DNA of 64,000 bases, from contig CAZOKZ010000006.1 in the NCBI GenBank assembly GCA_964580585.1, positions 45,492 through 109,491 of the forward strand, in the 5' to 3' direction. The translations under genes were made by a program, and so were the position numbers. The notes beneath the pieces were generated by a model that was not told the origin of the DNA, ran no database searches, and worked only from the letters and a program-made list of their open reading frames with translations. This document shows, in pieces, positions 1 through 64,000 of the stretch; the first letter of the stretch is position 1; each line of letters begins with the position of its first letter. This stretch comes from an uncultured Candidatus Sumerlaeota bacterium (lineage in GTDB: Bacteria > Sumerlaeota > Sumerlaeia > SLMS01 > JAHLLQ01).

Positions 1-106
1 CATACCCGCGCGGACCCAGATAGTTGCGGTAATAGCCGCGTTTGACTTCCACAACTTCGCCCGCGCTGCCGAGATTATCGACGGAACGAAACAGAATTAC
101 CTTCAT
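1..106 (-). CDS. rplI: 50S ribosomal protein L9, N-terminal part (gene runs off window start)
   Basis: Reverse-strand translation from ATG at 104-106 gives [35 protein letters not shown], a typical L9 N-terminus. It follows rpsR, as in the canonical operon. Confidence 0.85.
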
Positions 107-169
107 GGTTCATCACTCCTTAGTTATACCCAACGAGAGGACGGGATGGTTCGATTGACCGGTTCGAGA

Positions 170-553
170 TTAATCCTGCACGTAGGGCAGCAGGGCCAGA
201 TGGCGTGCGCGTTTGATGGCGCGGGTGACCATGCGTTGGAACTTGGCCGAGGTGCCTGTCATGCGACGGGGCATAATCTTGCCGCGGTCCGTGATGAACC
301 GTTGCAGGGTTTTAACGTCTTTGTAGTCGATGTATTCTGCTTTGATCATTGTGAAGTAGCAGACTTTGCGACGGGGGAAACGACGACGACGAGGGCCGCC
401 ACGGTCTCCACCACGATCGCCGCCGCGGTCACCGCCGCGGTCACCACCGCGATCGCCACCGCGTCCGCCGCCACCGGGGCCACGTCCATATGAACGAGGT
501 CCGCTGTTTTCGTTGCTGCTATCTGCAGATTTGCGTGTCACTTCATCACTCAT
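170..553 (-). CDS. rpsR: 30S ribosomal protein S18 with ~60-aa N-terminal GGDR/RGG low-complexity extension
   Basis: C-terminal 70 aa match the S18 core ([60 protein letters not shown]). N-terminus is (RGGD)x6. Confidence 0.9.
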
Positions 554-587
554 GAGTAGATGCCTTCCTCAAGGAATTTCAGAAATT

Positions 588-1091
588 TCAAAACGGAAGA
601 TCGTCTTCCGTTTGGTCGTAATTCGACGATGGGTCGTCGTGAGAGGAATCTGCGCCAGCCGAAGCGTCTTCGCGGGCGCGGGAGCCGGACCAGGAATCCT
701 GGCGGTTGGAGTATCCGCCGGGTGCGGATTGCTGGTAGCCACCACCGCTGCCGCCGCTGGCTCCTTCGGGGCGAGCGCCGAAGCGGATGTTGTCTGCCAC
801 GACGAGGATTTTTGTGCGTTTTTCGCCTTGGGCTGTTTGAAACTGGTCCATTTTCAGTCGGCCTTCGACCAGGACCTGGCTGCCTTTGCGCAGGTATTGG
901 CTGCAGAGTTCGGCTGTTTTGTTCCAGGTTTCAATATCGATGAACAAGGTTTCTTCGCGCTGTTCGCCTTGAGCTTTGTACCGCCGGTTGACGGCTAAAC
1001 CGAGTTTGCAGACCTGAGCTCCGCTCGGAAGGAAACGCGACTCGGGGTCGCGTGTCAAATTGCCGATCAGAATGACTTTATTCAGTTCCAT
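588..1091 (-). CDS. ssb: single-stranded DNA-binding protein
   Basis: OB-fold core (MELNKVILIGNLTRDPE...), Gly-rich tail and acidic C-terminal DDLPF tip. Sits between rpsF and rpsR. Confidence 0.9.
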   Translation of the reverse strand: MELNKVILIGNLTRDPESRFLPSGAQVCKLGLAVNRRYKAQGEQREETLFIDIETWNKTAELCSQYLRKGSQVLVEGRLKMDQFQTAQGEKRTKILVVADNIRFGARPEGASGGSGGGYQQSAPGGYSNRQDSWSGSRAREDASAGADSSHDDPSSNYDQTEDDLPF

Positions 1092-1159
1092 GTTCTCAAA
1101 TCGCTTTTCTGGGTCGAAGGCTGACGACGAACGGGATCGAACGAGCCGTTTTTACGGGC

Positions 1160-1756
1160 TTATTCGGTCGCGGCGCTGGCTTCCTTGGGGGCATCGGCTG
1201 CGGGGGCGGCGCTAGGCGCGGGGCCGCGGGATTCACGGTTGTCGCCGTGGGGACGACGATTGCCGCCGGGGCGATAACTGTAGCGGGCCAATTCTTCGGG
1301 AGAAGGCGGGTTGCCTTTCGATTTGCCGATGACGGCAACGGTCACGAGCGAACGAAGGATTTCTTCGGTGATGCGCAGGTGACGGTTGAGTTCGGGGAGA
1401 ACGGCGTTGTCGGTCGGGGTGTCGAACGTGAGGACGAAGTAATAGCCTTCGCGGCGACGATTGATGGGGTATGCCAGACGGCGTTTGCCCCATGCTTCGC
1501 GCGAATCGATCGTTCCGCCGTTTTTGGTGATGAGTTCCTCGATTTTTTCGATCGAGGCGATTTGTTGCTCTTCGGTGCGTGTTGCTTCAAACACGACAAC
1601 TGCTTCATACTTAGGCACGGATTTCGGGCCTCCCTTCGGTCTATTGGTCTCGGGCGACACATGGCCCGGGACAGGGAAGAGCATCGCGTCCGCCGTGAGC
1701 GGTCCGCGAAGGAAGGGAGAACTAACGGCGGGGACCCCGCGCCTGTCAAGAGGCAA
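1160..1756 (-). CDS. rpsF: 30S ribosomal protein S6 with Pro/Ala-rich C-terminal extension (true start probably internal, around 1684)
   Basis: YEAVVVFEATRTEEQQ...WGKRRLAYPIN...YYFVLTFD matches the S6 core. First gene of the rpsF-ssb-rpsR-rplI operon. Confidence 0.85.
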   Translation of the reverse strand: MPLDRRGVPAVSSPFLRGPLTADAMLFPVPGHVSPETNRPKGGPKSVPKYEAVVVFEATRTEEQQIASIEKIEELITKNGGTIDSREAWGKRRLAYPINRRREGYYFVLTFDTPTDNAVLPELNRHLRITEEILRSLVTVAVIGKSKGNPPSPEELARYSYRPGGNRRPHGDNRESRGPAPSAAPAADAPKEASAATE

Positions 1757-1808
1757 ATCGCTTGAATTTTAGTCGAGGGGCTGATTTTGGGGGATTTAGG
1801 GTGGGGAA

Positions 1809-2774
1809 TCAGGCATCGGGGTCCTCGAGCACACGAGCACGCACGAAATGGTCGAAAGCAAGATCGGCGTCGGAGGAAAGCATCTGGCGAATGGCGCTGA
1901 GTGCTCGTTCTTGTCTCAGGGGATAGATAAATATCATGAAAACCATCAAAAAGATAACTTGAAAACCTAGAAATGCACTGAATTGTCGCACAATAAGGGT
2001 GAACATAAATGAGGTAGGAAGGTAGATAAAGAAGTAAATCATAGGTGTTGAAAGACATCCCCGACGAATTGATTCAAATGGGATCGATGGATAATTTGTT
2101 TGGAGAACCGGATGATCACTGCACCATGAAAGAAATATTTTGGCGATGTGGTTTTTTGTCGCGATACTCGGCCCCTGGAAAAATTTCGAATGGAAAAAAA
2201 TATAACATGAGGACACAATGATTATGACGATAAGGGGTGAAAGCACCTCCTCGATTTGCAATGAAAAGTAGATGAGAATACTCGTTCCGCAAATCACACT
2301 CAGTACCATGAATACAAAAAAAAGTTTCCATGTGCGGGCACGTAATTCCAGGTACATCGCTTCCAATATTTCGTTTCCTTTTATTCCAGACTGCCACAAA
2401 TCCAAAACAATAGGGAACTGGGCGCGATTCGGTTTAAGTATCTGACAGAGCGTTCGTGAAATTGTTGGGGACATTATCCTGGGTGCAGGCAAAAGGGGCT
2501 TTGTTTGCAATAGTTTTTGGACTATCCAAAGGATCATAATGAATATTATGAGGGCACAAAGGGGATTGAAAATGACGAGTAAAAAAATGAAAAGGAACAA
2601 GGTGTGAATGGGCAAAAACGTCTGGTAAAGTTGAAAACCGTGTAGAAGGAAAATTGAACGTATCGAATGGCGTGGATAGAATAATTGAAACAACGTATTC
2701 GTGTCCTCGGCTTCGAGGAGCGGATCGAGGCGGCGTAGCCAGTCGGGAAAGATTTGCTTTTGCGCGTCAGGCAT
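1809..2774 (-). CDS. multi-pass membrane protein, paralog A of a 4-gene tandem family (unknown function)
   Basis: ORF with a start at 2772-2774 (MPDAQKQIFPDWLRRLDPLLEAEDTNTLFQLF...). Has the N-terminal motif shared with the other three paralogs, multiple hydrophobic helices and a C-terminal ...FDHFVRARVLEDPDA. Low GC (~40%). Confidence 0.6.
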   Translation of the reverse strand: MPDAQKQIFPDWLRRLDPLLEAEDTNTLFQLFYPRHSIRSIFLLHGFQLYQTFLPIHTLFLFIFLLVIFNPLCALIIFIMILWIVQKLLQTKPLLPAPRIMSPTISRTLCQILKPNRAQFPIVLDLWQSGIKGNEILEAMYLELRARTWKLFFVFMVLSVICGTSILIYFSLQIEEVLSPLIVIIIVSSCYIFFHSKFFQGPSIATKNHIAKIFLSWCSDHPVLQTNYPSIPFESIRRGCLSTPMIYFFIYLPTSFMFTLIVRQFSAFLGFQVIFLMVFMIFIYPLRQERALSAIRQMLSSDADLAFDHFVRARVLEDPDA

Positions 2775-3792
2775 CGGGGTCCTCGAGCAGTTGCGTGCGG
2801 ATGAAGCGGTCGAAGGAATGGACGGCGTTTTCCAGAAGGACGGCGTGGCGTTCCATGCTTTGCGCAACGACGACGCCGTGTTGAAGGTACAGGAGCAGCG
2901 AGATGACTGCGATCATGCTGGACCCGATGTAAACGGCAGGGATGTTCAGGTCGATGCGTTCGGATTGGTCGAGCGGAAACGCACCGATCATATCAAGATA
3001 CCCGAAGAGGAGAATTCCGGCAATGATGCTTTGCAATGCGAGGAAAATCATGGTCACCAGGCTGTTGGCGGTGGCGCGTATCGAATGGCTGAGGGTGGCG
3101 CGAAGCGCCGATTGTGTCTGCCAGAGCACCAGGCGTGGTTCAAGGTGGTAGATGCGCACGATTGGAATCCCAGAGGCGATTGTTAATTCGCCTACCGAAT
3201 AGGCAAGAAACCCGAATGAGCCGAGAAACAGAAAGCCGCCCAGTGAAAAGATGTCGGCGTCGCGGGTGACTACGATCAGGCAGACGAGCAGAAGGAGGCT
3301 CCAAATACCGAGCAAGACGTTCCACGGTTTTTCGCGCTTTTCCAGGTAGATGGCTTCCAGGACGTCGCGTCCTGTAAAGCCCGCGAGCCAGATTTCGCGC
3401 GCGGCCGATTCGTGCAGGCCGTCGCGAGTGAAGACTTGCGAGACGGTGAGCGGCAAATGAGGCGTGCGGCGCCGGTGGACACGAAAGGATGCGTAGGAAA
3501 ACAGGAGTAGAACGAACAGCGCGGGGATTGCAAGGAGGCCGATGAAACGCGAAAGCGCCAAGGCAAGGACGAGAAGTATAAAGTTAAGGACAATGCCGTG
3601 CGAGGCAATGTCCCACGACCACAGCGTGCGCAGATGAGCCGCCATGGTGGGGCGCGCGTGAACCGTGCGGCGCAGACGAAAGGCCTGGTAAAGGGCGTTG
3701 GTGTCCTCGGCTGCCAGCAACGGATCGAATCGCCGCAACCAGTCCGGAAAGGCAGGAGGGGGACTCGGAAGTTCGCGCTCGTTTTCAGGCAT
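2767..3792 (-). CDS. multi-pass membrane protein, paralog B
   Basis: MPENERELPSPPPAFPDWLRRFDPLLAAEDTNALYQAF ... GRDVLEAIYLE ... LLEDPDA. Its stop overlaps the start of paralog A by 8 nt (ATGCCTGA). Confidence 0.6.
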   Translation of the reverse strand: MPENERELPSPPPAFPDWLRRFDPLLAAEDTNALYQAFRLRRTVHARPTMAAHLRTLWSWDIASHGIVLNFILLVLALALSRFIGLLAIPALFVLLLFSYASFRVHRRRTPHLPLTVSQVFTRDGLHESAAREIWLAGFTGRDVLEAIYLEKREKPWNVLLGIWSLLLLVCLIVVTRDADIFSLGGFLFLGSFGFLAYSVGELTIASGIPIVRIYHLEPRLVLWQTQSALRATLSHSIRATANSLVTMIFLALQSIIAGILLFGYLDMIGAFPLDQSERIDLNIPAVYIGSSMIAVISLLLYLQHGVVVAQSMERHAVLLENAVHSFDRFIRTQLLEDPDA

Positions 3793-4711
3793 TCGATTGT
3801 TCTGTGGTTTGGTGTGGTTGCTTGTCTTGTAAAACGTAATGAACGATGAGTTTCTCGTAGGCGCTATCGGCTTTTTCGAGAGATTTTTGGTAACGGCGAA
3901 TCAGGAAGGCGCGCGCCTGCTTGCGCGTCAGTTGAGTCAGGCATCCGATAGTGATGAAAAACGCGGAGAGCACGGTCAGAACACTGTGGCGGTTGAAGTA
4001 ATTCACGAGTCCTTGAGGAAGGAAGGCGGCGCCGATTTCGAAGATCACCGTGAGAAAAATTCCGATCAACGTGAAGACAAAGACGGCAGTTATCATCCAA
4101 GGAATGAGGGAAAGAAATTGATCCATCGTGGTGGTAATGGTGTGGCGCAGCTTGGGGCCGAGTTCAATGGGTGTCAGCCATCGATCGATAGGAACCATCA
4201 CGAATTGTTGGCGAGCGGTTTCGATCCCGAGGATGAAGGCGAAAAAAAATACCTGCCAGACGAAGTAGGCGGTGGCGAGAATGAAAACCAGATGCATCAG
4301 GCTGAGAGTTCGATCGAAAAAAGACGCTGCCACGATCAATAGGTATGCAATGACCGCGAACCACTCCGATTGTTTCCACATCAAGCGTCCTTCGAGATAT
4401 AAAGTTTCAACGATGTCGCGTCCCGTGTTGGGAGTTAACCAGATGTCGGTGGCGGCCTGAAGAAGAATGCCTTTTTCAGAGTAAACGTCCGAAAGTCTGC
4501 GGGGCAGAAAAGGGGTCAAGTTGCGTTTGTCCCAGCGACCAACGCCTGGGGCTTTTGACGGGGCAAAAAATTTTCGTCCGTGAACTTTGCGACGGCGGTA
4601 GAAGGCCTGGAACAGGCAATTGGTTTTTTCGGCGTCAAGTGTTGGGTCGTTGCGTCGCATCCATTCGGAGAATGCAGGCGGAGTTTCAGTTTCGGACGAG
4701 GGTTTGACCAT
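3785..4711 (-). CDS. multi-pass membrane protein, paralog C
   Basis: Start taken at the internal ATG (MVKPSSETETPPAFSEWMRRNDPTLDAEKTNCLFQAF...GRDIVETLYLE...). Its stop overlaps the start of paralog B by 8 nt (ATGCCTGA). Confidence 0.55.
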   Translation of the reverse strand: MVKPSSETETPPAFSEWMRRNDPTLDAEKTNCLFQAFYRRRKVHGRKFFAPSKAPGVGRWDKRNLTPFLPRRLSDVYSEKGILLQAATDIWLTPNTGRDIVETLYLEGRLMWKQSEWFAVIAYLLIVAASFFDRTLSLMHLVFILATAYFVWQVFFFAFILGIETARQQFVMVPIDRWLTPIELGPKLRHTITTTMDQFLSLIPWMITAVFVFTLIGIFLTVIFEIGAAFLPQGLVNYFNRHSVLTVLSAFFITIGCLTQLTRKQARAFLIRRYQKSLEKADSAYEKLIVHYVLQDKQPHQTTEQSNA

Positions 4712-5612
4712 GGGAGGCGGTGGCTTTCGCTTGGTGGTTGCTGTATTCTTCGAAAACGAATCGTTCCATGAATTGCGGATAAAGTTCGTTGATGCGGTCG
4801 AACCGGGCGCGAATTTTCTCGCACCGGTTGGGACGCGGCCAACGACGATTAATTTCGATGATGAGCGACAATGAGAACAGGAGGACAATCGAGATTACAT
4901 GGCAAGGCCATTCGATAATGATTTTGATCATGAAAGGATTCGATTTGTAGGGCTGCGAATTAACCCATCGCTCGAATTGAGCGGCCCCCCATATCGCAAG
5001 AAAGATAAGCAACGACATCCAAAACAAAATCTTCAAACTGAGGAAAATCATGGGGAAATGTTCGTGTCGAAAACGGTCCCATGCATTGTCCGGGGTTTGA
5101 AAAATATGTTCGAGGAGTTTGAGTGATGTATCGGAACCCGGAGTTCGAATCACTTGGATTGGCGTGAATAAGCAGCATCCCGTCCAGACAATCATCAAAC
5201 ACATTCCCATTAGACTTAAAGGTGAGCCGAAAACCAGATACACTCCCAACGCGATCAACCAGATGAATATAAAGATGGAGGAGATTTCATTTCTTAACAA
5301 ATTATTTTCCAGGTAGATTGCCTCGGCGAGATCGCGGCCCGATGCACCGGTCATCCAGATATCAATGGCGGCAGATCGCACAAACCCCAGAGGTCCGAAA
5401 ACATTTGTCAAATAGAACGGAAGCGTATTCACCAGAATGGGTTTATGGGGACTGATGTTTGGCGGCAAGCTTTGGCCTTTGAGAAGACGTAGCGGATCCA
5501 TATGATTGCGTCGTTCGTGAAACGCCTGGAACAATGCGTTCGTGTCCTCGGCGGCGAGGAGCGGATCGACTTTTCGCATCTTCTCGTTGAAAACAGGTTG
5601 GGTTTTGCTCAT
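4686..5612 (-). CDS. multi-pass membrane protein, paralog D
   Basis: MSKTQPVFNEKMRKVDPLLAAEDTNALFQAF...GRDLAEAIYLE... and C-terminal FDRINELYPQFMERFVFEEY motif. First gene of the array. Confidence 0.6.
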   Translation of the reverse strand: MSKTQPVFNEKMRKVDPLLAAEDTNALFQAFHERRNHMDPLRLLKGQSLPPNISPHKPILVNTLPFYLTNVFGPLGFVRSAAIDIWMTGASGRDLAEAIYLENNLLRNEISSIFIFIWLIALGVYLVFGSPLSLMGMCLMIVWTGCCLFTPIQVIRTPGSDTSLKLLEHIFQTPDNAWDRFRHEHFPMIFLSLKILFWMSLLIFLAIWGAAQFERWVNSQPYKSNPFMIKIIIEWPCHVISIVLLFSLSLIIEINRRWPRPNRCEKIRARFDRINELYPQFMERFVFEEYSNHQAKATASHGQTLVRN

Positions 5613-5719
5613 CGAATTTGCTCGTTGGCCGGGGATTTTTAAACAGAAACCGTTTCACCGGGTTGGATTGTGTCTCGGCTTGCGCGACTGAAGGGTTTTT
5701 ATTCAACTAAACCATCGAT

Positions 5720-6583
5720 TTGATTTCGAGGTTGGAGATGAAGGTCATTCACGGCACGATGCAGGCAGTGCATTCGGCGTTTTTGAACGAAGAACCGTTG
5801 GGGTTTCGCGAAGGCGTTCAGGCGCTCTTTCGCGGTGTTCAATATTTAATCGCGAGACCGCATTATCTGGCGGTTTGCGCAGCACCGTGGGCGTTGAACC
5901 TGATCGTTGTCGGGCCGATTGTGGCGATATTGCTCAAATTTCTGGTTTACGATTGGGTGGTTGGATGGGCACCGGACCAGGATGTCTGGTGGGCGACGGC
6001 CATCGAGGTCGCTCTGCGTATTTTTATCCTGCCGACGTTGTTTGCCGTTTGGGTGGTGGTGTTTTTGCTGATGTCGATGGTGGTGGGGGCGCCTTTTCAC
6101 GATAAACTGGGCGAGTTGATCGAGCAGGAGGAATTCGCTGGGCGTCCGGATTTGCTGGCACCGTCGATGCCGCTGTGGGTGGGGGTGCGGCATGCGCTCG
6201 TCGAAGCGTTGAAACGCGTCGGGGTTTTGATTCCCAGGTTGGTATTGGCGTTGTTCCTGGGGGTGATTCCGTTGGTGGGTCCGTTGATTGTGATGGTGGT
6301 TGATTTTTTTCTGGCGGCAGGATTCATGACGCTCGATGCGTTCAGCATGCCGATGGATCGGAGAGGAATTCCGCTCGAAGAAAAAATCCGTTGGGTAAAA
6401 TCGAATCGGCGGTTCGCGTTGGGATTTGGGCTGCCGCTGCTGGTGTTGCCGTGCGCGTTTTTCCTGATGCCACCGTTGGCGACGGCAGCGGCGACGTTGG
6501 TTTATTGCCGGTATCGATTGCGGGAGGAAACGCAGGTGGGGACGGAAGAAAAAGCAGGAGCTGAAAGGCAAAAGGCTGAATAA
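5720..6583 (+). CDS. EI24/CysZ-like (DUF540) inner-membrane protein
   Basis: Four hydrophobic segments. Signature motifs resemble E. coli CysZ (G..Y..ARP.., ..APFHDKLGELIEQEE versus CysZ AAPFNGLLAEQLE). Confidence 0.55.
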   Translation: MISRLEMKVIHGTMQAVHSAFLNEEPLGFREGVQALFRGVQYLIARPHYLAVCAAPWALNLIVVGPIVAILLKFLVYDWVVGWAPDQDVWWATAIEVALRIFILPTLFAVWVVVFLLMSMVVGAPFHDKLGELIEQEEFAGRPDLLAPSMPLWVGVRHALVEALKRVGVLIPRLVLALFLGVIPLVGPLIVMVVDFFLAAGFMTLDAFSMPMDRRGIPLEEKIRWVKSNRRFALGFGLPLLVLPCAFFLMPPLATAAATLVYCRYRLREETQVGTEEKAGAERQKAE

Positions 6584-6584
6584 G

Positions 6585-6940
6585 AGCCTTTTGCCAAATG
6601 ATGTGGCCGCATGATTGGAACCATCCTTTGATGTCTTGCGTGGTGACGGCGTCGAGCCCTTTGGCGACGGCGCTGCTCAGCGCTCGTGTGCCGCGAAGAA
6701 GGGCTTTCACTTTGCTCCACATTTTCTCGATCGGGTTGAGGTTGGGGCTGTAGGCGGGCAGGAACAACAGGGTGGCTCCAGCGGCTTCGATGGCGGTTTG
6801 CCCGACGGCGCTTTGTCATGGGCTCGTTTGCCTTTGGGAGCACGACTGGATACGTATGTTTTTACGAAAATATTAATGGCGAGTTCGTCTGTAAGTTTTT
6901 TCCGAATTTCCGTAATTGTTTTTTTTTGTTTGTTTTGCAA
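6585..6940 (-). pseudogene. IS630/Tc1-mariner family transposase relic (frameshifted, internally deleted)
   Basis: Reverse frame encodes ...AIEAAGATLLFLPAYSPNLNPIEKMWSKVKALLRG..., the DDE_3 C-terminal signature. An upstream ...SSRAPKGKRAHDK... segment is in another frame. In-frame stops, no intact ORF, no TIRs recognised. Confidence 0.55.
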
Positions 6941-7118
6941 GTGTCCTCTCGTTCGAGCGCCAGACGACTTTCAGCTTTCAGCCTACTCTGTTGCGCCGGG
7001 TCCTCAAGATTCCGGGTGGAGTCGATTTGTGTCTGGATTTGAGCGTTTATTCAAATTTCAAATTGAAACTTTGGGCGAAAAAATACTTCTTCCAAGTTTC
7101 AGGAAAGAGTAGTTTTGC

Positions 7119-8268
7119 AATGAAAAAACATTTGAACAAAATTTCTACTGTACTTGCCGTATCCGCACTGTTGGGATGCGCTTCTATCGCTTCCGCTGCG
7201 CCGTTTGGATCGGGCAACATTGTTGTGCTTCGCGTTGGCGATGGTACCAGCTTGCTTGTAAACCAAACAGCAGCACCGTTATTTCTCGACGAATACCTGC
7301 CCGACGGCACGCTTGTTCAATCGATCAGCATGCCGACCACGACTTCTGGTTCAAATCGTCGGGTAACGCTTCATGGTGTTGAAACAGCGGTTGGCGCACT
7401 AAACCGTTCTGTAAACAATCAATATTTGACGTTTGGCGGATATGACGCTGCGGTGGGAACCGCAAGCTTAACCAGTTCGACGGTTGATCGCGTCATTGCG
7501 CGTGTCGATTCGGACGGCAATGTTAATACGACAACGACGATTTCGGATGGCTTTGGGCGTATTGCCAGTGTGATTTCCGACGACGGCTTACATTTTTGGA
7601 GCACCGGTAATACCAGCGGTGCGAGAAACGGCGGTCTGCGTTATTCTTCGCTTCTGGGTAATTCAACAACGACCTTGGTTGTTTCTTCTCCGAATAACCT
7701 GCTGATGACGGGTATTTTCGATGATCAACTTTATACAAGTGTTTCCTTCGGCTCAACGATCGGCGTAGCAACGTTGGGCACTGGATTGCCCGTTTCGACA
7801 GGCCAATCCATGACTTTATTGCCCGGGTTCTTTACATCGGGAACACACGCGCCACGCGCGTATTATTTCCTCGATGCTTCGACGATTTTCCTCGTTGATA
7901 CTCAGTCACAAGCCAACCAGGGCGGATTGCAAAAATGGACGTTCAACGGATCGACATGGGACTTTGCGACAACGCCTTTCCCTATTATTTCTCCCACCAC
8001 ATCGGCTGGTTTGGGCGGACTGGTTGGAACGTCCAGCGGATCCAATGTTACTCTGTACGCCACGACAGTTGAAAACGAAACAACGGGCAACAGTTTGATC
8101 AAACTTGAAAGCACCGATGGCGGAGCTACATTCCCGACTATCACAGTCCTGGCATCGTCACCTGCGGGCACATTCAATACATTATTCCGCGGTGTGGCTT
8201 TCGCGCCCGAGCCTGCTGGCGCGGGTGTCGAAATGTGGGAAGAATTCGACGGCCCCCTGGCCCGATAA
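7119..8268 (+). CDS. secreted or lipoprotein, Ser/Thr/Gly-rich, unknown function
   Basis: Start at MKKHLNKISTVLAVSALLGCASIASA (signal peptide with possible lipobox LLGC). Rest is S/T/G/N-rich, consistent with a beta-rich exported protein. Confidence 0.6.
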
Positions 8269-8438
8269 GACATGCCGGATAAAAACCGGGCAAACTGCTT
8301 ATCTCTCTCCTCGTCGTCAACCTGGCAGGGCCAGCAATGTCGAACGGAGTCAACATTGCTGGGTCCAATACGGGACTGCTGCATCGATTGCCCATTATGA
8401 TGTCAAGCAACTCGTAGCCGACTATTCGCTCGATCGGG

Positions 8439-8924
8439 TCAACTGGCTGGCCCGATCGAGCGAATTGCTTCATAGATCGCCACCGCGCAGGCCGTGGCAA
8501 GATTCAAACTGCGCGCGCGGGGCTCGAAAATCGGAATTTTCACCGAATGCTCCGCGCCAATCTGCGAATGCACTTCATCCGGTACTCCATGAGGTTCATT
8601 TCCAAACAGCAGCACGTCGCCTGCCCGATATGAAACATCGGTGTGGGCTTGCTCGGCCTTCGTGGTAAATAGCCAGATACGGCGGTTTTCCATCGCTTTC
8701 TGGAACGCCGCGAAATCCGCATGGACGGTCCAATCCACCAACTCCCAATAATCCATCCCCGTTCTTTTCAAAGTCTTATCATCGAATGAAAACGGAATCG
8801 GGCGAATCACGTGCAGGGGGGTCTTCGTGGCGGCGCACAGCCGACCTGCCGCGCCGACATTTTGTGCAATGCGCGGGGAATAAAGGGCGAGATGAACGAG
8901 GGGGAACTGGGGATTTTCAGTCAT
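8439..8924 (-). CDS. trmL: tRNA (cytidine/uridine-2'-O)-methyltransferase, SpoU/TrmL family
   Basis: MTENPQFPLVHLALYSPRIAQNVGAAGRLCAATKTPLHVIRPIPFSFDDKTLKRTGMDYWE...NEPHGVPDEV...SLNLATACAVAIYEA is collinear with E. coli TrmL. Confidence 0.85.
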   Translation of the reverse strand: MTENPQFPLVHLALYSPRIAQNVGAAGRLCAATKTPLHVIRPIPFSFDDKTLKRTGMDYWELVDWTVHADFAAFQKAMENRRIWLFTTKAEQAHTDVSYRAGDVLLFGNEPHGVPDEVHSQIGAEHSVKIPIFEPRARSLNLATACAVAIYEAIRSIGPAS

Positions 8925-8996
8925 GATGATCCAGGGTAAAAATACAGGTCGGCAAGGAAACCCTCGCCGACCTGATTGAATCTAACTTCGCTAATT

Positions 8997-9374
8997 TCAA
9001 CTGGCTTTGTTCGTTTTTTTCAACCGCGACGTTAATTCACGGATTTCTGCGTCGCGTTGGGCAATGGCGGCCAGCATCTCGCGCAGGCGCGTTTCAAGAT
9101 CCGCGCGCGTCAGCGTCGAAATGGTGCTGTCCGTGATGCGACGATCAGGGTCCCTGCCCAAAGGAGTAGCACTTCCCGAACGACGCATTGCTGCCAACGC
9201 CAGCCCAAAGACCGAACGCAATTCTTCCTCGTTGGCATCGGAAAAACGCCCCAGATAGTACATGAATTCCGGTGTTTGCGCCAAGGCCACAAAAATGTCC
9301 TCGGCTTTTTGGATGTTCACAGTTACAGGCGAACGCGGAGACGAATTCTTCGCCATGATATCCATCCTTCGCAT
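8997..9374 (-). CDS. hypothetical protein with C-terminal coiled-coil
   Basis: ORF only. No recognisable motifs. Confidence 0.3.
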   Translation of the reverse strand: MRRMDIMAKNSSPRSPVTVNIQKAEDIFVALAQTPEFMYYLGRFSDANEEELRSVFGLALAAMRRSGSATPLGRDPDRRITDSTISTLTRADLETRLREMLAAIAQRDAEIRELTSRLKKTNKAS

Positions 9375-9586
9375 CGGAGTTCCGGATGCCGACTCTATTC
9401 ACGGCCATCGCATTAACAGTTTAGGAACAACGTCGATCAATTCTCAATCTGGTTTTTGAGTTGGGGAGATTTTTTTTGAACTTTTTAGTCAACAATCGTT
9501 GACAAACTGCGGCGCGGCTTCCTAAACTCTCCCTGGAGTCGTGAGAAACCGTTCTCGACGATTTTTCTCTCAACTGAAAATCCGCG

Positions 9587-12500
9587 ATGGACGACACCCC
9601 CGGCTCCTTGAAATACATCTTCTATCGAATGCAATCTACTCAGGTGACCCCCATGGCAGTCGAAGAACAAATTCTCGACGAAATCGAAGTCCGTCCCCCA
9701 AACGAACCCTCCGAGCCCGACTTTCTGTCGTTTCGGGCAATGGCAGCAGTCGTTTTTCAAAGCAACTTCACCGACAATGCTTTCCGGTTGGTGGCGTGGC
9801 TTTATCTCGGGGCTTACGCTGTCCATCATCAGGAATCCCAAGAGATTTATCGTACGTTGGTGGCCGTTTTTTACACGGCGCCGTGGGTGCTGCTTTCCCT
9901 GTTTGCCGGGCAATTGGCTGATCGGCTTTCCAAACGGAACATTGTGGTGGGGGTAAAGACAGCCGAGGTCGCCATCTTGCTTGTTGGAATGGCGGGAGCG
10001 GCGATCTGGGGATCGTGGCTGATGCCATTGATATTATTATCGTTACTGGCGTGTCGCTCGGCCATCTTTGGTCCAGCCACGTACGGGTTGATACCGGAGC
10101 TCATGCCGGAAAAGCGACTATCCTGGGCGAATGGCTGGATCGATGGGTTGACGTTTTTTGGCGCGATCCTTGGCACCTCGCTTGGCGGATTGGCGATGGA
10201 CGTCTTCGGTCAGAGCCTGCTGGCTCCCTTGGGTGTCCTGTTGTTGCTAAGTATATTGGGGGTGTATCTCAGTGCCGGGATCGATAAACTTCCCGCCGCC
10301 GAGCCCCATCGTCATGTGACGCTGTTTCCCATCAAAGAGGCTCGCGGCAACATCAAGGAAATCGCCGCTTCCCAGGGGATGACCTGGGCGACGATTGGTA
10401 TCGTTGTCTGGTGGGGGCTGGCGGCGCTGGCGCTCCAGGCCGCCATGAAAATGGCCGAGGACACGCTTCACCTCAACGGCTTCCGAACCAGTTGGTTCTT
10501 CATATATATCGGTTTGGGCGTTGGTTTGGGCAGCTATGTTGCCGGTCGCATTTCAGGTCAGAAAATCGAACTGGGTCTGGTGCCATTGGGCGCGTTATTG
10601 ATGGCGATCTCTGCCATTGCCGTTCACCAGGTACCCGGAGCTGAGCCACTGATGGCGATCACCATTACCGCAGTCGGTTTTTTCTCTGGCTGGTTTATCA
10701 TTCCTCTCAAAGCTTACATCCAGCACAACGCGCATCCCGATACGCGTGGCGGGATACTCGGGACGATCAATTTTTTCACGTACATTATGATCTGCATTTC
10801 GGGTGGCGCCGCTTATTACATCGAAGCCGAAGTTTTTCAATTCACCGCCCAGCAAATTTTCCTCTCTATCGGTCTTTTTACACTCTTTGTCGCTATCATC
10901 GCGATGATCATGTTACCGGGTGCGGGATTACGACTGATCCTGTTCTTGCTCACGCACTCGATTTACCGTGTGAAGGTTATCGGACGCGATAATATCCCGG
11001 ACAAAGGCGGCGCTCTCCTTGTTTGTAACCACATGAGCTATGTCGATGGGCTGTTGGTGATCGTTTCGCTCAATCGTTCTGTGCGTCCGATCATGTTCGA
11101 GGAAATTTACTTCCATCCGCTTGTCAAACCGTTTGCGAAACTGACGCGTGCGATACCGATTTCCGATCGCATGGGCCCGCGCGAGATGATCGCGCAACTC
11201 CAGAAAGCCAGCCAGGCGATTCAGGATGGTGATTTGGTGTGCATTTTCGCCGAAGGCCAAATCACGCGAACGGGTCAGTTGCTTCCGTTTCGCAAAGGCT
11301 TCGAGCGTATTATGAAAAACGTCGAGGCGCCGATCGTTCCGATGCACCTCGACCGCGTGCGCGGCAGCCTACTGAGTTTCAATAGCAATCGCTGGTTACA
11401 AAAAATGCCGAACCGGGTTCCTCAACCCGTAACCGTCAGCTTTGGTTCGCAACTGCCCGGTAATTCCGATGCGACGACCGTTCGCAAAGCGGTGCTGCTT
11501 TTGGCTTCCGACGCGTGGGAACATCGCAAAGCCGATGCGCCGATGCTCCATCATGAAGCATTCACCACCGCGCGACGTCATCCGCTTGCTATAGCAATGT
11601 ACGACCACAACACGCCGAAAGGCATTACGCGTGCCAAGTTTGTTGGCGGTATTGTGGCGATGGCCCGAGTTCTGCGCCGCGAATGGGAAGGCCAGAAGAT
11701 GGTGGGGATCTGTCTGCCGCCTTCGATTGCGGGCGCCGTGGTTAATCACGCGGCCTTGTTAGTCGGGAAAGTTCCGGTAAACCTCAATTACACTGCGTCG
11801 GCGGATGTACTCGCCAACGTTGGCGAACAATGCGAATTACAAACGACGATCACTTCGCGAGCATTCATGGAAAAGCTCCCGCTCGATTTGCCGGGACGTG
11901 TGATTTACCTCGAAGACATCAAACCGCGACTTTCGCTTGGGCTGCGTCTTTGGTCGTTATTCCAAGCGCTTTGCGTGCCGCTCAGTTATCTCGAACGTGA
12001 ACTGGGTGCACCGGCTCATCGCAGCGTGGACGATTTGGCGACGGTGATTTTTTCCAGCGGCAGCACGGGCATCCCCAAAGGGGTAATGCTTTCGCATTGG
12101 AATATCTATTCCAACATCGAATCCGTCGGTCAGGTCTTTTCGCTCGGTCATGATGACGCGATTTTAGGCGTGCTGCCTTTCTTCCATTCGTTTGGCACCA
12201 TGGCGACGTTGTTTCTGCCGCATGTGATTGGAATCCGCGTTTCGTACTTTCCCAATCCGCTCGATGCGCGAGCGGTAGGGGACCTTGTTTTCCGCCATCG
12301 AGTCACGTTCCTGTTGGGGACGCCGACGTTCTTATCGACATACACGCGACGCATCGATCCGCGCGAGTTCGGTTCGCTCCAAATCGTTCTTACGGGGGCG
12401 GAAAAACTGCGCGACAACGTGGCGTTGGCATTCGAGCGTCGCTTTGGAATTCGCCCTTTCGAGGCATATGGTTGCACCGAGTGCGCGCCCGGCGTGACGG

Positions 12501-13147
12501 TAAACACACACGATTTCCGTGCGCCGGGTTTCTTTCAATGCGGAACCAAGCCTGGAAAAATCGGTCATCCGTTGCCGGGTGTTACAATCCGCATTGTTGA
12601 TCCGGCTACGAACGAGGATTTGCCGGACGGTCGGGAAGGATTGATGCTCGTCAAGGGCCCCAATGTCATGCTGGGTTATCTGAATCGTCCCGACTTGACA
12701 GAAGAGGCCCTGCGCGACGGTTGGTACGTGACAGGCGACATCGCGAAAATCGACGAAGATGGGTTTGTGGAAATCACCGACCGCCTGGCGCGTTTCAGCA
12801 AAATTGGCGGTGAAATGGTTCCACATCTTAAAGTCGAAGAAGCGCTCAACCAGTCGCTGGGTCTCAGCGAAACCTGCTTTGCGGTGTGCGGCGTTCCCGA
12901 TGAGAAGAAAGGCGAAAAACTTGCGGTGCTTTACACTGTCAGCTCGGATGATGCACGCATCGCTTTTGACAAGGTCGCGAAAATGGGAACGATTCCTAAC
13001 CTGTGGATTCCCAAATTCAGCGATTTTCATCGCCTTGACGCGTTACCCTATTTGGGTACGGGCAAGATGGACTTGCGCCAGATCAAGAAACTAGCGATGG
13101 AATTCGATCAGCCCGATAATCAAGAGTCGGCGATCGAATCAAAGTGA
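9587..13147 (+). CDS. aas: LplT-Aas fusion: MFS lysophospholipid transporter + PlsC-type acyltransferase + acyl-ACP synthetase (AMP-binding)
   Basis: N-terminal ~400 aa is a 12-TM MFS. Middle domain has the HX4D acyltransferase motif (CNHMSYVDG). C-terminal domain has the AMP-binding signature IFSSGSTGIPKGVMLSHWNI and GEMVPHLKVEE. Exact start uncertain. Confidence 0.85.
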   Translation: MDDTPGSLKYIFYRMQSTQVTPMAVEEQILDEIEVRPPNEPSEPDFLSFRAMAAVVFQSNFTDNAFRLVAWLYLGAYAVHHQESQEIYRTLVAVFYTAPWVLLSLFAGQLADRLSKRNIVVGVKTAEVAILLVGMAGAAIWGSWLMPLILLSLLACRSAIFGPATYGLIPELMPEKRLSWANGWIDGLTFFGAILGTSLGGLAMDVFGQSLLAPLGVLLLLSILGVYLSAGIDKLPAAEPHRHVTLFPIKEARGNIKEIAASQGMTWATIGIVVWWGLAALALQAAMKMAEDTLHLNGFRTSWFFIYIGLGVGLGSYVAGRISGQKIELGLVPLGALLMAISAIAVHQVPGAEPLMAITITAVGFFSGWFIIPLKAYIQHNAHPDTRGGILGTINFFTYIMICISGGAAYYIEAEVFQFTAQQIFLSIGLFTLFVAIIAMIMLPGAGLRLILFLLTHSIYRVKVIGRDNIPDKGGALLVCNHMSYVDGLLVIVSLNRSVRPIMFEEIYFHPLVKPFAKLTRAIPISDRMGPREMIAQLQKASQAIQDGDLVCIFAEGQITRTGQLLPFRKGFERIMKNVEAPIVPMHLDRVRGSLLSFNSNRWLQKMPNRVPQPVTVSFGSQLPGNSDATTVRKAVLLLASDAWEHRKADAPMLHHEAFTTARRHPLAIAMYDHNTPKGITRAKFVGGIVAMARVLRREWEGQKMVGICLPPSIAGAVVNHAALLVGKVPVNLNYTASADVLANVGEQCELQTTITSRAFMEKLPLDLPGRVIYLEDIKPRLSLGLRLWSLFQALCVPLSYLERELGAPAHRSVDDLATVIFSSGSTGIPKGVMLSHWNIYSNIESVGQVFSLGHDDAILGVLPFFHSFGTMATLFLPHVIGIRVSYFPNPLDARAVGDLVFRHRVTFLLGTPTFLSTYTRRIDPREFGSLQIVLTGAEKLRDNVALAFERRFGIRPFEAYGCTECAPGVTVNTHDFRAPGFFQCGTKPGKIGHPLPGVTIRIVDPATNEDLPDGREGLMLVKGPNVMLGYLNRPDLTEEALRDGWYVTGDIAKIDEDGFVEITDRLARFSKIGGEMVPHLKVEEALNQSLGLSETCFAVCGVPDEKKGEKLAVLYTVSSDDARIAFDKVAKMGTIPNLWIPKFSDFHRLDALPYLGTGKMDLRQIKKLAMEFDQPDNQESAIESK

Positions 13148-13704
13148 GAAAGTCTCCGATGTCTGAAGAAACAGAATCCGGTTCCTCGCGGCGATACGCC
13201 GACAACCCGTTGGGAATGGTGGGAATGATTACGTCTGCGCTCGGCGCAGTAACGTTTGGCATCCTCAGCCCATTTGGGTTTATATTGTGTTTGGTGGCGT
13301 TGAGCAAAAAGCCGCGAATGCCAGCCTGCATCGGTTTGGGACTCAGCCTGTTGGGTATTCCGTCTTGCGGGGTGGGAGTGGCATTGGTTGTGCCACAGAT
13401 GCTGGCAGTCAAAGCAAAGCCCATGATTGAGGAATGCCAGTCGCAACAATGGATCATCGAAGGATCCTTAGAGACTTATATGTACCAAAACGAGATCGAT
13501 GATTACCAGAAAGCTTTGGATGCAATCGGGGGAACAGAGAACTGGAATGTCGCATTGAAAGATTATACGTATGCATCGCCTCATTGTCCGAAAGGTGGCA
13601 CATATTCACTTTTACCCGAGGAAGGACCGAATGGTGAACACGTTCAATGCAGCATTCCAGAACACGTTAATGCGATGGCAAATTATAATGATATCGAATG
13701 GTAG
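13144..13704 (+). CDS. membrane protein (DUF4190-like two-TM N-terminus, Cys-containing C-terminal domain)
   Basis: N-terminal NPLGMVGMITSALGAVTFGILSPFGFILCLVAL... with two TM helices. C-terminal HCPKGGTYSL...HVQCSIPEH. Confidence 0.45.
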   Translation: MRKSPMSEETESGSSRRYADNPLGMVGMITSALGAVTFGILSPFGFILCLVALSKKPRMPACIGLGLSLLGIPSCGVGVALVVPQMLAVKAKPMIEECQSQQWIIEGSLETYMYQNEIDDYQKALDAIGGTENWNVALKDYTYASPHCPKGGTYSLLPEEGPNGEHVQCSIPEHVNAMANYNDIEW

Positions 13705-14151
13705 TAATCTTGGTGTCTATTTCCAGAATTTGAATCGCCTAACGATATAAGAGTTTGGAGAAATGACGTTTAGTCAATTTCGCAATCGGGGAAAATGCAC
13801 ATCGGTAATGGAATGATTTTCTCCAAACCTTACATACCGATTATTCGAATTTTACACACAAGCGCAAAACTCTTTTGGCCATCATGTCGTTGTTAAAGCG
13901 AAAAAATATCCAATGAATTCAATATTTCTGTTTACTCGCGCCTCGGATATACCGATGGTTCCCAACGGAAAACGCGATCCGTTGGGCATCACGATATTAA
14001 GCCCACTCAGCAGCAGGTTTATAACTCCACCAGCCCGAATATCTTTGATGAAAATCAATTGCTACTAATTACAAGGCATCCGTGGAGCCTTTGGGGAAAC
14101 TCGCTAAACCAAACGAAATCCATTTCAACATTATCAGGAGCAACACTAAGA

Positions 14152-14631
14152 ATGATGGCTACATCACCTATCAGTCTGGGTAAAGTCGTACAAGTCGTAG
14201 AAATCGATGATCCATTTGTCGCCGCCTTTATAAAGGTAAAAGCCGGTAAAGACGCTTTGGTGGAAGAAAAACTTTCCAACGGACACCAGATTTGGTGCTT
14301 TGACTATAACAAAGTTCAAACCATTCAGGAAAACGATCTGACGATTAATATCTCGGAAGTCGAAGAACTGATTAAAGCCATGGGATTCGAGTTGGTTTCG
14401 GGCGAAGAATTAGCTGCTTTGCGTCAGCGCAAGGGCGGAGCGAAACGCGGTCCTGGTCGCCGTTCGCGTCGCACTCCCGAGGAAATGCGCATCGAAGCCG
14501 CCAAAGCCGACATCCGCAAAAAAGTCAAAGCGCGCTTGCACCTGCCGGAAAAAGGCCGCATGTCCGCCGAACAACAAGCCCGTTTCGACGTCGCCTTCGA
14601 AGAAGATTGCCGTCGCGCTGGCCTTGAATAA
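14152..14631 (+). CDS. hypothetical protein with basic C-terminal tail
   Basis: ATG ATG preceded by AGGAG. Lys/Arg-rich C-terminus. Followed by a strong terminator. Confidence 0.5.
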   Translation: MMATSPISLGKVVQVVEIDDPFVAAFIKVKAGKDALVEEKLSNGHQIWCFDYNKVQTIQENDLTINISEVEELIKAMGFELVSGEELAALRQRKGGAKRGPGRRSRRTPEEMRIEAAKADIRKKVKARLHLPEKGRMSAEQQARFDVAFEEDCRRAGLE

Positions 14632-14656
14632 TTCAATATCGTTTCGGAAAACGAAA

Positions 14657-14686
14657 TCCCCCGGCACACGCCGGGGGATTTTATTT
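14657..14686 (+). terminator. rho-independent terminator
   Basis: tcccccggc-acac-gccggggga hairpin followed by TTTTATTT. Confidence 0.6.
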
Positions 14687-14695
14687 GCAATTAGA

Positions 14696-14772
14696 TGGTG
14701 GGTGATACTGGACTCGAACCAGTGACCTCTGCGATGTGAACGCAGCGCTCTAACCAGCTGAGCTAATCACCC
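14696..14772 (-). tRNA. tRNA-Val (anticodon CAC), CCA encoded
   Basis: Reverse complement GGGTGATTAGCTCAGCTGGTTAGAGCGCTGCGTTCACATCGCAGAGGTCACTGGTTCGAGTCCAGTATCACCCACCA folds as a cloverleaf with CAC in the anticodon loop. Confidence 0.85.
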
Positions 14773-14856
14773 ACACAAACGAGGGAGGGCTATATCCCTA
14801 ATCTCGGGCCCGGCGGGCAAGGGTAAAATGCCTTCCCCACGCTAAAAAAGCACGGC

Positions 14857-15327
14857 TTATTGGCAAATCGGATTTTCTTCGCAATTACGCATCATCCAAC
14901 GCTCGGGATATTTCAGGGACTCAAAACCATATTGCTTGTAAAGCCCATGGGCGTCGCGTGTGCCCAGTACCAGGCGTTTAATACCTGTGAGACGTGGGTG
15001 GGCGATGATTGTTTCCATCAGCCACTTTCCCAGTCCATGCCCCCGATGACGCTCGTCCACATACACGTCGCAAACCCAGGCAAACGTGGCGTAATCGGTA
15101 ACCACGCGCGCGAAAGCGACCTGCTCGGTATCCGTGTAAATCCCAAGAACGAGCGAATTTTCAATCGATTGCTCGATGATCTCGCGTGAACGCCCTTGAG
15201 CCCAATAGGATTCGATGCTCAGAAAACGATGTATCGTTTCCCGGTCCACGCGCGCGGGGTCGTCGCTCATCGTGTAAGGCAGGCGATGCAGTTCCATCAG
15301 ATTGCTCCCATGCGAATGCATTTTCAT
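14857..15327 (-). CDS. GNAT family N-acetyltransferase
   Basis: Acetyl-CoA-binding motif VDERHRGHGLGKWLM. Confidence 0.7.
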   Translation of the reverse strand: MKMHSHGSNLMELHRLPYTMSDDPARVDRETIHRFLSIESYWAQGRSREIIEQSIENSLVLGIYTDTEQVAFARVVTDYATFAWVCDVYVDERHRGHGLGKWLMETIIAHPRLTGIKRLVLGTRDAHGLYKQYGFESLKYPERWMMRNCEENPICQ

Positions 15328-15450
15328 TCCCGCCTCAGTATTTCGAGGACAAGCGCAATGTCGTTGTGCGCGTTGAAACCGAACGGGGATAAGCAGGATG
15401 GGCAGGATTTTATTCTATCCGATTCATCCTGCCCATCGATGTTCTTGTCT

Positions 15451-16137
15451 CTACGGTTGAAGGGTTTTTGCCAGGAACTTGGTTGAGCGGCGGGCATAGT
15501 CCTCGGGTTTCGCGATTGCGGCGTTCAGCCACTCGATAACGGCGGCATATCCGAGGCTTTCCGGATCGTTGCGCAGGTAACCGTGTACCACTCGAATGAC
15601 CTCGAACCCGTGGCGGAGTTGAAACGTCAACGTCGGGTCTTTGATTTTGCCATGAATGATGGCCAGCACGTATTCTTCGGCGGTCATGTGGTCGGCATAG
15701 CGATGATAACCGCGCAACCGGGCGCCCGCGCGAATGCGCAACAATCCGCGGCTTGTGGCCAACTCGCGTCGTGCAGCGTAAATTTTCGATCCAATGCCGC
15801 GCCGTTGCCTGTGGGGATCGACCATAACCTCGGCGCCATAAAGTGTGCGTCCAAATTCCGGGTCGTGGTTGGTAAACATACCGTGATCGGTAAATTCACG
15901 CCAATTATCGTCGCCTTCGTAATCGTCCCAGCAAACGATCAGGCTGGCGGCCATGCCGACAACCCGGCCGGTTTCTGGGGCGACCGCGACGAATTGGCCT
16001 TCGGGAAAAATCTCCAGGTGCGAGGCCAATTGGGCCTCGTTCCATGGGATCGATTCGGGATAAACCTTTCTACAGAGTTCCGTTATTTGATTAAAATCCG
16101 ATCTTCGGGTATTCCGTACTTCTATTCGGGGGAGCAT
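15451..16137 (-). CDS. GNAT family N-acetyltransferase
   Basis: VDPHRQRRGIGSKIYAARREL motif. Immediately downstream of the CN-hydrolase gene (8 bp gap). Confidence 0.7.
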   Translation of the reverse strand: MLPRIEVRNTRRSDFNQITELCRKVYPESIPWNEAQLASHLEIFPEGQFVAVAPETGRVVGMAASLIVCWDDYEGDDNWREFTDHGMFTNHDPEFGRTLYGAEVMVDPHRQRRGIGSKIYAARRELATSRGLLRIRAGARLRGYHRYADHMTAEEYVLAIIHGKIKDPTLTFQLRHGFEVIRVVHGYLRNDPESLGYAAVIEWLNAAIAKPEDYARRSTKFLAKTLQP

Positions 16138-16144
16138 AAACCAC

Positions 16145-17026
16145 CTAAATCACCACTTCTTCCGGGTCGCGAATAATTTCGCCGGTCCTTTGGCTGTCAA
16201 GGAGGGGAAGGACCGATCCGAATGTGCGCGACTCCGCGATTGTCTTAAGGTTGAGTTCGCCAATGACCATGGTTTCCTGATTGGGGATTCCCTCGGCCAA
16301 AATCCCGTCTCGCGAGAAGGGAAAATCGCTCGGCGTCAGGATCGACGCCTGGCCGTAATTCAGCGAGACGGCAGGAACCATCGGCAACGAACCGACGGTG
16401 CAGGAATGGATGACGTACATTTGGTTTTCAATCGCGCGGGCATGAGCACAGTAGCGCACACGCAGGTATCCCTGGCGGTCGTCCGTACAACTGGGCACCA
16501 CCAGGATATGCACGCCATGGCGAGCTGCCGTTCGCGCGATTTCGGGAAATTCGACATCATAGCAGATATTGATCGCAATTTTCCCGAACGAGGTCTCGAA
16601 AATTTTCAGTTTCGGGCGCGGAGTCACAAACCACTCTTCGCGTTCCCATCTTGTCATGTGCATCTTTCCCTGAACGGCAAATTCACCTTTCGGAGAAAAG
16701 AGGTACGAATCGTTGTACACCACGTCCGAATCGGGATCGTCCATCGTGGGCATGGTTCCAGCCACAATATAAACACTATATTTTTTTGCCAGGCGCGAGA
16801 ATAATTCGACGATACGGTCGCGTTGCCGGGCCAGATCGCGCACCTGCCGGTCGATGGCGCGTTTATGGTCGGCCAGCGTCAGCAGTTGACAGGAAAAATA
16901 TTCCGGGAAAACCAACAGGCGACACTTATAGTCCTTGGCCGTTTCAACCAAACCTTCCACCTGTTCCTGGAACTCCTCCCAACGCGAAGCCGGGCGGATA
17001 TAGTATTGCATACTGCAAACGCGCAT
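16145..17026 (-). CDS. carbon-nitrogen hydrolase (nitrilase/amidase superfamily)
   Basis: Start at MRVCSMQYYIR. Catalytic triad context: E in LLVFPEYF, K in YSPKGEF..GKMHM, C in INICYDVEFPE. Confidence 0.75.
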   Translation of the reverse strand: MRVCSMQYYIRPASRWEEFQEQVEGLVETAKDYKCRLLVFPEYFSCQLLTLADHKRAIDRQVRDLARQRDRIVELFSRLAKKYSVYIVAGTMPTMDDPDSDVVYNDSYLFSPKGEFAVQGKMHMTRWEREEWFVTPRPKLKIFETSFGKIAINICYDVEFPEIARTAARHGVHILVVPSCTDDRQGYLRVRYCAHARAIENQMYVIHSCTVGSLPMVPAVSLNYGQASILTPSDFPFSRDGILAEGIPNQETMVIGELNLKTIAESRTFGSVLPLLDSQRTGEIIRDPEEVVI

Positions 17027-17206
17027 GCGTTCGCCGATATTGCTCAACGAAGGAGGGGACGAATTTGCCAACAGATCGTACTCCAGGTTGGGATATCGCA
17101 GCGACAACGCACTGCTCATACCCCTTTATGATGGGCGCGAAGGGTTGATTTGTAAAGGAAGAATCCGGGCAAATTGTGGAAAATCAATGTTTCGTGTAAG
17201 AAGCGC

Positions 17207-18385
17207 TTATTGCTCGGTCCAACGACCCGGCCATCCCCGCACATCCATGTGCACATACGGTGTGCCGATATGGTTGGGGCCTTCGAATGAAGCGCACACC
17301 CCAATCCCGCCCAGCAGACCCGCGTTTTGCATCGCCTGCTCGACGCGATCGGCCAGCCACTCCGAGTCGGCCATGTCGATCTTGCCGTCCAGGTTCAAGT
17401 CGTCCATGCGGAAGTCGTTGTTTTTATCGACGATGATGCTCAGCGCATCACCATATTGGTAGCGCGTGAACTCGGCCAGCGTCACCCCGAGGCGTTCGAG
17501 ACGGTTGCGTTCGTTGGGCGAGACAAACCCGCGCAAAACGCGCAACGACGAGGCGTCTTGTCCTTCCTCGCGCATGGTCTGGCAGAGCGATTCGAAAACT
17601 TCGACGATTTTGGGGTTCAAGGCGATGAATCGCGGACCGCTGGATTCCAGCACTTCCGGATTCAACATGCCGAGCGATGTATGCGGGCTCAGATTCAACG
17701 AACTGGTTGCCTCGTCCAGGCGATAAAAACCCGCCGGGGGAGCATAGGCTTCTGGATTGCGCTGCACGGGTCCAGGTGCCGTGGAAGAAAACTCGTTCGG
17801 ATAAATTCCGATCACTGATCCTTCGATCGTGCCGTCGCCTTCGCGGTCAAACCGGACGGCGGGCAAAATGCGCACCGTTGCGGTAAGCTCGGAATCGGCA
17901 ACAGGCGGAGTATCCGATTGTGGATCGTTTTGACGATGCAGGGTGCGCTGATTGGAGGTTTCAACATTCACCGACAACGTGGAAAGCTGTCCATTTTGAT
18001 TCGGCAGGTAGAGAATTTCGCCCGGTGTCCCGAGTGAAATCCCTCCCGTGTCCGCCCACCATGTGTAAGTTGTCTGAATCGATTGTGTGGCGACCGGACC
18101 GTTTCCGTCGGAACCCGAGACGAAATTCCCGGGAGCCGTTTTTTCCGTCGCGGAAGCGGCGTGATCGACACGAACCTTTATCGAACCGACGTCTGGAGTC
18201 AGGTAAACTCCGACATTTTCGGCCAAGGGCTGGTCATTTAGGAACACCTGCGCCGCGGATTGTGCCGACGCGGCACCGCAAAATACCGACAAGCCGACGC
18301 AAAATGAGGCAAAAAGTGGGGGAAAAGTGCGTAAAGCAAAGGTTTGGTTGCCAAACGGCATGGGATTGAAGCAGACTTTGGACAT
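17207..18385 (-). CDS. secreted peptidase M15-like (DUF882) protein
   Basis: Signal peptide. C-terminal ...GGIGVCASFEGPNHIGTPYVHMDVRGWPGRW resembles the DUF882/peptidase M15A zinc site. Confidence 0.55.
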   Translation of the reverse strand: MSKVCFNPMPFGNQTFALRTFPPLFASFCVGLSVFCGAASAQSAAQVFLNDQPLAENVGVYLTPDVGSIKVRVDHAASATEKTAPGNFVSGSDGNGPVATQSIQTTYTWWADTGGISLGTPGEILYLPNQNGQLSTLSVNVETSNQRTLHRQNDPQSDTPPVADSELTATVRILPAVRFDREGDGTIEGSVIGIYPNEFSSTAPGPVQRNPEAYAPPAGFYRLDEATSSLNLSPHTSLGMLNPEVLESSGPRFIALNPKIVEVFESLCQTMREEGQDASSLRVLRGFVSPNERNRLERLGVTLAEFTRYQYGDALSIIVDKNNDFRMDDLNLDGKIDMADSEWLADRVEQAMQNAGLLGGIGVCASFEGPNHIGTPYVHMDVRGWPGRWTEQ

Positions 18386-18602
18386 GAGCGTTTATTTTCG
18401 CTGGAATGTGGATTTCATCGTTATGAGAGTTTGACACCGCGCTCGAAAATATTTTGGAATCGCCTAAACGCGGAAAACCATTGCGGCAGTTTCAATAAAG
18501 AGTTCTTTTTTAACCTTTCGTGGTCAAAGCGAAAACTGTGCATGGGTAAAAATCCCTGAATACTGTGGCGAGACGATCCAACTGAGGGTATCTATCAACG
18601 GA

Positions 18603-20357
18603 ATGGTGAAGACGATCAATTCACAGTGGACTCGATTTTGGGCGACAGGCGTTGCTCTTCTAGCGGTGGTATTTCTTTGCATTTCTCCCATGATCGTGCC
18701 TGCTCAATACAGCGACGATCTGTCCGAACTGGACGAACAACGCGAAATTGAGGCCGCAAAACAGGAAATCCGCCAGCTTCTCGGTAAGGGCAAATATCGT
18801 GAAGTGATCATCAAGTGCGATGTGCTCGAAAAAATGGACCCGGGCAATTCCTCGGCGATTATCTGGAAAAAGTATGCCGAAGAACAAACTTTTGTACCGG
18901 CAACACCAATACCGATTTATAAGACACCTGACGTCGATGACAAAGATATCGTTACGCCTAGCCCTACCGCCACGCCTCGTCCCACATCGACCCCGGTGCC
19001 ACCGCCAGATGGTGGATGGGATGATCCGACTGGGGGCACTACTGACAATATCGATCTCAAGCTCATCATGGGTCTTGTGGTCGGTGTGTTGTTTTGTGCC
19101 GCGATTGCTATTGTCGCGTGGTTGCGTGTGCGTGCGACGCGTGCTAAGTTGGCCCAAGCGATTAGCCGCGCTCAGAAAGCAAACGACGATCCGACGTTCT
19201 CCGATATGCCGACTGCGGTTAGCTTGAACGATGAAGTAACTCAGGTTCAGGGAACGTACGAGAAACCCTGGCCGAAACCGGACGACGATTCGGTCGTGCA
19301 GTATGGCAGCGTTGGCAAAGGAACCCCGTCGCTTCAGGACGCCGACACCATGGATATGATGGCGGGCGGGGGCGACATGAAGTTCGGCGGCGATGTCCCC
19401 GAGGATCAGGTGACAGCCGTTGGTGGTTCGTATGACGATCAAACGCGACAAGGCGATGCGGGATACAACGAATACGACCCGAACACAGGTCTTGGGCTTT
19501 ACGATGAAAACACCGGTGGCGATGTGCCTGCGTTGCGGTTTGCTTCGGCCAACGCGCCGCTTTCGGAACACACCGATGTCGGCGAGATGCCGCCTCCTCC
19601 GGGCACGGGCGAGGACCAACACGACAGCCAGACGTTGGATTTGAGCGAAGACGAACGCACGCGCCAGGAAATGAACAAAAAACTGGCCGATAGCCGGGAG
19701 AAAGATAAAAAGAAAGTCGTCGATGCCGACCCGGATTCCGTGTCGTTCAATTCGCTGATGTTCGCCAACCGCGGCGAAACTCCCAAGCCGTCGGGTTCTG
19801 TTCGCGGCCAGGAAGTCGATGCGGACCCCGATTCGATTTCGTTCAACTCGCTCATGTTCAGCGGACAGAACGATACTCAACCAATCGGTCCCGCAGGCAC
19901 GGGGGGTGGAGTGGAAGCGGAAGACCCGAACGCAATGTCATTCAACTCGCTCATGTTTGCAGGTGGCGATGAAACGCGTGAATCGAACGCTCCGCCCGCC
20001 GACACGGGTGTACCCAGCGCTCCGCCGCCGGAAGAGCCGGAAGACCCGAATGCGATGTCGTTTAACTCGTTGATGTTCGCTTCCGGCGGAAACGACACCA
20101 TTGCAAGCGGTGCATCTTCTCCGAACAAGGACGCCGCCGGTGGCGATAGTGGGGAAGCGACCCTGATGCTTTCCGGTTCAAACGAGAACAACGATGATGA
20201 CCAGGGCGGTTTTGACGATCTTGTCACGCTCGAAGGCGGAATTGGCGATGGGCAAGACGACGACGCCTTGAATTTAGGCGATACCATTCAATTATCGGGT
20301 GGGATGGACGAAACGGTTCAGCTCTTCGATAACGATGCGAATGACAAGAAGTCGTAA
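18603..20357 (+). CDS. membrane-anchored acidic repeat protein (4x SFNSLMF repeats)
   Basis: N-terminal TM, a Pro/Thr linker and a second TM (GLVVGVLFCAAIAIVAWL). Four ~35-aa repeats with core DP(D/N)(S/A)xSFNSLMF(A/S), then a D/E/G-rich tail. Confidence 0.55.
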   Translation: MVKTINSQWTRFWATGVALLAVVFLCISPMIVPAQYSDDLSELDEQREIEAAKQEIRQLLGKGKYREVIIKCDVLEKMDPGNSSAIIWKKYAEEQTFVPATPIPIYKTPDVDDKDIVTPSPTATPRPTSTPVPPPDGGWDDPTGGTTDNIDLKLIMGLVVGVLFCAAIAIVAWLRVRATRAKLAQAISRAQKANDDPTFSDMPTAVSLNDEVTQVQGTYEKPWPKPDDDSVVQYGSVGKGTPSLQDADTMDMMAGGGDMKFGGDVPEDQVTAVGGSYDDQTRQGDAGYNEYDPNTGLGLYDENTGGDVPALRFASANAPLSEHTDVGEMPPPPGTGEDQHDSQTLDLSEDERTRQEMNKKLADSREKDKKKVVDADPDSVSFNSLMFANRGETPKPSGSVRGQEVDADPDSISFNSLMFSGQNDTQPIGPAGTGGGVEAEDPNAMSFNSLMFAGGDETRESNAPPADTGVPSAPPPEEPEDPNAMSFNSLMFASGGNDTIASGASSPNKDAAGGDSGEATLMLSGSNENNDDDQGGFDDLVTLEGGIGDGQDDDALNLGDTIQLSGGMDETVQLFDNDANDKKS

Positions 20358-20363
20358 TATTTG

Positions 20364-22169
20364 TCAGTACGCGTTCGATTGAGCGAATTGTTCGCTCGAA
20401 TAAAAACGACCAATCAGATCACGAGCAATGGGGGCGGCGATGTCGCCCCCATGTCCTTTTGCTTCCTCGACGTGCGCAATGACAACGTATTGTGGCGTCG
20501 AGCGAGGAAAGAAACACGCGAACCACGCATCGACTCCACCTTTACCATTTTCCGCCGTGCCGGTTTTGCCGCAAACCTCCCACGAATCGGGAAACATCGT
20601 CTTATATGCCGTGCCGCCGGGTTCGCTGACGGCGTCGCTGAATCCTTCGATCAGCCGTTGGCGATCCGTTGGTTGCCAGGAAATATTACCGGTGCTGGAC
20701 GGTTGAATTTTCGTGACTTGACTGTCGTCGGCTGAACGGATTTCTCGAACAAGGTGTGGTTGAATAACCGTTCCGCCGTTGGCCAATGCCGCGTAAGCCA
20801 CGGCTACCTGGAGCGGTGTGGCCAGCAAGGCACCTTGCCCGATGGCGAGATTCAAAATTTCGCCCCCTTCGGGTGGCTTGCCGTCGCGCATGAAAGCCCC
20901 TCCCTTTTCGTTCGGCAGATCAATGCCTGTCGGAGTGCCAAACCCGAATTTACGCGCGGTTGCAATCAATCGGTCGGCTCCGATGTCATGACCGACTTGG
21001 TAAAAGTAAACGTTACAGGAAACTTTGATCGCGGTGGGCATATCGAGCGCTCCGTGACCTGACCGTGCATCGCAGTAAAATCGTTGCGACCAGCCGGGCC
21101 ATTGGTAACTGCCCGCGCAAAACACCGAATTGTTTGTGTGCCATCCGTCGTGCAGAGCCGCTGTTGCAGAAACAAGTTTGAACGTTGAACCGGGGGGATA
21201 AGTACCGCGATAGGCACGGTTTAGATACGAAACGGGGCGCCCATCGAGTTCCTGTCGCCAGGGAGCAGTCGGGTCGAAGGTTGGAGTGGAAGCGAGCACC
21301 AACACTTCGCCCGTCCGAACGTCCATCATGACAACCGATCCCTGCTGTTCGCCGAGTAAATCCATCGCGGTGGCTTGTAATTCCGCGTCGATAGAAAGAA
21401 CCAGGTCGTCTCCGGCGTGCGCGGGTTCTTCGATGGTTGGATCGGCCAGCAAATTGCCCCGTGCATCGCGCACTAGGCGCCGCAATCCGCGTTTGCCAAC
21501 CAGATGTTCTTCATATTTTGCCTCGATGCCAGCGATGCCAACGTATGCATCGGGCAGATAAATCGGCATGGGGTATTTTTCCGACTGACCTTCGGGAATT
21601 TTTCCTACGTAACCCGTGACGAGCGCCAATGCCGGGCCCATGGGATATTCCCGACGATAATCCTCGTCTAATCGTACGCCTTGGAAATCGTCTGGACGTT
21701 CCAGGATCGGGATGACCTGTTCCTGGGTCAGGCGACGTGCGAGTGTAAAACGGGTCCACGACGGGGTGGTATCGACGATTTCCTGCTCACGAGCCAGAAA
21801 ATCCTCGTTCAGAAGCTCACTCAACAGTCGCAGAGTCTCGTGGATTTCTTCGCGCGTGCGATGGCGGCGCGAATAACTGAGGGCGTAGGCTTTGCGATTA
21901 GAGGCTAGTGGCGTACCCCAGCGATCGTAGATATTTCCCCGGGGAGCTTCGATGCGTTGAATGGCTTGGAGATTCGATTCGGCAACTTCGCGGTACTTTT
22001 CACCGCGAACAATGGTCAGAAACCCCACGCGTCCCAAAATCGTCACCAGCAGAATCCCCACGATCACGGCGCTGATGCGTGCGCGCGATTGAAACTGCGA
22101 GGATTGACGAAGCGGTTGGGATCGAAATTCCACAAAGCTTTCCAAGCGGAAAAATAAACTCAACCGCAC
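20364..22169 (-). CDS. mrdA: penicillin-binding protein 2 (peptidoglycan D,D-transpeptidase)
   Basis: N-terminal TM plus dimerisation domain. Transpeptidase motifs STFK (PGSTFKLVSA), SCN and KTGTA. Confidence 0.8.
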   Translation of the reverse strand: MRLSLFFRLESFVEFRSQPLRQSSQFQSRARISAVIVGILLVTILGRVGFLTIVRGEKYREVAESNLQAIQRIEAPRGNIYDRWGTPLASNRKAYALSYSRRHRTREEIHETLRLLSELLNEDFLAREQEIVDTTPSWTRFTLARRLTQEQVIPILERPDDFQGVRLDEDYRREYPMGPALALVTGYVGKIPEGQSEKYPMPIYLPDAYVGIAGIEAKYEEHLVGKRGLRRLVRDARGNLLADPTIEEPAHAGDDLVLSIDAELQATAMDLLGEQQGSVVMMDVRTGEVLVLASTPTFDPTAPWRQELDGRPVSYLNRAYRGTYPPGSTFKLVSATAALHDGWHTNNSVFCAGSYQWPGWSQRFYCDARSGHGALDMPTAIKVSCNVYFYQVGHDIGADRLIATARKFGFGTPTGIDLPNEKGGAFMRDGKPPEGGEILNLAIGQGALLATPLQVAVAYAALANGGTVIQPHLVREIRSADDSQVTKIQPSSTGNISWQPTDRQRLIEGFSDAVSEPGGTAYKTMFPDSWEVCGKTGTAENGKGGVDAWFACFFPRSTPQYVVIAHVEEAKGHGGDIAAPIARDLIGRFYSSEQFAQSNAY

Positions 22170-22283
22170 GCTGGCCAGCAGTCGCGTTCAACGACAAGGG
22201 GAAAGCGGCTCGGCGCGAGATAATTTCAGCTCTGTGCGCGTTTTCCGTAGCCCTCGGCGGCGTTTGGCAGCCATCAAGTCAGC

Positions 22284-23831
22284 ATGAAGAATGCGCAAAA
22301 ACAAAAACTCGCTCCATCAACATTGGTTGAGGGTTCGGCCGAGGCGATAACGCCTGCTGGACGCAAGCTGGTTGCAGACACGGGAAAACTTTCGGGCGCG
22401 ACCGGCGCGAGTTATTTCATCAACCTTGTTGGCGGGTTGATTCTGGCACGGTTGCTGGGACCGGCGCTATACGGGATTTGGAAAACCGTACAGATGGTCC
22501 TTGATTTTACGACATTTTCAAATTTTGGCAGCATCAACGGTGTCGATCGTTTGTGCCCCTCGATGGTTTCGCAAGGCAAGCTGGGTCGGTATCGTCGATC
22601 GATTGGCGCATCGTTGGGATTCAGCCTGACGTTGGCTTCGATGGTGTCCCTGATGTTGTTGGCTTGGGGGGCGGGGCATCCACCTGGGCAAGCGCGCGTG
22701 GGTATTTTGGCGCTGGTGATTCTGGTATTTATCCAGCCGTTCTTTACGCATGGCGAGGCCGCGTTGGGTGTTGAGAAGCGATTCGGCGCCAAGGCCAAGA
22801 TGATCTTTGTCTCCACGACGTTGCGGATCGTGTTCAGCATCGCGGCAGCGTTGCTGTTCGATCTGGCCGGCGTGCTGACCATCCTGATTTTAACGATTGT
22901 TGGGGCGGCGATTTACATGATTTCGCGCAGCCGCATGGGGCTGATGCTGAATCTCGATGGTCGTCGAGTGTTTGCGCTTGTGCGGGCCGGGTTGCCGATC
23001 ACAGGGCTGGGTTTGGGCGAACGATTGTTGATGAATGCGGACAAAATTATCGTCGTGAGTCTTCTCGGCGCGGAAGCGATGGGACTTTATCAAATGGCGG
23101 TGTTTTCGCTGCCTGTGTTACTGCTCGTTCCGTTTTCTTTGCGCCAGGTGGTCAATATCGACGTGTACGACAAGTTCGGCCAGACGGGTGATTTGGCTGT
23201 CTGCCGCGATGTGTACGAACGCTCGGTCAGTGTGATTGCACTCAGTTCGCCATTCATTATGGGTGCCGTGTATTTTGGCGTGCCGATGCTGGTTGATTGG
23301 TTTTTGGACGACTACGTGCGGGCGATTCCGGCTATCAAAGCGTTCTCGATCCTCAGTTATTCGATTCTCATTATCCAGACAGCATTTGTGATCGCCATTG
23401 TGGCGCGACGAGTTGCGGGGACGATTCAGTGGCTGGTTTCATTGGCTGCTATTTCCGCGATTCTAAGCTTTTTCGCTGCTCGAACCGGGATGTCGTTTCT
23501 TGCCATTTTAGGCATTCACGCCAGCGGTTGGTTGGTTTTTGCCTTCGGGTTTTTATTGAGCGTCGAACATTGGCTTGGGGCAAAAGCCGAGACAGCCATT
23601 CGCCAGGTGTTACTCTGGTTTTTGCCGATGCTGGCGATTGCCATTGAACTGCCAGCCGTTGATCATGCGCTTCAGGCGATGGGCTTGGTGCAGCATTCCC
23701 TATTTTGGGCTGTAGTGGGCGGAGTAATTCATTCGATGGTATGTTTGCCGATGTTTGTTTTGCTTGAACGTCAGACGCATGGGGTGAGTTACGTGCTGAG
23801 AGCAGCGAAGCAGCGGATATCCGGAGGATAA
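22284..23831 (+). CDS. MOP-superfamily polysaccharide flippase (Wzx-like)
   Basis: ~14 predicted TM helices. Located beside the LptD-like and O-antigen-ligase-like genes. Confidence 0.6.
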   Translation: MKNAQKQKLAPSTLVEGSAEAITPAGRKLVADTGKLSGATGASYFINLVGGLILARLLGPALYGIWKTVQMVLDFTTFSNFGSINGVDRLCPSMVSQGKLGRYRRSIGASLGFSLTLASMVSLMLLAWGAGHPPGQARVGILALVILVFIQPFFTHGEAALGVEKRFGAKAKMIFVSTTLRIVFSIAAALLFDLAGVLTILILTIVGAAIYMISRSRMGLMLNLDGRRVFALVRAGLPITGLGLGERLLMNADKIIVVSLLGAEAMGLYQMAVFSLPVLLLVPFSLRQVVNIDVYDKFGQTGDLAVCRDVYERSVSVIALSSPFIMGAVYFGVPMLVDWFLDDYVRAIPAIKAFSILSYSILIIQTAFVIAIVARRVAGTIQWLVSLAAISAILSFFAARTGMSFLAILGIHASGWLVFAFGFLLSVEHWLGAKAETAIRQVLLWFLPMLAIAIELPAVDHALQAMGLVQHSLFWAVVGGVIHSMVCLPMFVLLERQTHGVSYVLRAAKQRISGG

Positions 23832-23983
23832 TTCGATAAATTTCCCGGCGCCTGGAATGCGCATCTCTGCTTGCCTCTCCTTCCGGGTCGGGCTCACGCT
23901 CTTCCTCTGAATGTCCTCGAAGAAGCACCCCAAGCGGGATGACGAACTATTCCGCTCCAATTTGATTACGTTTCGGGAAGCCG

Positions 23984-26584
23984 ATGTCCTTGTCCAACCG
24001 ACTGATTCGACCGAAGGTATTGTCTCTCGCGGCGCTTCTGGCCGCCATCATTCCCGCCACGGCTCCGTTGGCCCGTGCCCAGGATAACGTCGCGCCGTCC
24101 GTCTCGACTGGTTCCGTGGTGGCGCCACTTGACCGACTCCCCGTGGGCGAGGCTTCTGACCAGTTGCGGGTTCAGGGTTCCGAGCGGTTGTACTCGGTGG
24201 AAAAAACGATCTACGGCGTTGGTCGGACGACAATCAGCAAGGGCGATGTGACAATTTCCGCCGACCGGATGGTGATCGACACGGTAACCGAAGAAGTCCA
24301 GGCCGAGGGCAATGTGCTCTTTGTCGGTCCGGGCAAGGAAATCCGCGCCAGCAGCGGCCGTTATAGTTTCCGTAACCAGGAAGGCGTTGCGTTCGATGTC
24401 GAGGGCGTTTCGCGGGGATTTTTCTTTCGCAAGCAGTGGGACGAAGAGATCAACGGCCCGTCTTTCCGCCGTATCGACGAGGATCAGGCGCTTTTCCGCG
24501 GCGCGTACTACACTACAAGCGGTTTCCCTGTGCCGACGTACTACATTGCGGCCAAAGAAATCATCGTCATTCCCGATAATCGATGGTTCATGAAGAGCGC
24601 AGTGCTCTGGGTGCGCGGCGTTCCGATGATGTATTTCCCGGTTTACACACGCGCCTTTGATGGCGGCAGCCCGTGGTCGGTAGAAGTCGGCGCGCGCAGC
24701 AGTTACGGCGCATATTTGCGATTGGGTTATCAGTTCATCCACGAAACCAAGGTTCCTGACTGGGAAAATCCCGAAGTTTATCGCACACGCTCGACCGGCA
24801 AACTCGGTCTGCGAACGGACCTGTTCAGCGGGGGCGCTATTGGTGTTGGGATGAAATACGACTATCAGTTCGATTTCAAACGCCACATTGGTTCGCTCGA
24901 TTTGTACGGTGTTCGTGACAACGTGCGCGATGTGGATGCCGAAGACCACAACCAGGACCGGTATTACTACCGTCATCGCCACAATAGCATGTTCGGCAAG
25001 ACTATCTGGCAGTTGAACGCCGATTGGATGAGCGATCCGGACATTTATTACGATCTGGCCGATCCATTCGAGGAAATTGCGCGCGGACGTTTGCCCGAGC
25101 GGCGTATTCGCGGCGCGGTAACGTATTTGCAGGAAGATTGGCTGGCGCGTATTTCCACAGAGTTCAAGGAACGTGTGACCCTCGGCCGTTACGCGGATTT
25201 CGCGGAGCCGAAAGACGATAACTTGAACTACGATCCCGACCCGGATTTTGCTAAGGAAACCGGAGAGGACACCGATGGCATCAGCCGTACACGATATGGC
25301 CGCGTTTCCGAAAAATACGAAGGCCGCGTGGCGACACGCTTGCTGCCGTTTTTCGGCGGGCCGTTCTACTGGCATGTGGAAGCAAATGCATTCAGTAACC
25401 TGGATGCCGGTTTCAACGAACTGAGCCAAGGCGACGACGAACGTGTCTCCGGTGGCGATGTTTACGCCTCGTTGACGCACCGGACACGGTTGGATGGCGA
25501 CGGACGCTTTACATGGTTGAACACGGTGGGCGTTGGCGTTGGATCGTATGATCGGTCAAGCGATCGACTGGTTGATCGCGACCGGGAAAAAGGCAAAACA
25601 ACGACAATCGATGGCCTGACGTTTTACGATGGCGATTCGGTTTTCATCAGCAATGGTTCGCGCAAAGTCGATTACGGTAATGTCAACCCGGTGTACGCCT
25701 GGGCCGATTATTCCAGCCGTCTGAACGCACGATTTACGGACAACGTATCTGGTTACTTGAAGTACACGGTGCGCCAAGGCACACGTCATCATGCAGGTGA
25801 GTTTTACGAGCAAGTTGGACGGCTTGAGGCATTTGAGGATATTTACGATTTCCCTGTTGATGAGCACTGGATCGAAGGTTTCCTGCGATATTCGCCGCTT
25901 TTCCCGAAAATCACGACATACTTGGCAGGCGGATATAATCTTCAAAGCCGTAGTAATAAATTCGCCAACGAGCGCCTTTATTATGTGGAAACGGGTGCCG
26001 AATACGAGAGCGATTCGGGCGAGTGGATGCACGAGACCAGTTTGACGTTCGATGGCCGCCAGGCGCGTGACCGCGAAGATCCGAATGACTTCCAGTTCCA
26101 GGAACTTTCGGGACATTTCGGAACAAAATACATTCCGCAACACGGACGGTATTGGCTGGGATTGGACATCGATGGTCGCTATCCGCTGGAAGACGATCCG
26201 GTCGGTGAAGCGTCCAAACGCCGCGACCGTTATAGCGACGAAGAACCGGATGTTTCCGTTCGTCCGCTGGTGGGCCGCCAGTTTGGTCCCAAGTACGATG
26301 TCGAAGTGTTCACCGAGTATAACACGAAGATCGATGGGATCAAAGAAGCAGGCGTGATTGTGCGCCGCGACGTGTACGACGCGGATATTTTTGTGTTTGC
26401 CGGTATCAAGAATAATAGCTTCAAAAACCGTGACAAAGACAGTGGCAATAACGCGGATGGCGACACGGAACTGGATTTCCGCGTGGGCCTGAAAGTCAAA
26501 CGCCCCGACGATCAAGCGGGGTTGAGCGCCGTTTCAATCAAGACGTTGCGCGACCGCCAACGACAAGCCAGCTTTGTGGAATAA
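23984..26584 (+). CDS. lptD: LPS-assembly outer-membrane protein LptD-like (OstA N-domain plus large beta-barrel)
   Basis: Signal peptide. N-terminal OstA-like segment (ISADRMVIDTVTEEVQAEGNVLFVGPGKEIRASSGRYSF). ~700 aa with alternating aromatic residues typical of a beta-barrel. Confidence 0.5.
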   Translation: MSLSNRLIRPKVLSLAALLAAIIPATAPLARAQDNVAPSVSTGSVVAPLDRLPVGEASDQLRVQGSERLYSVEKTIYGVGRTTISKGDVTISADRMVIDTVTEEVQAEGNVLFVGPGKEIRASSGRYSFRNQEGVAFDVEGVSRGFFFRKQWDEEINGPSFRRIDEDQALFRGAYYTTSGFPVPTYYIAAKEIIVIPDNRWFMKSAVLWVRGVPMMYFPVYTRAFDGGSPWSVEVGARSSYGAYLRLGYQFIHETKVPDWENPEVYRTRSTGKLGLRTDLFSGGAIGVGMKYDYQFDFKRHIGSLDLYGVRDNVRDVDAEDHNQDRYYYRHRHNSMFGKTIWQLNADWMSDPDIYYDLADPFEEIARGRLPERRIRGAVTYLQEDWLARISTEFKERVTLGRYADFAEPKDDNLNYDPDPDFAKETGEDTDGISRTRYGRVSEKYEGRVATRLLPFFGGPFYWHVEANAFSNLDAGFNELSQGDDERVSGGDVYASLTHRTRLDGDGRFTWLNTVGVGVGSYDRSSDRLVDRDREKGKTTTIDGLTFYDGDSVFISNGSRKVDYGNVNPVYAWADYSSRLNARFTDNVSGYLKYTVRQGTRHHAGEFYEQVGRLEAFEDIYDFPVDEHWIEGFLRYSPLFPKITTYLAGGYNLQSRSNKFANERLYYVETGAEYESDSGEWMHETSLTFDGRQARDREDPNDFQFQELSGHFGTKYIPQHGRYWLGLDIDGRYPLEDDPVGEASKRRDRYSDEEPDVSVRPLVGRQFGPKYDVEVFTEYNTKIDGIKEAGVIVRRDVYDADIFVFAGIKNNSFKNRDKDSGNNADGDTELDFRVGLKVKRPDDQAGLSAVSIKTLRDRQRQASFVE

Positions 26585-28194
26585 TGGAAAGTTTCTTCTT
26601 AGAAGAGGGAAAAACACGCGCACTGGGCCGATTGGGGACCAGTGCGTTTTTTCTATTGGTGTTTGGCGTCCCGTTGTTTTTTCTCCCGCCCTCCGAGTTT
26701 CAAATTCGCACCGTAACCTCGGAAATCGTGCTCTTCAAGCACTTGGCTTTACGGTTTGTGTGTTCCGGAATTTTCCTGGTGGCGGCGGCCCAATTGTTTC
26801 TTGTACGCGAGAAAGCCAAACGGTTGTTAACCCTGCCGAGTATTTTGCTGCTGGCCTATGTGGGGTGGATGCTGCTCTCGGCGGCAACGTGTCCGAGCCC
26901 AGGACTGGGCGTGAAACGAATTTTGTCGGAATGTGCACTAATCCTGGCCACGATGTTGGCAGGATTATTTCTGACGAATGAAAAGCGCGTGCGCGTAGTG
27001 CTTTACGGTGCCACGGCAGCGACGGTCATTCTTGCCGTGTTGGGTTTGTTGGCCCGTTGGGGATGGGGAGATTTTCTCGTTTATGTTTACGGGGGTAACC
27101 CTGTGGAAATTGCCAAGCAGGGGTTGCAGCACCAGATGGGTCGTGTCGAAGGCGGATCGCTCCGTAGCGCGTTTATTGGAACGATCGGCAATGTCGAGTA
27201 TGCCGGGCATTATATGGCGGGTGGTTTTTTACTCGCTGGGTGTTGGGTGCTCGATGGGTGGGGGAGCCGTCACAACCGTTCGATGATTGCGTGGTTAGCG
27301 GGTCTCGCCGCGATGGCCATTTTGGGTCTTGCAGTGGTTTTGACGGCCACACGCGGGGCTTTGGTCGTCATCGCAATGGGGATGTTGGTGCGGTGGTGGG
27401 CGGGGATGCCCTTGCGTGGGTGGAAAATCGCGGTGGGCGGAGGCGTGGTGGTCTTTGCTGGTTTGCTTTTGGGGTTCTGGTTCGCTGTAATAGCGGTAAT
27501 GCTCGGATGCGCGTTGACTCTTGGGTGGCAGCTCAAAGCCGGGCATTTTCTGCCGATTTGGCAAGCGATTGAAAAACGCACGCAGGTCATTTTGATCGCC
27601 GGAGCAGCAGGCGCGGTGCTTGTGGCAACAATGTTTGTCGTTCCGGGACCGTGGAAAGTTCACACATTCCAAATTGCCGACCGTTTTGCATCGGCCACCA
27701 CGACGAGCGATCGGTCGGTGCGCGAACGTCTGACGTTTTATTTACTCGCTGGAACAATGGCGCTTGAACATCCCGTGTTTGGGGTCGGCCCCGGACACTA
27801 TCCGGCGGAATTTCATCGCACAATGGCTGAAATCGTGGCTCGTGATGCATCAGGAGCAATGGCGTATAACCAGCGGCTACTCGAATCGGGAGTCGCGGCG
27901 AATGTACACAACGATTACTTCCAGATTGCCGCCGAACGAGGATTGCCCGCGTTGTTTTTGTTCCTTGGTGCCATGTCGGCTTTGTTTGGCGGGTTGGTGC
28001 GAATCGTACGCCAGCACGAGGAGGACACATCCGCTTTGGCGCACGCGATTGTTGTCGTGCTGGCAGGTTATATGACGATGATGCTGACGAGTTTTCCGCT
28101 CCAGGAAGGCGCACGTCTCGCCACCTTTTACGCCATAGTCGCTTGTGGAGTAGCTTTGTTAACGCATTTTAGATCGACCGAAATTGAAAATTAG
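26584..28194 (+). CDS. O-antigen ligase/polymerase family (Wzy_C) membrane protein
   Basis: More than 10 TM helices. Central periplasmic loop with HNDYFQIAAERGLPALFLFLG resembles the Wzy_C signature. Confidence 0.6.
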   Translation: MESFFLEEGKTRALGRLGTSAFFLLVFGVPLFFLPPSEFQIRTVTSEIVLFKHLALRFVCSGIFLVAAAQLFLVREKAKRLLTLPSILLLAYVGWMLLSAATCPSPGLGVKRILSECALILATMLAGLFLTNEKRVRVVLYGATAATVILAVLGLLARWGWGDFLVYVYGGNPVEIAKQGLQHQMGRVEGGSLRSAFIGTIGNVEYAGHYMAGGFLLAGCWVLDGWGSRHNRSMIAWLAGLAAMAILGLAVVLTATRGALVVIAMGMLVRWWAGMPLRGWKIAVGGGVVVFAGLLLGFWFAVIAVMLGCALTLGWQLKAGHFLPIWQAIEKRTQVILIAGAAGAVLVATMFVVPGPWKVHTFQIADRFASATTTSDRSVRERLTFYLLAGTMALEHPVFGVGPGHYPAEFHRTMAEIVARDASGAMAYNQRLLESGVAANVHNDYFQIAAERGLPALFLFLGAMSALFGGLVRIVRQHEEDTSALAHAIVVVLAGYMTMMLTSFPLQEGARLATFYAIVACGVALLTHFRSTEIEN

Positions 28195-28345
28195 CCACAG
28201 AGATCACCGAGGACACGGAGCAAAGATAACGACTTACCTTTTGCGGCTCAGGTTATTTGTTTTTTCTTTCATTTTTTTATCGTAGCCGTATCCCGATATC
28301 TTTTTTCCCCTCTGAGTGCTCTGTGTCCTCTGTTGCAAAATTGTA
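28192..28345. repeat. MITE-like repeat element, copy A
   Basis: Termini CACAGAGATCACCGAGGACACGGAGCA ... TGCTCTGTGTCCTCTGTTGC form an imperfect inverted repeat. Copy B lies at 36235-36400 in opposite orientation. Confidence 0.45.
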
Positions 28346-28454
28346 GGAATTTGAACCCTACGGTTTCCTCCGATTCGCGTTGACACGCCCCCGGCCTGTG
28401 GTCATACGAAGTCATACTTTGCAGCGCGATTGTCGCGCTTGGTTGAGGGGTGAC

Positions 28455-28724
28455 GTGTCGAGCCGTAAAGAAGAAGTCATTACATTCAAGGTGGATAAGG
28501 AACTGGCCGAGCGCATCAAGGGTGTGGCGAATCGGTCGGAATTTATCCGTAATGCGGTGTTGGCAGCGATGGATAACGCGTGTCCATTGTGCAACGGAAC
28601 GGGGGTTTTGTCGATTGAGCAACGCTCGTATTGGAACGAGTTTACACGCACCCATCGCATGGAACCGATTCCCGAAGCGCACGGGGTGCGTCTGGTTTGC
28701 GACGCGGGCAAGTCTAAAAAATAA
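28455..28724 (+). CDS. putative ribbon-helix-helix (CopG/NikR-like) regulator with C-terminal CxxC motif (start uncertain; ORF extends up to 28380)
   Basis: ITFKVDKELAERIKGVANRSEFIRNAVLAAMD resembles an RHH beta-strand plus two helices. Followed by CPLCNGTG. Directly upstream of the znu operon. Confidence 0.45.
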   Translation: MSSRKEEVITFKVDKELAERIKGVANRSEFIRNAVLAAMDNACPLCNGTGVLSIEQRSYWNEFTRTHRMEPIPEAHGVRLVCDAGKSKK

Positions 28725-28756
28725 TTTCCAAACTTATCAAGTGAGTATTCGAGAGT

Positions 28757-29740
28757 ATGGACCGTACTTTGATGTATCGAGTAATGTTGGCTGTCGTTTT
28801 GGTACCCCTATTGATCTCTGGACTCCAGGCGGCGGGGTCATCCTCGGAGCGCGGCAAAATCGTTGTCGTGGTTTCGTTGCCGATACTGGAAGATTTCGTC
28901 GAACAAGTCGGTGGCGATCGTGTCGAGGTTCAATGTCTGGTTCCGGCCGGAATGGACATGCATGCGTACGAAGCGTCGCCCGCCGATGTGGCGCGTGTTG
29001 CGTCGGCGGATGTCGTGGTGGTCAACGGGTTGGGACTCGAAGCGTGGATCGATAAATTGATCAGTCACTCGGGTTTCAAAGGCCCCGTTGTGGTGGCATC
29101 AAATGGATCGAAAATTTTAGAGGGGGACGGAGAGGAGCACCATCACCATGGTCACGCACACGAAGGGGACGGAGATGAGCACGACCATCATGGCAATGCA
29201 CACGAGGGGGACGGAGAACATTCCGTCGATCCACACGCCTGGATGGACGTGGCAAATGCGATTCATTACGTTGAGACGATCCGCGATGCCTTGACGTTGC
29301 AGGACCGGGAGGGGACGGAGCAATACGACGCGTGGAGTTCGCTTTACATTGCTGAGCTACGTGTATTGGATGCCTGGGTTAAACGCCAGGTAGCGCAAAT
29401 TCCCCCGGAAAAACGATGGATTGTTACGCAACATAACGCGCTGAATTATTTTTGTCACGCGTATGGGTTTAAGAGTGAATCGCTGACAGGTTTGAACAGC
29501 CTTGAAGAACCTTCGGCGAACGAATTCGCAAAATTGGTGGATGCCTTGAGGGAAAAACAGATCCCCGCGATTTTTATCGAATCGACGTTGAACAGCAAAA
29601 CCATCGATCAATTGGCAGGGGAGGCGGGTGTGAGTGTTGGAGGCAAATTGTACGTCGATAGTTTACCCGATGCACCGAACGATCATTATATTGGATTGTT
29701 CAAGCTTAACATTCGCACGCTGATTCAGGAACTCAAGTGA
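28757..29740 (+). CDS. znuA: zinc ABC transporter substrate-binding protein with His-rich loop
   Basis: Signal peptide. Cluster-9 SBP fold. His/Asp/Glu-rich insert EHHHHGHAHEGDGDEHDHHGNAHEGDGEH. Confidence 0.75.
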   Translation: MDRTLMYRVMLAVVLVPLLISGLQAAGSSSERGKIVVVVSLPILEDFVEQVGGDRVEVQCLVPAGMDMHAYEASPADVARVASADVVVVNGLGLEAWIDKLISHSGFKGPVVVASNGSKILEGDGEEHHHHGHAHEGDGDEHDHHGNAHEGDGEHSVDPHAWMDVANAIHYVETIRDALTLQDREGTEQYDAWSSLYIAELRVLDAWVKRQVAQIPPEKRWIVTQHNALNYFCHAYGFKSESLTGLNSLEEPSANEFAKLVDALREKQIPAIFIESTLNSKTIDQLAGEAGVSVGGKLYVDSLPDAPNDHYIGLFKLNIRTLIQELK

Positions 29741-30207
29741 CGTCGCGTAGAAAACTTTCCATTTGGGGATTCACCGGTTCGGCTGGTGTGCGATTGCTGG
29801 CCGTAGGCGTGTATGCCGCGTTGGCTGCCATAGCAATCGTAGCGGTTGAATCGCGTTCGGTTATGGCAACGCGCACGGAACAAACGCCCTTGAAAAAACC
29901 AATAAGCCAAGAGGCGCATTTGGCTGTTCGTTCGACATATGAAGTGGTCGATTGGCAAGTGGGGATTGGCGGTGTCAAAATCGTGCCCTCGGAGAGTGAC
30001 GCCGGAATGTGGCGTGGTACGCTCTCCGTCCCCGACGCCCAAGGCGAGGTATTGATCGAAGCGCATGGAGGCGATTTTTTTGCCGATCACGACGAGGCGT
30101 TGCAGGTTGAATTGAGCATTGGCGAACGCAAAATCACTCGTTTGTTCTGGGGCAAAGGAGACATTGTTGCCGCATTGCGTTGGGACGAGGGGGACGGAGA
30201 ACCGTGA
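29737..30207 (+). CDS. small membrane-anchored protein embedded in the znu operon
   Basis: GTG start overlaps the znuA stop (GTGA). Its stop overlaps the znuC GTG (GTGA). One N-terminal TM, then a ~110-aa domain with EAHGGDFFADHDE. Confidence 0.5.
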   Translation: MTSRRKLSIWGFTGSAGVRLLAVGVYAALAAIAIVAVESRSVMATRTEQTPLKKPISQEAHLAVRSTYEVVDWQVGIGGVKIVPSESDAGMWRGTLSVPDAQGEVLIEAHGGDFFADHDEALQVELSIGERKITRLFWGKGDIVAALRWDEGDGEP

Positions 30208-30965
30208 ACGAGGAAATTATTCGATACGACGATGTGAGTGTTTATTACGGCGATGTGAAAGCCGTCGGTCATGTGTCCGCCGATATTCATTGCGGCAGTC
30301 TGATGGCGATTGTCGGTCCGAACGGCGCAGGGAAAAGTACGCTATTGCGTGCAACGCTCGGATGGTTGCCTTTGACCACGGGGCGCATTACACTTGGTGA
30401 CGATCACATTGAACACCAACGTCCACGTCTGGCATACGTGCCGCAGCGATTAAAACTCGATTGGGATTTTCCCGCGACGGTTCGTATGGTGGTCGAACAG
30501 GGACGCTATCCATTGCTGCGGTTTTGGCGGGGTTTTACCAAAAAAGATCATGCGTTGGTCGATGCCGCGCTCGAAGAAATGGGCCTCGACAAGGTGCAGA
30601 ATCGCCAGATTGGCGAGCTTTCCGGTGGTCAGCAACAAAAGGTTTTCCTGGCGCGCGCCTTGGCTCAGGGCGCGGATATTTTTTTGCTCGATGAACCGTT
30701 CGAGGGGCTGGATGCGACAGCCATGGACGGGTTAGTGCAAACGTTACGCAGTTGGCATGGACAGCATCGGACCATTCTGGCGGTGGTGCACGATCACGCG
30801 TTGGTACGAACGGCGTTCGACCAGGCCATGTTGCTCAACACCGATCTGGTGGCGATGGGCAAGGTCGCCGAGGTCATGTCGTCGGAAAATCTGGAACGTG
30901 CCTACCCGAAAGGAACGCCGCATACGACCGCCGCGATGGCAGAAGGCGGCCATGTGCATGTCTGA
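30204..30965 (+). CDS. znuC: zinc ABC transporter ATP-binding protein
   Basis: Walker A GPNGAGKST, signature LSGGQQQKV, Walker B IFLLDEP. Confidence 0.8.
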   Translation: MNEEIIRYDDVSVYYGDVKAVGHVSADIHCGSLMAIVGPNGAGKSTLLRATLGWLPLTTGRITLGDDHIEHQRPRLAYVPQRLKLDWDFPATVRMVVEQGRYPLLRFWRGFTKKDHALVDAALEEMGLDKVQNRQIGELSGGQQQKVFLARALAQGADIFLLDEPFEGLDATAMDGLVQTLRSWHGQHRTILAVVHDHALVRTAFDQAMLLNTDLVAMGKVAEVMSSENLERAYPKGTPHTTAAMAEGGHVHV

Positions 30966-31839
30966 GTTCGTTCAGTTTTTTACCGAGCCGTTTCAGTATC
31001 AATTTATGTGGCGGGGGTTGCTGATCGCTACATTTCTAGGCATTAGTGGTGGATTGCTTGGGTGTTTGCTTGTCACGCGGCGTATGGCGTTGATGGGCGA
31101 TGCGCTTGCGCACAGTTTATTGCCTGGTGTCGGTATCGCTTACCTGTTGTTTGGGCCGGGATTGTGGTCGTTGTTTGGCGGTGCGTTGGTGGCGGGATTA
31201 TTGACTGCCGTGGGCAGCACGATTTTCAGCCGCTTGACGCGTGTGAAAGAAGACGCGGCTTTTGGCGCGCTGTTTATTTTGTTTTTTGGCTCTGGCGTTG
31301 CGCTTGTCAGTGCCACGCGTTCAGCGGTTCGTGTGGATTTATTGCACTTTTTGTTCGGTAATATTCTCGGCGTCAGTTCGTCGGACCTTTGGCTCGCGGC
31401 GGGGGCGAGCACATTGACGCTCGCGGTGTTCGCGCTTTTCTATCGCAACATTTTGATCCAATCGTTCGACCCGATTTTTTACCGCGCTTCGGGATCGAAC
31501 AACGGACTGATGCAAGCAGGCTTGCTTGCGCTGATCGTGATCAATCTTGTCGCCGCGCTTCAAGCCATGGGGATTGTGTTGGCACTCGGGTTGTTTCTTC
31601 TACCGGCGGTCACGGCGTCGCTTTGGTGCGAACGCTGGGGGGCGATGCTGGCGTTTTCTTCGGTGCTGGCCGTGGTGGGAGGAATCGTTGGTTTGCTGCT
31701 TAGTTTTCAGCTTCAAATTCCTTCGGGGCCAAGCATCGTTGGAGTGCTGGGGACGGTGATGTTACTCTCGGCGGTCTTCAGCGTTAAGCATGGAATGATG
31801 CGGTATTTCCTGCACCCCTCCAAACGGCCCACGCGGTAA
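30958..31839 (+). CDS. znuB: zinc ABC transporter permease
   Basis: MSEFVQFFTEPFQYQFMWRGL... matches the ZnuB N-terminus. 8 TM. Start overlaps the znuC stop (ATGTCTGA). Confidence 0.8.
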   Translation: MSEFVQFFTEPFQYQFMWRGLLIATFLGISGGLLGCLLVTRRMALMGDALAHSLLPGVGIAYLLFGPGLWSLFGGALVAGLLTAVGSTIFSRLTRVKEDAAFGALFILFFGSGVALVSATRSAVRVDLLHFLFGNILGVSSSDLWLAAGASTLTLAVFALFYRNILIQSFDPIFYRASGSNNGLMQAGLLALIVINLVAALQAMGIVLALGLFLLPAVTASLWCERWGAMLAFSSVLAVVGGIVGLLLSFQLQIPSGPSIVGVLGTVMLLSAVFSVKHGMMRYFLHPSKRPTR

Positions 31840-31843
31840 TTTG

Positions 31844-33220
31844 TTATAATCCAAAACTACCCACTGTGGGGAATTCTTTCCAGATCACCTCAATAACTCG
31901 GTAAGATTCATCGGGTTGTTGTTGAATCCTCAGCTTAACGATCATGATCGGTTCGCCAGCCGCTCCCATCAGGGTCGTTTCACCTACATAAATCTTTTTT
32001 TGCTCATCCTGAATCGCTGTCGTTAAGCCCGCGGCACTGCTCATCGTGCTGATGTTGCCGTTCTTTTCCCAGTTGGTGATGGATTCCAACATCGTTCGCG
32101 TCCCGTATGCGCCAGCATCCGTGGTGTAGGATAACGCCGTGGTCATATCGTGATGCACAACGGATTCGATATAGAGTTGCGCCGCGCCACTTGCTGTCTG
32201 GTCCGTTTTAGGTGTGACAAAAAGATGATGCACCAACTTGTAACCGAAAATCGCTCCGCCAATCATCGCCGCGATAACGATTAGCAGCTTCAGAAACACG
32301 ATGAAAATTTTCCCACCGCCCGATGACGACTTCGCGGGTTTGCTCTTGGTCGGTTTTACCGCTTTCCCTTTTGCGGCATTTTTATTGCGAGCCTTCGGAT
32401 TTTTCTGCATCTTGCGAAATTGCTTCAAATCCTTTTCTGCTTCGTTGCGCACCCATCGTTTAATGGCGGTGTCGAACATATGGGGAGCAAGATAATCGCT
32501 GCCTTGAAAACGATCAGCGGCTTTCAGCACTTCGATCAATTTCGGTGCGGGCAGCAATTGCTCCAGTGCCGCGATTTCATGAGGCATCTGGTAGTCGCCG
32601 GTCAGAATGTCGCTCAAAATCCAAGCCAACGAGTATGTGTCTGCGTTCATGTTGACTGGATCGGTGCTCGCCGCCAATTCCGGCGCAGTATATCGTCCGT
32701 TGGCAAGAAGCCGGGCTTGATCGGTGATACCGGGAAAAATGGGTAACAGACGCCATGGCGTGTTCGGTTTTTTCGCGTCGTAAAAAATCGTATCGGGTGT
32801 AATACCGACAGGCATAAGCGACATGTTGAACATACTGAGCAACGTTTCGCAAATCCCCGATCCCCATTTCATCAAGCTCGTGGCATCGACGACCTTCTCG
32901 TCGTTGCTGGCAAACTCGCGCAGCGTTTTACCGCCCGGGTCTTCTGTCAGCAGGTAAGGGATAGCCGTATCGGTGGAGATCTTATGGATTTGCAAGATGC
33001 CCTCGGAGGACATGATGCCTCCGGCTTTCCATTTTTCCAGATAAGGTAAAGCTTTCTTGAATCCAGCAATTCCAACCGCCGATGTGAACGCAACGAAGAG
33101 CACGGCGCCGTGCTGCTCATGTTCGGCGCGCCACACTTCGCCCCAACATTCTTCAAAAACGAATCGTTGGGTTACCAATCCCTGATCCGGAACTTCGCGT
33201 CCCGGTTGACACATCGGCAT
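31844..33220 (-). CDS. membrane protein with N-terminal Ser/Thr-kinase-like (probably pseudokinase) domain
   Basis: Kinase-like fold with APE motif (YTAPELA) and a D in the catalytic-loop position. Degenerate Gly-loop, no VAIK lysine or DFG. Then a K-rich linker, a TM (IFIVFLKLLIVIAAMIGGAIFGY) and an extracytoplasmic C-domain. Confidence 0.5.
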   Translation of the reverse strand: MPMCQPGREVPDQGLVTQRFVFEECWGEVWRAEHEQHGAVLFVAFTSAVGIAGFKKALPYLEKWKAGGIMSSEGILQIHKISTDTAIPYLLTEDPGGKTLREFASNDEKVVDATSLMKWGSGICETLLSMFNMSLMPVGITPDTIFYDAKKPNTPWRLLPIFPGITDQARLLANGRYTAPELAASTDPVNMNADTYSLAWILSDILTGDYQMPHEIAALEQLLPAPKLIEVLKAADRFQGSDYLAPHMFDTAIKRWVRNEAEKDLKQFRKMQKNPKARNKNAAKGKAVKPTKSKPAKSSSGGGKIFIVFLKLLIVIAAMIGGAIFGYKLVHHLFVTPKTDQTASGAAQLYIESVVHHDMTTALSYTTDAGAYGTRTMLESITNWEKNGNISTMSSAAGLTTAIQDEQKKIYVGETTLMGAAGEPIMIVKLRIQQQPDESYRVIEVIWKEFPTVGSFGL

Positions 33221-33306
33221 GATCTTCTCATCCCTGTGATGATGGAACTAAATCAATATTTTCTATCACGGATTTATCGCCCCGTAGCCGTCAACCCAAA
33301 CCGCAC

Positions 33307-33729
33307 TCAAGGGACCAGACGGTTGTCGATCAAATCGTCCAACACCGCCAACCACGCGTCGAATTCCTCGGTTTCCTCCCATAAATCGCGTAATTCCGAT
33401 TGCTCGCGCACGCGACGACAGGCCCCGATCGCCTTTTGGCGCAGGATTTCCTTCGACTTCAGTGTAGTGCCTTCCATCCATTCTGCCAACTCTTCGGGTA
33501 GATTTTCGCAAGGATTGCCCAATGCCAAGGCGATGACTTCAGCCGCCGCCAGCGTTTCCTGGCACTCGTGCGTTTCCAGGAAATCGTCTTCCGTCAAATC
33601 GAGTACGAACTCGAACGCCTCGTGCAACACGTCCAGGTTGCCGGTTTCGATCAAATCGTCGATGAAATCCAACGCCGCGTCGTTTCCAAAATTGCCTGTA
33701 TCGAACGATCCCATGCGGGAACCTCTCAC
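33307..33729 (-). CDS. acidic cytoplasmic protein, DUF4259-like
   Basis: N-terminus MGSFDTGNFGNDAALDFIDDL resembles the DUF4259 signature from memory. Very acidic. Confidence 0.4.
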   Translation of the reverse strand: MRGSRMGSFDTGNFGNDAALDFIDDLIETGNLDVLHEAFEFVLDLTEDDFLETHECQETLAAAEVIALALGNPCENLPEELAEWMEGTTLKSKEILRQKAIGACRRVREQSELRDLWEETEEFDAWLAVLDDLIDNRLVP

Positions 33730-33748
33730 TTTTGTGATATCTTTCGGT

Positions 33749-34588
33749 TCAAGTGCCCGGTTTATTCAGTGCGGGTCGATCAAAAACCATGCGATTCCAG
33801 TCGCTCTCGAGCGCTTCGCGTGCCACGGGTGGCAGTTCAACCGTCATGTCCATTTGAAGCAGCGACAAGGAAGCCCATTTCTCCTCCAGCGCCAGGTCGT
33901 CGCTGTTTTCGGGCTCGGGCGATGTTTCCAGATGCGCACCGACATTCGTGTAAAACCGTCGGCCATTTTCCTCGCGCGTCAAACGGATGTCATCGACGAA
34001 AAACGACGTGCCCTGGTGCGTGCACCGAATGCCACGTACATCCTCGAATGCTAAATTAGGCACGTTCAAATTCCAGAACGTGCGCGGTTTCCAATTTTGC
34101 GTCAATAACCAGGGCAGCAACCCGCGCACGACGCGCGCCGCTGTCGCGAATTTCAGCGGCGGGTCCTTCTTGTGAGAGAGCGAAACCGCCATCGCTTTCA
34201 GCCCGAACATCGTGGCTTCCAGCGTCGCCGCCACCGTGCCCGAATACCAGACCGAATTGCCGATATTGTTACCGTGATTAATGCCGCTCAAAACCAAGTC
34301 CGGTTTGAAATACGGCAACGCCTGGAGCGTGAACTTAACGCAATCGACCGGGTTGCCATCCACGGCATAGCCCCACACGCGGCCGTTTTCCGTGCGTTCC
34401 TCAACGGCCATTTCGCGATGCAGCGTCAACGAACATCCCGTGCCCGATTTCTCGCTCATGGGTGCCACAACCAACAAGTTGCACAACGGCTCGATTTCCC
34501 GCCGCAGGGTCTGCAAGCCCTTGGCATCAATGCCATCGTCGTTGGTCAGAAGAACGTTCGCGCGAGAATGGTCGATTGGGGTCGTCAA
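33749..34588 (-). CDS. surE: 5'/3'-nucleotidase SurE
   Basis: NVLLTNDDGIDAKGL and GINHGNNIGNSVWYSGTVAA motifs. Confidence 0.85.
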   Translation of the reverse strand: MTTPIDHSRANVLLTNDDGIDAKGLQTLRREIEPLCNLLVVAPMSEKSGTGCSLTLHREMAVEERTENGRVWGYAVDGNPVDCVKFTLQALPYFKPDLVLSGINHGNNIGNSVWYSGTVAATLEATMFGLKAMAVSLSHKKDPPLKFATAARVVRGLLPWLLTQNWKPRTFWNLNVPNLAFEDVRGIRCTHQGTSFFVDDIRLTREENGRRFYTNVGAHLETSPEPENSDDLALEEKWASLSLLQMDMTVELPPVAREALESDWNRMVFDRPALNKPGT

Positions 34589-34739
34589 CGGGGGAAGGCT
34601 CCTTGGCAGGTGAGTGCGTCAGCACGCGCGGGAGTTTTGTAGAGCGGGCGACGGGACACAAGGGGAGAGCGGACCCAACTTCCCCATTGACGGGAGGCGC
34701 CTGCGCGGGTGTACCTCGTGTTCAGCAATGGTACATCGG

Positions 34740-35040
34740 GCGGCAGGCTTTGCGCCGCGCGATGTTCAAGAGGGAATCCGGTGAAAATCCGGAACTGCCC
34801 CGCAGCGGTAAGTGGAAACGACCGCCGTCATGAAGCACTGGTTCGATTTGAACTGGGAAGCGACGGCCAGTAGGCCAGGAACTCCTCTCGGTTCCCAATC
34901 TCGGCGTTGCGCATCGGTCTCGGGCTCGGTCACGTACTCAAAACGTACGCTCCCATCGCCTTCGCCTCGCGCGTCTTGATCTTGGAAACCTGAGAAGTTC
35001 CGAATATAATGTCCACAAGTCCGAAGACCTGCCATTGTTC
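34740..35040 (+). promoter_or_regulatory. cobalamin (AdoCbl) riboswitch
   Basis: AGGGAATCCGGTGAAAATCCGGAACTGCCCCGCAGCGGTAAGTGG...CACTGG...ACTGGGAAG... and 3' CCGAAGACCTGCC align closely with the E. coli btuB leader. Lies 5' of the plus-strand gene starting at 35102. Confidence 0.8.
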
Positions 35041-35101
35041 CGGGCGGCGTATGCCACCCGGCAACATTCGATCACTCCTTCGTGGGAAAGGGAAGATCGC
35101 C

Positions 35102-35800
35102 ATGGTCTCTTCAAAGCTCAAACTCCGTTGTTTTACCCTGATTGAATTGCTGATTGTCGTCGCCATTGTGGCGATTCTGGCAGCGATAGCGGTCGTTAAT
35201 TTCCAGGAAGCCCAGGAGCGCGCGCTTCGCGCTTCCGATGCTGCGAACATGAAGACAATCGGCGTGGCGCTTCAGATGTACAAAACCGACTTCAATCGGC
35301 TTCCGCCTGCCGATCGCGAGGCGGGTCCGTTTATGTCGCATTACACGAGCGTTTTCGCCGTCGGCAACGGTCCGGCGGGGGGCGGTTCGTGGGATGGCGT
35401 GCCCTGGTTGTTGATCGAACGCGGGTATATCAACGACTGGAAGGTCTTGTTTTGTCCAAAGTACCTTAAACTGTATCGCAACGTCGGAACGGTAGGGGGG
35501 ACCGAGTATCCTCGGTACCATAATTTCCGTTACGCGTACAACAGTTCGGGCCTTTCTACGGGTGGCGCATTGGGCGGCGCGGGAAATGTGGAAAGCGGCA
35601 CGGTCTGGATTCTCCGCGACCTGTGGGTTCCGCCCGACAAGGGATGGTATGGTGGCGATTACCCTGATTACCCGGCGGATTTCCGTTTTCCCTGGGGGAC
35701 TGGTGATGAAGAAGACAACGTCGAACACGTGATGGGGGCCGACATGTCGGTGCGACTGGTTATAGGTGGCACGGAGGAAATTCCCGAGGTCACGAAGTAA
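35102..35800 (+). CDS. prepilin-type N-terminal cleavage/methylation domain protein, DUF1559-like
   Basis: SD GGGAAAGGGAAG. N-terminus MVSSKLKLRCFTLIELLIVVAIVAILAAIAVV is a class-III signal. The remainder is typical of the planctomycete DUF1559 family. Confidence 0.7.
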   Translation: MVSSKLKLRCFTLIELLIVVAIVAILAAIAVVNFQEAQERALRASDAANMKTIGVALQMYKTDFNRLPPADREAGPFMSHYTSVFAVGNGPAGGGSWDGVPWLLIERGYINDWKVLFCPKYLKLYRNVGTVGGTEYPRYHNFRYAYNSSGLSTGGALGGAGNVESGTVWILRDLWVPPDKGWYGGDYPDYPADFRFPWGTGDEEDNVEHVMGADMSVRLVIGGTEEIPEVTK

Positions 35801-35960
35801 TCACCGCCTGCTGTGTTAGCGCTTTTACTTTCTCTCTCCTTCCTGCTTGCATCCGCGTGGGGGAGGGCTGAAAGATTCCCGTCGATTTGACCCCGCGTGG
35901 GCGACAAGGGGTATTTCCGTGGATGATCCGCAAGCAGCCAATGATCGCTTGGCGACCAAA

Positions 35961-36233
35961 ATGATGCGCATGGATATCAATCGTATCCTTCAGCGTTGGG
36001 ACCCGTTGTGTATCAAGGGCCTGCCTGGCGCGGACCGTGAGTACGAGCAATACATTGGTCCGTTGCTGATCATGGTGAAGAAACAATCCGACATGATGGA
36101 AATCGCACGCCATCTCGATCAATTGATGACCGAAACGTGGCGTTTGCCGCGCAACAAGCAGCAATGCGTTGATGTGGCGCGCAAGATTTACAACGTCGGG
36201 TCGATCTTTCGCGGCGAAACTACCACCGAGTAA
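35961..36233 (+). CDS. small hypothetical protein
   Basis: ORF only (MMRMDINRILQRWDPLCIKGLPGADREYEQY...). Start chosen at the internal Met. Confidence 0.3.
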   Translation: MMRMDINRILQRWDPLCIKGLPGADREYEQYIGPLLIMVKKQSDMMEIARHLDQLMTETWRLPRNKQQCVDVARKIYNVGSIFRGETTTE

Positions 36234-36234
36234 G

Positions 36235-36400
36235 CTTTAAAGATTTTTGCCACAGAGGACATAGAGTTCACTGAGAGTCAAAATTCGCTCGTATGCGAAT
36301 TCCCAGACGACCGATTTCATAGATGAACGAAAAACTCTTTGAATCGAACACAAAACCCTCTGTGATCTCTGTGCGCTCTGTTGCATTTTTTTTGTCTCTC
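36235..36400. repeat. MITE-like repeat element, copy B (inverted relative to copy A)
   Basis: Termini GCCACAGAGGACATAGAGTTCACTGAGAG ... CCCTCTGTGATCTCTGTGCGCTCTGTTGCA match the copy A termini in reverse complement. Confidence 0.45.
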
Positions 36401-36433
36401 CACCCCTGTATTTCCTAACGAGAAGGATTTCCG

Positions 36434-38872
36434 ATGTACTATCACAAGCAACCGTATGCTTCCAACTTCGAGTTCATTCAAAAATTCACGAGTCTGAAAA
36501 CAACGACCAGTGGTCAGGAAGCGCGTGCCGAAATTTTTGAGTTTCAGCCACGCGCAAAAAAGCCGCTCGCGAAAGCCGCAATCGATCTGCGTCTGACGGC
36601 GTACGAAGGCGATGTGTACGCGTTGAATGTGCGCGGAAAACGTTGGAAGAAAAATTACGCGCAATCGGAACTCGAATATCCCGCCCGGCGGGGTAAAGGG
36701 GACGGAGAGAATACATCGCTGGTTTTGGGCAAAGACGGTAGTCTGACGCTCTCGGACGCCAAAGGCAAAGCATTGCTGCGTTCGATTTCCGGCAAGGGAT
36801 TTGGCGTGTGTGGCAATCGGTCATTGTACGTGTTCGAGTATCAAAAAGGCGATCAGTTCTTTGGCGGGGGAGAGAAAATCCTCGGCATGGAAATGACCGG
36901 TAAGAGCACCAAATTTTGGAATACGGACGTGTGGGCCGATTTCCCGTTTTCGATTTGCGTGGATGGCGTTCCCGACCCGCTGTATGTGGCGATTCCATAC
37001 CTGATCATCAAACGCGGTAATACCTTCATCGGGCTGTTGATGGACAACCCGTACGCGACGTTCGTTTCATTGGCGACCCATGTGAATATCGCCGGGCAAA
37101 TGGACGCCAAGGAACAAAACCAACCGGTTGTCGTGTTCGGCGCCGAGCATGGCCAACCGAATTTGACGGTGCTCGTAGGACCGTCGCTTGCCGAGTTGAC
37201 GCGCAAGTTGCAAAAGCTCGTCGGGACGACGCCGATGCCGCCTGCGTGGGCGCTCGGATACCAGCAATGTCGCTGGGGGTATGCGTCGGCGAAGGACTTG
37301 GAATCGCTCGACGCCAATTTCCGCAAACATGAGTTTCCCTGCGACGGGTTGTGGCTTGATATCGGATACATGGATGGCTATCGTGTGTTCACATTCGACG
37401 AAAAGCTCTATCCCAAGTCCGTCGAAACGGCGATTCGCGGCATTCAGGAAGGCGGTCGGCACGTGGTGCCGATCATCGATCCCGGCGTGAAGGCCGAACG
37501 CGGGTATTCGATTTTCGACAGTGGGATGAAAGCCGACGTGTTTTGCAAAAATCCCCAGGGACAAACGTTCATCGGGCTTGTTTGGCCAGGAGAGACGGCG
37601 TTTCCGGATTTCTCCATTGAAGAAGGCCGCCAGTGGTGGGCGAATCATGTGACGGACTTTGCCAGCATTGGTTTGCAAGGCGCTTGGCTCGACATGAACG
37701 ATCCTTCGACGGGCCGCGTGGACAACGTGGACATGCTCTTCGATCACGGGCGTGAAAGCCACTATACTTACCACAATCAGTATGCGCTGGGAATGGCAAA
37801 AGCGACGCGCGATGGTTTCGAGGCTGCGAATCCGAACATCCGTCCCTTTTTGCTTTCGCGCAGCGGTTTCACGGGTATTTCAAAGTACTCTGCGCTGTGG
37901 ACGGGTGACAATTTTTCCAACTATCATTATCTGAAACATAGCATCGCGTGTTCGTTGAATCTTGCGCTTTCGGGCGTGCCGTTCAATGGACCGGACATTG
38001 GCGGTTTTGGCGGCGATTCGTGGCCGGAATTGATCGAGGACTGGACCAAAACGTGTTTTCTCTTCCCCTTCTGCCGAAATCATGCAGCGCACTTTTCCAT
38101 CGCCCAGGAACCGTGGGCGTTCAAACCAAGCACGTTGAAATTGATGCGCCATTACGTGCGACTGCGCTACCGGTTGCGTCCGTATTTGTACAATCTCTTC
38201 GTCCAGCAAGAAGAAATCGGCGAGGCGATTCTCCGCCCGTTGATGTATGACTTCACCGATACGCGCGCGTTGCCATTGGCGACGATTGACGACCAGTTCC
38301 TGGTTGGTCCCGCGATCATGCAGGCACCGATTGTCGAAGAAAAACAAACCCGGCGCGCCGTTGTGTTGCCGAAAGCCAACTGGTATTCCGCCATGGACGG
38401 CAAATGGATCGCGGGCGGGCGGAAAATCACCGTCCAACCCAACCCCTTGCAAACACCGCTTTATTTCCGAGAAGGCAGCATTGTTCCCATGGCGGTCAAC
38501 GCCACCAAGGGCGACAATACGTTCGAGCCAACGCGCGTCGAGTTCCACCTGTTCCTTCGCAAGTCCTCGAAAGGCGCGTTTGAAACCGAGTACGTGTTCG
38601 ACGATGGCGAAACGCTCGATTACCGCGAAGGCGAACGGTCGCGCCTGAAAATCCGGGCGCGTGTTCGGGGCGGCAAGCTGGTCGTCGAGACCGAGTATCT
38701 CGAACACGGATTCGGCGCGTGCGATTTCACGCTCGTCGTGTACGACAACTTTAAGGAAATCGAACTACGCCGCGCAGAAGGCGTTGAGCAACTGGAACTC
38801 AAGCCCGGAAAATGGAACGCCGTCGGCACGCCGCTCGCCGTTTGGAAGTCGAGGTGGGTGAAGAACCGGTGA
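36434..38872 (+). CDS. glycoside hydrolase family 31 (alpha-glucosidase/alpha-xylosidase)
   Basis: GH31 catalytic region DGLWLDIGYMDGYRVFTFD and GAWLDMNDPS, then ...WTGDNFSNYHYLKHSIACSLNLALSGVPFNGPDIGGF. Confidence 0.8.
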   Translation: MYYHKQPYASNFEFIQKFTSLKTTTSGQEARAEIFEFQPRAKKPLAKAAIDLRLTAYEGDVYALNVRGKRWKKNYAQSELEYPARRGKGDGENTSLVLGKDGSLTLSDAKGKALLRSISGKGFGVCGNRSLYVFEYQKGDQFFGGGEKILGMEMTGKSTKFWNTDVWADFPFSICVDGVPDPLYVAIPYLIIKRGNTFIGLLMDNPYATFVSLATHVNIAGQMDAKEQNQPVVVFGAEHGQPNLTVLVGPSLAELTRKLQKLVGTTPMPPAWALGYQQCRWGYASAKDLESLDANFRKHEFPCDGLWLDIGYMDGYRVFTFDEKLYPKSVETAIRGIQEGGRHVVPIIDPGVKAERGYSIFDSGMKADVFCKNPQGQTFIGLVWPGETAFPDFSIEEGRQWWANHVTDFASIGLQGAWLDMNDPSTGRVDNVDMLFDHGRESHYTYHNQYALGMAKATRDGFEAANPNIRPFLLSRSGFTGISKYSALWTGDNFSNYHYLKHSIACSLNLALSGVPFNGPDIGGFGGDSWPELIEDWTKTCFLFPFCRNHAAHFSIAQEPWAFKPSTLKLMRHYVRLRYRLRPYLYNLFVQQEEIGEAILRPLMYDFTDTRALPLATIDDQFLVGPAIMQAPIVEEKQTRRAVVLPKANWYSAMDGKWIAGGRKITVQPNPLQTPLYFREGSIVPMAVNATKGDNTFEPTRVEFHLFLRKSSKGAFETEYVFDDGETLDYREGERSRLKIRARVRGGKLVVETEYLEHGFGACDFTLVVYDNFKEIELRRAEGVEQLELKPGKWNAVGTPLAVWKSRWVKNR

Positions 38873-38902
38873 ATAACGCCAAGTGCTCAAAATGGAAGAT
38901 TA

Positions 38903-39535
38903 TCACTGCGAGGGAATCAAAACTCTTTCCTGACATTCAGGACAGAGGCGAATGACTCCGGCGAACATTCTCGGAACAGTAAATTCGTGACCATTTGGGC
39001 ACTTGGCTACCATGAGGTTTGAGGAAATAGACGCTTCCGAAGAAGAGATTTTTTGAACTCCAACAGGGTCGGAAAGTGCGTGGCAAGTGTGTGAACAGTA
39101 ACCTGCCTCGTACCATGGATTCTCTGCCTTTGGAATAAAAACCATATTGCATCGTTTGCATCTTTGACCACCCCTTCGCTCTATATCTCGACGAATGGAT
39201 TTTGCGTTTCGATCCATCATGAATCGATAGAGGGCTTCCTTCCAGTTTTCGTTTGGAGGACAAATCTGTTTCATGATGTGGGCGGGGACATGCTCCTCTC
39301 TAAACTTTGAAAGAGCTTTATCCTTCACGGTGAATCCGACACCGCTTACAGCCAACATGCTCAAACCGAGTAGCGATCCCAAGACGTTTACCGTTTCTGT
39401 TCCTTGGACATTGACTGGAATAACCATGTTGATAGTCCAAAGTGTGCCCGAACATCCTGGACAGTTACCTTCGTTATTCTGAATCTTCTTATAGGAATAA
39501 TTGTTCCCACAAGCTTCGCAAATGATCTCGAACAT
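38903..39535 (-). CDS. zinc-ribbon-rich membrane protein (unknown function), in AT-rich island
   Basis: Strong SD GGAGGG. CxxC...CxxC pairs at both ends (CEACG..CPGCSG; CPNGHEF..CPECQE) and a central TM. GC ~42%. Confidence 0.5.
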   Translation of the reverse strand: MFEIICEACGNNYSYKKIQNNEGNCPGCSGTLWTINMVIPVNVQGTETVNVLGSLLGLSMLAVSGVGFTVKDKALSKFREEHVPAHIMKQICPPNENWKEALYRFMMDRNAKSIRRDIERRGGQRCKRCNMVFIPKAENPWYEAGYCSHTCHALSDPVGVQKISSSEASISSNLMVAKCPNGHEFTVPRMFAGVIRLCPECQERVLIPSQ

Positions 39536-39973
39536 AGTACTCCCTCCAAAATTTCGCCTCACGGGCAATTGTTCTGCGATCCGATGCAGCCGAATCCTTG
39601 ATTCAGATCGATACACCATGATGCCCCTTGGTAATTTATGCATTTACCGTTCGGCAACGTGTTGGTCCATTATACCTCTAGGTTCTTTTCCATGCCCATC
39701 TTGTTTTGATTACTAAACGATATCATGAACAATGTATTTCAGGGGAAGAATAGCAATGCTTTTGGCTTATTCCGGGGGGGGGAATTCAGAAAAGACCTCT
39801 TTTTCCGATTTTGCTTTGAACCGGCAGCGCTATATATGCTTGATTTTGCCCTGTTTCGATGCGAGGAGTTCTTTTCGCGGATTTTCAGGGCTTTCGTGAC
39901 TTTTCGGAGGACTCCGTCCATCCCTTGACATTACTTTATCATGGATGTCCCCCTTAATCAAAGGAGATAGATC

Positions 39974-40465
39974 ATGACCAAAATTGATGAATGCATTCTT
40001 CAAGATTTGAGGCAGGTTCGTTGGTTTGAAAAATGTACACAGGTTTCACCCATTTTTGAATTTGAGGTTTCTCAAGTGCCAAATTGGCAAAAAGCTAAAA
40101 AAATCTATGAATCCTCTCTCTGGGATGATCTTACGCAGGATGCCCAAGGACGATTAAGTGAGTTTCTTTTTAAAAAGCACAATAATATTTACAACAGTAG
40201 TTGGAATAAATTGGCTAAGCAAGCTTCTGGATTTTTTGACATGGAAATTCTACCTCTGGTAGAAGGATTTGCACAAAATCATGAATTAGGAAATCTATTC
40301 ATACAATGTGTATCGTGGGATATCCAACACATAATAATTGAAAAATCATTTGTAAAACAAAAGCCTCCTATTTTTTTTGGACTATTATTTACTGTATACA
40401 AAGCAGGTCACTTCCCTTGTGGTTGGAACGGGAAGTGGCCGAAGGGGAAAATGCTCATAGTATAA
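39974..40465 (+). CDS. hypothetical cytoplasmic protein in AT-rich island
   Basis: SD AAAGGAG. GC ~35%. No recognisable family. Confidence 0.5.
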   Translation: MTKIDECILQDLRQVRWFEKCTQVSPIFEFEVSQVPNWQKAKKIYESSLWDDLTQDAQGRLSEFLFKKHNNIYNSSWNKLAKQASGFFDMEILPLVEGFAQNHELGNLFIQCVSWDIQHIIIEKSFVKQKPPIFFGLLFTVYKAGHFPCGWNGKWPKGKMLIV

Positions 40466-40885
40466 AGAAGTCACTTGGAAAAATGGAGGCAGGCACTGAT
40501 TTCTGTCCCCATCAGCCACCTTCGTCACGCATCCGGTCCAGCTCGTCCATTTGAAGTACCGCCTTGCGCCGCGAGCGAAACGAATTGCTCCGCCGCGCGT
40601 GATCCGTGTAGCCAGTAACTCGGGTTCGTCGGGAGATCGTTCTTCCGGCGACGACGCTTCCGACATCTGCATTTTCCGCACCTTTTTCCTGGATTTTCGT
40701 GATTTTTCCGTTGCCTTGGGGCAGGGAATCCAGTTGACTTTCGCGCCTGTGGTATTCCGCAACAGCGGAAGCCGTGTGTCTGAAATCGAAGATCGTCTCG
40801 TAAGCCAAGCTTTTTCAAGCATCTTGCGTAAAACGAATCTTCCTGAAAAATAGCTCATTCTTCTTTCTCGTCAGGAGAGTTCATC

Positions 40886-41350
40886 ATGCACCCGTTGGTC
40901 AGGGAAGCCGAAGCAACCCAATTGCGCACCGATCGTCCTTATTTCCGCCCCGGCGACACGGTCAGCGTGGCCGTTCGCATCGTGGAAGGGAACAAGGAAC
41001 GTATCCAGAAATTCGAAGGCGTGGTGATCGGACGCAAAGGTTCTGGCCTGCGCGAAACGTTCACGGTTCGCCGCGTGTCCTTCAACGTCGGCATCGAGCG
41101 CATTTTCCCGCTTCACAGCCCGCGTATCGAAGACATCAAGATCATCCGTCGCGGTCGCGCCCGCCGGGCCAAGCTGTACTACCTGCGCAATCTGCGCGGT
41201 AAGAAAGCGCGTCTGTCCGAACGCCGCATCAGCACCGACAAGTTGCAGGCGGAAGCCGATAGCGCAAACAAGTCGTTGCTCAACCAGGCGGCGTTGGCCG
41301 AAGTGGCCGAGGCTCCGGTTGTCGAAACGGTGGAAGCAACGCAGGAATAA
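40886..41350 (+). CDS. rplS: 50S ribosomal protein L19 with C-terminal extension
   Basis: [72 protein letters not shown] matches the L19 core. Confidence 0.85.
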
Positions 41351-41386
41351 GCCACTCGGCTTTTCCGACGACAAACAGCATTGCAC

Positions 41387-41430
41387 GGAACTGTGGTTCG
41401 GGATGTCTCGAACCACAGTTCCTTTTTTCA
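41387..41430. terminator. bidirectional rho-independent terminator
   Basis: ggaactgtggttcg-ggatgtct-cgaaccacagttcc followed by TTTTTT. Sits between convergent rplS and the channel gene. Confidence 0.6.
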
Positions 41431-41437
41431 TTTAACG

Positions 41438-42940
41438 TTATTCATGCCAAACCGGTTCTTCTTTTGCCAGCACGATGAGCTTGTCGGCTGGTTCCAGTTT
41501 GTACTCGGCTGGTGGATTGGTTACGGTACGCGCGTAAGGTGAATTTTCACCCGGTGTGCGTCGTGCGTGCGAGCCGCCGTTCTGCGTGCCGCGTTCGATG
41601 GCAATCAACATTGCATCGTACTTGATTTTGATCATGCACTGCACGTCCAGGAATAAATTCCCGATCCATTCTTTGCGGATTGGCAACTTGTAAATCTGAT
41701 TCCCAAACTTATTGCTGAACAATTCATCGGCGATTTCCGTCACCCCGCGCACGCGTGAACTGGCGGCCAGCAACGTGCCGCTGTATTCGTCGCCGATGAC
41801 GATTTCCTCGATGCCTGCGAGCACCAGGTGCTCTTCGTTTTCGCGCGAGAGCAACTCGGCGCAGGCAAAAATCCCGGGCGAGAGTTTTTCGATCATCAGC
41901 GCGGCCAGAATGGTGCGCGCGTCGCGGTCCTGGTCCGAGCGGGTGGAAATCGAACGGTCGGCTAGCAAAATGGCGCGTGAAGCCCGTTCGATGCCCGCTT
42001 TGCGCAGCACGTCCATGCGCGTGTAGTCGTCTTCGATAAAGTACACGAGCGGATCGCCGTCGATTTCGTCGAACGCATCGGGACGGATTTCAGCAATGAC
42101 GATCACGGCACGGTCGCGCGTAGAGGTAAAGGTGTGGAGTTCTTCGACAACGACGCGGGCTGAACGATTCCAGCCGCAAATGATCACATGGTCTCGCAAA
42201 TCGTCCAGATTCATGCGGTTGCTCCTAAGACCGTGGCGGATGCGTTCCGCCATCACGGCGGAAACGGTACCGGTAAACAAGGCAAAAACCGTCAGACCGG
42301 CTAACATGATGATGAGGGTGAAAAATTTACCGGCTTCCGATTGCGGCATGCCGCCAACCGGTTCGGCGGCGATGATCGACAGTGTGGCCCACCAGATAGT
42401 GGCGCCAAAGGTTTGAAATTCCGGGGTGTCTTTTTCGATTTCAAAGATCGCCAACGCTACACCCAGCACGGTGACGGCCACCATGGTGACAATGCTCAGG
42501 TGCTCGCCGAAACTTTGTCGGATGATGCTGGCTAATCGTTTGTTGGCGCGGAACAAAATTGCCCCGAGACGAAACAATCGCACGAGCCGGATCACGCGCA
42601 ACACACGCCATGATCGGAACACGGGGATGACGGAAATAATGTCGAGCCAGTAGTAGGAGAAGTAGGCTGCTTTGGAGCGTGCCACGTAAAATCGGATTGT
42701 TAGCTCGACGATGAAAATCGCGGTGATGATATCGCCCAGGATTTGGGCTGTTTTCAAATGCCAGACAATCTCCACCACCAGCAGCACAACCGACAGGATG
42801 ATGAGAAACGCAACTGTCAGGTCCATCGTCGGGTGATTGATGAAACGCCGCAATCGTTCGCGTCGCAGCGATTCAACGCCAAACGGCGGAGTGGTATTTT
42901 CTGGCACAGTGTTGGGCACAAGCCGGACCTTTGGTGACAA
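41438..42940 (-). CDS. voltage-gated ion channel family protein fused to RCK/TrkA-N domain
   Basis: S1-S4 with an Arg ladder (RVLRVIRLVRLFRLG). Pore region ATIWWATLSIIAAEPVGGMP lacks a canonical GYG. C-terminal Rossmann-like VIICGWNRSARVV. Confidence 0.65.
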   Translation of the reverse strand: MSPKVRLVPNTVPENTTPPFGVESLRRERLRRFINHPTMDLTVAFLIILSVVLLVVEIVWHLKTAQILGDIITAIFIVELTIRFYVARSKAAYFSYYWLDIISVIPVFRSWRVLRVIRLVRLFRLGAILFRANKRLASIIRQSFGEHLSIVTMVAVTVLGVALAIFEIEKDTPEFQTFGATIWWATLSIIAAEPVGGMPQSEAGKFFTLIIMLAGLTVFALFTGTVSAVMAERIRHGLRSNRMNLDDLRDHVIICGWNRSARVVVEELHTFTSTRDRAVIVIAEIRPDAFDEIDGDPLVYFIEDDYTRMDVLRKAGIERASRAILLADRSISTRSDQDRDARTILAALMIEKLSPGIFACAELLSRENEEHLVLAGIEEIVIGDEYSGTLLAASSRVRGVTEIADELFSNKFGNQIYKLPIRKEWIGNLFLDVQCMIKIKYDAMLIAIERGTQNGGSHARRTPGENSPYARTVTNPPAEYKLEPADKLIVLAKEEPVWHE

Positions 42941-43129
42941 ATTACGGACACATTCCTTCTTGGTGAAAACGTTCGCCGTGGCAATCTAAATGGTTCTGGG
43001 GGCAAAACCCCAATAGGAGGAAGATACAAGAATGTCCTGAGCTTTTCCGGCTCCGGCACGAATTCGGCTTTTCACTGTGCCGCCAGTCCGGGTAAATTTC
43101 CCCACCTATTTTGTGAATGCGAGTTTTTT

Positions 43130-44566
43130 ATGAACAAAGCTTTGACGATTGTGGCCCTCTGTCTGACAGCGAACATGACGACACCAGGACTGGCAGGCCA
43201 TCAGGCTCCCGCGTCGGATACCCCCCAACCGGAGTCGTATATGGTGACTCCGACGGCAGAGGGAGATCACATGACGAGTGCTACGCTCGATTCACTCAAT
43301 CCCCGTCAGCGCGCCATCGATGAAGCAGTTGGCATTTTGGATCGCGAAGATCTTGATCTGGAAACGCGCCTGGAAACGGTAAAAGCAATCATCGAGCGCC
43401 ATCCGGAGGAAGGTGAAATTTGGGCCGTGCTGGGCGAATTACGCCTCACTGCCGGGGATGACGATGAAGCGTTATTGGCGTTTGAACGTGCGTTGGACAA
43501 AAACAAGGAACTCTATTCCTCCTGGCATTGGGTAGGGGTGCTCAAGAAGCGCAACCAACGGGATTTGGAAGGCGCGCTCGATGCGTTTCGCCAAGCCATC
43601 GAACACGGTGGAACCAAGGCCGTGGAGTTGAATGAAATCGGCATTACGCAAGCGCAGTTGGGTCGCATGGAAGAGGCTTATGCCACGTGGACAGCCGCCA
43701 TCGAAGCCGACCCCGATTGGGGAGTGCTGTATTCAAATGCATTAAAAGCGGCACTGCGTCTGAAAAAAAGCCAGGAAGCGGAAAGCCTGTTTCAACGCGG
43801 TTTGAAAGCCAAACGGTTCGAGGAAACCATGGCTTTGATTTGGACCGATAATCTGGTGCGACAAAATGATCGCAAAGCGGCGATTAAAGCATACGAAGAA
43901 GCGCTCGATGCCGCGCCCGAAAGTCTCCGGCTGCGATATTACTACGGGGTGACGTTGGCGGAAGCGGGAGAGAAACATGATGCCATCGTGCAGTTGGAAA
44001 AAACTGCAATGAACGCGAAGACCAACGGTGAAAAAGTTACACAGTCCGCAGCAGAAAAATATCTGTTTTCGCTTCAGAATCCGGAAAAGATGAAAAAACT
44101 GGTCAAAGCCCAACAAACGATTACCTCGGTTGAAGGCGATGGCCGGTCTGATCGAAAAAAGCTGGCAGAGGCTATCGACACGATGTCTCCGATTATCGCG
44201 GAGCACCCGAATTTATGGGAACCCAGATTAATGCGCGGGGTAGCGCATCGTCGTCTGGGGCACAGCGACGCGGCACGATCGGATTTCGAGGCCGTTTTAA
44301 CTGAAGTGCCCGATCAATCCAACGCACTCGTGAACTTGGCGTTGCTCTTTCGCGATCAGAAGGAATTCGATCGCGCAGCCGACTATGCGCAAAAAGCAGC
44401 AGATCTGGCGCCTAACGATCCAAACGTCATGATTAACGCGACGCTGGTCATGATCGATTGTGGCGATTGCGACGAGGCTAAAGCCCTGGCAAGCAAGGCT
44501 TATGATGTATTGCCCGAAGAAGCCTGGGGTGTTTTGGACGATGCGTTGGCGAAAAAATGTCAATGA
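43130..44566 (+). CDS. secreted tetratricopeptide-repeat protein
   Basis: Signal peptide. Multiple 34-aa TPR-like W/LG/Y/A/F/A/P periodicities. Confidence 0.65.
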   Translation: MNKALTIVALCLTANMTTPGLAGHQAPASDTPQPESYMVTPTAEGDHMTSATLDSLNPRQRAIDEAVGILDREDLDLETRLETVKAIIERHPEEGEIWAVLGELRLTAGDDDEALLAFERALDKNKELYSSWHWVGVLKKRNQRDLEGALDAFRQAIEHGGTKAVELNEIGITQAQLGRMEEAYATWTAAIEADPDWGVLYSNALKAALRLKKSQEAESLFQRGLKAKRFEETMALIWTDNLVRQNDRKAAIKAYEEALDAAPESLRLRYYYGVTLAEAGEKHDAIVQLEKTAMNAKTNGEKVTQSAAEKYLFSLQNPEKMKKLVKAQQTITSVEGDGRSDRKKLAEAIDTMSPIIAEHPNLWEPRLMRGVAHRRLGHSDAARSDFEAVLTEVPDQSNALVNLALLFRDQKEFDRAADYAQKAADLAPNDPNVMINATLVMIDCGDCDEAKALASKAYDVLPEEAWGVLDDALAKKCQ

Positions 44567-44617
44567 GTACGATCCTTGCGTTGAAATGTAAAAAATCCCA
44601 TTCGATGTGTTGAATTC

Positions 44618-45274
44618 ATGAAACTAAACCTGCAATTTCTCAAAGTTCATCGCCGAAGCAGTATGTTCTTCGGTGGAGTGTTTATCCTGGGACTGGGGGC
44701 ATGGCAGGGTCCGGAGCTGGTGCGTTTTGTACGCGACCAGATTATCCCGAAACGTTTCGGCGTGGTCGAAGACGGTTCGCTGTATCGCAGCGGTCAGATC
44801 TCCGGGCGCCTGATCGGTCCGACACTCGAAGAGCACGGAATCGACATCGTCGTCGATTTGACAAAAGATAAGGAAAAACCATATCAAGAGGCGGAAAAGA
44901 AGGCCATTGTCGATTTAGGTATCGAAGGCCACCGCTTTAGAATGCCGGGCGATGGCAAAGGTTCGGTCGAAGCCTACGCCGATGCGTTAACCGTAATCGA
45001 AACAGCACAGAAAGCAAACAAGCAGGTTCTTGTTCACTGCGCTGCCGGGGCTCAACGAACCGGCGGGGTGATTGCCTGTTATCGGGTGTTGTTCGACGAG
45101 ACGAGTCCCGAGGACGCCATCAAAGAGATGGAAGAATATTCCTGGGACCCGGTGGAAAATGTGGACCTGCTGATTTATCTGAATGAAATCATGCCTGAAC
45201 TCGTGCAAAAATTACACGAGCAAGGTGTCCTGAGCGAAACTCCGGAGACGCTGCCGATCTTTCCCACTAAATGA
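44618..45274 (+). CDS. membrane-anchored dual-specificity/tyrosine protein phosphatase
   Basis: CX5R P-loop VLVHCAAGAQRTGG. N-terminal hydrophobic anchor. Confidence 0.7.
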   Translation: MKLNLQFLKVHRRSSMFFGGVFILGLGAWQGPELVRFVRDQIIPKRFGVVEDGSLYRSGQISGRLIGPTLEEHGIDIVVDLTKDKEKPYQEAEKKAIVDLGIEGHRFRMPGDGKGSVEAYADALTVIETAQKANKQVLVHCAAGAQRTGGVIACYRVLFDETSPEDAIKEMEEYSWDPVENVDLLIYLNEIMPELVQKLHEQGVLSETPETLPIFPTK

Positions 45275-45279
45275 TGATT

Positions 45280-46323
45280 TTAGCTGGCGTGGCTCACCAT
45301 ACAAACCAACTTTTCTTGAACTTCCGGGAAATTCCCTAAATACCGATCCAAACACTGGCGATAATGCATGAGCAGGGCGCCGCTGTATTGATAGCGCGAA
45401 GGATTTAAATCGTAACACTTTTTCACGTCCTGAATCCATTGCTCGTCATGTGGCAATTGGAGGAAATGCCCCAATTTAATAATTTCTCGTTCGCCAAATT
45501 GGTTTTCGGTATAGTAGAAAAACCGATTCGGATATTGTTTTTTCAACGAAAGAAACCACGCCATTTCCTGAATAATACACTCCAGGATATTTTCCGTCGT
45601 TTGATCTTTTTTCGACTGCAAGCGCTCGAAATATTTATCGTGGCCTTTGCGTTGGTTAGAGAACGCGCAATCCAGCGGATTGCGGAAGGGCATCAGGAAT
45701 CGCAACTTGGAGTTTTGGGCGAACAGGGCATCAAAATCAATGTGATGCTTACGAAGATAATTGGTGACCTTCATTGATTCTTTCCAGAAGAACGAGCGAA
45801 TATCCTGCTTCACTATTTCATCGCCAAAACGTGCACGATAAGCAGCGCTGACTTTGTCGCCGTCTTGAAACGCATGCCCCAGCGTGATCGATCCGCCCAG
45901 GTCGCCGCGTTTTCCTCCTAATGACAGATAAATACTGTAACGTAAGAACGCGTTGAATTTTTCTTCCGTATAGTTCGAGAAGAAATTGGCTTTTTTGATG
46001 GGGAGAATTCTACTGGAGCCATGGTTCAGGACTTGGCAGTTTGGATGAAGAAACGCCAGGCTGGCAGTCAAAGTTGTTAAATTACGATAAGGCCCCAAAA
46101 CAATGCAGACGGTTTCGATTTGATCGGTGTCCAGGTTCGCGTAGTCCTGTTGACTGCGAATAAATTCTCGATAGTAAAAAGGCTTTCCGAATTTTTCTGC
46201 AAAGTGGCGCGTGACTTTGCGCATGTGTTTAATCTTTAGTGACATTTCAGTTCGCAACCTTTCCAGCGGGATGGAGATCTGCGCCTTCAATGCCTTATTT
46301 TGTAAATAGATACTTCCTCTCAA
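45280..46323 (-). CDS. sulfotransferase-family protein (low GC)
   Basis: PAPS 5'-PSB-like VLGPYRNLTTL and 3'-PB-like RNPLD. GC ~44% against a ~59% background. Confidence 0.45.
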   Translation of the reverse strand: MRGSIYLQNKALKAQISIPLERLRTEMSLKIKHMRKVTRHFAEKFGKPFYYREFIRSQQDYANLDTDQIETVCIVLGPYRNLTTLTASLAFLHPNCQVLNHGSSRILPIKKANFFSNYTEEKFNAFLRYSIYLSLGGKRGDLGGSITLGHAFQDGDKVSAAYRARFGDEIVKQDIRSFFWKESMKVTNYLRKHHIDFDALFAQNSKLRFLMPFRNPLDCAFSNQRKGHDKYFERLQSKKDQTTENILECIIQEMAWFLSLKKQYPNRFFYYTENQFGEREIIKLGHFLQLPHDEQWIQDVKKCYDLNPSRYQYSGALLMHYRQCLDRYLGNFPEVQEKLVCMVSHAS

Positions 46324-46502
46324 AGAAACGAAATTCGCCCAAGGAATCGTTTGAAATGAGCGAGATTGATTGCCGTCTCGTTAGCTCGCGAAAGGTTTGC
46401 CTTTTCCAGATGATTTGCTAACGAAATAACGTGTGCGGAACAAAAAGACCGTCTTCGAAATTGCACGAAGACGGTCCGAAAAATATCGATTTGGTCGAGG
46501 TC

Positions 46503-48917
46503 TTACTGCGCGTGAGCCTGCAAACGTTTGGTGGTATGATTGCGACGTGCCGGCACATGGGACTTGTTTGCACCGGGGGGCGTGGTCAAGGCTATCTGTA
46601 AAACTTCGTCCAGCGATTCCACTGCGATGAAGTCCAGTTTTACGCGAATTTCTTCGGCGATTTCCTCGATATCGTTCAGGTTTTCTTTTGGAATAATGAT
46701 CGTGCGAATCTTGCGGCGGTGGGCAGCGAGGGCTTTTTCTTTCAAACCACCGATTTTCAGCACGCGACCACGCAACGTGACCTCACCCGTCATCGCAAGG
46801 TCCTGACGTACAGCCACGCGCGAGAGTGCCGAGGTCAAACTCGTGGCGATGGTAATGCCTGCGCTGGGTCCGTCTTTAGGAATCGCGCCTTCGGGTACGT
46901 GAATGTGAATATCGATGTCAGAATAACAGTCGGGATCAATACCGAGTTCGATGGAGTGCGAGCGAATGTAGGAAAGCGCCGTCTTGGCGGATTCCTGCAT
47001 CACTTCGCCGAGCTTGCCCGTCAGCACCAGGTTGCCTTTGCCCTTCATGATCGTTGTTTCCACCGGCAACATTTCACCCCCGGTTTCCGTCCAGGCCAAA
47101 CCAGTCGTGATGCCGATCTCCGGTTTGCGTTCCAGCGCGCTGTCGTGGAATTTCTCCGGTCCGAGCAATTCGCGCAATTTTTCCGGCGAAATCGAATCGA
47201 TTTTCTGCTTCGGGTTTTCAACCACAAGGCACGCGATTTTGCGGCAGATTTGCGCCAGCGTTCTTTCCAGATTTCGCACGCCTGCTTCGCGCGTGTAGGC
47301 CGTGATGATTCGCATCATCGTAACTTTGGGGATTTTGACCTGATTGGATTTCAGACCATGTTGCTTTCGTTGGCGGGGGAGAAGGTGCCGCTTGGCAATG
47401 TGGTACTTTTCATCTTCCGTGTAGCCAGAAAGCGAAATGATTTCCATGCGATCCAGCAATGGATAAGGTATGCCTTCCATCGTATTCGCGGTCGTCAGGA
47501 ACATTACTTTGGACAGATCGTAATCGATTTCCAGATAGTGATCGTTGAATGTTTTATTCTGTTCCGGGTCGAGAACTTCGAGCATCGCGGAAGCCGGATC
47601 GCCACGGAAGTCCGAAGCCATTTTGTCGATTTCATCCAGTAAAAATACCGGGTTGACGACGTTGGCACGTTTCATGGATTGCACGATTTTTCCGGGCAAT
47701 GCGCCGACGTAAGTGCGACGATGACCGCGAATTTCAGCTTCATCGCGTACCCCGCCGAGAGAAATGCGTACGAATTCGCGCCCCATGCAATGGGCGATTG
47801 ATTTGCCGAGCGACGTTTTGCCCACACCGGGAGGCCCCACGAAACAAAGGATCGGTCCCTTGCCCTGGCCTGCCAGTTTTACCACCGCCAGATACTCGAT
47901 GATACGTTGTTTGATTTTTTCCAGCCCGTAATGATCCTTATCGAGTGTCTTGCGCGCTTCGGCCAAATCGATCAGGTCATCGGTTTTGTCCACCCACGGG
48001 ACTTCCGTCAGCCATTCCAGATACGTGCGAGTCACCGCGGCTTCCGGCGACATCGGGGCCATGCGCGCCAAACGCCCCAGTTCTTTTTCGGCTTTTTCGC
48101 GCGCATCCTCGGGCATTTTCGCCCCTTCAATTGCCAGTGCTAACTCCTGCAATTCGGGGTCGTCCTCGCCTCCGATGCCCAATTCGCGTTCGATGGCTTT
48201 CAATTGTTCATTCAAATAATATTCGCGTTGGCTGCGGCCAATCTGGTGTTTGACCTGATCGGCGATTTTCGATTCGAGTTCCAACAATTGCAATTCGGCT
48301 TCGAGCGATTGGTTGAGCAGAATAAATTTTTCTTCGAGCGAATTGGATTCGAGGATTTCCTGCTTTTCTTCGACTTTCATTGTGACATAATGCGTTACGG
48401 AATTCAGGAAAGCCTGAGCGTCTTTGGTGTTTTTGATGCTTGTAAACAGGTCGGGCGGGATTTTGTCCGACAGCAATGTATAGCGCTCGAACAATGACAT
48501 TGTACTGCGCATGTGGGCGGGAATGCTGCGGCTGTTGACGCCGGAAACCTGATTCAAGACGACGAACGATTGCAAATACCCATCGCGACGGGTGGTTTCA
48601 ATCGCACGAGCGGCATACGTGCCTTCGATGAGCACCTTGACCGAGCCGTCGGGCACACGCAGGACCTGGAGTATTTCCGCCACCGTGCCGACCGTATAGA
48701 GATTCGACGGATCGGGGTCCTCGATCTCCGCGTCTTTCTGGCAAACGAGGAACACGCGCTTGTCCTTGGCGAGCGCTTCTTCCAGCGTTTTGAGCGAAAT
48801 GTCTCGCATCACAAAAAGAGGCGTTATCGCACCGGGAAAAACCACCATTTCTCTCAGCGGCAGTACGGGCAGGTAATCGGACGCAAACTTATCGGTCACG
48901 GCATGTCTCCAGGCCAT
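46503..48917 (-). CDS. lon: ATP-dependent protease Lon
   Basis: LON N-domain ([14 protein letters not shown]), Walker [12 protein letters not shown], proteolytic Ser in [13 protein letters not shown]. Start taken at MAWRH. The ORF track extends to 49133. Confidence 0.9.
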
Positions 48918-49136
48918 GGAACACCGGGCATCGATCGCCCGGCCATGGGGAAAATCGCACGCGGCATGTCCCGTTGGGACCACCACGATCTGGAACCATG
49001 CCAGCACCTCCTCGCTGACACTGTCCAGTAAAAGATTCGGGGAAAAGAAGGAGAATTTGTGCTCGATGAGCTCAATTTCGATGGCCCGTCCGGTTCGGAG
49101 GATGTCTGAGTTACAACTCAAATACAAAGACATGAG

Positions 49137-49679
49137 GTGTTTGGCGTGATTCCGTTCGATATGTGTCTTGGGTTGGCCGTTTTCTTTGTTGTTTCCAATA
49201 TTGTGTTGATGGTGATGCGTTACAAAAAAGTACCTCCGAACAAAGTCATGGTTATTTCGGGCAAATTAATCCATCATCTTCCCACGCAAAATCTCGATCT
49301 GGAGCCGGGAGAAATGCGCGAATTGCCTGCTCCTCGCGGTTATCGAATTGTCCGAGGAAGCGGTGTCTTTGTCTGGCCGATATTGGAAACTGTCGGGATG
49401 CTGGAAGCCAATCCACTGGTAGTGAGCATTGATGATCGGCGTGACTACATGCCTCCGAGTATCACTGTCGCTTTAAACACAGAGGATGTTGAAGCAATTA
49501 ACCGTGCCGCCAGTCGAGTGACGGACACACCTTCCGATGAAATTGCCAGATTGGTTCAAGCAATGATTGCTCAGGTAATCGATGACATCGAACGCAATGT
49601 TTCCGAACCGGACCGATTCGAGGAATTTAGAAGCAGGATGGGAAGCAAACTCGATCAAATCGGGTACATTCTGATGTGA
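49137..49679 (+). CDS. short SPFH/flotillin-N-terminal-like protein
   Basis: N-terminal TM then YKKVPPNKVMVISGK...RIVRGSGVFVWPILETV resembles the start of flotillin/YqiK SPFH domains. Only 180 aa. Confidence 0.4.
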   Translation: MFGVIPFDMCLGLAVFFVVSNIVLMVMRYKKVPPNKVMVISGKLIHHLPTQNLDLEPGEMRELPAPRGYRIVRGSGVFVWPILETVGMLEANPLVVSIDDRRDYMPPSITVALNTEDVEAINRAASRVTDTPSDEIARLVQAMIAQVIDDIERNVSEPDRFEEFRSRMGSKLDQIGYILM

Positions 49680-49681
49680 GG

Positions 49682-52261
49682 TCAGTAAGACTCCCAATCC
49701 TCCACGCCCGCGTTTTCGGCGACACATTCGACGATCAGCACTCCACCTGTGTCGGCGATTTCATCACCGCCTTGAGTGACGGTGACAGAAATCGGATCGT
49801 CCCCACCACACGTACCTGAAATCTCCACCGTGTAACCCGCGCCTGGATCGAGTCCCGTTATCAGGTGCCGCGTGGCATCGCCCGGCGTCTCGTAGGTAAG
49901 TTCAACAAACGGTTCGTCCAGATTCACGGGAAAGAGCACCGCTGTATCGCCTGCGAATGCCCCGGCGAACGATGTTGTGCTGGAAGTCGTATCCACCGTC
50001 CCCGTGTTGTCGCGCGATTGGCCTGCGTCAGTGCCCTGCAACACGTGCAGGAACCGCGCCGACGCAGGATCGCCGGGCGCTTCTACCATCAGGCGGTGTC
50101 TTGTCCACTCGCCTTCAGCGCCTTCCTCTCCGTAATCGCTGATGGGCTCGGTTAGATCGAGGACCGGCGTACCCATTTCGGGCAGCAGTGTCGTCACGTA
50201 CAGATGTTGGCCTTTTGGTGTCGTACCGGTGGTCACGTTACCCGCAATCATCGTATCTCCTGGATCACCAGGCAATCCGAGCCAGAACCGTTTGGTATAA
50301 CCATCAGTTTGCGTTTCCGCGCGGTCATACACGAAGAGATGATCGGGTTTCAGCCACAGGATCGATCGGCTGGCATGGGTGACTTGCATGGCGAGCGGGT
50401 TGTAATTGTACTGACCTGTGGCGTCGCCGCACAGGTAGTCGAATTCCGGTGTCAAAGACCGCGCCACCAGCACGGGGTCGCCTGCCGGATTGCCGAGCAA
50501 AAACTGCGAACCGTTGGCCGAAGTTACCGTGCGGTTGTGTCCCGTCCCGGCATCGACGAAATCGTTTTCGATCGACAGCGTGTTATGCCATTCCGAGCAC
50601 GCGTTCTGGTAGGCGAACGCGTAACCGCTCCATTCCTTGGTTAGCCATTCGCCCTCGCGCCAGAACTCGAACATATTGGCATCGCCGAATTGATGGTCGA
50701 TGTTATTCCAACTCATTTTGTACGTGAACCAATTCGCGTCTTCGTTCCAACTCGTGCGCGAAAGCAATCGATTCAACCCCGTGCCGAAATGGGAAGTTGT
50801 CATCGTCGGACGTGGATCGACAGGTGCCGTTTCGTTTGGGTCCATTATCAGGAAATAGAAAATCGCGTGCGTGAAGTCCTCGTTCCAGCGAACGCGGCTT
50901 TCCAATTTCTCTTCGCCACCTTCCATCATGAATGTTTGTACATACCGTGTGGCATTCCATTCGTCCGTGTTGCCGTTTAGATAACTGTAAACGCCCAGCG
51001 GCCCCAGCGCATTGATCGTTTCAGCAAGCTCGTACCGATTCGCATCGCCAAAATACGCCGGTTGATACATCTCGCCGCGCCATTCCCAACCGGGGACGGT
51101 AAGTTTGCTCGGGCTGATAGAATGCAACAACCCGGGCAGAAAATCCTGATAAAAACCGCTGTTTTCCAGTTTTACTTGGGGCATGGGGACGGAGAACGCG
51201 TTCGGGTCGTCGTACCCCGACGTGTGCAAGGCCAACATCAGTTGCAACATGCGCCCGACATTGGAAGGGCCATAGCTGAAGCCCTCGGGCGAAAAACCTC
51301 CCTGGCAATAGGTTCGTAAAATGAAGTCTGTTTGAAATAACCATAGTCCAATGGTGTTTTCCAGATACCCGCGTACTCCAATGCCGCGTGGTCCGACAGG
51401 GTAAGGATCGTCGTCCGACGCATCGAGCGCGATCGACATCATTGCCATGTTGCGAATGTGTGCCGTTTGATAGTTGTTCACCGCGTACCTTATCGAGTAA
51501 TGAGTCAAGTACACAGGGTCGTTGTAGCTCGTGGTGAAAGATCCGCCTCCGACACGCGAAGCGGAAATGTTCTGCTCCATCCAAAGCAGGAACACATGAC
51601 GGATTTCCTCAAGTTCTGCGGTTGTGAACTCATCGTAAATCCAATCCACCACCAACGGAAAACAATGCCCATGCCAGCGCGAACGGTCGCCCGCTGCGAA
51701 TGTTGTGCGGCGCCACGCGTTTCCCGAATACCATGAGGAAACCTGCGCCGGATCATTCCAATCCGTCGGCGCGGCGGGCGCGGGATCGGGCGGGCCCTGA
51801 ATCGCCGCATCCATCACATGCATGATTAATGTCTTGGCGCGCGAGGCGTAGTCCTCGTGCTCTGGGGTGCCTTCGTCGTACAACAGCGACATGAAGGCGA
51901 ACAGCATTGCGTAATCTTCGCACGGATATGCCACAAAACCATTGGTGCCATCATCGCGATAGGGGAGCGATGGCAATCCGGCGAATCCCGCTCCCAAGTA
52001 CGGAATATTGTTTGTCGCAATCGGCGTATCCATTGTCGTTTTGGCGGTTTCAGCGGCCTGAAGCAAACCGTTCTGGAACACGGGGTTCGCACTCACCGCC
52101 CAGGATTTCAAACGCGGCAAATCTTCCTGGCGCACAAACAAACGCGGATGCGTTGTGACGGGCGCGGATTCGGCAAGATTGGAAATAACGACAAAGATAA
52201 GTACAACGACAACCGCCACGGTCCGCTCGAAAGCGGTCGGACGCGTCAATGGGGAGAACAT
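49682..52261 (-). CDS. large secreted protein, possibly a polysaccharide lyase (heparinase II/III-like) fold
   Basis: Signal peptide. 859 aa. Aromatic-rich. Family assignment is a guess from composition and motifs. Confidence 0.45.
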   Translation of the reverse strand: MFSPLTRPTAFERTVAVVVVLIFVVISNLAESAPVTTHPRLFVRQEDLPRLKSWAVSANPVFQNGLLQAAETAKTTMDTPIATNNIPYLGAGFAGLPSLPYRDDGTNGFVAYPCEDYAMLFAFMSLLYDEGTPEHEDYASRAKTLIMHVMDAAIQGPPDPAPAAPTDWNDPAQVSSWYSGNAWRRTTFAAGDRSRWHGHCFPLVVDWIYDEFTTAELEEIRHVFLLWMEQNISASRVGGGSFTTSYNDPVYLTHYSIRYAVNNYQTAHIRNMAMMSIALDASDDDPYPVGPRGIGVRGYLENTIGLWLFQTDFILRTYCQGGFSPEGFSYGPSNVGRMLQLMLALHTSGYDDPNAFSVPMPQVKLENSGFYQDFLPGLLHSISPSKLTVPGWEWRGEMYQPAYFGDANRYELAETINALGPLGVYSYLNGNTDEWNATRYVQTFMMEGGEEKLESRVRWNEDFTHAIFYFLIMDPNETAPVDPRPTMTTSHFGTGLNRLLSRTSWNEDANWFTYKMSWNNIDHQFGDANMFEFWREGEWLTKEWSGYAFAYQNACSEWHNTLSIENDFVDAGTGHNRTVTSANGSQFLLGNPAGDPVLVARSLTPEFDYLCGDATGQYNYNPLAMQVTHASRSILWLKPDHLFVYDRAETQTDGYTKRFWLGLPGDPGDTMIAGNVTTGTTPKGQHLYVTTLLPEMGTPVLDLTEPISDYGEEGAEGEWTRHRLMVEAPGDPASARFLHVLQGTDAGQSRDNTGTVDTTSSTTSFAGAFAGDTAVLFPVNLDEPFVELTYETPGDATRHLITGLDPGAGYTVEISGTCGGDDPISVTVTQGGDEIADTGGVLIVECVAENAGVEDWESY

Positions 52262-52639
52262 GTCGAATTACCTCGAAAGAGGCGACCAGTATCGTGTGGC
52301 AGGTATGGCGAACAATTGCCGGGACGAAAAAACGTCTCGCGTATTGGACAATTGTTTTGGGGGGCGGGATACCTCGGAAGGTTTTATCGGATGGCCACAG
52401 TTCGATAATCTTAACTGCTACCGAACGCGATGATCGATGAACTGGAGTGGAAAGTAAAGTGGTATTGTTTATCAGGAAATAAACTTTATTTCCGGGTTCT
52501 CGGAATTGTATCGGAAATTTGTTCCGACCGGTGTTCAGCCAATTCGTGAACGCTATCCAGGGAATCGCCCGCTTTCCCTTGTAATGCGCCGTGCCCGGGC
52601 GTACCGTGAATTATCGTAAAATAAAGGGAGTGAAATTAT

Positions 52640-54637
52640 ATGAATTTGTTCGCTAAAAAGCGGATGCGTACGACTACATCCGGTGTTCAGACACGCCGGT
52701 TAGTGGTGGCGTTGATTCATCCATCTAACTATGATCATCAAAAACGTGGAGCAATGGGTTCGTTTGTTCAGACATACCGGCTGGGAGTGATTCCGTCCAA
52801 TACCTTGCGCGTGATGCAGAGCTTGACCCTCGATGCTTTTTCTCAAGAACCCTTCGACAACGTAAGGACCGAAGTCCACATTTTCGAGGATAGCATCCGT
52901 GGTCAGCAACGTGCGTTTCGTCGCTTGCTCAGGAAATTTCCTCAACGCGATGCACAGTTAGTCGTCGGACTTGTCGCTGTTCAAAGTAACCAATTCCCCC
53001 GCGCGTTGGATTTAATCGATTATGCCAAGCGTCACGGAGCGATCTCCGTCATCGGAGGCCCTCATGTCACCGCCAGTATCAACACGGATTTTTACGGCAT
53101 CAGCGCCATTGACCCCTTGCGTGCCGGGGTTTCATGCGCCAACACGATGCCGCCGGAAATCCAACACTTAATCGACGACCCCGACGTCGTGGTGTTTCAT
53201 GGCGACGCCGATAACAACGGCGCCTGGCATGGGGTGCTCAGCGATATTTTCGCGGGTCGCCCGAAACCCTATTATGAAGCCGGACTGGCGAACGAATTAA
53301 CGGCACCCGGTTGTCTTTACGATAGCGCATATCTCGACGATTACGTTACTCCCGTTGCGGCGGTGGATACCGAGCGTGGCTGCCCGTTCAAGTGCAAATT
53401 CTGCGCCGCAATCCAGGCCCACGGACGCACGGTGCGATGCCGACCCTCGCCCGGGATTGTCGATTGGATTCGTCGGCAATGCGAGTCATACGGTAAGCCG
53501 ATCACCGTGTTGTTCGCGTCGGATAATCTGGCGCGTAATCCGCACTGGCGTCAATTGCTCAAGGGCCTTCAGGACCTTCTTGCGCAAGGATACGACTTCA
53601 CCATTTGGGCCGAAGCCGATGTGCGGTGCAATAGTGGCCCGAATCGTGGGTTTCTCGAAGAATACGCCAAGGCCGGTGGCCAGGGGCTTTTTCTCGGCAT
53701 CGAATCCATGAATCCCGATAACATTGTCGAGGCGGGCAAAAAACAAAACGCTGTCGATGAGTTGCCTGCGTTTTTCGCCGAGTGTCGCCGCCATGGCATT
53801 GCTCCCGAAGGTGGTTACATCATCGGTTTCGAACACGATACTCCACAATCCATCGCGCGCGATGTGACAACGTTGGCAGAAGCCGGTCTGGCACGCGCAT
53901 GGTTTTTTGTAAAAACACTTTTGCCGGGCAGCGAAGACTGGGCCGAAGCCCGTCGAGACGGCAAAACCGTCAGCGACGACTTGAACGATTTCGATTCCAC
54001 CGTTGTGGGTTACGAACACGAGCACATGACGTGCGAAGAATGGCAACATGCCTACGACACGGCGATTCGCACGTTTTATAGCTCACGCAGCATGGTGAGC
54101 ATTCTTTCCACTTACCAGGATGCGTTGCAACGTTGGCGCCTGATCAAGGGATTCATGTGGTGCAGGTGGGCGTATCTTACCGAAAAATCGCATCCGATGA
54201 TTGCGGGATTTTATCGCTACCGTCCCTTCGGCGAACGTCGCCCGCGACAAAAATCGCTCTCTTTCGGACGTTATATGCTCGGTGAAACATGGCGACATCT
54301 ACGCTATGTCGGGCACTTGTTCCGCGAGTTCTACATCTTCCAACAGGTCATTTTGGAAACCGAATGCCGCCTGCGCTTCGACGACATGCGCGCACGCTTG
54401 GAAAGCGAACCTAAAAATCTATACGATTGGTTCGAACGCACGTTCCGAGCACCCATGCGCCGCGCTTGGCTGAACGGTTTTTGGGTGAAATACGGCTCGC
54501 AAAAATGGCGATTGCTGAATCCATTCAGCAGTTTTCGCTGGCACATTAATATGGTGCCACACGCGATGACCGAAGTCGTTTACACCATGCGCTTTTTACG
54601 CATTTTCATCCGAGGTGTTTTTTTCAGTCCCACGTAA
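52640..54637 (+). CDS. B12-binding radical SAM protein with large C-terminal extension
   Basis: B12-binding Rossmann (ISVIGGPHVTAS). Radical SAM CxxxCxxC (CPFKCKFC). ~250-aa C-terminal domain. Confidence 0.75.
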   Translation: MNLFAKKRMRTTTSGVQTRRLVVALIHPSNYDHQKRGAMGSFVQTYRLGVIPSNTLRVMQSLTLDAFSQEPFDNVRTEVHIFEDSIRGQQRAFRRLLRKFPQRDAQLVVGLVAVQSNQFPRALDLIDYAKRHGAISVIGGPHVTASINTDFYGISAIDPLRAGVSCANTMPPEIQHLIDDPDVVVFHGDADNNGAWHGVLSDIFAGRPKPYYEAGLANELTAPGCLYDSAYLDDYVTPVAAVDTERGCPFKCKFCAAIQAHGRTVRCRPSPGIVDWIRRQCESYGKPITVLFASDNLARNPHWRQLLKGLQDLLAQGYDFTIWAEADVRCNSGPNRGFLEEYAKAGGQGLFLGIESMNPDNIVEAGKKQNAVDELPAFFAECRRHGIAPEGGYIIGFEHDTPQSIARDVTTLAEAGLARAWFFVKTLLPGSEDWAEARRDGKTVSDDLNDFDSTVVGYEHEHMTCEEWQHAYDTAIRTFYSSRSMVSILSTYQDALQRWRLIKGFMWCRWAYLTEKSHPMIAGFYRYRPFGERRPRQKSLSFGRYMLGETWRHLRYVGHLFREFYIFQQVILETECRLRFDDMRARLESEPKNLYDWFERTFRAPMRRAWLNGFWVKYGSQKWRLLNPFSSFRWHINMVPHAMTEVVYTMRFLRIFIRGVFFSPT

Positions 54638-54685
54638 AATCATACTGAGGGACGGAGCACCTCGATTCCGTCCCTCTTTCCATTT

Positions 54686-55888
54686 TTACTGTGCCTGCAT
54701 AAAGTAATAAACGATTAGCCCAATCAGGCCAGATCCCGCAATAACCGCGAGCGCAATCTTCACCCAACTCCACGGACGCTCGCCTTGGACTTCCCCCGTG
54801 CGAGCATTTACTAAAACGCGGTATGGCTTGTTATCGTACCGATAAACCGCCAGCCAGATGGGGAGCAGCAAATATTTGAACGTCACCCCATCGATTTGGG
54901 TTTGCACAGAACTGATGCGTTGAACGTCGCCACCGATTTGTTGGCAAATGAACTCGCGAATCTGTTTGTCCATACGTACCTTGGCCAAATCGAAACCATC
55001 TTGTGCGCTAACCTGATAACGTTCGGTTTGAAAGCCGCTTAAGTAGGCTGGTTGATAGGGCACTGCGCCTTTCAAATCCCATGGTTCGAGTTCTTCCACC
55101 TGTTTATCCGGTAACGATTTCGATGCGCAAACCAGCACGTCGTCGAACCAGTGATCCACACGTCCACTCACGGACGTCCACCGAGTGCGTTGCTCTGTGC
55201 GGCGATTTTTTCCGCTTCCAACGGTCACATAATAATGATCGCCGCGTTGGCCCGTGTAAAACGACCACGTCATCGCGTCGTATGTCCAATATGGAACATA
55301 CAAGCCATTCACGCGATCCAGGCGATCCATATCCTTAAACGCATTTGGTGCAAACCAACGCGAATTTACCCATTTGCGAAACTCTGTTTGCGCACCTTGC
55401 TTATCGACCATGAACGGTAATAATCCGCCTGGCGCCATCATCGGTTTGGCAGCCGTTACGGGGTTGTCCAAGTGCGTGCCACAGAATGGACACGCGTCTG
55501 TTGCCTTTTCCGCCGTGATGAGCACATTTGCCCCGCATCCATCGCATCGGCGTTCACCTTCCGTTCCCGCCAGAACTTCCTCCGCGACGCTGCCATGCTC
55601 AAAATAGGTCTTGAAACACAGCTCGTTTACTTGATCGGCGGATTGAGGAACGGATTGTTCGTGCCCACAGTACTGGCATTTTAATACTGCCAACGTTGGA
55701 TCGTAATTCAGCGCCGCGCCGCATTGCCCGCACGGAAACTCTCGTCCGTCGCGCACTGTTGTTTGCGGTTCCAGTTTTGGTTTTGGCGGTTCGGGTGCTT
55801 TTGGTTTCGGAGAGAACGGGAAATTCCCGTCGCTCTTCTTCAACCGCGAACCACCCGGCGGCATCACCCGTGGGTATTCTTCAGACAT
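54686..55888 (-). CDS. double zinc-ribbon membrane protein (downstream of an SPFH gene)
   Basis: Two CxxC..CxxC ribbons (CGQCGAAL..CQYCGHE; CDGCGANV..CPFCGTH). C-terminal TM (IALAVIAGSGLIGLIVYYF). Confidence 0.5.
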   Translation of the reverse strand: MSEEYPRVMPPGGSRLKKSDGNFPFSPKPKAPEPPKPKLEPQTTVRDGREFPCGQCGAALNYDPTLAVLKCQYCGHEQSVPQSADQVNELCFKTYFEHGSVAEEVLAGTEGERRCDGCGANVLITAEKATDACPFCGTHLDNPVTAAKPMMAPGGLLPFMVDKQGAQTEFRKWVNSRWFAPNAFKDMDRLDRVNGLYVPYWTYDAMTWSFYTGQRGDHYYVTVGSGKNRRTEQRTRWTSVSGRVDHWFDDVLVCASKSLPDKQVEELEPWDLKGAVPYQPAYLSGFQTERYQVSAQDGFDLAKVRMDKQIREFICQQIGGDVQRISSVQTQIDGVTFKYLLLPIWLAVYRYDNKPYRVLVNARTGEVQGERPWSWVKIALAVIAGSGLIGLIVYYFMQAQ

Positions 55889-56011
55889 GATTCGTTGTCC
55901 CGCTCATTGCTCGCGTTCATTACGCAAAACAGTATCTTGGTAATCGAAACCACAAAGAGCGTGTTTTTTCGTGTTCCTTCGTGCCTTCGTAGTTTGTCTT
56001 TTTTCTTCCTG

Positions 56012-57127
56012 TTACAGTGGGGGAAGCGGCGGCGGCATACTCGCAAACAAACTGCTCAATTCCGCCACATCACCGGCTTTTATCCACGCCGACATCCCTT
56101 GTTTCCACACCAGCGTCTCGCGCGAGATCGCTCCGCTGGCGACCTGTTGCTGAAGCGCCGCCATGTCGAACGGTCCGGCTTGCTGGCCATTGATGCCCGC
56201 ATAATATTGAACGGCGGTCGGCAGGGGAGGCGGTCCACCCGGCGCGGGTGCCGAAGGTTGAGACGCGGTGTTCATCGAGTGCATCATCTGCTGCGCCATG
56301 CCAAGGCCGACACCCAGCCCCGCGCCCATCCCCGCGCCGCCATCGGCGGGATTTTCCGCCGCTTTTTCCAGCGCTTCGGCGGCTTGGAACTTCATGTATT
56401 GGTCCAGATTTCCGACAACGCCCATCGACGTGCGCTTATCGAGCGCGCGCTCGACTTCGTTGGGCAGCGAAATATTTTCGATCAGGAATATCGGCAGCGA
56501 CAGACCCATCTCGGCGAATTCGTCGGTCAGCTTCTTTTGCGAAAAAGCGCTCAACTCGTCCAGGTTGGCCGCCATGTCCAACACCGGAATGCCGGAACTG
56601 GCTACCGCGTCGGAAAAACGCGTAACAATCATGCCGCGCAGCTGGCCCGAAATTTCCATCGTCGTGAACGACGGGTCCGTCGAGATCAACTGGCGCAGAA
56701 GCGCCGTCGGATTCGTTACCTGAAGGGCGTACGTTCCGAACGCTCGCACCCGCACCATGCCGAATTCCTTGTCGCGCATCGTGATCGGGTTTGATGTGCC
56801 CCATTTCAGGTCCGTGAACCGACGTGTGGAAATGAAGTAAACCTCGCACTTGAACGGCGAATCGAAACCGTACTTCCAGCCCATGATGGTGGATAAAATG
56901 GGCATATTCTTGGTTTCGAGCGAATACATTCCCGGCGCATAAATATCCGCGATCTTGCCCATATTGACCAAAATTGCCTGTTGGCCCTCGCGGACGATCA
57001 GCTTCGCGCCATTTTTGATTTCGTTATCGCGACGCGGAAAACGCCACGCCATTTCGTCGCTTTCGGGCGGTTGATTCCACTCGATAATATCGACAAGTTC
57101 ATTTTTGAGAAAGTCCATCAGACCCAT
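56012..57127 (-). CDS. SPFH/band-7 domain protein with C-terminal GYF-like (DUF4339) domain
   Basis: Band-7/SPFH core. Gly/Pro linker. C-terminal ...GPFDMAALQQQVASGAISRETLVWKQGMSAWIKAGDV. Confidence 0.6.
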   Translation of the reverse strand: MGLMDFLKNELVDIIEWNQPPESDEMAWRFPRRDNEIKNGAKLIVREGQQAILVNMGKIADIYAPGMYSLETKNMPILSTIMGWKYGFDSPFKCEVYFISTRRFTDLKWGTSNPITMRDKEFGMVRVRAFGTYALQVTNPTALLRQLISTDPSFTTMEISGQLRGMIVTRFSDAVASSGIPVLDMAANLDELSAFSQKKLTDEFAEMGLSLPIFLIENISLPNEVERALDKRTSMGVVGNLDQYMKFQAAEALEKAAENPADGGAGMGAGLGVGLGMAQQMMHSMNTASQPSAPAPGGPPPLPTAVQYYAGINGQQAGPFDMAALQQQVASGAISRETLVWKQGMSAWIKAGDVAELSSLFASMPPPLPPL

Positions 57128-57480
57128 TTTTTCTGGTGCTCCCGTTGAAAGTTACGCCCCCTCGATTGTCCGCCCGATTGCGTTCACAGCTTATACGATG
57201 CCAGACGCCAGATATTCAACCCCTGCTTAGAATTGACCATAGGACGGGCATTGGCAGGGGGAAAGCGGAAACCGGGGGATCGACCGTCAAGACGCAAAGC
57301 AGTGTAGAAAATGAATTCTCGCGCAGAGACGCAGAGGCGCGGAGATCAAACAATAAAAGTGAAAGAAAACGTGAGGATTCCGATTACTTTATGGGTTTCG
57401 GATTAAATTTACCTCTGCGACTCCGCGTCTCTGCGCGAGTTATTGAAACTCCGTGAGTCTGTGGATTGCTTTTGAAACGC

Positions 57481-57512
57481 AAAAAAGCCCCTTTCCACCG
57501 AGGGAAAGAGGC
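57481..57512 (-). terminator. rho-independent terminator (3' of ffs)
   Basis: On the minus strand: GCCUCUUUCCC-UCGGU-GGAAAGGGGC followed by UUUUUU. Confidence 0.55.
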
Positions 57513-57530
57513 TGCAATTTGCTTGTTGGA

Positions 57531-57661
57531 GAGACCGAGGGAGCGGACAACCGGACCGTTCGCGCACCCGGAACGGAAAACTTATGGCTGCTTCCTTCCG
57601 GATCTGACCAGGTTCGTCGCCGTCCGTCGCGCGGAGCCCGATTGTCCGCTCCGCCGGTCTC
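57531..57661 (-). ncRNA. ffs: signal recognition particle RNA (4.5S RNA)
   Basis: Minus-strand CCUGGUCAGAUCCGGAAGGAAGCAGCCAUAAG matches the domain IV motif of E. coli 4.5S (CCAGGUCAGGUCCGGAAGGAAGCAGCCAAGG). Ends pair as a long hairpin (GGAGCGGACAA/UUGUCCGCUCC). Confidence 0.8.
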
Positions 57662-57679
57662 GCCGAAAAATCGAACCGA

Positions 57680-57910
57680 TTAGATCGATTCTTCTTCCAA
57701 TTGACGCAAAACCTTGCGCGGAGCGGCTTTATCCACCGAATTGCTCTTCAACGCCTTGGTCGAAACATACGCGCGGCGAACCGTGCCGGTTTCGTCCACG
57801 ATTTTGACTTTCTGGATATTCGCGCCAAACACGCGTTTGGTTCTATTATTGGCGTGACTGACGTTATTGCCCGTCGTCCGCTTTTTGCCGGTAACTTCGC
57901 ACTTAGCCAT
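57680..57910 (-). CDS. rpmB: 50S ribosomal protein L28
   Basis: MAKCEVTGKKRTTGNNVSHANNRTKRVFGANIQKVKIVDETGTVRRAYVSTKALKS. The ORF track extends upstream to 58129. The true start is the internal ATG. Confidence 0.85.
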   Translation of the reverse strand: MAKCEVTGKKRTTGNNVSHANNRTKRVFGANIQKVKIVDETGTVRRAYVSTKALKSNSVDKAAPRKVLRQLEEESI

Positions 57911-58046
57911 GACTGAACGCACCATGAACACAGATTTGCCCGCATAGCGGGGAAGGGAAGAGTCCGCACCCCGACCGCTCAGGTCAAAGGAAAAATGCGC
58001 CGCTTTCGAGTTTTTTGCGCTTAATTGCCCGAGAAATCCTCTGTCT

Positions 58047-58532
58047 TCAAGGTTCGACGAGTAAAAAATCTGAAGGAGGCTCGTGCTCGGAAGGTAAAGG
58101 CAGACCTGATTTCTCGCAACTGATCTCAAACTTGGTTAGAAGAATCTTATAGTCGCACAGATAAAAATCCACTCTTCCAGGAAGGAGTGTCAAATCGATG
58201 AACCCAACCTCCCCGTATGGCATCTGCACATCGTTTCGGTCGAAGATTGTCTCGAAATCGTCGATTTCGCAGTCGGGAGAAACCTCCAATTTCAGGGTAT
58301 CGATAACTCCCTCTTCCTTTGTGGCGACGGTCAACTCGATCCATTTTGGGTCGATACGTTTTACGGTTACCACGAACGGACCGGGGCCATACGTGACATG
58401 TCTCGTGAACAAAACGCCTGCGAACAAAACGCCTGCGGTGAATACAATCACTAAAAAAAGGACTACTACGAAGCGGTGTGAGCGTTTCGGTTGTGGGTGG
58501 GGTTGATTTTCTGATTGGGCGTCGTGTTCCAT
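58047..58532 (-). CDS. single-TM protein with C-terminal beta domain (possibly NfeD-like partner of the SPFH protein)
   Basis: TM (FVVVLFLVIVFTAGVLFAGVLF) then ~110-aa soluble domain. Contains a 15-bp tandem duplication (gaacaaaacgcctgc x2). Confidence 0.45.
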   Translation of the reverse strand: MEHDAQSENQPHPQPKRSHRFVVVLFLVIVFTAGVLFAGVLFTRHVTYGPGPFVVTVKRIDPKWIELTVATKEEGVIDTLKLEVSPDCEIDDFETIFDRNDVQMPYGEVGFIDLTLLPGRVDFYLCDYKILLTKFEISCEKSGLPLPSEHEPPSDFLLVEP

Positions 58533-58671
58533 GGGTGCCTGCCCTTAATGAAACGGAACGAATGATCAAATCGTGTACATGAATATTCTTAATCCTGCAC
58601 ATCCTGTCCATCCCAGTTAAAAATAAAAACACCGGAAGAACACGCGGGCGTCCCCGTGGCTCCTCCGGCGG

Positions 58672-59781
58672 TCAAACAAGCTTGGTCACGTGCTCGGCGA
58701 GGCCCTTCTCGCCCAGGATGACCGTCAGGTTGGTCTTCGGCGCGATCTTCTCCAGCGTTTCCAACTCGCGCAGGCGCAGCAACGCCGGGTTGGCGTCGAG
58801 CAGCTTGGCCGAGTTGGCCTGGTGACGCATGGCCGCCGTTTCCTCGCGACGCGTGATCAACGCGGCTTCCGCGCTCTTGCGAGCCTCGGTTACCTTGTTG
58901 AGCAGTTCACGCATATCGCCCGGCAGAATCACGTCGCGGATACCGAAGCCGGTGACTTCGACGCCGATGCCCGACCCGCGCACCGCCAGGGCAGCGTGCA
59001 GTTCGTTCGTCAGCGCGTCTTTATCGGCCAGCACGGCGTCCAGATCGCGGGTGCCAATCGCGGCGCGTAGAGCAAGCTGCGCCTCGCGGTAGAGCGCCGC
59101 GCCGCAATCGGCAACTTCGCTCAGGGCTACGACCGGATCGACGATACGGTACTTGACCAGCGCGTTCAAACGTAGTGTTACGCGGTCGGAAGTCATGATA
59201 TCCTGGCCAGCGACATCAAGCGACTGCTCGCGGCGGTCGGCCAGACGGAACGTCACGCGGCCCGCTGCTTTCCAGAACGCGTACACGCCCGGCGCGAACG
59301 AATCGACGAATCGGCCGTCCACAAAGAGCAAACCGGTCTGGTGATTTTCAACCACGAACAAATCGAGATGTTCGCGTGCGACCGGCGAGTTGACGATCGT
59401 ACGGAAATCCGCGTGTTCGAACTGTGCCGTCGCGATATTGATCTTTTCGACGCGCACATCGTTCATGATCTTCCAGAGGGCTGCCATGCCCGGCGAAAGA
59501 ATCGCAGTGAATCGTCCATCGATCCACACGAGCGCGCGCTCGTTGTCCTTCACGTCAACGATTTCGGCCAAATCGCCGAACGCTCCGCTGCGGATAATCG
59601 AATCGAGTTCGCGATGCACGACAACCGGACGGTTGACCGGTATCACATCGATACGAAGACGATTAACCGGGTCGAAAAACTTATGCACGCCCGGTTCGAG
59701 AATTTCTACGAAGTCGCGATTGCGGAACAAAAACCCGCGTTCGGACTTGGTAATGGTGGTACGAGTGAAGAGAAACGTCAT
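58672..59781 (-). CDS. SPFH/band-7 (stomatin/HflC-like) protein
   Basis: SD AAAGGAGGG plus ATG (MTFLFTR...). C-terminal SPFH core with a coiled-coil tail. Terminator hairpin plus T-run downstream (~58600-58655). Confidence 0.7.
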   Translation of the reverse strand: MTFLFTRTTITKSERGFLFRNRDFVEILEPGVHKFFDPVNRLRIDVIPVNRPVVVHRELDSIIRSGAFGDLAEIVDVKDNERALVWIDGRFTAILSPGMAALWKIMNDVRVEKINIATAQFEHADFRTIVNSPVAREHLDLFVVENHQTGLLFVDGRFVDSFAPGVYAFWKAAGRVTFRLADRREQSLDVAGQDIMTSDRVTLRLNALVKYRIVDPVVALSEVADCGAALYREAQLALRAAIGTRDLDAVLADKDALTNELHAALAVRGSGIGVEVTGFGIRDVILPGDMRELLNKVTEARKSAEAALITRREETAAMRHQANSAKLLDANPALLRLRELETLEKIAPKTNLTVILGEKGLAEHVTKLV

Positions 59782-60233
59782 CAGGCTTCCCTCCTTTCCA
59801 AAAGAAAATGATGTGGAGAAGTTCCAAAGCTTCTCCCTCCCTACCTTCAAAAAAACGAAAACCGTTTGGTTTCCGAAAACAGCCAATTATTGAGAGAAAA
59901 CGAACCGCCTCGCCACGCTTGGCGTGCGGAACGCCGGTTGAGACACAAGGTGTCCACTGCCTGGCCGCGCGCGTTGGCGGCGCCTTCACCGGGGGGACGG
60001 AGCACAACCCACTGTTCCATCTCCATCTCCAACTCTGTCCCCCGATGGGGCGGCGCCACCAAAACATTGCTGCCGGGTAGCGGTTATCTCGTGCCGGTAT
60101 CCCCGGCGTTTCATGGCCGCCGCGCGCTGCGTCTCCGTCCCCGCGCCCGAAAGCGGGGGAGCGAATCGGCAGGCGAATGGCGGTTCGTCTTCTCAAGCGA
60201 GATGCAAAGAAAAGCGTTGCTCACCTTTGCTTG

Positions 60234-60306
60234 TCGAATAGACCGGAATCGAACCGGCTACCTACAGGTCCATGCCTGTCGCTCTGACCAATTGAGCTTC
60301 TATTCC
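60234..60306 (-). tRNA. tRNA-like sequence, probably a pseudogene (aberrant anticodon arm)
   Basis: Reverse complement GGAATAGAAGCTCAATTGGTCAGAGCGACAGGCATGGACCTGTAGGTAGCCGGTTCGATTCCGGTCTATTCGA. D- and T-arms are good. Anticodon stem ACAGG/CCTGT encloses only 6 nt (CATGGA). G1:G72 mismatch. No CCA. Confidence 0.4.
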
Positions 60307-60427
60307 CACTTGAAAGTGGTGGTGCACGAAGGAGAACTTTCAGAACCCGTTGCGCGGTACAGACTGCTTTCGACGCCGTAGCGGAAACGCCTGCCGCCGG
60401 AGTTCTCCAAGGATGCCGATGGATGAT

Positions 60428-60504
60428 TGGCGCTCCAGAAGGGATTTGAACCCTCATCTTTCGCCTCGACAGGGCGACGCTCTCGCCAATTAAGCTACCG
60501 GAGC
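60428..60504 (-). tRNA. tRNA-Asp (anticodon GTC), CCA encoded
   Basis: Reverse complement GCTCCGGTAGCTTAATTGGCGAGAGCGTCGCCCTGTCGAGGCGAAAGATGAGGGTTCAAATCCCTTCTGGAGCGCCA. GTC in the anticodon loop. Confidence 0.85.
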
Positions 60505-61595
60505 GCATGGATAACGCAGAGAATTCGCGGCGCCCGGCCTGTTACTCGGGCGCCGCGCCCCCTGCTCGTTGCCGATTTTTCCAATGGAACGGAGTCAATT
60601 GCCCTCTGGAATTATCGGCTCCTGTGTGTGATGCAAAATTGCGTAGGACTCGTACTTGTTGCGCACGATTTCGGCCTTGCGCAACCGCGAGCCATCGTTC
60701 GCGTCGTTCGATTCGACGGAGAATGTTAAATAGGTGATAAATTCTTCGTCGTATTCTTCGAACCAAAAAACGCGATGCAGACTTTTTTGCGAAACGTGAA
60801 CGATCATCGTGCGCGCCTCCTTTCTTTGTTAATATAAGTGCAGATCTTTCTTAATATAGTTTGAATTGCGTGCCACGAAGACAGCAGAGAACTCGAAGTT
60901 GGATTCATTACCATCCCCATGCGCGAGTCGAAAACGACTCGCGACCATCCCTATCCCCTTCGAGTTCTCGGCGATCCTCGCGGCAAAAACGAAAAGTGTG
61001 TTAATACACTTGGCAATGTCAAAGAGCACCCCGCGCCGTTCAAAACTGCACGAGTTTCTTTGTTCGACGTCAAAGTAACCGTCGAACGATTTTATTTTGC
61101 AGACAACGGAAAGACCACTGCCGTTTGCAGGCGAAAGTTCGCTACCGAGAGCTGTTACGGGGTTTGCCGAGCGTGAAAATCGGGCTGATTATTGCGCCGA
61201 TGATCCGGTGAATCGCAAACCGTTGCAATCTCGTTCGGGTTGCAGCGTGTCCTCGGACCAATAGATTGCGGCCGAGGAACTGACACTGCCTGCAAACCCG
61301 TTTCCGGGGAGGCAACATGGATCCTGGTAATTATGTTCGTGCCGCATCATGGTCCTGCGATTCCTTCGAGAGGTGTGTGAAAAAGATTTGCGATGTGTAG
61401 AAAGTTCGGTGCGAGAGTGCAAGAGAAAAATTGCACCGATGTGAATTTAAATTTCATTAACAAACATACGCCGCGAAATTCATCGCGGCGTAGTGTTAGT
61501 ATAGTTTGCAAAAACGCTATTAATGTTTGGGCCAAACGTTAATAATATTCACACATCATGATATCAGATAGCACACTGAATGGCATGAATTAATA

Positions 61596-62525
61596 TTACT
61601 GAACGATGCCCTTTGTGACTTTCATGAACACGTCTTCCAGATCGATTTCCTGTTCCTGAACGCTGGTGAATTTGATGCCGTGTTCCTGCAATTTTTCGAT
61701 TACATAATCTTCCTGATCGAAATCCACAGGCAGGTGAATTTGCAGCACTTTGCCGTCGCGTTCGACTTCGACCACGTTTTTGTCGTTCAGGAAAACATCC
61801 TCCGCTTTTTGCTCGAAACCTTCTTTGACCTTTACTTCGACGATGCGCGCGCCACGCAATTGTTCGGTGATCGCCTTGATGTCGCCGGCATAGTGCAATT
61901 TGCCCTGCTCCATGATGCCGACCTTGTTACAGAAGTCGGCGAGTTCGGTCAGGATGTGCGAGCTGATCAGGATTGTCTTGCCCATGTTGCGCAGTTCTTT
62001 GAGCAACTCGCGCAGTTCGATGCGCGCGCGCGGGTCGAGACCCGAGGCCGGTTCATCGAGTAAGAGCACCTGGGGATCGTGCACGAGTGTTTTCGCGAGG
62101 CAAAGACGTTGCTTCATGCCGCGCGAGAGCGCCTCGACATAGTCGTTCTTTTTGTGCGTCAGATCGGTCAGCTCCAGCACGTCGTCGATGATTTGCTTAC
62201 GGCGGGCCTTTTCGATTTTGTAGGCGGCGGCGAAGAAATCCAGGTACTCCCAGACCTTCATGTCGTCGTACACGCCAAAGCTATCGGGCATGTAACCCAT
62301 CACGCGTTTCACGTCGTCGGCCTGGGTCAGCACATTGTACCCACAAACGAGCGCGTAGCCTTGGGTGGGCTTGAGCAGCGTCGCCAGAATTTTGATCGTG
62401 GTCGTTTTTCCGGCGCCGTTGGGGCCGATGAACCCGAAAATGTCGCCTTTGTCGATTTCAAACGACAAATTATTGACTGCCACCAGGTCCTTGTAAACCT
62501 TCGTCACGTTGCGAATTTCGATCAT
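61596..62525 (-). CDS. ABC transporter ATP-binding protein (ABC-2 type), no adjacent permease gene
   Basis: Walker A GPNGAGKTT, signature LSRGMKQRL, Walker B LLLDEPASGLD. No permease-like ORF in the downstream 780 bp. Confidence 0.8.
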   Translation of the reverse strand: MIEIRNVTKVYKDLVAVNNLSFEIDKGDIFGFIGPNGAGKTTTIKILATLLKPTQGYALVCGYNVLTQADDVKRVMGYMPDSFGVYDDMKVWEYLDFFAAAYKIEKARRKQIIDDVLELTDLTHKKNDYVEALSRGMKQRLCLAKTLVHDPQVLLLDEPASGLDPRARIELRELLKELRNMGKTILISSHILTELADFCNKVGIMEQGKLHYAGDIKAITEQLRGARIVEVKVKEGFEQKAEDVFLNDKNVVEVERDGKVLQIHLPVDFDQEDYVIEKLQEHGIKFTSVQEQEIDLEDVFMKVTKGIVQ

Positions 62526-62897
62526 TCATCTGGCTCCTATGCCGGTATGGTAAAGCAACACATCCCAAGTCGATTGTTTAGGCGAGAACCTTTAGTGATG
62601 GCGAGAGATTTCTTCCCGAAATCAAGTCCCTGTTGGAATTAGGACGAAACTTTGCGCCTGATTGTTTCAATACGAAAACGTTCGAGGAATCCTCTTTGCC
62701 GACACCGAGATAATTTTCCTCTCGAATAACTGAAATCCGTTCCTGTGATTTGGCGAGAAAAATCGTGAATGACCTCTCACTTAATCATTGACCTGGGATA
62801 AGGAGGGACCTAAACAAGACGCCGCTTTCGCGGAACGCCCGAGGCCATCCGGGTCATAGCGCTGAGGCGGTCGTCCAAAGATTTCTTTCGATGACAT

Positions 62898-62973
62898 GCT
62901 GGTGTAGCTCAATTGGCAGAGCACCTGATTTGTAATCAGGCGGTTGCGGGTTCGAGTCCCATCACCAGCTCCA
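62898..62973 (+). tRNA. tRNA-Thr (anticodon TGT)
   Basis: GCTGGTGTAGCTCAATTGGCAGAGCACCTGATTTGTAATCAGGCGGTTGCGGGTTCGAGTCCCATCACCAGCTCCA. Confidence 0.8.
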
Positions 62974-62999
62974 CCAATTTGACGGTTCTTATAGCTTGT

Positions 63000-63087
63000 G
63001 GGCAGGTGGCCGAGCGGTTAATGGCAGCAGACTGTAAATCTGCCGAGCGGAAGCTCTACGTTGGTTCGAATCCAGCCCTGCCCACCA
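63000..63087 (+). tRNA. tRNA-Tyr (anticodon GTA), long variable arm
   Basis: GGGCAGGTGGCCGAGCGGTTAATGGCAGCAGACTGTAAATCTGCCGAGCGGAAGCTCTACGTTGGTTCGAATCCAGCCCTGCCCACCA. Confidence 0.85.
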
Positions 63088-63126
63088 TCTTTTTTCTTTC
63101 CATGCAACTTCCAACCGGACGTTCTC

Positions 63127-63603
63127 ATGAGTCTCATGATGAAAGTTCGCCAATATCGGGACTCGGATCTTCGGTCCGTGGCGCACCTTTTCGTGGACTC
63201 GGTGCGCTCCGTTGAGGATCGGTTCTATAACGAGTCTCAACGCGCCGCGTGGGCACCCCAACCGATTGACCTGGAAATCTGGCAGCGGCGGCTCTCGGTC
63301 CTTCAAACCCTCGTCGCAGAGGAAGGGGGGCATCTCGTTGGTTTCATTTCGTTTGAATCAAACGGCCATATTGAATTTCTCTACACTCATCCGGCCTGCG
63401 AGCGTCGCGGAGTAGCCTCGGCACTTTATCGTCAGGTTGAATCGAGGTTGGTTTCCGCTGGAATTTGCGAGATATTCACCGAAGCAAGCTTGGTCGCCCG
63501 TTCATTTTTTGAAAAACAGGGTTTCAAAACAATCGAGGAACAACGCGTGTCGCTCCGAGGGGTTGCGTTCCTGCGATTTTCGATGCGAAAATCTATTTTG
63601 TGA
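63127..63603 (+). CDS. GNAT family N-acetyltransferase
   Basis: Start at MSLMMKVRQYRD, downstream of the tRNA-Tyr 3' end. Motif HPACERRGVASALYRQVE. Confidence 0.65.
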   Translation: MSLMMKVRQYRDSDLRSVAHLFVDSVRSVEDRFYNESQRAAWAPQPIDLEIWQRRLSVLQTLVAEEGGHLVGFISFESNGHIEFLYTHPACERRGVASALYRQVESRLVSAGICEIFTEASLVARSFFEKQGFKTIEEQRVSLRGVAFLRFSMRKSIL

Positions 63604-63828
63604 AGCGAATGGAGCCACCTTGGCGAATTCGCGAAACGGTTCTGAGCGGGATTTTTCTGAGAAAGAAGTTATATACGGGTGGAATAAAAAAACCTCTGAT
63701 TTTGTTGAACTTCGCTCGAATCATCGACTTTAAACGAACAACGAATTATTAAAAAAATAATCGAAAGAGGGGCTTGACACGCGGGGGCATTCACCGCTAC
63801 ACAACTGCTCCCCTTCGAGGGGAAGTGA

Positions 63829-63904
<76 letters not shown>

Positions 63905-63970
63905 ACAAAAAATAAGCAAAGCGGAGAGAAGCCTTCTCCGCTTGTTTTTGCGTCCGGTGTCCCCCAAAGT

Positions 63971-64000
63971 GGCGAGATAGCTCAGATGGCTAGAGCGAGG
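63971..64000 (+). tRNA. 5' part of a tRNA gene (truncated by window end; identity undetermined)
   Basis: GGCGAGATAGCTCAGATGGCTAGAGCGAGG has a canonical acceptor stem and D-arm. Confidence 0.5.

Follow-up and report, generated by a model that had tools for sequence, protein, structure and literature searches.

The Btu loci of Bacteroides combine riboswitch-controlled BtuB and the accessory B12-binding lipoproteins BtuG (a beta-propeller), BtuH and BtuJ (DUF4465) with BtuFCD (PMC6143338, PMC10404256, PMC8941943, PMC13616437, PMC13398666). Accessory genes of unknown function in these loci were first flagged by their position at a B12 riboswitch (PMC6143338, PMC10404256, PMC8941943, PMC13616437). 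Here we describe a locus of an uncultured Sumerlaeota bacterium, analysed within a window of 64 kb (the whole stretch of DNA under study), in which a cobalamin riboswitch stands in front of a gene for a type IV pilin-like protein. By analogy, the closest known system to the Sumerlaeota module to which this gene is related is the Bacteroides Btu relay. The riboswitch is known in kind, and its target is likely a previously undescribed part of B12 scavenging; a search of open-access papers and bioRxiv returned no description of a link between a cobalamin riboswitch and a pilin-like gene. The best explanation, to which we assign a probability of about 0.7, is that the gene encodes a B12-repressed, pilin-like envelope protein that forms a conserved component of a corrinoid-acquisition module of Sumerlaeota. 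The features of the locus are listed in Table 1.

Table 1 Features of the riboswitch locus, in window coordinates
Feature	Position	Strand	Basis or remark
Cobalamin riboswitch aptamer (RF00174)	34713-35050	+	Rfam cmscan; full length, P6-extension region included
P5/L5, CUGCCCCGCAG	34795-34805	+	Structure line of the RF00174 alignment
134-nt insertion relative to the Rfam consensus	34879-35012	+	Unaligned insert, 3' side of the P6-extension region
B12 box, AGUCCGAAGACCUGCC	35018-35033	+	Rfam alignment and sequence
Expression-platform hairpin, P13-like	35070-35098	+	MFE structure and comparison with related loci
Shine-Dalgarno region, AAGGGAAG	35088-35095	+	Sequence and fold; 6 nt 5' of the ATG
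Gene for the 232-aa type IV pilin-like protein	35102-35800	+	ATG 35102, TAA 35798-35800
Small ORF	35919-36233	+	104 aa from GTG, or 90 aa from ATG 35961

A full-length cobalamin riboswitch with a long insertion

Rfam cmscan returned one cobalamin match in the 64-kb window. The entire RF00174 model is covered (positions 1-189 of 189) at 85.7 bits, where the gathering score is 31.5 (E = 1e-19), and the 3' end of the match lies 52 nt upstream of the ATG at 35102. The conserved aptamer core (P3-P6, L4, L5) and the B12 box are both present in the alignment. An earlier note, made from the letters of the DNA, had assigned the plus-strand leader of the gene that starts at 35102 to the cobalamin riboswitches, and the covariance-model search that it proposed bears this out. 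All five motifs on which it had based the assignment lie where it had seen them (GGTGAAAATCC at 34780-34790, GCAGCGGTAAG at 34802-34812, CACTGG at 34836-34841, GGGAAG at 34855-34860 and CCGAAGACCTGCC at 35021-35033). The B12 box and the P6-extension region, read with established knowledge of riboswitch classes, point to a class-I aptamer of the AdoCbl type, and the RNA is predicted to bind cobalamin and to switch expression. We also considered surE (33749-34588) as the gene served by this leader. It lies on the minus strand and is transcribed away from the plus-strand aptamer; being divergent, it cannot be the cis target, in line with the doubt already voiced in the earlier note.

But for its long insertion, the RNA is unremarkable within RF00174. 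Owing to the 134-nt insertion, the aptamer reaches 338 nt, the greatest length among the 35 aptamers compared; the 22 full-length aptamers of related loci measure 169-230 nt, with a median of 208 nt. The insertion is also found in the Logan assembly L041, which possibly derives from the same sample. It is present as a single copy in the 64-kb window, which speaks against a mobile element repeated within this stretch.

This unusual length, together with a promoter-like TTGGAA-17-TATAAT within the insertion (34982-35010), raises the alternative that the riboswitch is decaying or bypassed in this genome: the insertion could disturb the aptamer, or the internal promoter-like site could yield transcripts that lack it, leaving the gene effectively constitutive. 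However, the segment 34878-35014, folded alone, gives an elongated and irregular hairpin (-45.5 kcal/mol, z = -3.5) and sits at a site of the RF00174 model that tolerates insertions, while the core helices, B12 box, L5 and P13/Shine-Dalgarno hairpin are all intact. Matches to the promoter-like pattern occur at chance level (2 found against 1.0 +/- 1.2 expected). Moreover, the Rfam score of 85.7 bits falls inside the range of the relatives (61-116 bits) and therefore gives no sign of aptamer decay. We regard a decayed or bypassed riboswitch as very improbable.

A conserved hairpin is predicted to control translation

In the MFE fold, the expression platform forms a hairpin with a core stem UCCUU/AAGGG (35076-35092), a CGUGGGA loop and an outer stem GAUC/GAUC. 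The AAGGG segment (35088-35092) serves as the 5' half of the Shine-Dalgarno region and also closes the core stem as its 3' arm; the outer stem begins with G35095 of the Shine-Dalgarno region. Taken alone, the hairpin is energetically unexceptional (z = -0.07). In ten or more related loci, irrespective of the first gene, a hairpin of the form (G)CCUU-CG[ACU]GGGA-AAGG(C) occurs 10-40 nt 3' of the aptamer, and compensatory variants of the stem (CUUCUU/AGGAAG, GCCCU/GGGGC and CUUCUC/GAGAAG) are found in others. The platform loop also co-varies with L5: CCCC occurs with GGG in this locus and in L005, L009, L014, L021 and L023, ACGCG with CGCG in L017, and GUC with GAC in L033. The Shine-Dalgarno-sequestering hairpin, which the earlier note had put forward as a possibility, is thus conserved with compensatory changes in related loci.

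A kissing loop between L5 and L13 is the known arrangement of translational cobalamin riboswitches, such as that in the E. coli btuB leader. We propose that the C-rich L5 loop is the kissing partner of L13 here. No terminator-like site was found from the aptamer to the ATG, ruling out a transcription-terminator platform, and control by the riboswitch is therefore probably translational. When AdoCbl is plentiful, the aptamer would bind it; binding would stabilise the contact of L5 (CCCC) with the GGG-containing platform loop and lock the Shine-Dalgarno hairpin, and the locked hairpin would block translation of the pilin-like protein whenever B12 is sufficient. When B12 is scarce, the protein would be made and would enter the envelope by way of its prepilin-type N-terminus.

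The target has a pilin architecture and a lineage-specific head

The encoded protein consists of a 10-residue leader, a cleavage-site-like RC/FTLIE (the slash marks the cleavage position), a 52-residue alpha-1 helix and a lineage-specific head of ~170 aa. Its N-terminus, MVSSKLKLRC followed by FTLIELLIVVAIV, is prepilin-type, with a score of 22.9 bits against the NCBIfam model TIGR02532 (cutoff 16.3) and of 19.9 bits against Pfam N_methyl (PF07963), slightly under the cutoff of 21.2; all 78 family members match N_methyl at E <= 0.1. Prepilin motifs carry Gly, rarely Ala, at position -1, Phe at +1 and Glu at +5. In the family, E+5 is invariant (78/78) and F+1 occurs in 70 of the 78 members, both residues being present in this protein, and position -1 is Ala in 46 members, Gly in 31 and Cys solely in this protein.

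Among solved structures, a profile built from the 78 homologues matched pilins and pseudopilins in their alpha-1 helices (geopilin, 6.6e-15; M. xanthus PilA, 5e-11; GspG, 1e-8), with the match confined to positions 12-70. The AlphaFold2 model (pLDDT 87.6, pTM 0.84) contains a helix of 52 residues (13-64) and a mostly irregular head. It thus shows the long alpha-1 and globular head of the pilin fold, and its best structural matches are pilins. Among the NCBIfam models for specific pilins and pseudopilins, all scored far below cutoff, including that of the T2SS pseudopilin GspG (TIGR01710, 37.7 bits against 88.85, over residues 9-70 only). The ~170-aa head matched no solved fold, every B12-binding protein in the PDB included, and no similarity in sequence or fold to BtuF, BtuG or BtuH/BtuJ DUF4465 was found. 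Cleavage by a prepilin peptidase and assembly into a filament are possible, T4P genes having been reported in all Sumerlaeota MAGs (PMC8092238).

The head domain defines a compact family: clustering at 50% identity leaves 28 representatives from a set of 1.84 billion proteins. Its strongly conserved motifs are GNGPAAGGSWDG.PWLL, PR[YF]HNFRYAYNS and PADY.YPW. H140 is invariant, as are Y60, D63, D71, H80, W97, W102, Y109, R143, Y144, W169 and R172. No Pfam or NCBIfam model is specific to the family, whose members carry the source names 'prepilin-type N-terminal cleavage/methylation domain-containing protein' or 'type II secretion system protein'. Sumerlaeota/BRC1 MAGs account for all 40 genome loci in which the family is encoded. 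The neighbouring SurE tells the same lineage: its named matches at or above 51% identity are all from Sumerlaeota, and those from other phyla reach ~40%. The earlier note had assumed a planctomycetal setting; these matches place the window in Sumerlaeota instead, and the DUF1559 label of the note has to be dropped as well. The match to DUF1559 (PF07596, SBP_bac_10; 24.9 bits against a cutoff of 23.3) is limited to the N-terminal helix region, covering profile positions 1-50 of 268, and 46 of the 78 members give similarly weak matches over the first ~50 positions (E <= 0.1; best E 1.7e-5). Canonical membership is ruled out by the ~220 remaining profile positions, which are unmatched. The proteins of this family share with the DUF1559/SBP_bac_10 proteins of Planctomycetota a prepilin-type N-terminus and a C-terminal beta-hairpin motif that is similar by eye, but differ from them in those unmatched positions and in their restriction to Sumerlaeota.

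The family is linked to cobalamin riboswitches and a B12 importer

Upstream of the pilin-like gene and on its strand, RF00174 was detected in 30 of the 40 loci, with scores of 61-116 bits. The riboswitch immediately precedes the gene in nine loci (this locus, L005, L009, L017, L018, L021, L033, L036 and L039); in the remaining riboswitch-positive loci the aptamer lies 1-3.9 kb upstream, with same-strand genes between. Three of the ten negative loci (L002, L007 and L022) are cut by contig ends. Overlooked riboswitches do not explain the ten, as none appeared even at E <= 0.1; this includes L013, L020, L027, L032, L035 and L037, each of which offers at least 6 kb of upstream sequence. The riboswitch is likewise found in L045/L046 and L047, the remotest relatives that could be detected (33-38% identity).

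A homology-based map of the loci gave a module in which the riboswitch is followed by C6, C5 or other unknown proteins, then by C1, the pilin-like gene and a BtuF-like gene. C6 is a PQQ_2/BamB-like propeller (7 loci) and C5 another protein, of ~380 aa (5 loci). C1, a secreted seven-bladed beta-propeller of ~450 aa, is encoded directly upstream of the pilin-like gene in 20 of the 40 loci, and its stop codon overlaps the start of the pilin-like gene by 4 or 8 nt in 12 of the 17 loci examined. C1 is a generic propeller and bears no specific relation to BtuG, which rules it out as a BtuG homologue. Directly downstream of the pilin-like gene, 11 of the 40 loci encode a BtuF-like protein (Peripla_BP_2; best NCBIfam match BtuF, 2.4e-27), often followed by an ABC ATPase and a FecCD permease; across the 40 loci, same-strand matches to the ABC ATPase were found in 9 and to the FecCD permease in 6. 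An apparent pilin-BtuF fusion in L021 (a 614-aa ORF) proved to be an out-of-frame read-through artefact of two adjacent genes. When the 114 remaining same-strand ORFs in and after the operons were surveyed with Pfam, no family of TonB-dependent receptors, Plug domains, secretins or pilus-assembly proteins recurred; each family found was present in one or two ORFs only.

In the locus described here, the pilin-like gene is a stand-alone riboswitch target, followed by the small ORF and then by a gene for a GH31 alpha-glucosidase. A search for such partner genes across the 64-kb window found no homologue of C1, C5, C6, BtuF or FecCD. The small ORF is called as a gene in L041. It has no Pfam or NCBIfam match, and no homologue of it was found in any of the 40 related loci, which rules it out as a conserved, co-regulated partner; that the ORF at 35961-36233 shares the regulation of the pilin-like gene, as the earlier note had suggested, is doubtful.

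A probable role in corrinoid capture or relay

The conserved position of the gene between secreted propellers and BtuFCD leads us to infer that the protein probably acts in the capture or relay of corrinoids upstream of this ABC importer. A place in a B12-uptake apparatus had been guessed at in the earlier note. The guess gains strong comparative support: 30 of 40 loci carry the riboswitch, and up to 11 encode BtuF, the ABC ATPase and FecCD directly downstream of the pilin-like gene, even though the window itself encodes no btuB-like or btuF-like gene. The protein would reside in the cell envelope, either anchored in the inner membrane by its pilin helix or as part of a short (pseudo)pilus. 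There, in cooperation with its propeller partner, it may capture corrinoids or relay them to BtuF-BtuCD. That the head domain itself binds corrinoids is plausible, although we hold this somewhat less probable than the opposite.

Regulation and synteny show a link to B12 status only, and an alternative is that the gene is repressed by B12 while its product is no corrinoid binder. The protein could be an adhesin or attachment pilin that keeps cells near B12 producers, or it could help to assemble or anchor the propellers, which would then be the real binders. Such an anchoring role is equally compatible with the coupling to C1, and the high-affinity binder BtuG of Bacteroides is itself a beta-propeller (PMC6143338). 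We judge this alternative, a B12-repressed protein that does not bind corrinoids, to be unlikely.

Competence pili take up DNA, and by analogy the protein might be a major, minor or tip-associated subunit of a retractile T4P or of a T2SS-like pseudopilus. In such a device, a novel corrinoid-binding head and the secreted seven-bladed propeller would capture extracellular or periplasmic corrinoids and pass them to BtuFCD, and the filament with its propeller would fish extracellular corrinoids across the outer membrane in place of a TonB-dependent BtuB. Several observations speak against it. No gene for a secretin, an assembly ATPase or a platform protein recurs in the operons, BtuB may be encoded elsewhere in the genomes, a head of 170 aa is large for a filament subunit, and the Cys at -1 may block cleavage of this protein. 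Furthermore, prepilin-type N-termini are very common as plain membrane anchors in phyla related to Sumerlaeota. A filament that takes up corrinoids is, in our estimate, quite unlikely, and we retain capture or relay by a pilin-like envelope protein as the preferred reading.

Comparison with known systems

Riboswitch-guided discovery has repeatedly exposed new B12-handling proteins, as with BtuG, BtuH and BtuJ of Bacteroides. The same logic here brings out a compact, phylum-specific pilin-like family and a coupled propeller as candidate core parts of a B12 regulon. They come from an uncultured, globally distributed phylum, and the operons that hold them are without a recurrent outer-membrane transporter. 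Should the head bind corrinoids, its fold would be new among B12-binding proteins and the pilin scaffold would have been put to a new use; one would then have to ask by what route B12 passes the envelope in the absence of BtuB. Should a pilus-based device operate, it would include the first pilin-family protein dedicated to vitamin uptake, filling the role that TonB-dependent BtuB and lipoproteins have in Proteobacteria and Bacteroidota.

At the level of the RNA, the locus resembles the translational riboswitch of the E. coli btuB type. Both have a full aptamer with B12 box and P6-extension, a P13-like hairpin containing the Shine-Dalgarno region and a loop complementary to L5, and in both the regulated gene, whose 5' leader holds the RNA, belongs to a B12-acquisition module, the assignment to such a module being a prediction in the present case. 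The present riboswitch is set apart by a 134-nt hairpin insertion and by its target, which is none of btuB, btuFCD, the cob genes or a B12-independent isozyme but a pilin-like gene.

At the level of the protein, the likeness is to PilA, GspG and ComP (N_methyl, TIGR02532), with which it shares a short basic leader, F+1, E+5, a hydrophobic alpha-1N, an alpha-1 of 52 residues and a globular head. Compared with the heads of type IV pilins and T2SS pseudopilins, however, its ~170-aa head is larger and mostly irregular, lacks a conserved disulfide and has no match among known pilin heads; the residue at -1 is Ala or Gly in the family, but Cys in this protein.

Like known accessory binders of B12 uptake, the family is encoded in cobalamin-riboswitch loci together with btuFCD, though not so at this locus. 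The Sumerlaeota operons differ from the Bacteroides Btu loci in having no recurrent BtuB or other TonB-dependent transporter, in the prepilin-type N-terminus that replaces the lipoprotein signal of the accessory protein, and in the absence of homology between any Sumerlaeota accessory and those of Bacteroides, C1 not being specifically BtuG-like. What the two have in common is a riboswitch operon that joins lineage-specific secreted accessories, a seven-bladed propeller among them, with an importer of the BtuFCD type.

Gene junctions upstream of the pilin-like gene

The gene for the pilin-like protein frequently abuts that of C1, a secreted seven-bladed beta-propeller. In 12 of 17 loci (L001, L003, L004, L008, L014, L015, L019, L025, L029, L031, L034 and L038; junctions near locus position 6000), the C1 stop codon and the pilin-like start codon overlap, by either 4 nt (ATGA) or 8 nt. 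This overlap suggests that C1 and the pilin-like protein are translationally coupled and form a stoichiometric pair. At another related locus, L005, a 19-codon upstream ORF (MERLAESDSAGFDFCHNGK*) starts immediately after the Shine–Dalgarno (SD) hairpin, and its stop codon overlaps the ATG of the pilin-like gene at 4294. Such an overlap could be a form of coupling peculiar to L005.

Regulatory variation among loci

In six loci that encode the pilin-like family (L013, L020, L027, L032, L035 and L037), the 6 kb upstream contain no match to the cobalamin riboswitch, not even at E ≤ 0.1; regulation there must be different. Two of these, L027 and L032, still carry the gene for a BtuF-like binding protein directly downstream. 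Within the window, the 134-nt insertion of the riboswitch aptamer holds a sequence resembling a sigma-70 promoter (TTGGAA and TATAAT, 17 nt apart; 10/12), with the count of promoter-like matches in this region being at chance level. If active, this site would yield transcripts without the 5′ half of the aptamer.

Neighbouring ORFs and other RNAs

The putative small ORF that follows the pilin-like gene matched no Pfam or NCBIfam model, and none of the 40 related loci has a homolog of it. The 458-aa ORF between the metal ABC transporter and surE had no Pfam domain, and its NCBIfam matches were weak and kinase-like only (MAD6, 1.6e-6; PknB-type, 1.2e-5). Two Sumerlaeota loci gave Acido-Lenti-1 RNA (RF01687) matches above the gathering score. 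In L022, the match is found on the opposite strand, in the interval that separates the C1 and pilin-like genes. Further RNA genes in the window are listed below.

Positions of the features described (window coordinates unless a locus is named)
Feature	Position	Strand	Remarks
Promoter-like site	34982–35010	+	
Codon 10 of pilin-like gene	35129–35131	+	Cys
Beta-hairpin of pilin-like protein	about 35714–35767	+	residues 205–222
Putative small ORF	35919–36233	+	104 aa (GTG start) or 90 aa (ATG start at 35961)
458-aa ORF	31844–33220	−	
Metal ABC transporter, ATPase match	30258–30896		
Metal ABC transporter, ABC-3 permease	30757–31839		
Upstream ORF	L005:4245–4304		
Acido-Lenti-1 RNA	L022:600–646	−	
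Acido-Lenti-1 RNA	L029:11263–11309	−	
Bacterial small SRP RNA	57546–57643	−	
Six tRNA genes	14699, 60234, 60431, 62898, 63000, 63829		five clustered at 60.2–63.9 kb

Termini of the pilin-like protein

At the predicted prepilin cleavage site, the window protein has Cys at position −1, where each of the 77 aligned relatives carries either Ala (46) or Gly (31). The Cys may affect processing by prepilin peptidase. The family's C terminus contains a beta-hairpin, vEHVxyADxaVRtVvGG. No model-based test supported a common origin of the family with DUF1559/H-X9-DG prepilin-type proteins. By eye, the hairpin is similar to the C-terminal ‘NvlFaDGSVrfi’ motif of those proteins, a likeness that hints at a distant shared origin, with the middle region replaced.

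Follow-up and report, generated by a model that had tools for sequence, protein, structure and literature searches.

Gene content of the region

Within the 64,000-nucleotide stretch analysed here (the window), three SPFH (band-7) genes lie inside 11 kb (Table 1). The first-pass annotation had listed these genes, together with ffs and rpmB, and our Pfam, Rfam and NCBIfam/profile searches recovered every one of them; all three SPFH genes are real. They fall into three different subfamilies and occupy at least two transcription units, as the strong intrinsic-terminator-like hairpin 3' of ffs splits a unit comprising H, G, rpmB and ffs from the unit formed by E and D. Between the SPFH genes lie unrelated genes for an 859-aa protein and a B12 radical-SAM enzyme, as well as rpmB and ffs, the latter two being ordinary neighbours. 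A gene for Lon protease adjoins A. Two elements just upstream of H, a tRNA-like element and a structured RNA, were absent from the first-pass annotation.

Table 1. Features of the region, with positions counted from the first nucleotide of the window.
Feature	Position	Strand	Evidence or description
A, 180-aa mini-flotillin	49137-49679	+	N-terminal TM helix and SPFH domain only
D, YdjG/SamG-like tail-anchored membrane protein	54686-55888	-	homology, zinc ribbons, TM
E, YdjI/SamI-like soluble SPFH protein	56012-57127	-	Band_7_1 (PF13421) E 5e-97; GYF_2 E 1.6e-20
Intrinsic-terminator-like hairpin, strong	57486-57513	-	11-bp stem + T6, 3' of ffs
ffs (small SRP RNA)	57546-57643	-	Rfam RF00169, 65.6 bits
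rpmB (ribosomal protein L28)	57680-57910	-	Pfam Ribosomal_L28 E 5e-19; start from sequence
G, lineage-specific orphan ORF	58047-58532	-	one N-terminal TM segment
H, soluble stomatin-type SPFH ('slipin family') protein	58672-59781	-	Band_7 E 3e-24
Terminator-like hairpin + U7	59856-59875	-	between structured RNA and H ribosome-binding site
Conserved structured RNA, long hairpin	59909-60131	-	covariance model R2; absent from Rfam 15
tRNA-like element, b7a-tRNA type	60233-60306	-	Rfam tRNA 47.2 bits, position
tRNA-Asp(GTC), ordinary	60428-60504	-	ARAGORN; Rfam 67.3 bits; upstream of tRNA-like element

The heading of the first-pass annotation also implied one functional concentration of SPFH genes, an idea that comparison with related loci did not support. 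Not one of 86 other loci with an H homologue (~650 kb) holds a homologue of A, D or E, and the SPFH concentration is therefore not conserved. Likewise, Pfam gene tables revealed no second Band_7 gene in the five loci with D and E homologues (L001-L005), and tblastn found no A homologue in any related locus retrieved. A single functional island, such as a membrane-microdomain or stress super-cluster, would fit the presence of three SPFH genes in 11 kb and the position of Lon protease beside A. However, the genes represent different subfamilies with unrelated genes interspersed, a strong terminator divides them into at least two transcription units, and the surveys of related loci did not find the linkage; we regard such an island as very improbable and already largely refuted. 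Probably, the region contains three mutually independent SPFH systems that are neighbours by chance: E-D, which resembles YdjI-YdjG; H, which is accompanied by two RNAs; and the mini-flotillin A. Most of the region is of known kinds, and the structured RNA upstream of H is its interesting remainder.

A membrane-anchored mini-flotillin

Protein A has a TM segment at residues 1-29, and its N-terminus matches NCBIfam FloT (E 9e-5); a Pfam search alone misses the SPFH domain. When a profile of the A family was compared with the PDB, it matched the SPFH domains of flotillin-1/flotillin-2 with an E value of 1.2e-24 (profile residues 31-179, chain residues 5-154). The initial description of a 180-aa flotillin-N-terminal-like protein was thus accurate. 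The sequence stops at residue 180 and gave no match to the Flot coiled-coil family (PF15975). Its 115 relatives among 1.84 billion representative proteins are mostly 150-220 aa long. Collectively, A is a membrane-anchored, SPFH-only mini-flotillin.

E and D are homologues of YdjI and YdjG

Besides its SPFH domain, E carries a C-terminal GYF_2 domain at about residues 305-360, set between PPPLP stretches, and no TM segment was predicted. D starts with a disordered, Pro-rich N-tail (RVMPPGGSR), followed by two zinc ribbons of the CxxC...CxxC kind (C53/56/71/74 and C115/118/133/136; strictly or almost strictly conserved across 29 homologues), two modules of a helix plus a long beta-hairpin, and a single C-terminal TM helix at residues 374-399. 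These features agree with the first-pass description of an SPFH + DUF4339/GYF protein followed by a double zinc-ribbon membrane protein. The pair had been called unrecognised there, which no longer holds: BLASTP aligned D with YdjG (E 5e-39, 352 aa of D (51-397) on YdjG 5-336 of 341) and E with YdjI (E 7e-39 over 295 aa), and D was the sole match in the window to a YdjG query in tblastn. Both homologies run end to end, at an identity of only 25-27%. Moreover, the SPFH+GYF architecture with neighbouring TM-protein genes was already listed in 2007 (PMC2034487).

YdjI and YdjG are encoded in the pspA-ydjGHI (samGHI) operon, which acts in envelope stress, and membrane recruitment of YdjI and PspA was shown experimentally to require YdjG and YdjH in B. 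subtilis (PMC8581546). D has its nearest relatives in Sumerlaeota and Planctomycetota, and the family as a whole has > 6000 members that are labelled only 'hypothetical' or 'RNA polymerase subunit RPC12/zinc-ribbon'. The E-D pair is kept in five of six related loci, where a Band_7_1+GYF_2 gene precedes the D homologue in the same orientation. E and D homologues are side by side on one strand in L001, L003, L004 and L005, and are parted in L002 by an IS/toxin-antitoxin insertion (transposase + MazE/PemK). Flanking genes are unrelated from locus to locus among L001-L005, and the neighbours are of the housekeeping type, e.g. aspartyl-tRNA synthetase, CTP synthase and citrate synthase. Conservation of a partner beside the SPFH gene is therefore seen for E-D but not for H-G, G being an orphan.

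As judged from these sequence comparisons, E-D is a two-gene operon and a variant of the known Bacillus membrane-stress module that recruits PspA. Its link to PspA in this window is by homology only, because tblastn found neither a PspA nor a YdjH/TPM homologue in the 64 kb; L001-L005 also lack a YdjH/TPM homologue. The earlier proposal of a stress or defence module splits in two. Membrane stress agrees with the YdjI/YdjG homology; defence has no signature in PADLOC, which matched none of A, E, G and H and gave only zinc-ribbon noise for D (E ≥ 0.003). That E-D is an anti-phage defence or abortive-infection module instead of a housekeeping membrane-stress system appears improbable to us. Some conflict systems do contain SPFH and zinc-ribbon proteins, and the L002 pair is interrupted by a transposase and MazE/PemK, but neither D nor E has a meaningful PADLOC match, the flanks are housekeeping genes, conservation across the very large family is even, and the characterised homologues work in envelope stress (PMC8581546).

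The membrane-stress module suggests how D and E may cooperate. We propose that D sits in the cytoplasmic membrane by its C-terminal tail while its zinc ribbons and body face the cytoplasm, and that it would recruit E, a soluble SPFH protein, to this membrane. Bacterial GYF domains have been proposed to bind proline-rich peptides (PMC2034487). The N-tail of D, otherwise variable among homologues, keeps a PPG/PPP motif; planctomycete tails are proline-rich, often without a strict PPG. YdjG of Bacillus has no N-tail and YdjI of Bacillus no GYF domain, and P0034, the sole tail-less D homologue examined, has no SPFH-GYF neighbour. In the Sumerlaeota/Planctomycetota variant, the GYF domain of E could thus bind the PPG/proline-rich N-tail of D, a contact that would stand in for the TPM-domain adaptor YdjH, and E oligomerised on the membrane would serve as a stress scaffold. 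Alternatively, the proline-rich flanks of E itself could be the GYF ligand instead of the D tail. The GYF/PPG co-variation provides a concrete predicted contact, which would account for a module that functions in the absence of YdjH, and the large D family can now be named YdjG/SamG-like anchors of a soluble SPFH protein.

H is a soluble stomatin-type protein without an NfeD partner

The first-pass assignment of H as an HflC/stomatin-like SPFH protein was confirmed by its Band_7 match. A structural model predicts three N-terminal five-stranded beta modules, the SPFH domain and a long C-terminal helix, and the structural neighbours of this model are stomatin, HflK/C, flotillin and the major vault protein (MVP). 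H has no hydrophobic or TM segment, its N-terminus consisting of beta-repeats. Its nearest relatives are again from Sumerlaeota and Planctomycetota, and no H homologues were found in phage genomes.

According to bioRxiv 10.1101/312249, a Band-7 family was linked to RNA repair by Burroughs and Aravind in 2016; the preprint names the association b7a-tRNA and reports expression of the RNA and its binding by Band-7 as not yet validated experimentally. Some H homologues (45-55% identity) adjoin RtcR/RtcA/RtcB/Hen1 or RlaP/KptA/Macro genes. By sequence relationship, H is a member of this 'Band-7 / b7a-tRNA' family, tied to RNA repair by comparative genomics. A role of H in RNA repair is indirect, because neither the ORF list nor Pfam revealed an RtcA/RtcB/RlaP-type gene next to H in the window and RtcB occurs in only 4 of 44 related H loci. 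In Anabaena, a single repressor governs a 26-tRNA operon together with a slipin gene (alr0740, a candidate H-type gene), RtcB and HNH endonucleases, and translational stress induces them (PMC10272220). A related island that combines slipin, nucleotidyltransferase and zeta-toxin-like genes is present, as the yjbD-lysC island, in approximately one-quarter of complete E. coli genomes, which offers a tractable organism for the protein side.

The ORF downstream of H, G, has the single TM segment noted before; its supposed resemblance to a short NfeD was not borne out. G gave no Pfam hit at E ≤ 10, NfeD (PF01957) included, and nothing in NCBIfam, and among 5.8 billion proteins it matched itself only, with no homologue outside its own organism; we rejected G as an NfeD protein on these grounds. 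G occurs only on identical short contigs. Its coding score prefers its own frame (0.05 versus -0.5 and -0.43), and its GC content is 0.48 compared with 0.60 for H. None of the 86 H loci has a G-like gene, and no protein family other than the Rtc genes recurs downstream of H homologues. To read H and G as a stomatin and a shortened NfeD, paired in the manner of QmcA-YbbJ or PH1511-PH1510, is hardly credible: G lacks both an NfeD hit and homologues, H lacks a TM anchor, no examined H homologue is followed by a G-like or NfeD gene, and a weak terminator-like hairpin parts H from G.

Two RNAs are encoded upstream of H

The putative conserved partners of H are RNAs: two of them lie immediately upstream of its gene and in the same orientation. 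The more distal one, 453 nt upstream of H, looks like a tRNA; its 'anticodon' loop (CAUGGA) is 6 nt long, it carries A8 and the mismatch G1xG72, it lacks CCA, and ARAGORN did not call it. A same-strand tRNA or tRNA-like gene precedes the H homologue in 57 of 60 loci, 45 of them detected by ARAGORN and 12 of the remaining 15 by our model R1. On the ARAGORN-negative upstream elements of other loci R1 scored 63-80 bits, and on the element of the window, a divergent member, 54.2 bits. We also tried R1 as a separator of b7a-tRNAs from real tRNAs in the window and rejected it, as a genuine tRNA-Thr scored 70 bits and the element 54. Since R1 favours the genuine tRNA-Thr, the assignment of the element rests on its position and defects, not on its score. 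The upstream elements of H loci have odd anticodons on a very conserved body, and many loci carry whole tRNA arrays upstream, with up to 41 genes. Of the two putative partners of H, this one is a tRNA look-alike whose anticodon loop is defective.

The second RNA forms a long hairpin whose internal loops are conserved (GGAUACCGG ... CUCAA ... GCGUGGCG). Neither blastn nor nhmmer matched the spacer of the window to the other loci; the motif was found via conserved blocks among those loci and then captured in a covariance model. Model R2, built from eight loci other than the window, has a single match in the window (30 bits, E 5e-5; a divergent member). Its best 53 matches over 692 kb, searched on both strands, are all on the gene strand just upstream of an H homologue. 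A first-round model, whose count is a lower bound, placed a hairpin RNA of about 150-220 nt ahead of the H gene in about 54 of 72 loci; across the family the length runs to about 115-220 nt. In the loci of the E. coli and Burkholderia homologues, R2 gave no convincing match. Searches of Rfam 15 returned nothing relevant at E ≤ 10 for the hairpin RNA of the window or of locus L029.

Several measures support a conserved fold. All 45 spacers tested were more stable than their shuffled versions (median z -3.4), and the spacer of the window reached a folding z of -6.15. In a plain MAFFT alignment of eight sequences, RNAalifold detected compensatory changes in 14 of 61 pairs. Covariation was found at 33 of 35 pairs, and 92.8% of cells were paired compared with 32-48% in slid controls; the covariation counts were taken from an alignment that had itself been fitted to the model.

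Separate partner RNA or leader of the H mRNA

One explanation of the hairpin treats it as a leader that acts in cis on the H mRNA and not as a separate partner RNA of the protein, i.e. a riboswitch-like element or a protein- or tRNA-sensing attenuator that would control read-through of the terminator-like hairpin at 59875-59856. We consider this a plausible reading, though short of probable. The motif ends a median of 91 nt ahead of the start codon and is invariably on the coding strand, the terminator-like hairpin with its U7 lies between motif and ribosome-binding site in the window, T-runs occur in the motif-gene gap of 29 of 55 loci, and the conserved internal loops look like sites that bind a ligand or a protein. 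However, such T-runs are limited to about half of the loci, the gap extends to about 380-700 nt in several of them, and in L016 the motif (4454-4621) has tRNA genes on both sides, two tRNAs lying between motif and gene, an arrangement that suits an RNA released by tRNA processing.

In the reading that we favour, H would oligomerise into a soluble cage or ring, which we infer by analogy with SPFH proteins and the major vault protein; the cage may bind both RNAs as a scaffold or sensor, and the assembly could serve the response to tRNA damage or translational stress. A bolder version, possible if still doubtful, makes the hairpin and the tRNA look-alike the cognate RNAs of a soluble, vault-like stomatin cage. 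The hairpin would then represent an undescribed, widespread RNA class, and the whole a bacterial 'SPFH ribonucleoprotein' that senses or shelters damaged tRNA in translational stress.

The Band-7/b7a-tRNA association, a prediction since 2016, is nearly universal for the H slipin family (57 of 60 loci). It is accompanied by a second RNA, which covaries strongly and lies outside all Rfam models. If the hairpin RNA is indeed a partner of H, a bacterial SPFH assembly would have its first RNA-binding role. Such a partnership would tie in with the tRNA-array/RtcB translational-stress regulon of Anabaena, and an H ribonucleoprotein would be analogous to the Ro/Y RNA and vault/vtRNA particles.

Comparison with known systems

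Flotillins (FloT/FloA and flotillin-1/2) and A are alike in their N-terminal membrane segment and SPFH domain. In flotillins, the coiled-coil 'Flot' region builds the cage, whereas A, with its 180 aa, has no such region. The stomatin-NfeD operons (E. coli QmcA-YbbJ, Pyrococcus PH1511-PH1510) differ from H, which lacks both the membrane anchor and the NfeD partner and has three extra N-terminal beta modules.

With respect to SamGHI (B. subtilis PspA-YdjG-YdjH-YdjI), D is homologous to YdjG in its ribbons, body and C-terminal TM helix, and E is homologous to YdjI, likewise a soluble Band_7_1 SPFH protein; here too the two genes share one operon. The expected logic, a membrane protein recruiting a cytosolic SPFH scaffold, would be alike. 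In contrast to the Bacillus order pspA-ydjG-ydjH(TPM)-ydjI, however, the E-D operon is reversed, with the SPFH gene first, and lacks pspA and the TPM-domain gene ydjH. Where YdjI ends in a zinc ribbon E carries the GYF_2 domain, and D has gained the disordered proline-rich N-tail relative to YdjG.

H recalls the b7a-tRNA module (Burroughs & Aravind, 2016; bioRxiv 10.1101/312249). As in that module, H homologues lie beside RtcR-RtcA-RtcB-Hen1 or RlaP/KptA, and a same-strand tRNA look-alike is found upstream, in our survey at 57 of 60 loci and in the window. In the window, as in most loci, no RNA ligase adjoins H, and many H loci are preceded by tRNA arrays, the longest with 41 genes. The preprint's summary does not include the covarying hairpin RNA that lies between tRNA-like element and gene.

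The same preprint proposes that Ro60-Y RNA and Band-7/b7a-tRNA are functionally analogous. Ro60 (Rsr) with its Y RNA (YrlA), encoded in rsr-yrlBA-rtcBA operons, shares with H the combination of a non-enzymatic scaffold, a tRNA-mimicking RNA and a long stem near RNA-repair genes. The folds differ, however, as Ro60 is a TROVE/HEAT ring and H an SPFH protein. Rfam gave no YrlA match to the H-linked RNAs of the window and L029, whose tRNA-like part and hairpin are consecutive, not nested as in YrlA. As for the major vault protein, the model of H predicts the same succession of repeated five-stranded beta modules, SPFH-like shoulder and long helix, and both proteins are soluble and associated with small structured RNAs.

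Three SPFH genes of separate kinds

The first-pass annotation had described a concentration of three SPFH genes within 11 kb, interleaved with ffs and rpmB. All three genes are present, two of them (E and H) plainly recognized by Pfam, and both ffs and rpmB were confirmed between them. The concentration is nevertheless not meaningful, and a functional SPFH cluster is unsupported: none of 86 other loci carrying an H homologue held a relative of A, of the zinc-ribbon membrane protein D or of E, and no second SPFH gene occurred in the loci carrying D/E relatives. A, E and H belong to different SPFH subfamilies, with unrelated genes and a strong terminator in between.

Features around the SPFH genes (window coordinates)
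Feature	Position	Strand	Match or remark
tRNA-Asp	60504-60428	minus	
tRNA-like element	60306-60233	minus	
Structured RNA	60131-59909	minus	R2 (hairpin-core model) match
Hairpin + U7	59875-59856	minus	
H, SPFH protein	59781-58672	minus	Pfam Band_7, E 3e-24
G, small single-TM ORF	58532-58047	minus	
rpmB	57910-57680	minus	
ffs	57643-57546	minus	
Strong terminator	57513-57486	minus	
E, SPFH + GYF	57127-56012	minus	Pfam Band_7_1, E 5e-97; GYF_2, E 1.6e-20
D, zinc-ribbon membrane protein	55888-54686	minus	
Bidirectional terminator	after D		end of minus-strand series
B12-binding radical-SAM gene	52640-54637		left of D
859-aa ORF	49682-52261	minus	left of D
A, SPFH protein	49137-49679	plus	left of D
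lon, as listed	46503-49133	minus	left of D

Pfam detects no SPFH domain in A, the 180-aa protein described earlier as flotillin-N-terminal-like. Its N-terminal 90 residues match FloT, an exhaustive HMMER search returned 115 relatives (mostly 150-220 aa, some of them true flotillins), and a profile of its small family matched the SPFH domains of flotillin-1 and flotillin-2 across the profile's whole length (E 1e-24). On these three grounds the earlier description holds, and A is a mini-flotillin made up of an N-terminal TM helix and an SPFH domain alone. The 859-aa ORF, convergent with A across a gap of 2 bp, has an N-terminal signal- or TM-like segment, no Pfam domain and only a faint match to the heparin-lyase (HepB) N-terminus. 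The listed lon ORF starts 4 bp from A; because the conserved Lon N-terminus begins ~90 codons inside it, the true start is probably an internal Met (MAWRHAV...), which would give an intergenic region of ~220 bp. The B12-binding radical-SAM gene also lies in between the SPFH genes, and a cobalamin riboswitch occurs at 34713-35050 on the plus strand (Rfam, 85.7 bits).

The small ORF G had been likened to NfeD and paired with H. This likeness was rejected: G matched no family at any threshold and had no homologue among 5.8 billion proteins, except identical copies from the same organism. Likewise, no NfeD or G-like gene was present in the neighbourhoods of H relatives, leaving an H-G NfeD pair unsupported. 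The G frame looks coding, its composition is atypical, and G is an orphan ORF.

E and D resemble the YdjG/YdjI module

D combines two four-cysteine ribbons with a single C-terminal TM helix. Its family is very large (6202 matches among 8000 candidates scored) and annotated, where at all, as 'RPC12/zinc-ribbon'; the nearest relatives are from Sumerlaeota and Planctomycetota. A same-strand Band_7_1+GYF_2 gene lay upstream of the D relative in five of six cases, i.e. in all five neighbourhoods inspected (L001-L005), while the sixth relative, which has no N-terminal tail, had no such neighbour. The two genes were 4-170 bp apart in four of the five loci, and the flanking genes differed each time. 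In L002 (2973-6001), the remaining locus, the SPFH-GYF and zinc-ribbon genes are both intact but stand 3 kb apart, with paired transposase fragments and a MazE/PemK toxin-antitoxin pair inserted in the gap.

We retrieved the Bacillus subtilis pspA-ydjGHI locus via a published ydjG primer. D aligned with YdjG from the first ribbon through the TM helix (E 5e-39), and E with YdjI across the SPFH domain plus a Gly/Met-rich linker (E 7e-39). The pair that had seemed of an unrecognized kind is thus real and conserved, but not of unknown kind: judged by this homology, it is a member of the YdjG/YdjI-type modules in a new variant. B. subtilis YdjI, a cytosolic SPFH protein, depends on YdjG and YdjH for its arrival at the membrane and in turn recruits PspA (PMC8581546; PMC9239133; bioRxiv 10.64898/2026.02.06.704340).

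Compared with the Bacillus locus, the E-D gene order is reversed, and TPM-domain YdjH and pspA are absent from the whole 64-kb window. The terminal zinc ribbon of YdjI gives way in E to GYF_2, a domain that YdjI lacks, and D carries a disordered tail of 50 residues, rich in proline and bearing a conserved PPG/PPP motif (in the window, RVMPPGGSR), whereas Bacillus YdjG is tail-less. Balaji and Aravind proposed proline-rich peptides as ligands of bacterial GYF domains, and had already catalogued the SPFH+GYF architecture together with neighbouring genes for TM proteins (PMC2034487). Because Bacillus has neither tail nor GYF, because the tail-less D relative has no SPFH-GYF neighbour, and in view of that proposal, we infer that binding of E's GYF domain to the D tail may stand in for the YdjH bridge. 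Within E residues 285-371, proline-rich stretches also border GYF_2 on either side (GGPPPLPTA ahead of it, MPPPLPPL at the C-terminus); as possible self-ligands they would act in autoinhibition or oligomerisation and rival the D tail.

H relatives follow tRNA-like elements

More than 5700 relatives equal H in length and are named 'slipin family protein'. H has no hydrophobic segment; its N-terminus is built of repeats of ~65 residues, two preceding the SPFH domain and a third forming that domain's own beginning, with as many as four or five in relatives. Its structural neighbours were human stomatin (16.6), prohibitin (15.6), HflK/C (15), QmcA (14.6) and flotillin (14.4).

Directly upstream of H relatives, on the same strand, lie tRNA genes. 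Among 60 metagenomic loci with sufficient sequence upstream, ARAGORN called a tRNA within 1.5 kb in 45; of the 15 left, 12 gave strong matches (63-80 bits) to a covariance model built from the nearest elements. The nearest element, typically 230-590 nt from the start codon, has a near-invariant body (TAGCTCA..GG.TAGAGCA....GGTTCGA) and arbitrary or impossible 'anticodons' (AAT, ATT, ATG, AAG, AGT, TTA, and loops of 5, 6 or 8 nt). That of the window scored 47 bits with the Rfam tRNA model and was ARAGORN-negative; its loop is 6 nt long, position 8 is an A, two Gs clash atop the acceptor stem and CCA is lacking. [quoted passage not shown] The H locus is a Band-7/b7a-tRNA module, a known kind.

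Many H-relative loci carry tRNA arrays of up to 41 genes. At four (L015 397-4515, from Adhaeretor mobilis; L032; L059; L026), an array of 24-41 tRNA genes directly precedes the H-family gene and terminates in an aberrant tRNA-like element. In seven loci, HNH-endonuclease-like ORFs (~221 aa) lie near the arrays, at 1.2-3 kb upstream of the H gene, matching HNH genes that share their regulation with the Anabaena trn operon (PMC10272220). Upstream of a Sumerlaeota slipin gene (L014 4386-4529) we found two overlapping odd calls, 'tRNA-His(ATG)' and 'tRNA-Stop(TTA)', the latter with a suppressor-like anticodon. RNA-repair operons form the context of only 4 of 44 metagenomic loci; L016-L018 share the order RtcR, slipin gene, RtcA, zf_Tbcl, RtcB, DUF5677, Hen1, and the A. 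mobilis relative lies with RlaP, KptA, Macro and NUDIX genes.

A covarying hairpin RNA precedes H homologues

The spacer from the tRNA-like element to H (450 nt) folds far better than shuffles (z -6.15). All 45 spacers tested did so to varying degree (median z -3.4), and for their longest unbranched hairpin the median was 45 pairs, versus 27 for shuffles. By blastn and nhmmer the window spacer showed no sequence similarity to the others. Many of these share two conserved blocks around a variable hairpin tip, and eight aligned with MAFFT/RNAalifold gave a long hairpin with compensatory changes in 14 of 61 pairs. A covariance model of the hairpin core (R2; 147 positions, 35 pairs) was then searched over 692 kb on both strands. 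The best 53 matches all lay on the coding strand just upstream of an H homologue; other phyla were represented among them, as was the window, where the match was the only one in 64 kb (30 bits, E 5e-5). Of 72 loci with 400 nt of sequence upstream, ~54 had the motif; as R2 is a first-round model, this is a minimum. In a 41-sequence alignment, itself fitted to the model, 33 of 35 pairs showed double changes, and 92.8% of cells pair versus 32-48% with partner columns slid. No Rfam 15 family matched, even at E<=10.

The hairpin RNA may be a leader of the H mRNA rather than a separate RNA, a reading that we consider somewhat less likely than not. The motif is followed by hairpin+U7 in the window and by T-runs in about half of the loci; such terminator-type ends would fit an attenuator, as expected of a leader, just as well as the end of a small RNA. 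At L016 (4230-4934), the motif (4454-4621) lies between two pairs of tRNA genes, the first two calls overlapping by 5 nt; tRNAs on both sides favour an RNA released by tRNA processing.

An E. coli accessory island between yjbD and lysC (L099 6004-7928; L101 1525-4941), found in about a quarter of complete genomes (1425 of 5426), holds genes for three proteins: a slipin family member with 32% identity to H across 96% of its length, one with a nucleotidyltransferase domain and one of the zeta-toxin family. Its 530-nt unannotated upstream region contains a T-arm-like GGGUUCGAUUCCC, with no ARAGORN tRNA, no R2 match and a z of only -1.0.

Proposed role of H and comparison with known systems

To our knowledge, every structurally known SPFH protein forms rings or cages. 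Because H has MVP-like repeats and no membrane anchor, because the two RNAs are its only conserved neighbours, and because its relatives sit in tRNA-repair contexts, the most economical reading would be a soluble SPFH assembly that binds the tRNA mimic and the hairpin RNA, and that may act as scaffold or sensor in tRNA damage or translational stress. In its full ribonucleoprotein version, with H and both RNAs, we consider this rather unlikely, with a probability close to that of the leader reading. In Anabaena, a single repressor controls a slipin gene that may be of the H type, RtcB, HNH endonucleases and a 26-tRNA operon, and translation inhibitors induce all of them (PMC10272220).

Collectively, known kinds largely explain the three SPFH genes and their partners: a variant of the YdjG/YdjI-type module, a Band-7/b7a-tRNA module, a mini-flotillin and an orphan ORF. 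What goes beyond the literature consulted is the near-universal tRNA-like partner, the tRNA arrays and, above all, the covarying hairpin RNA.
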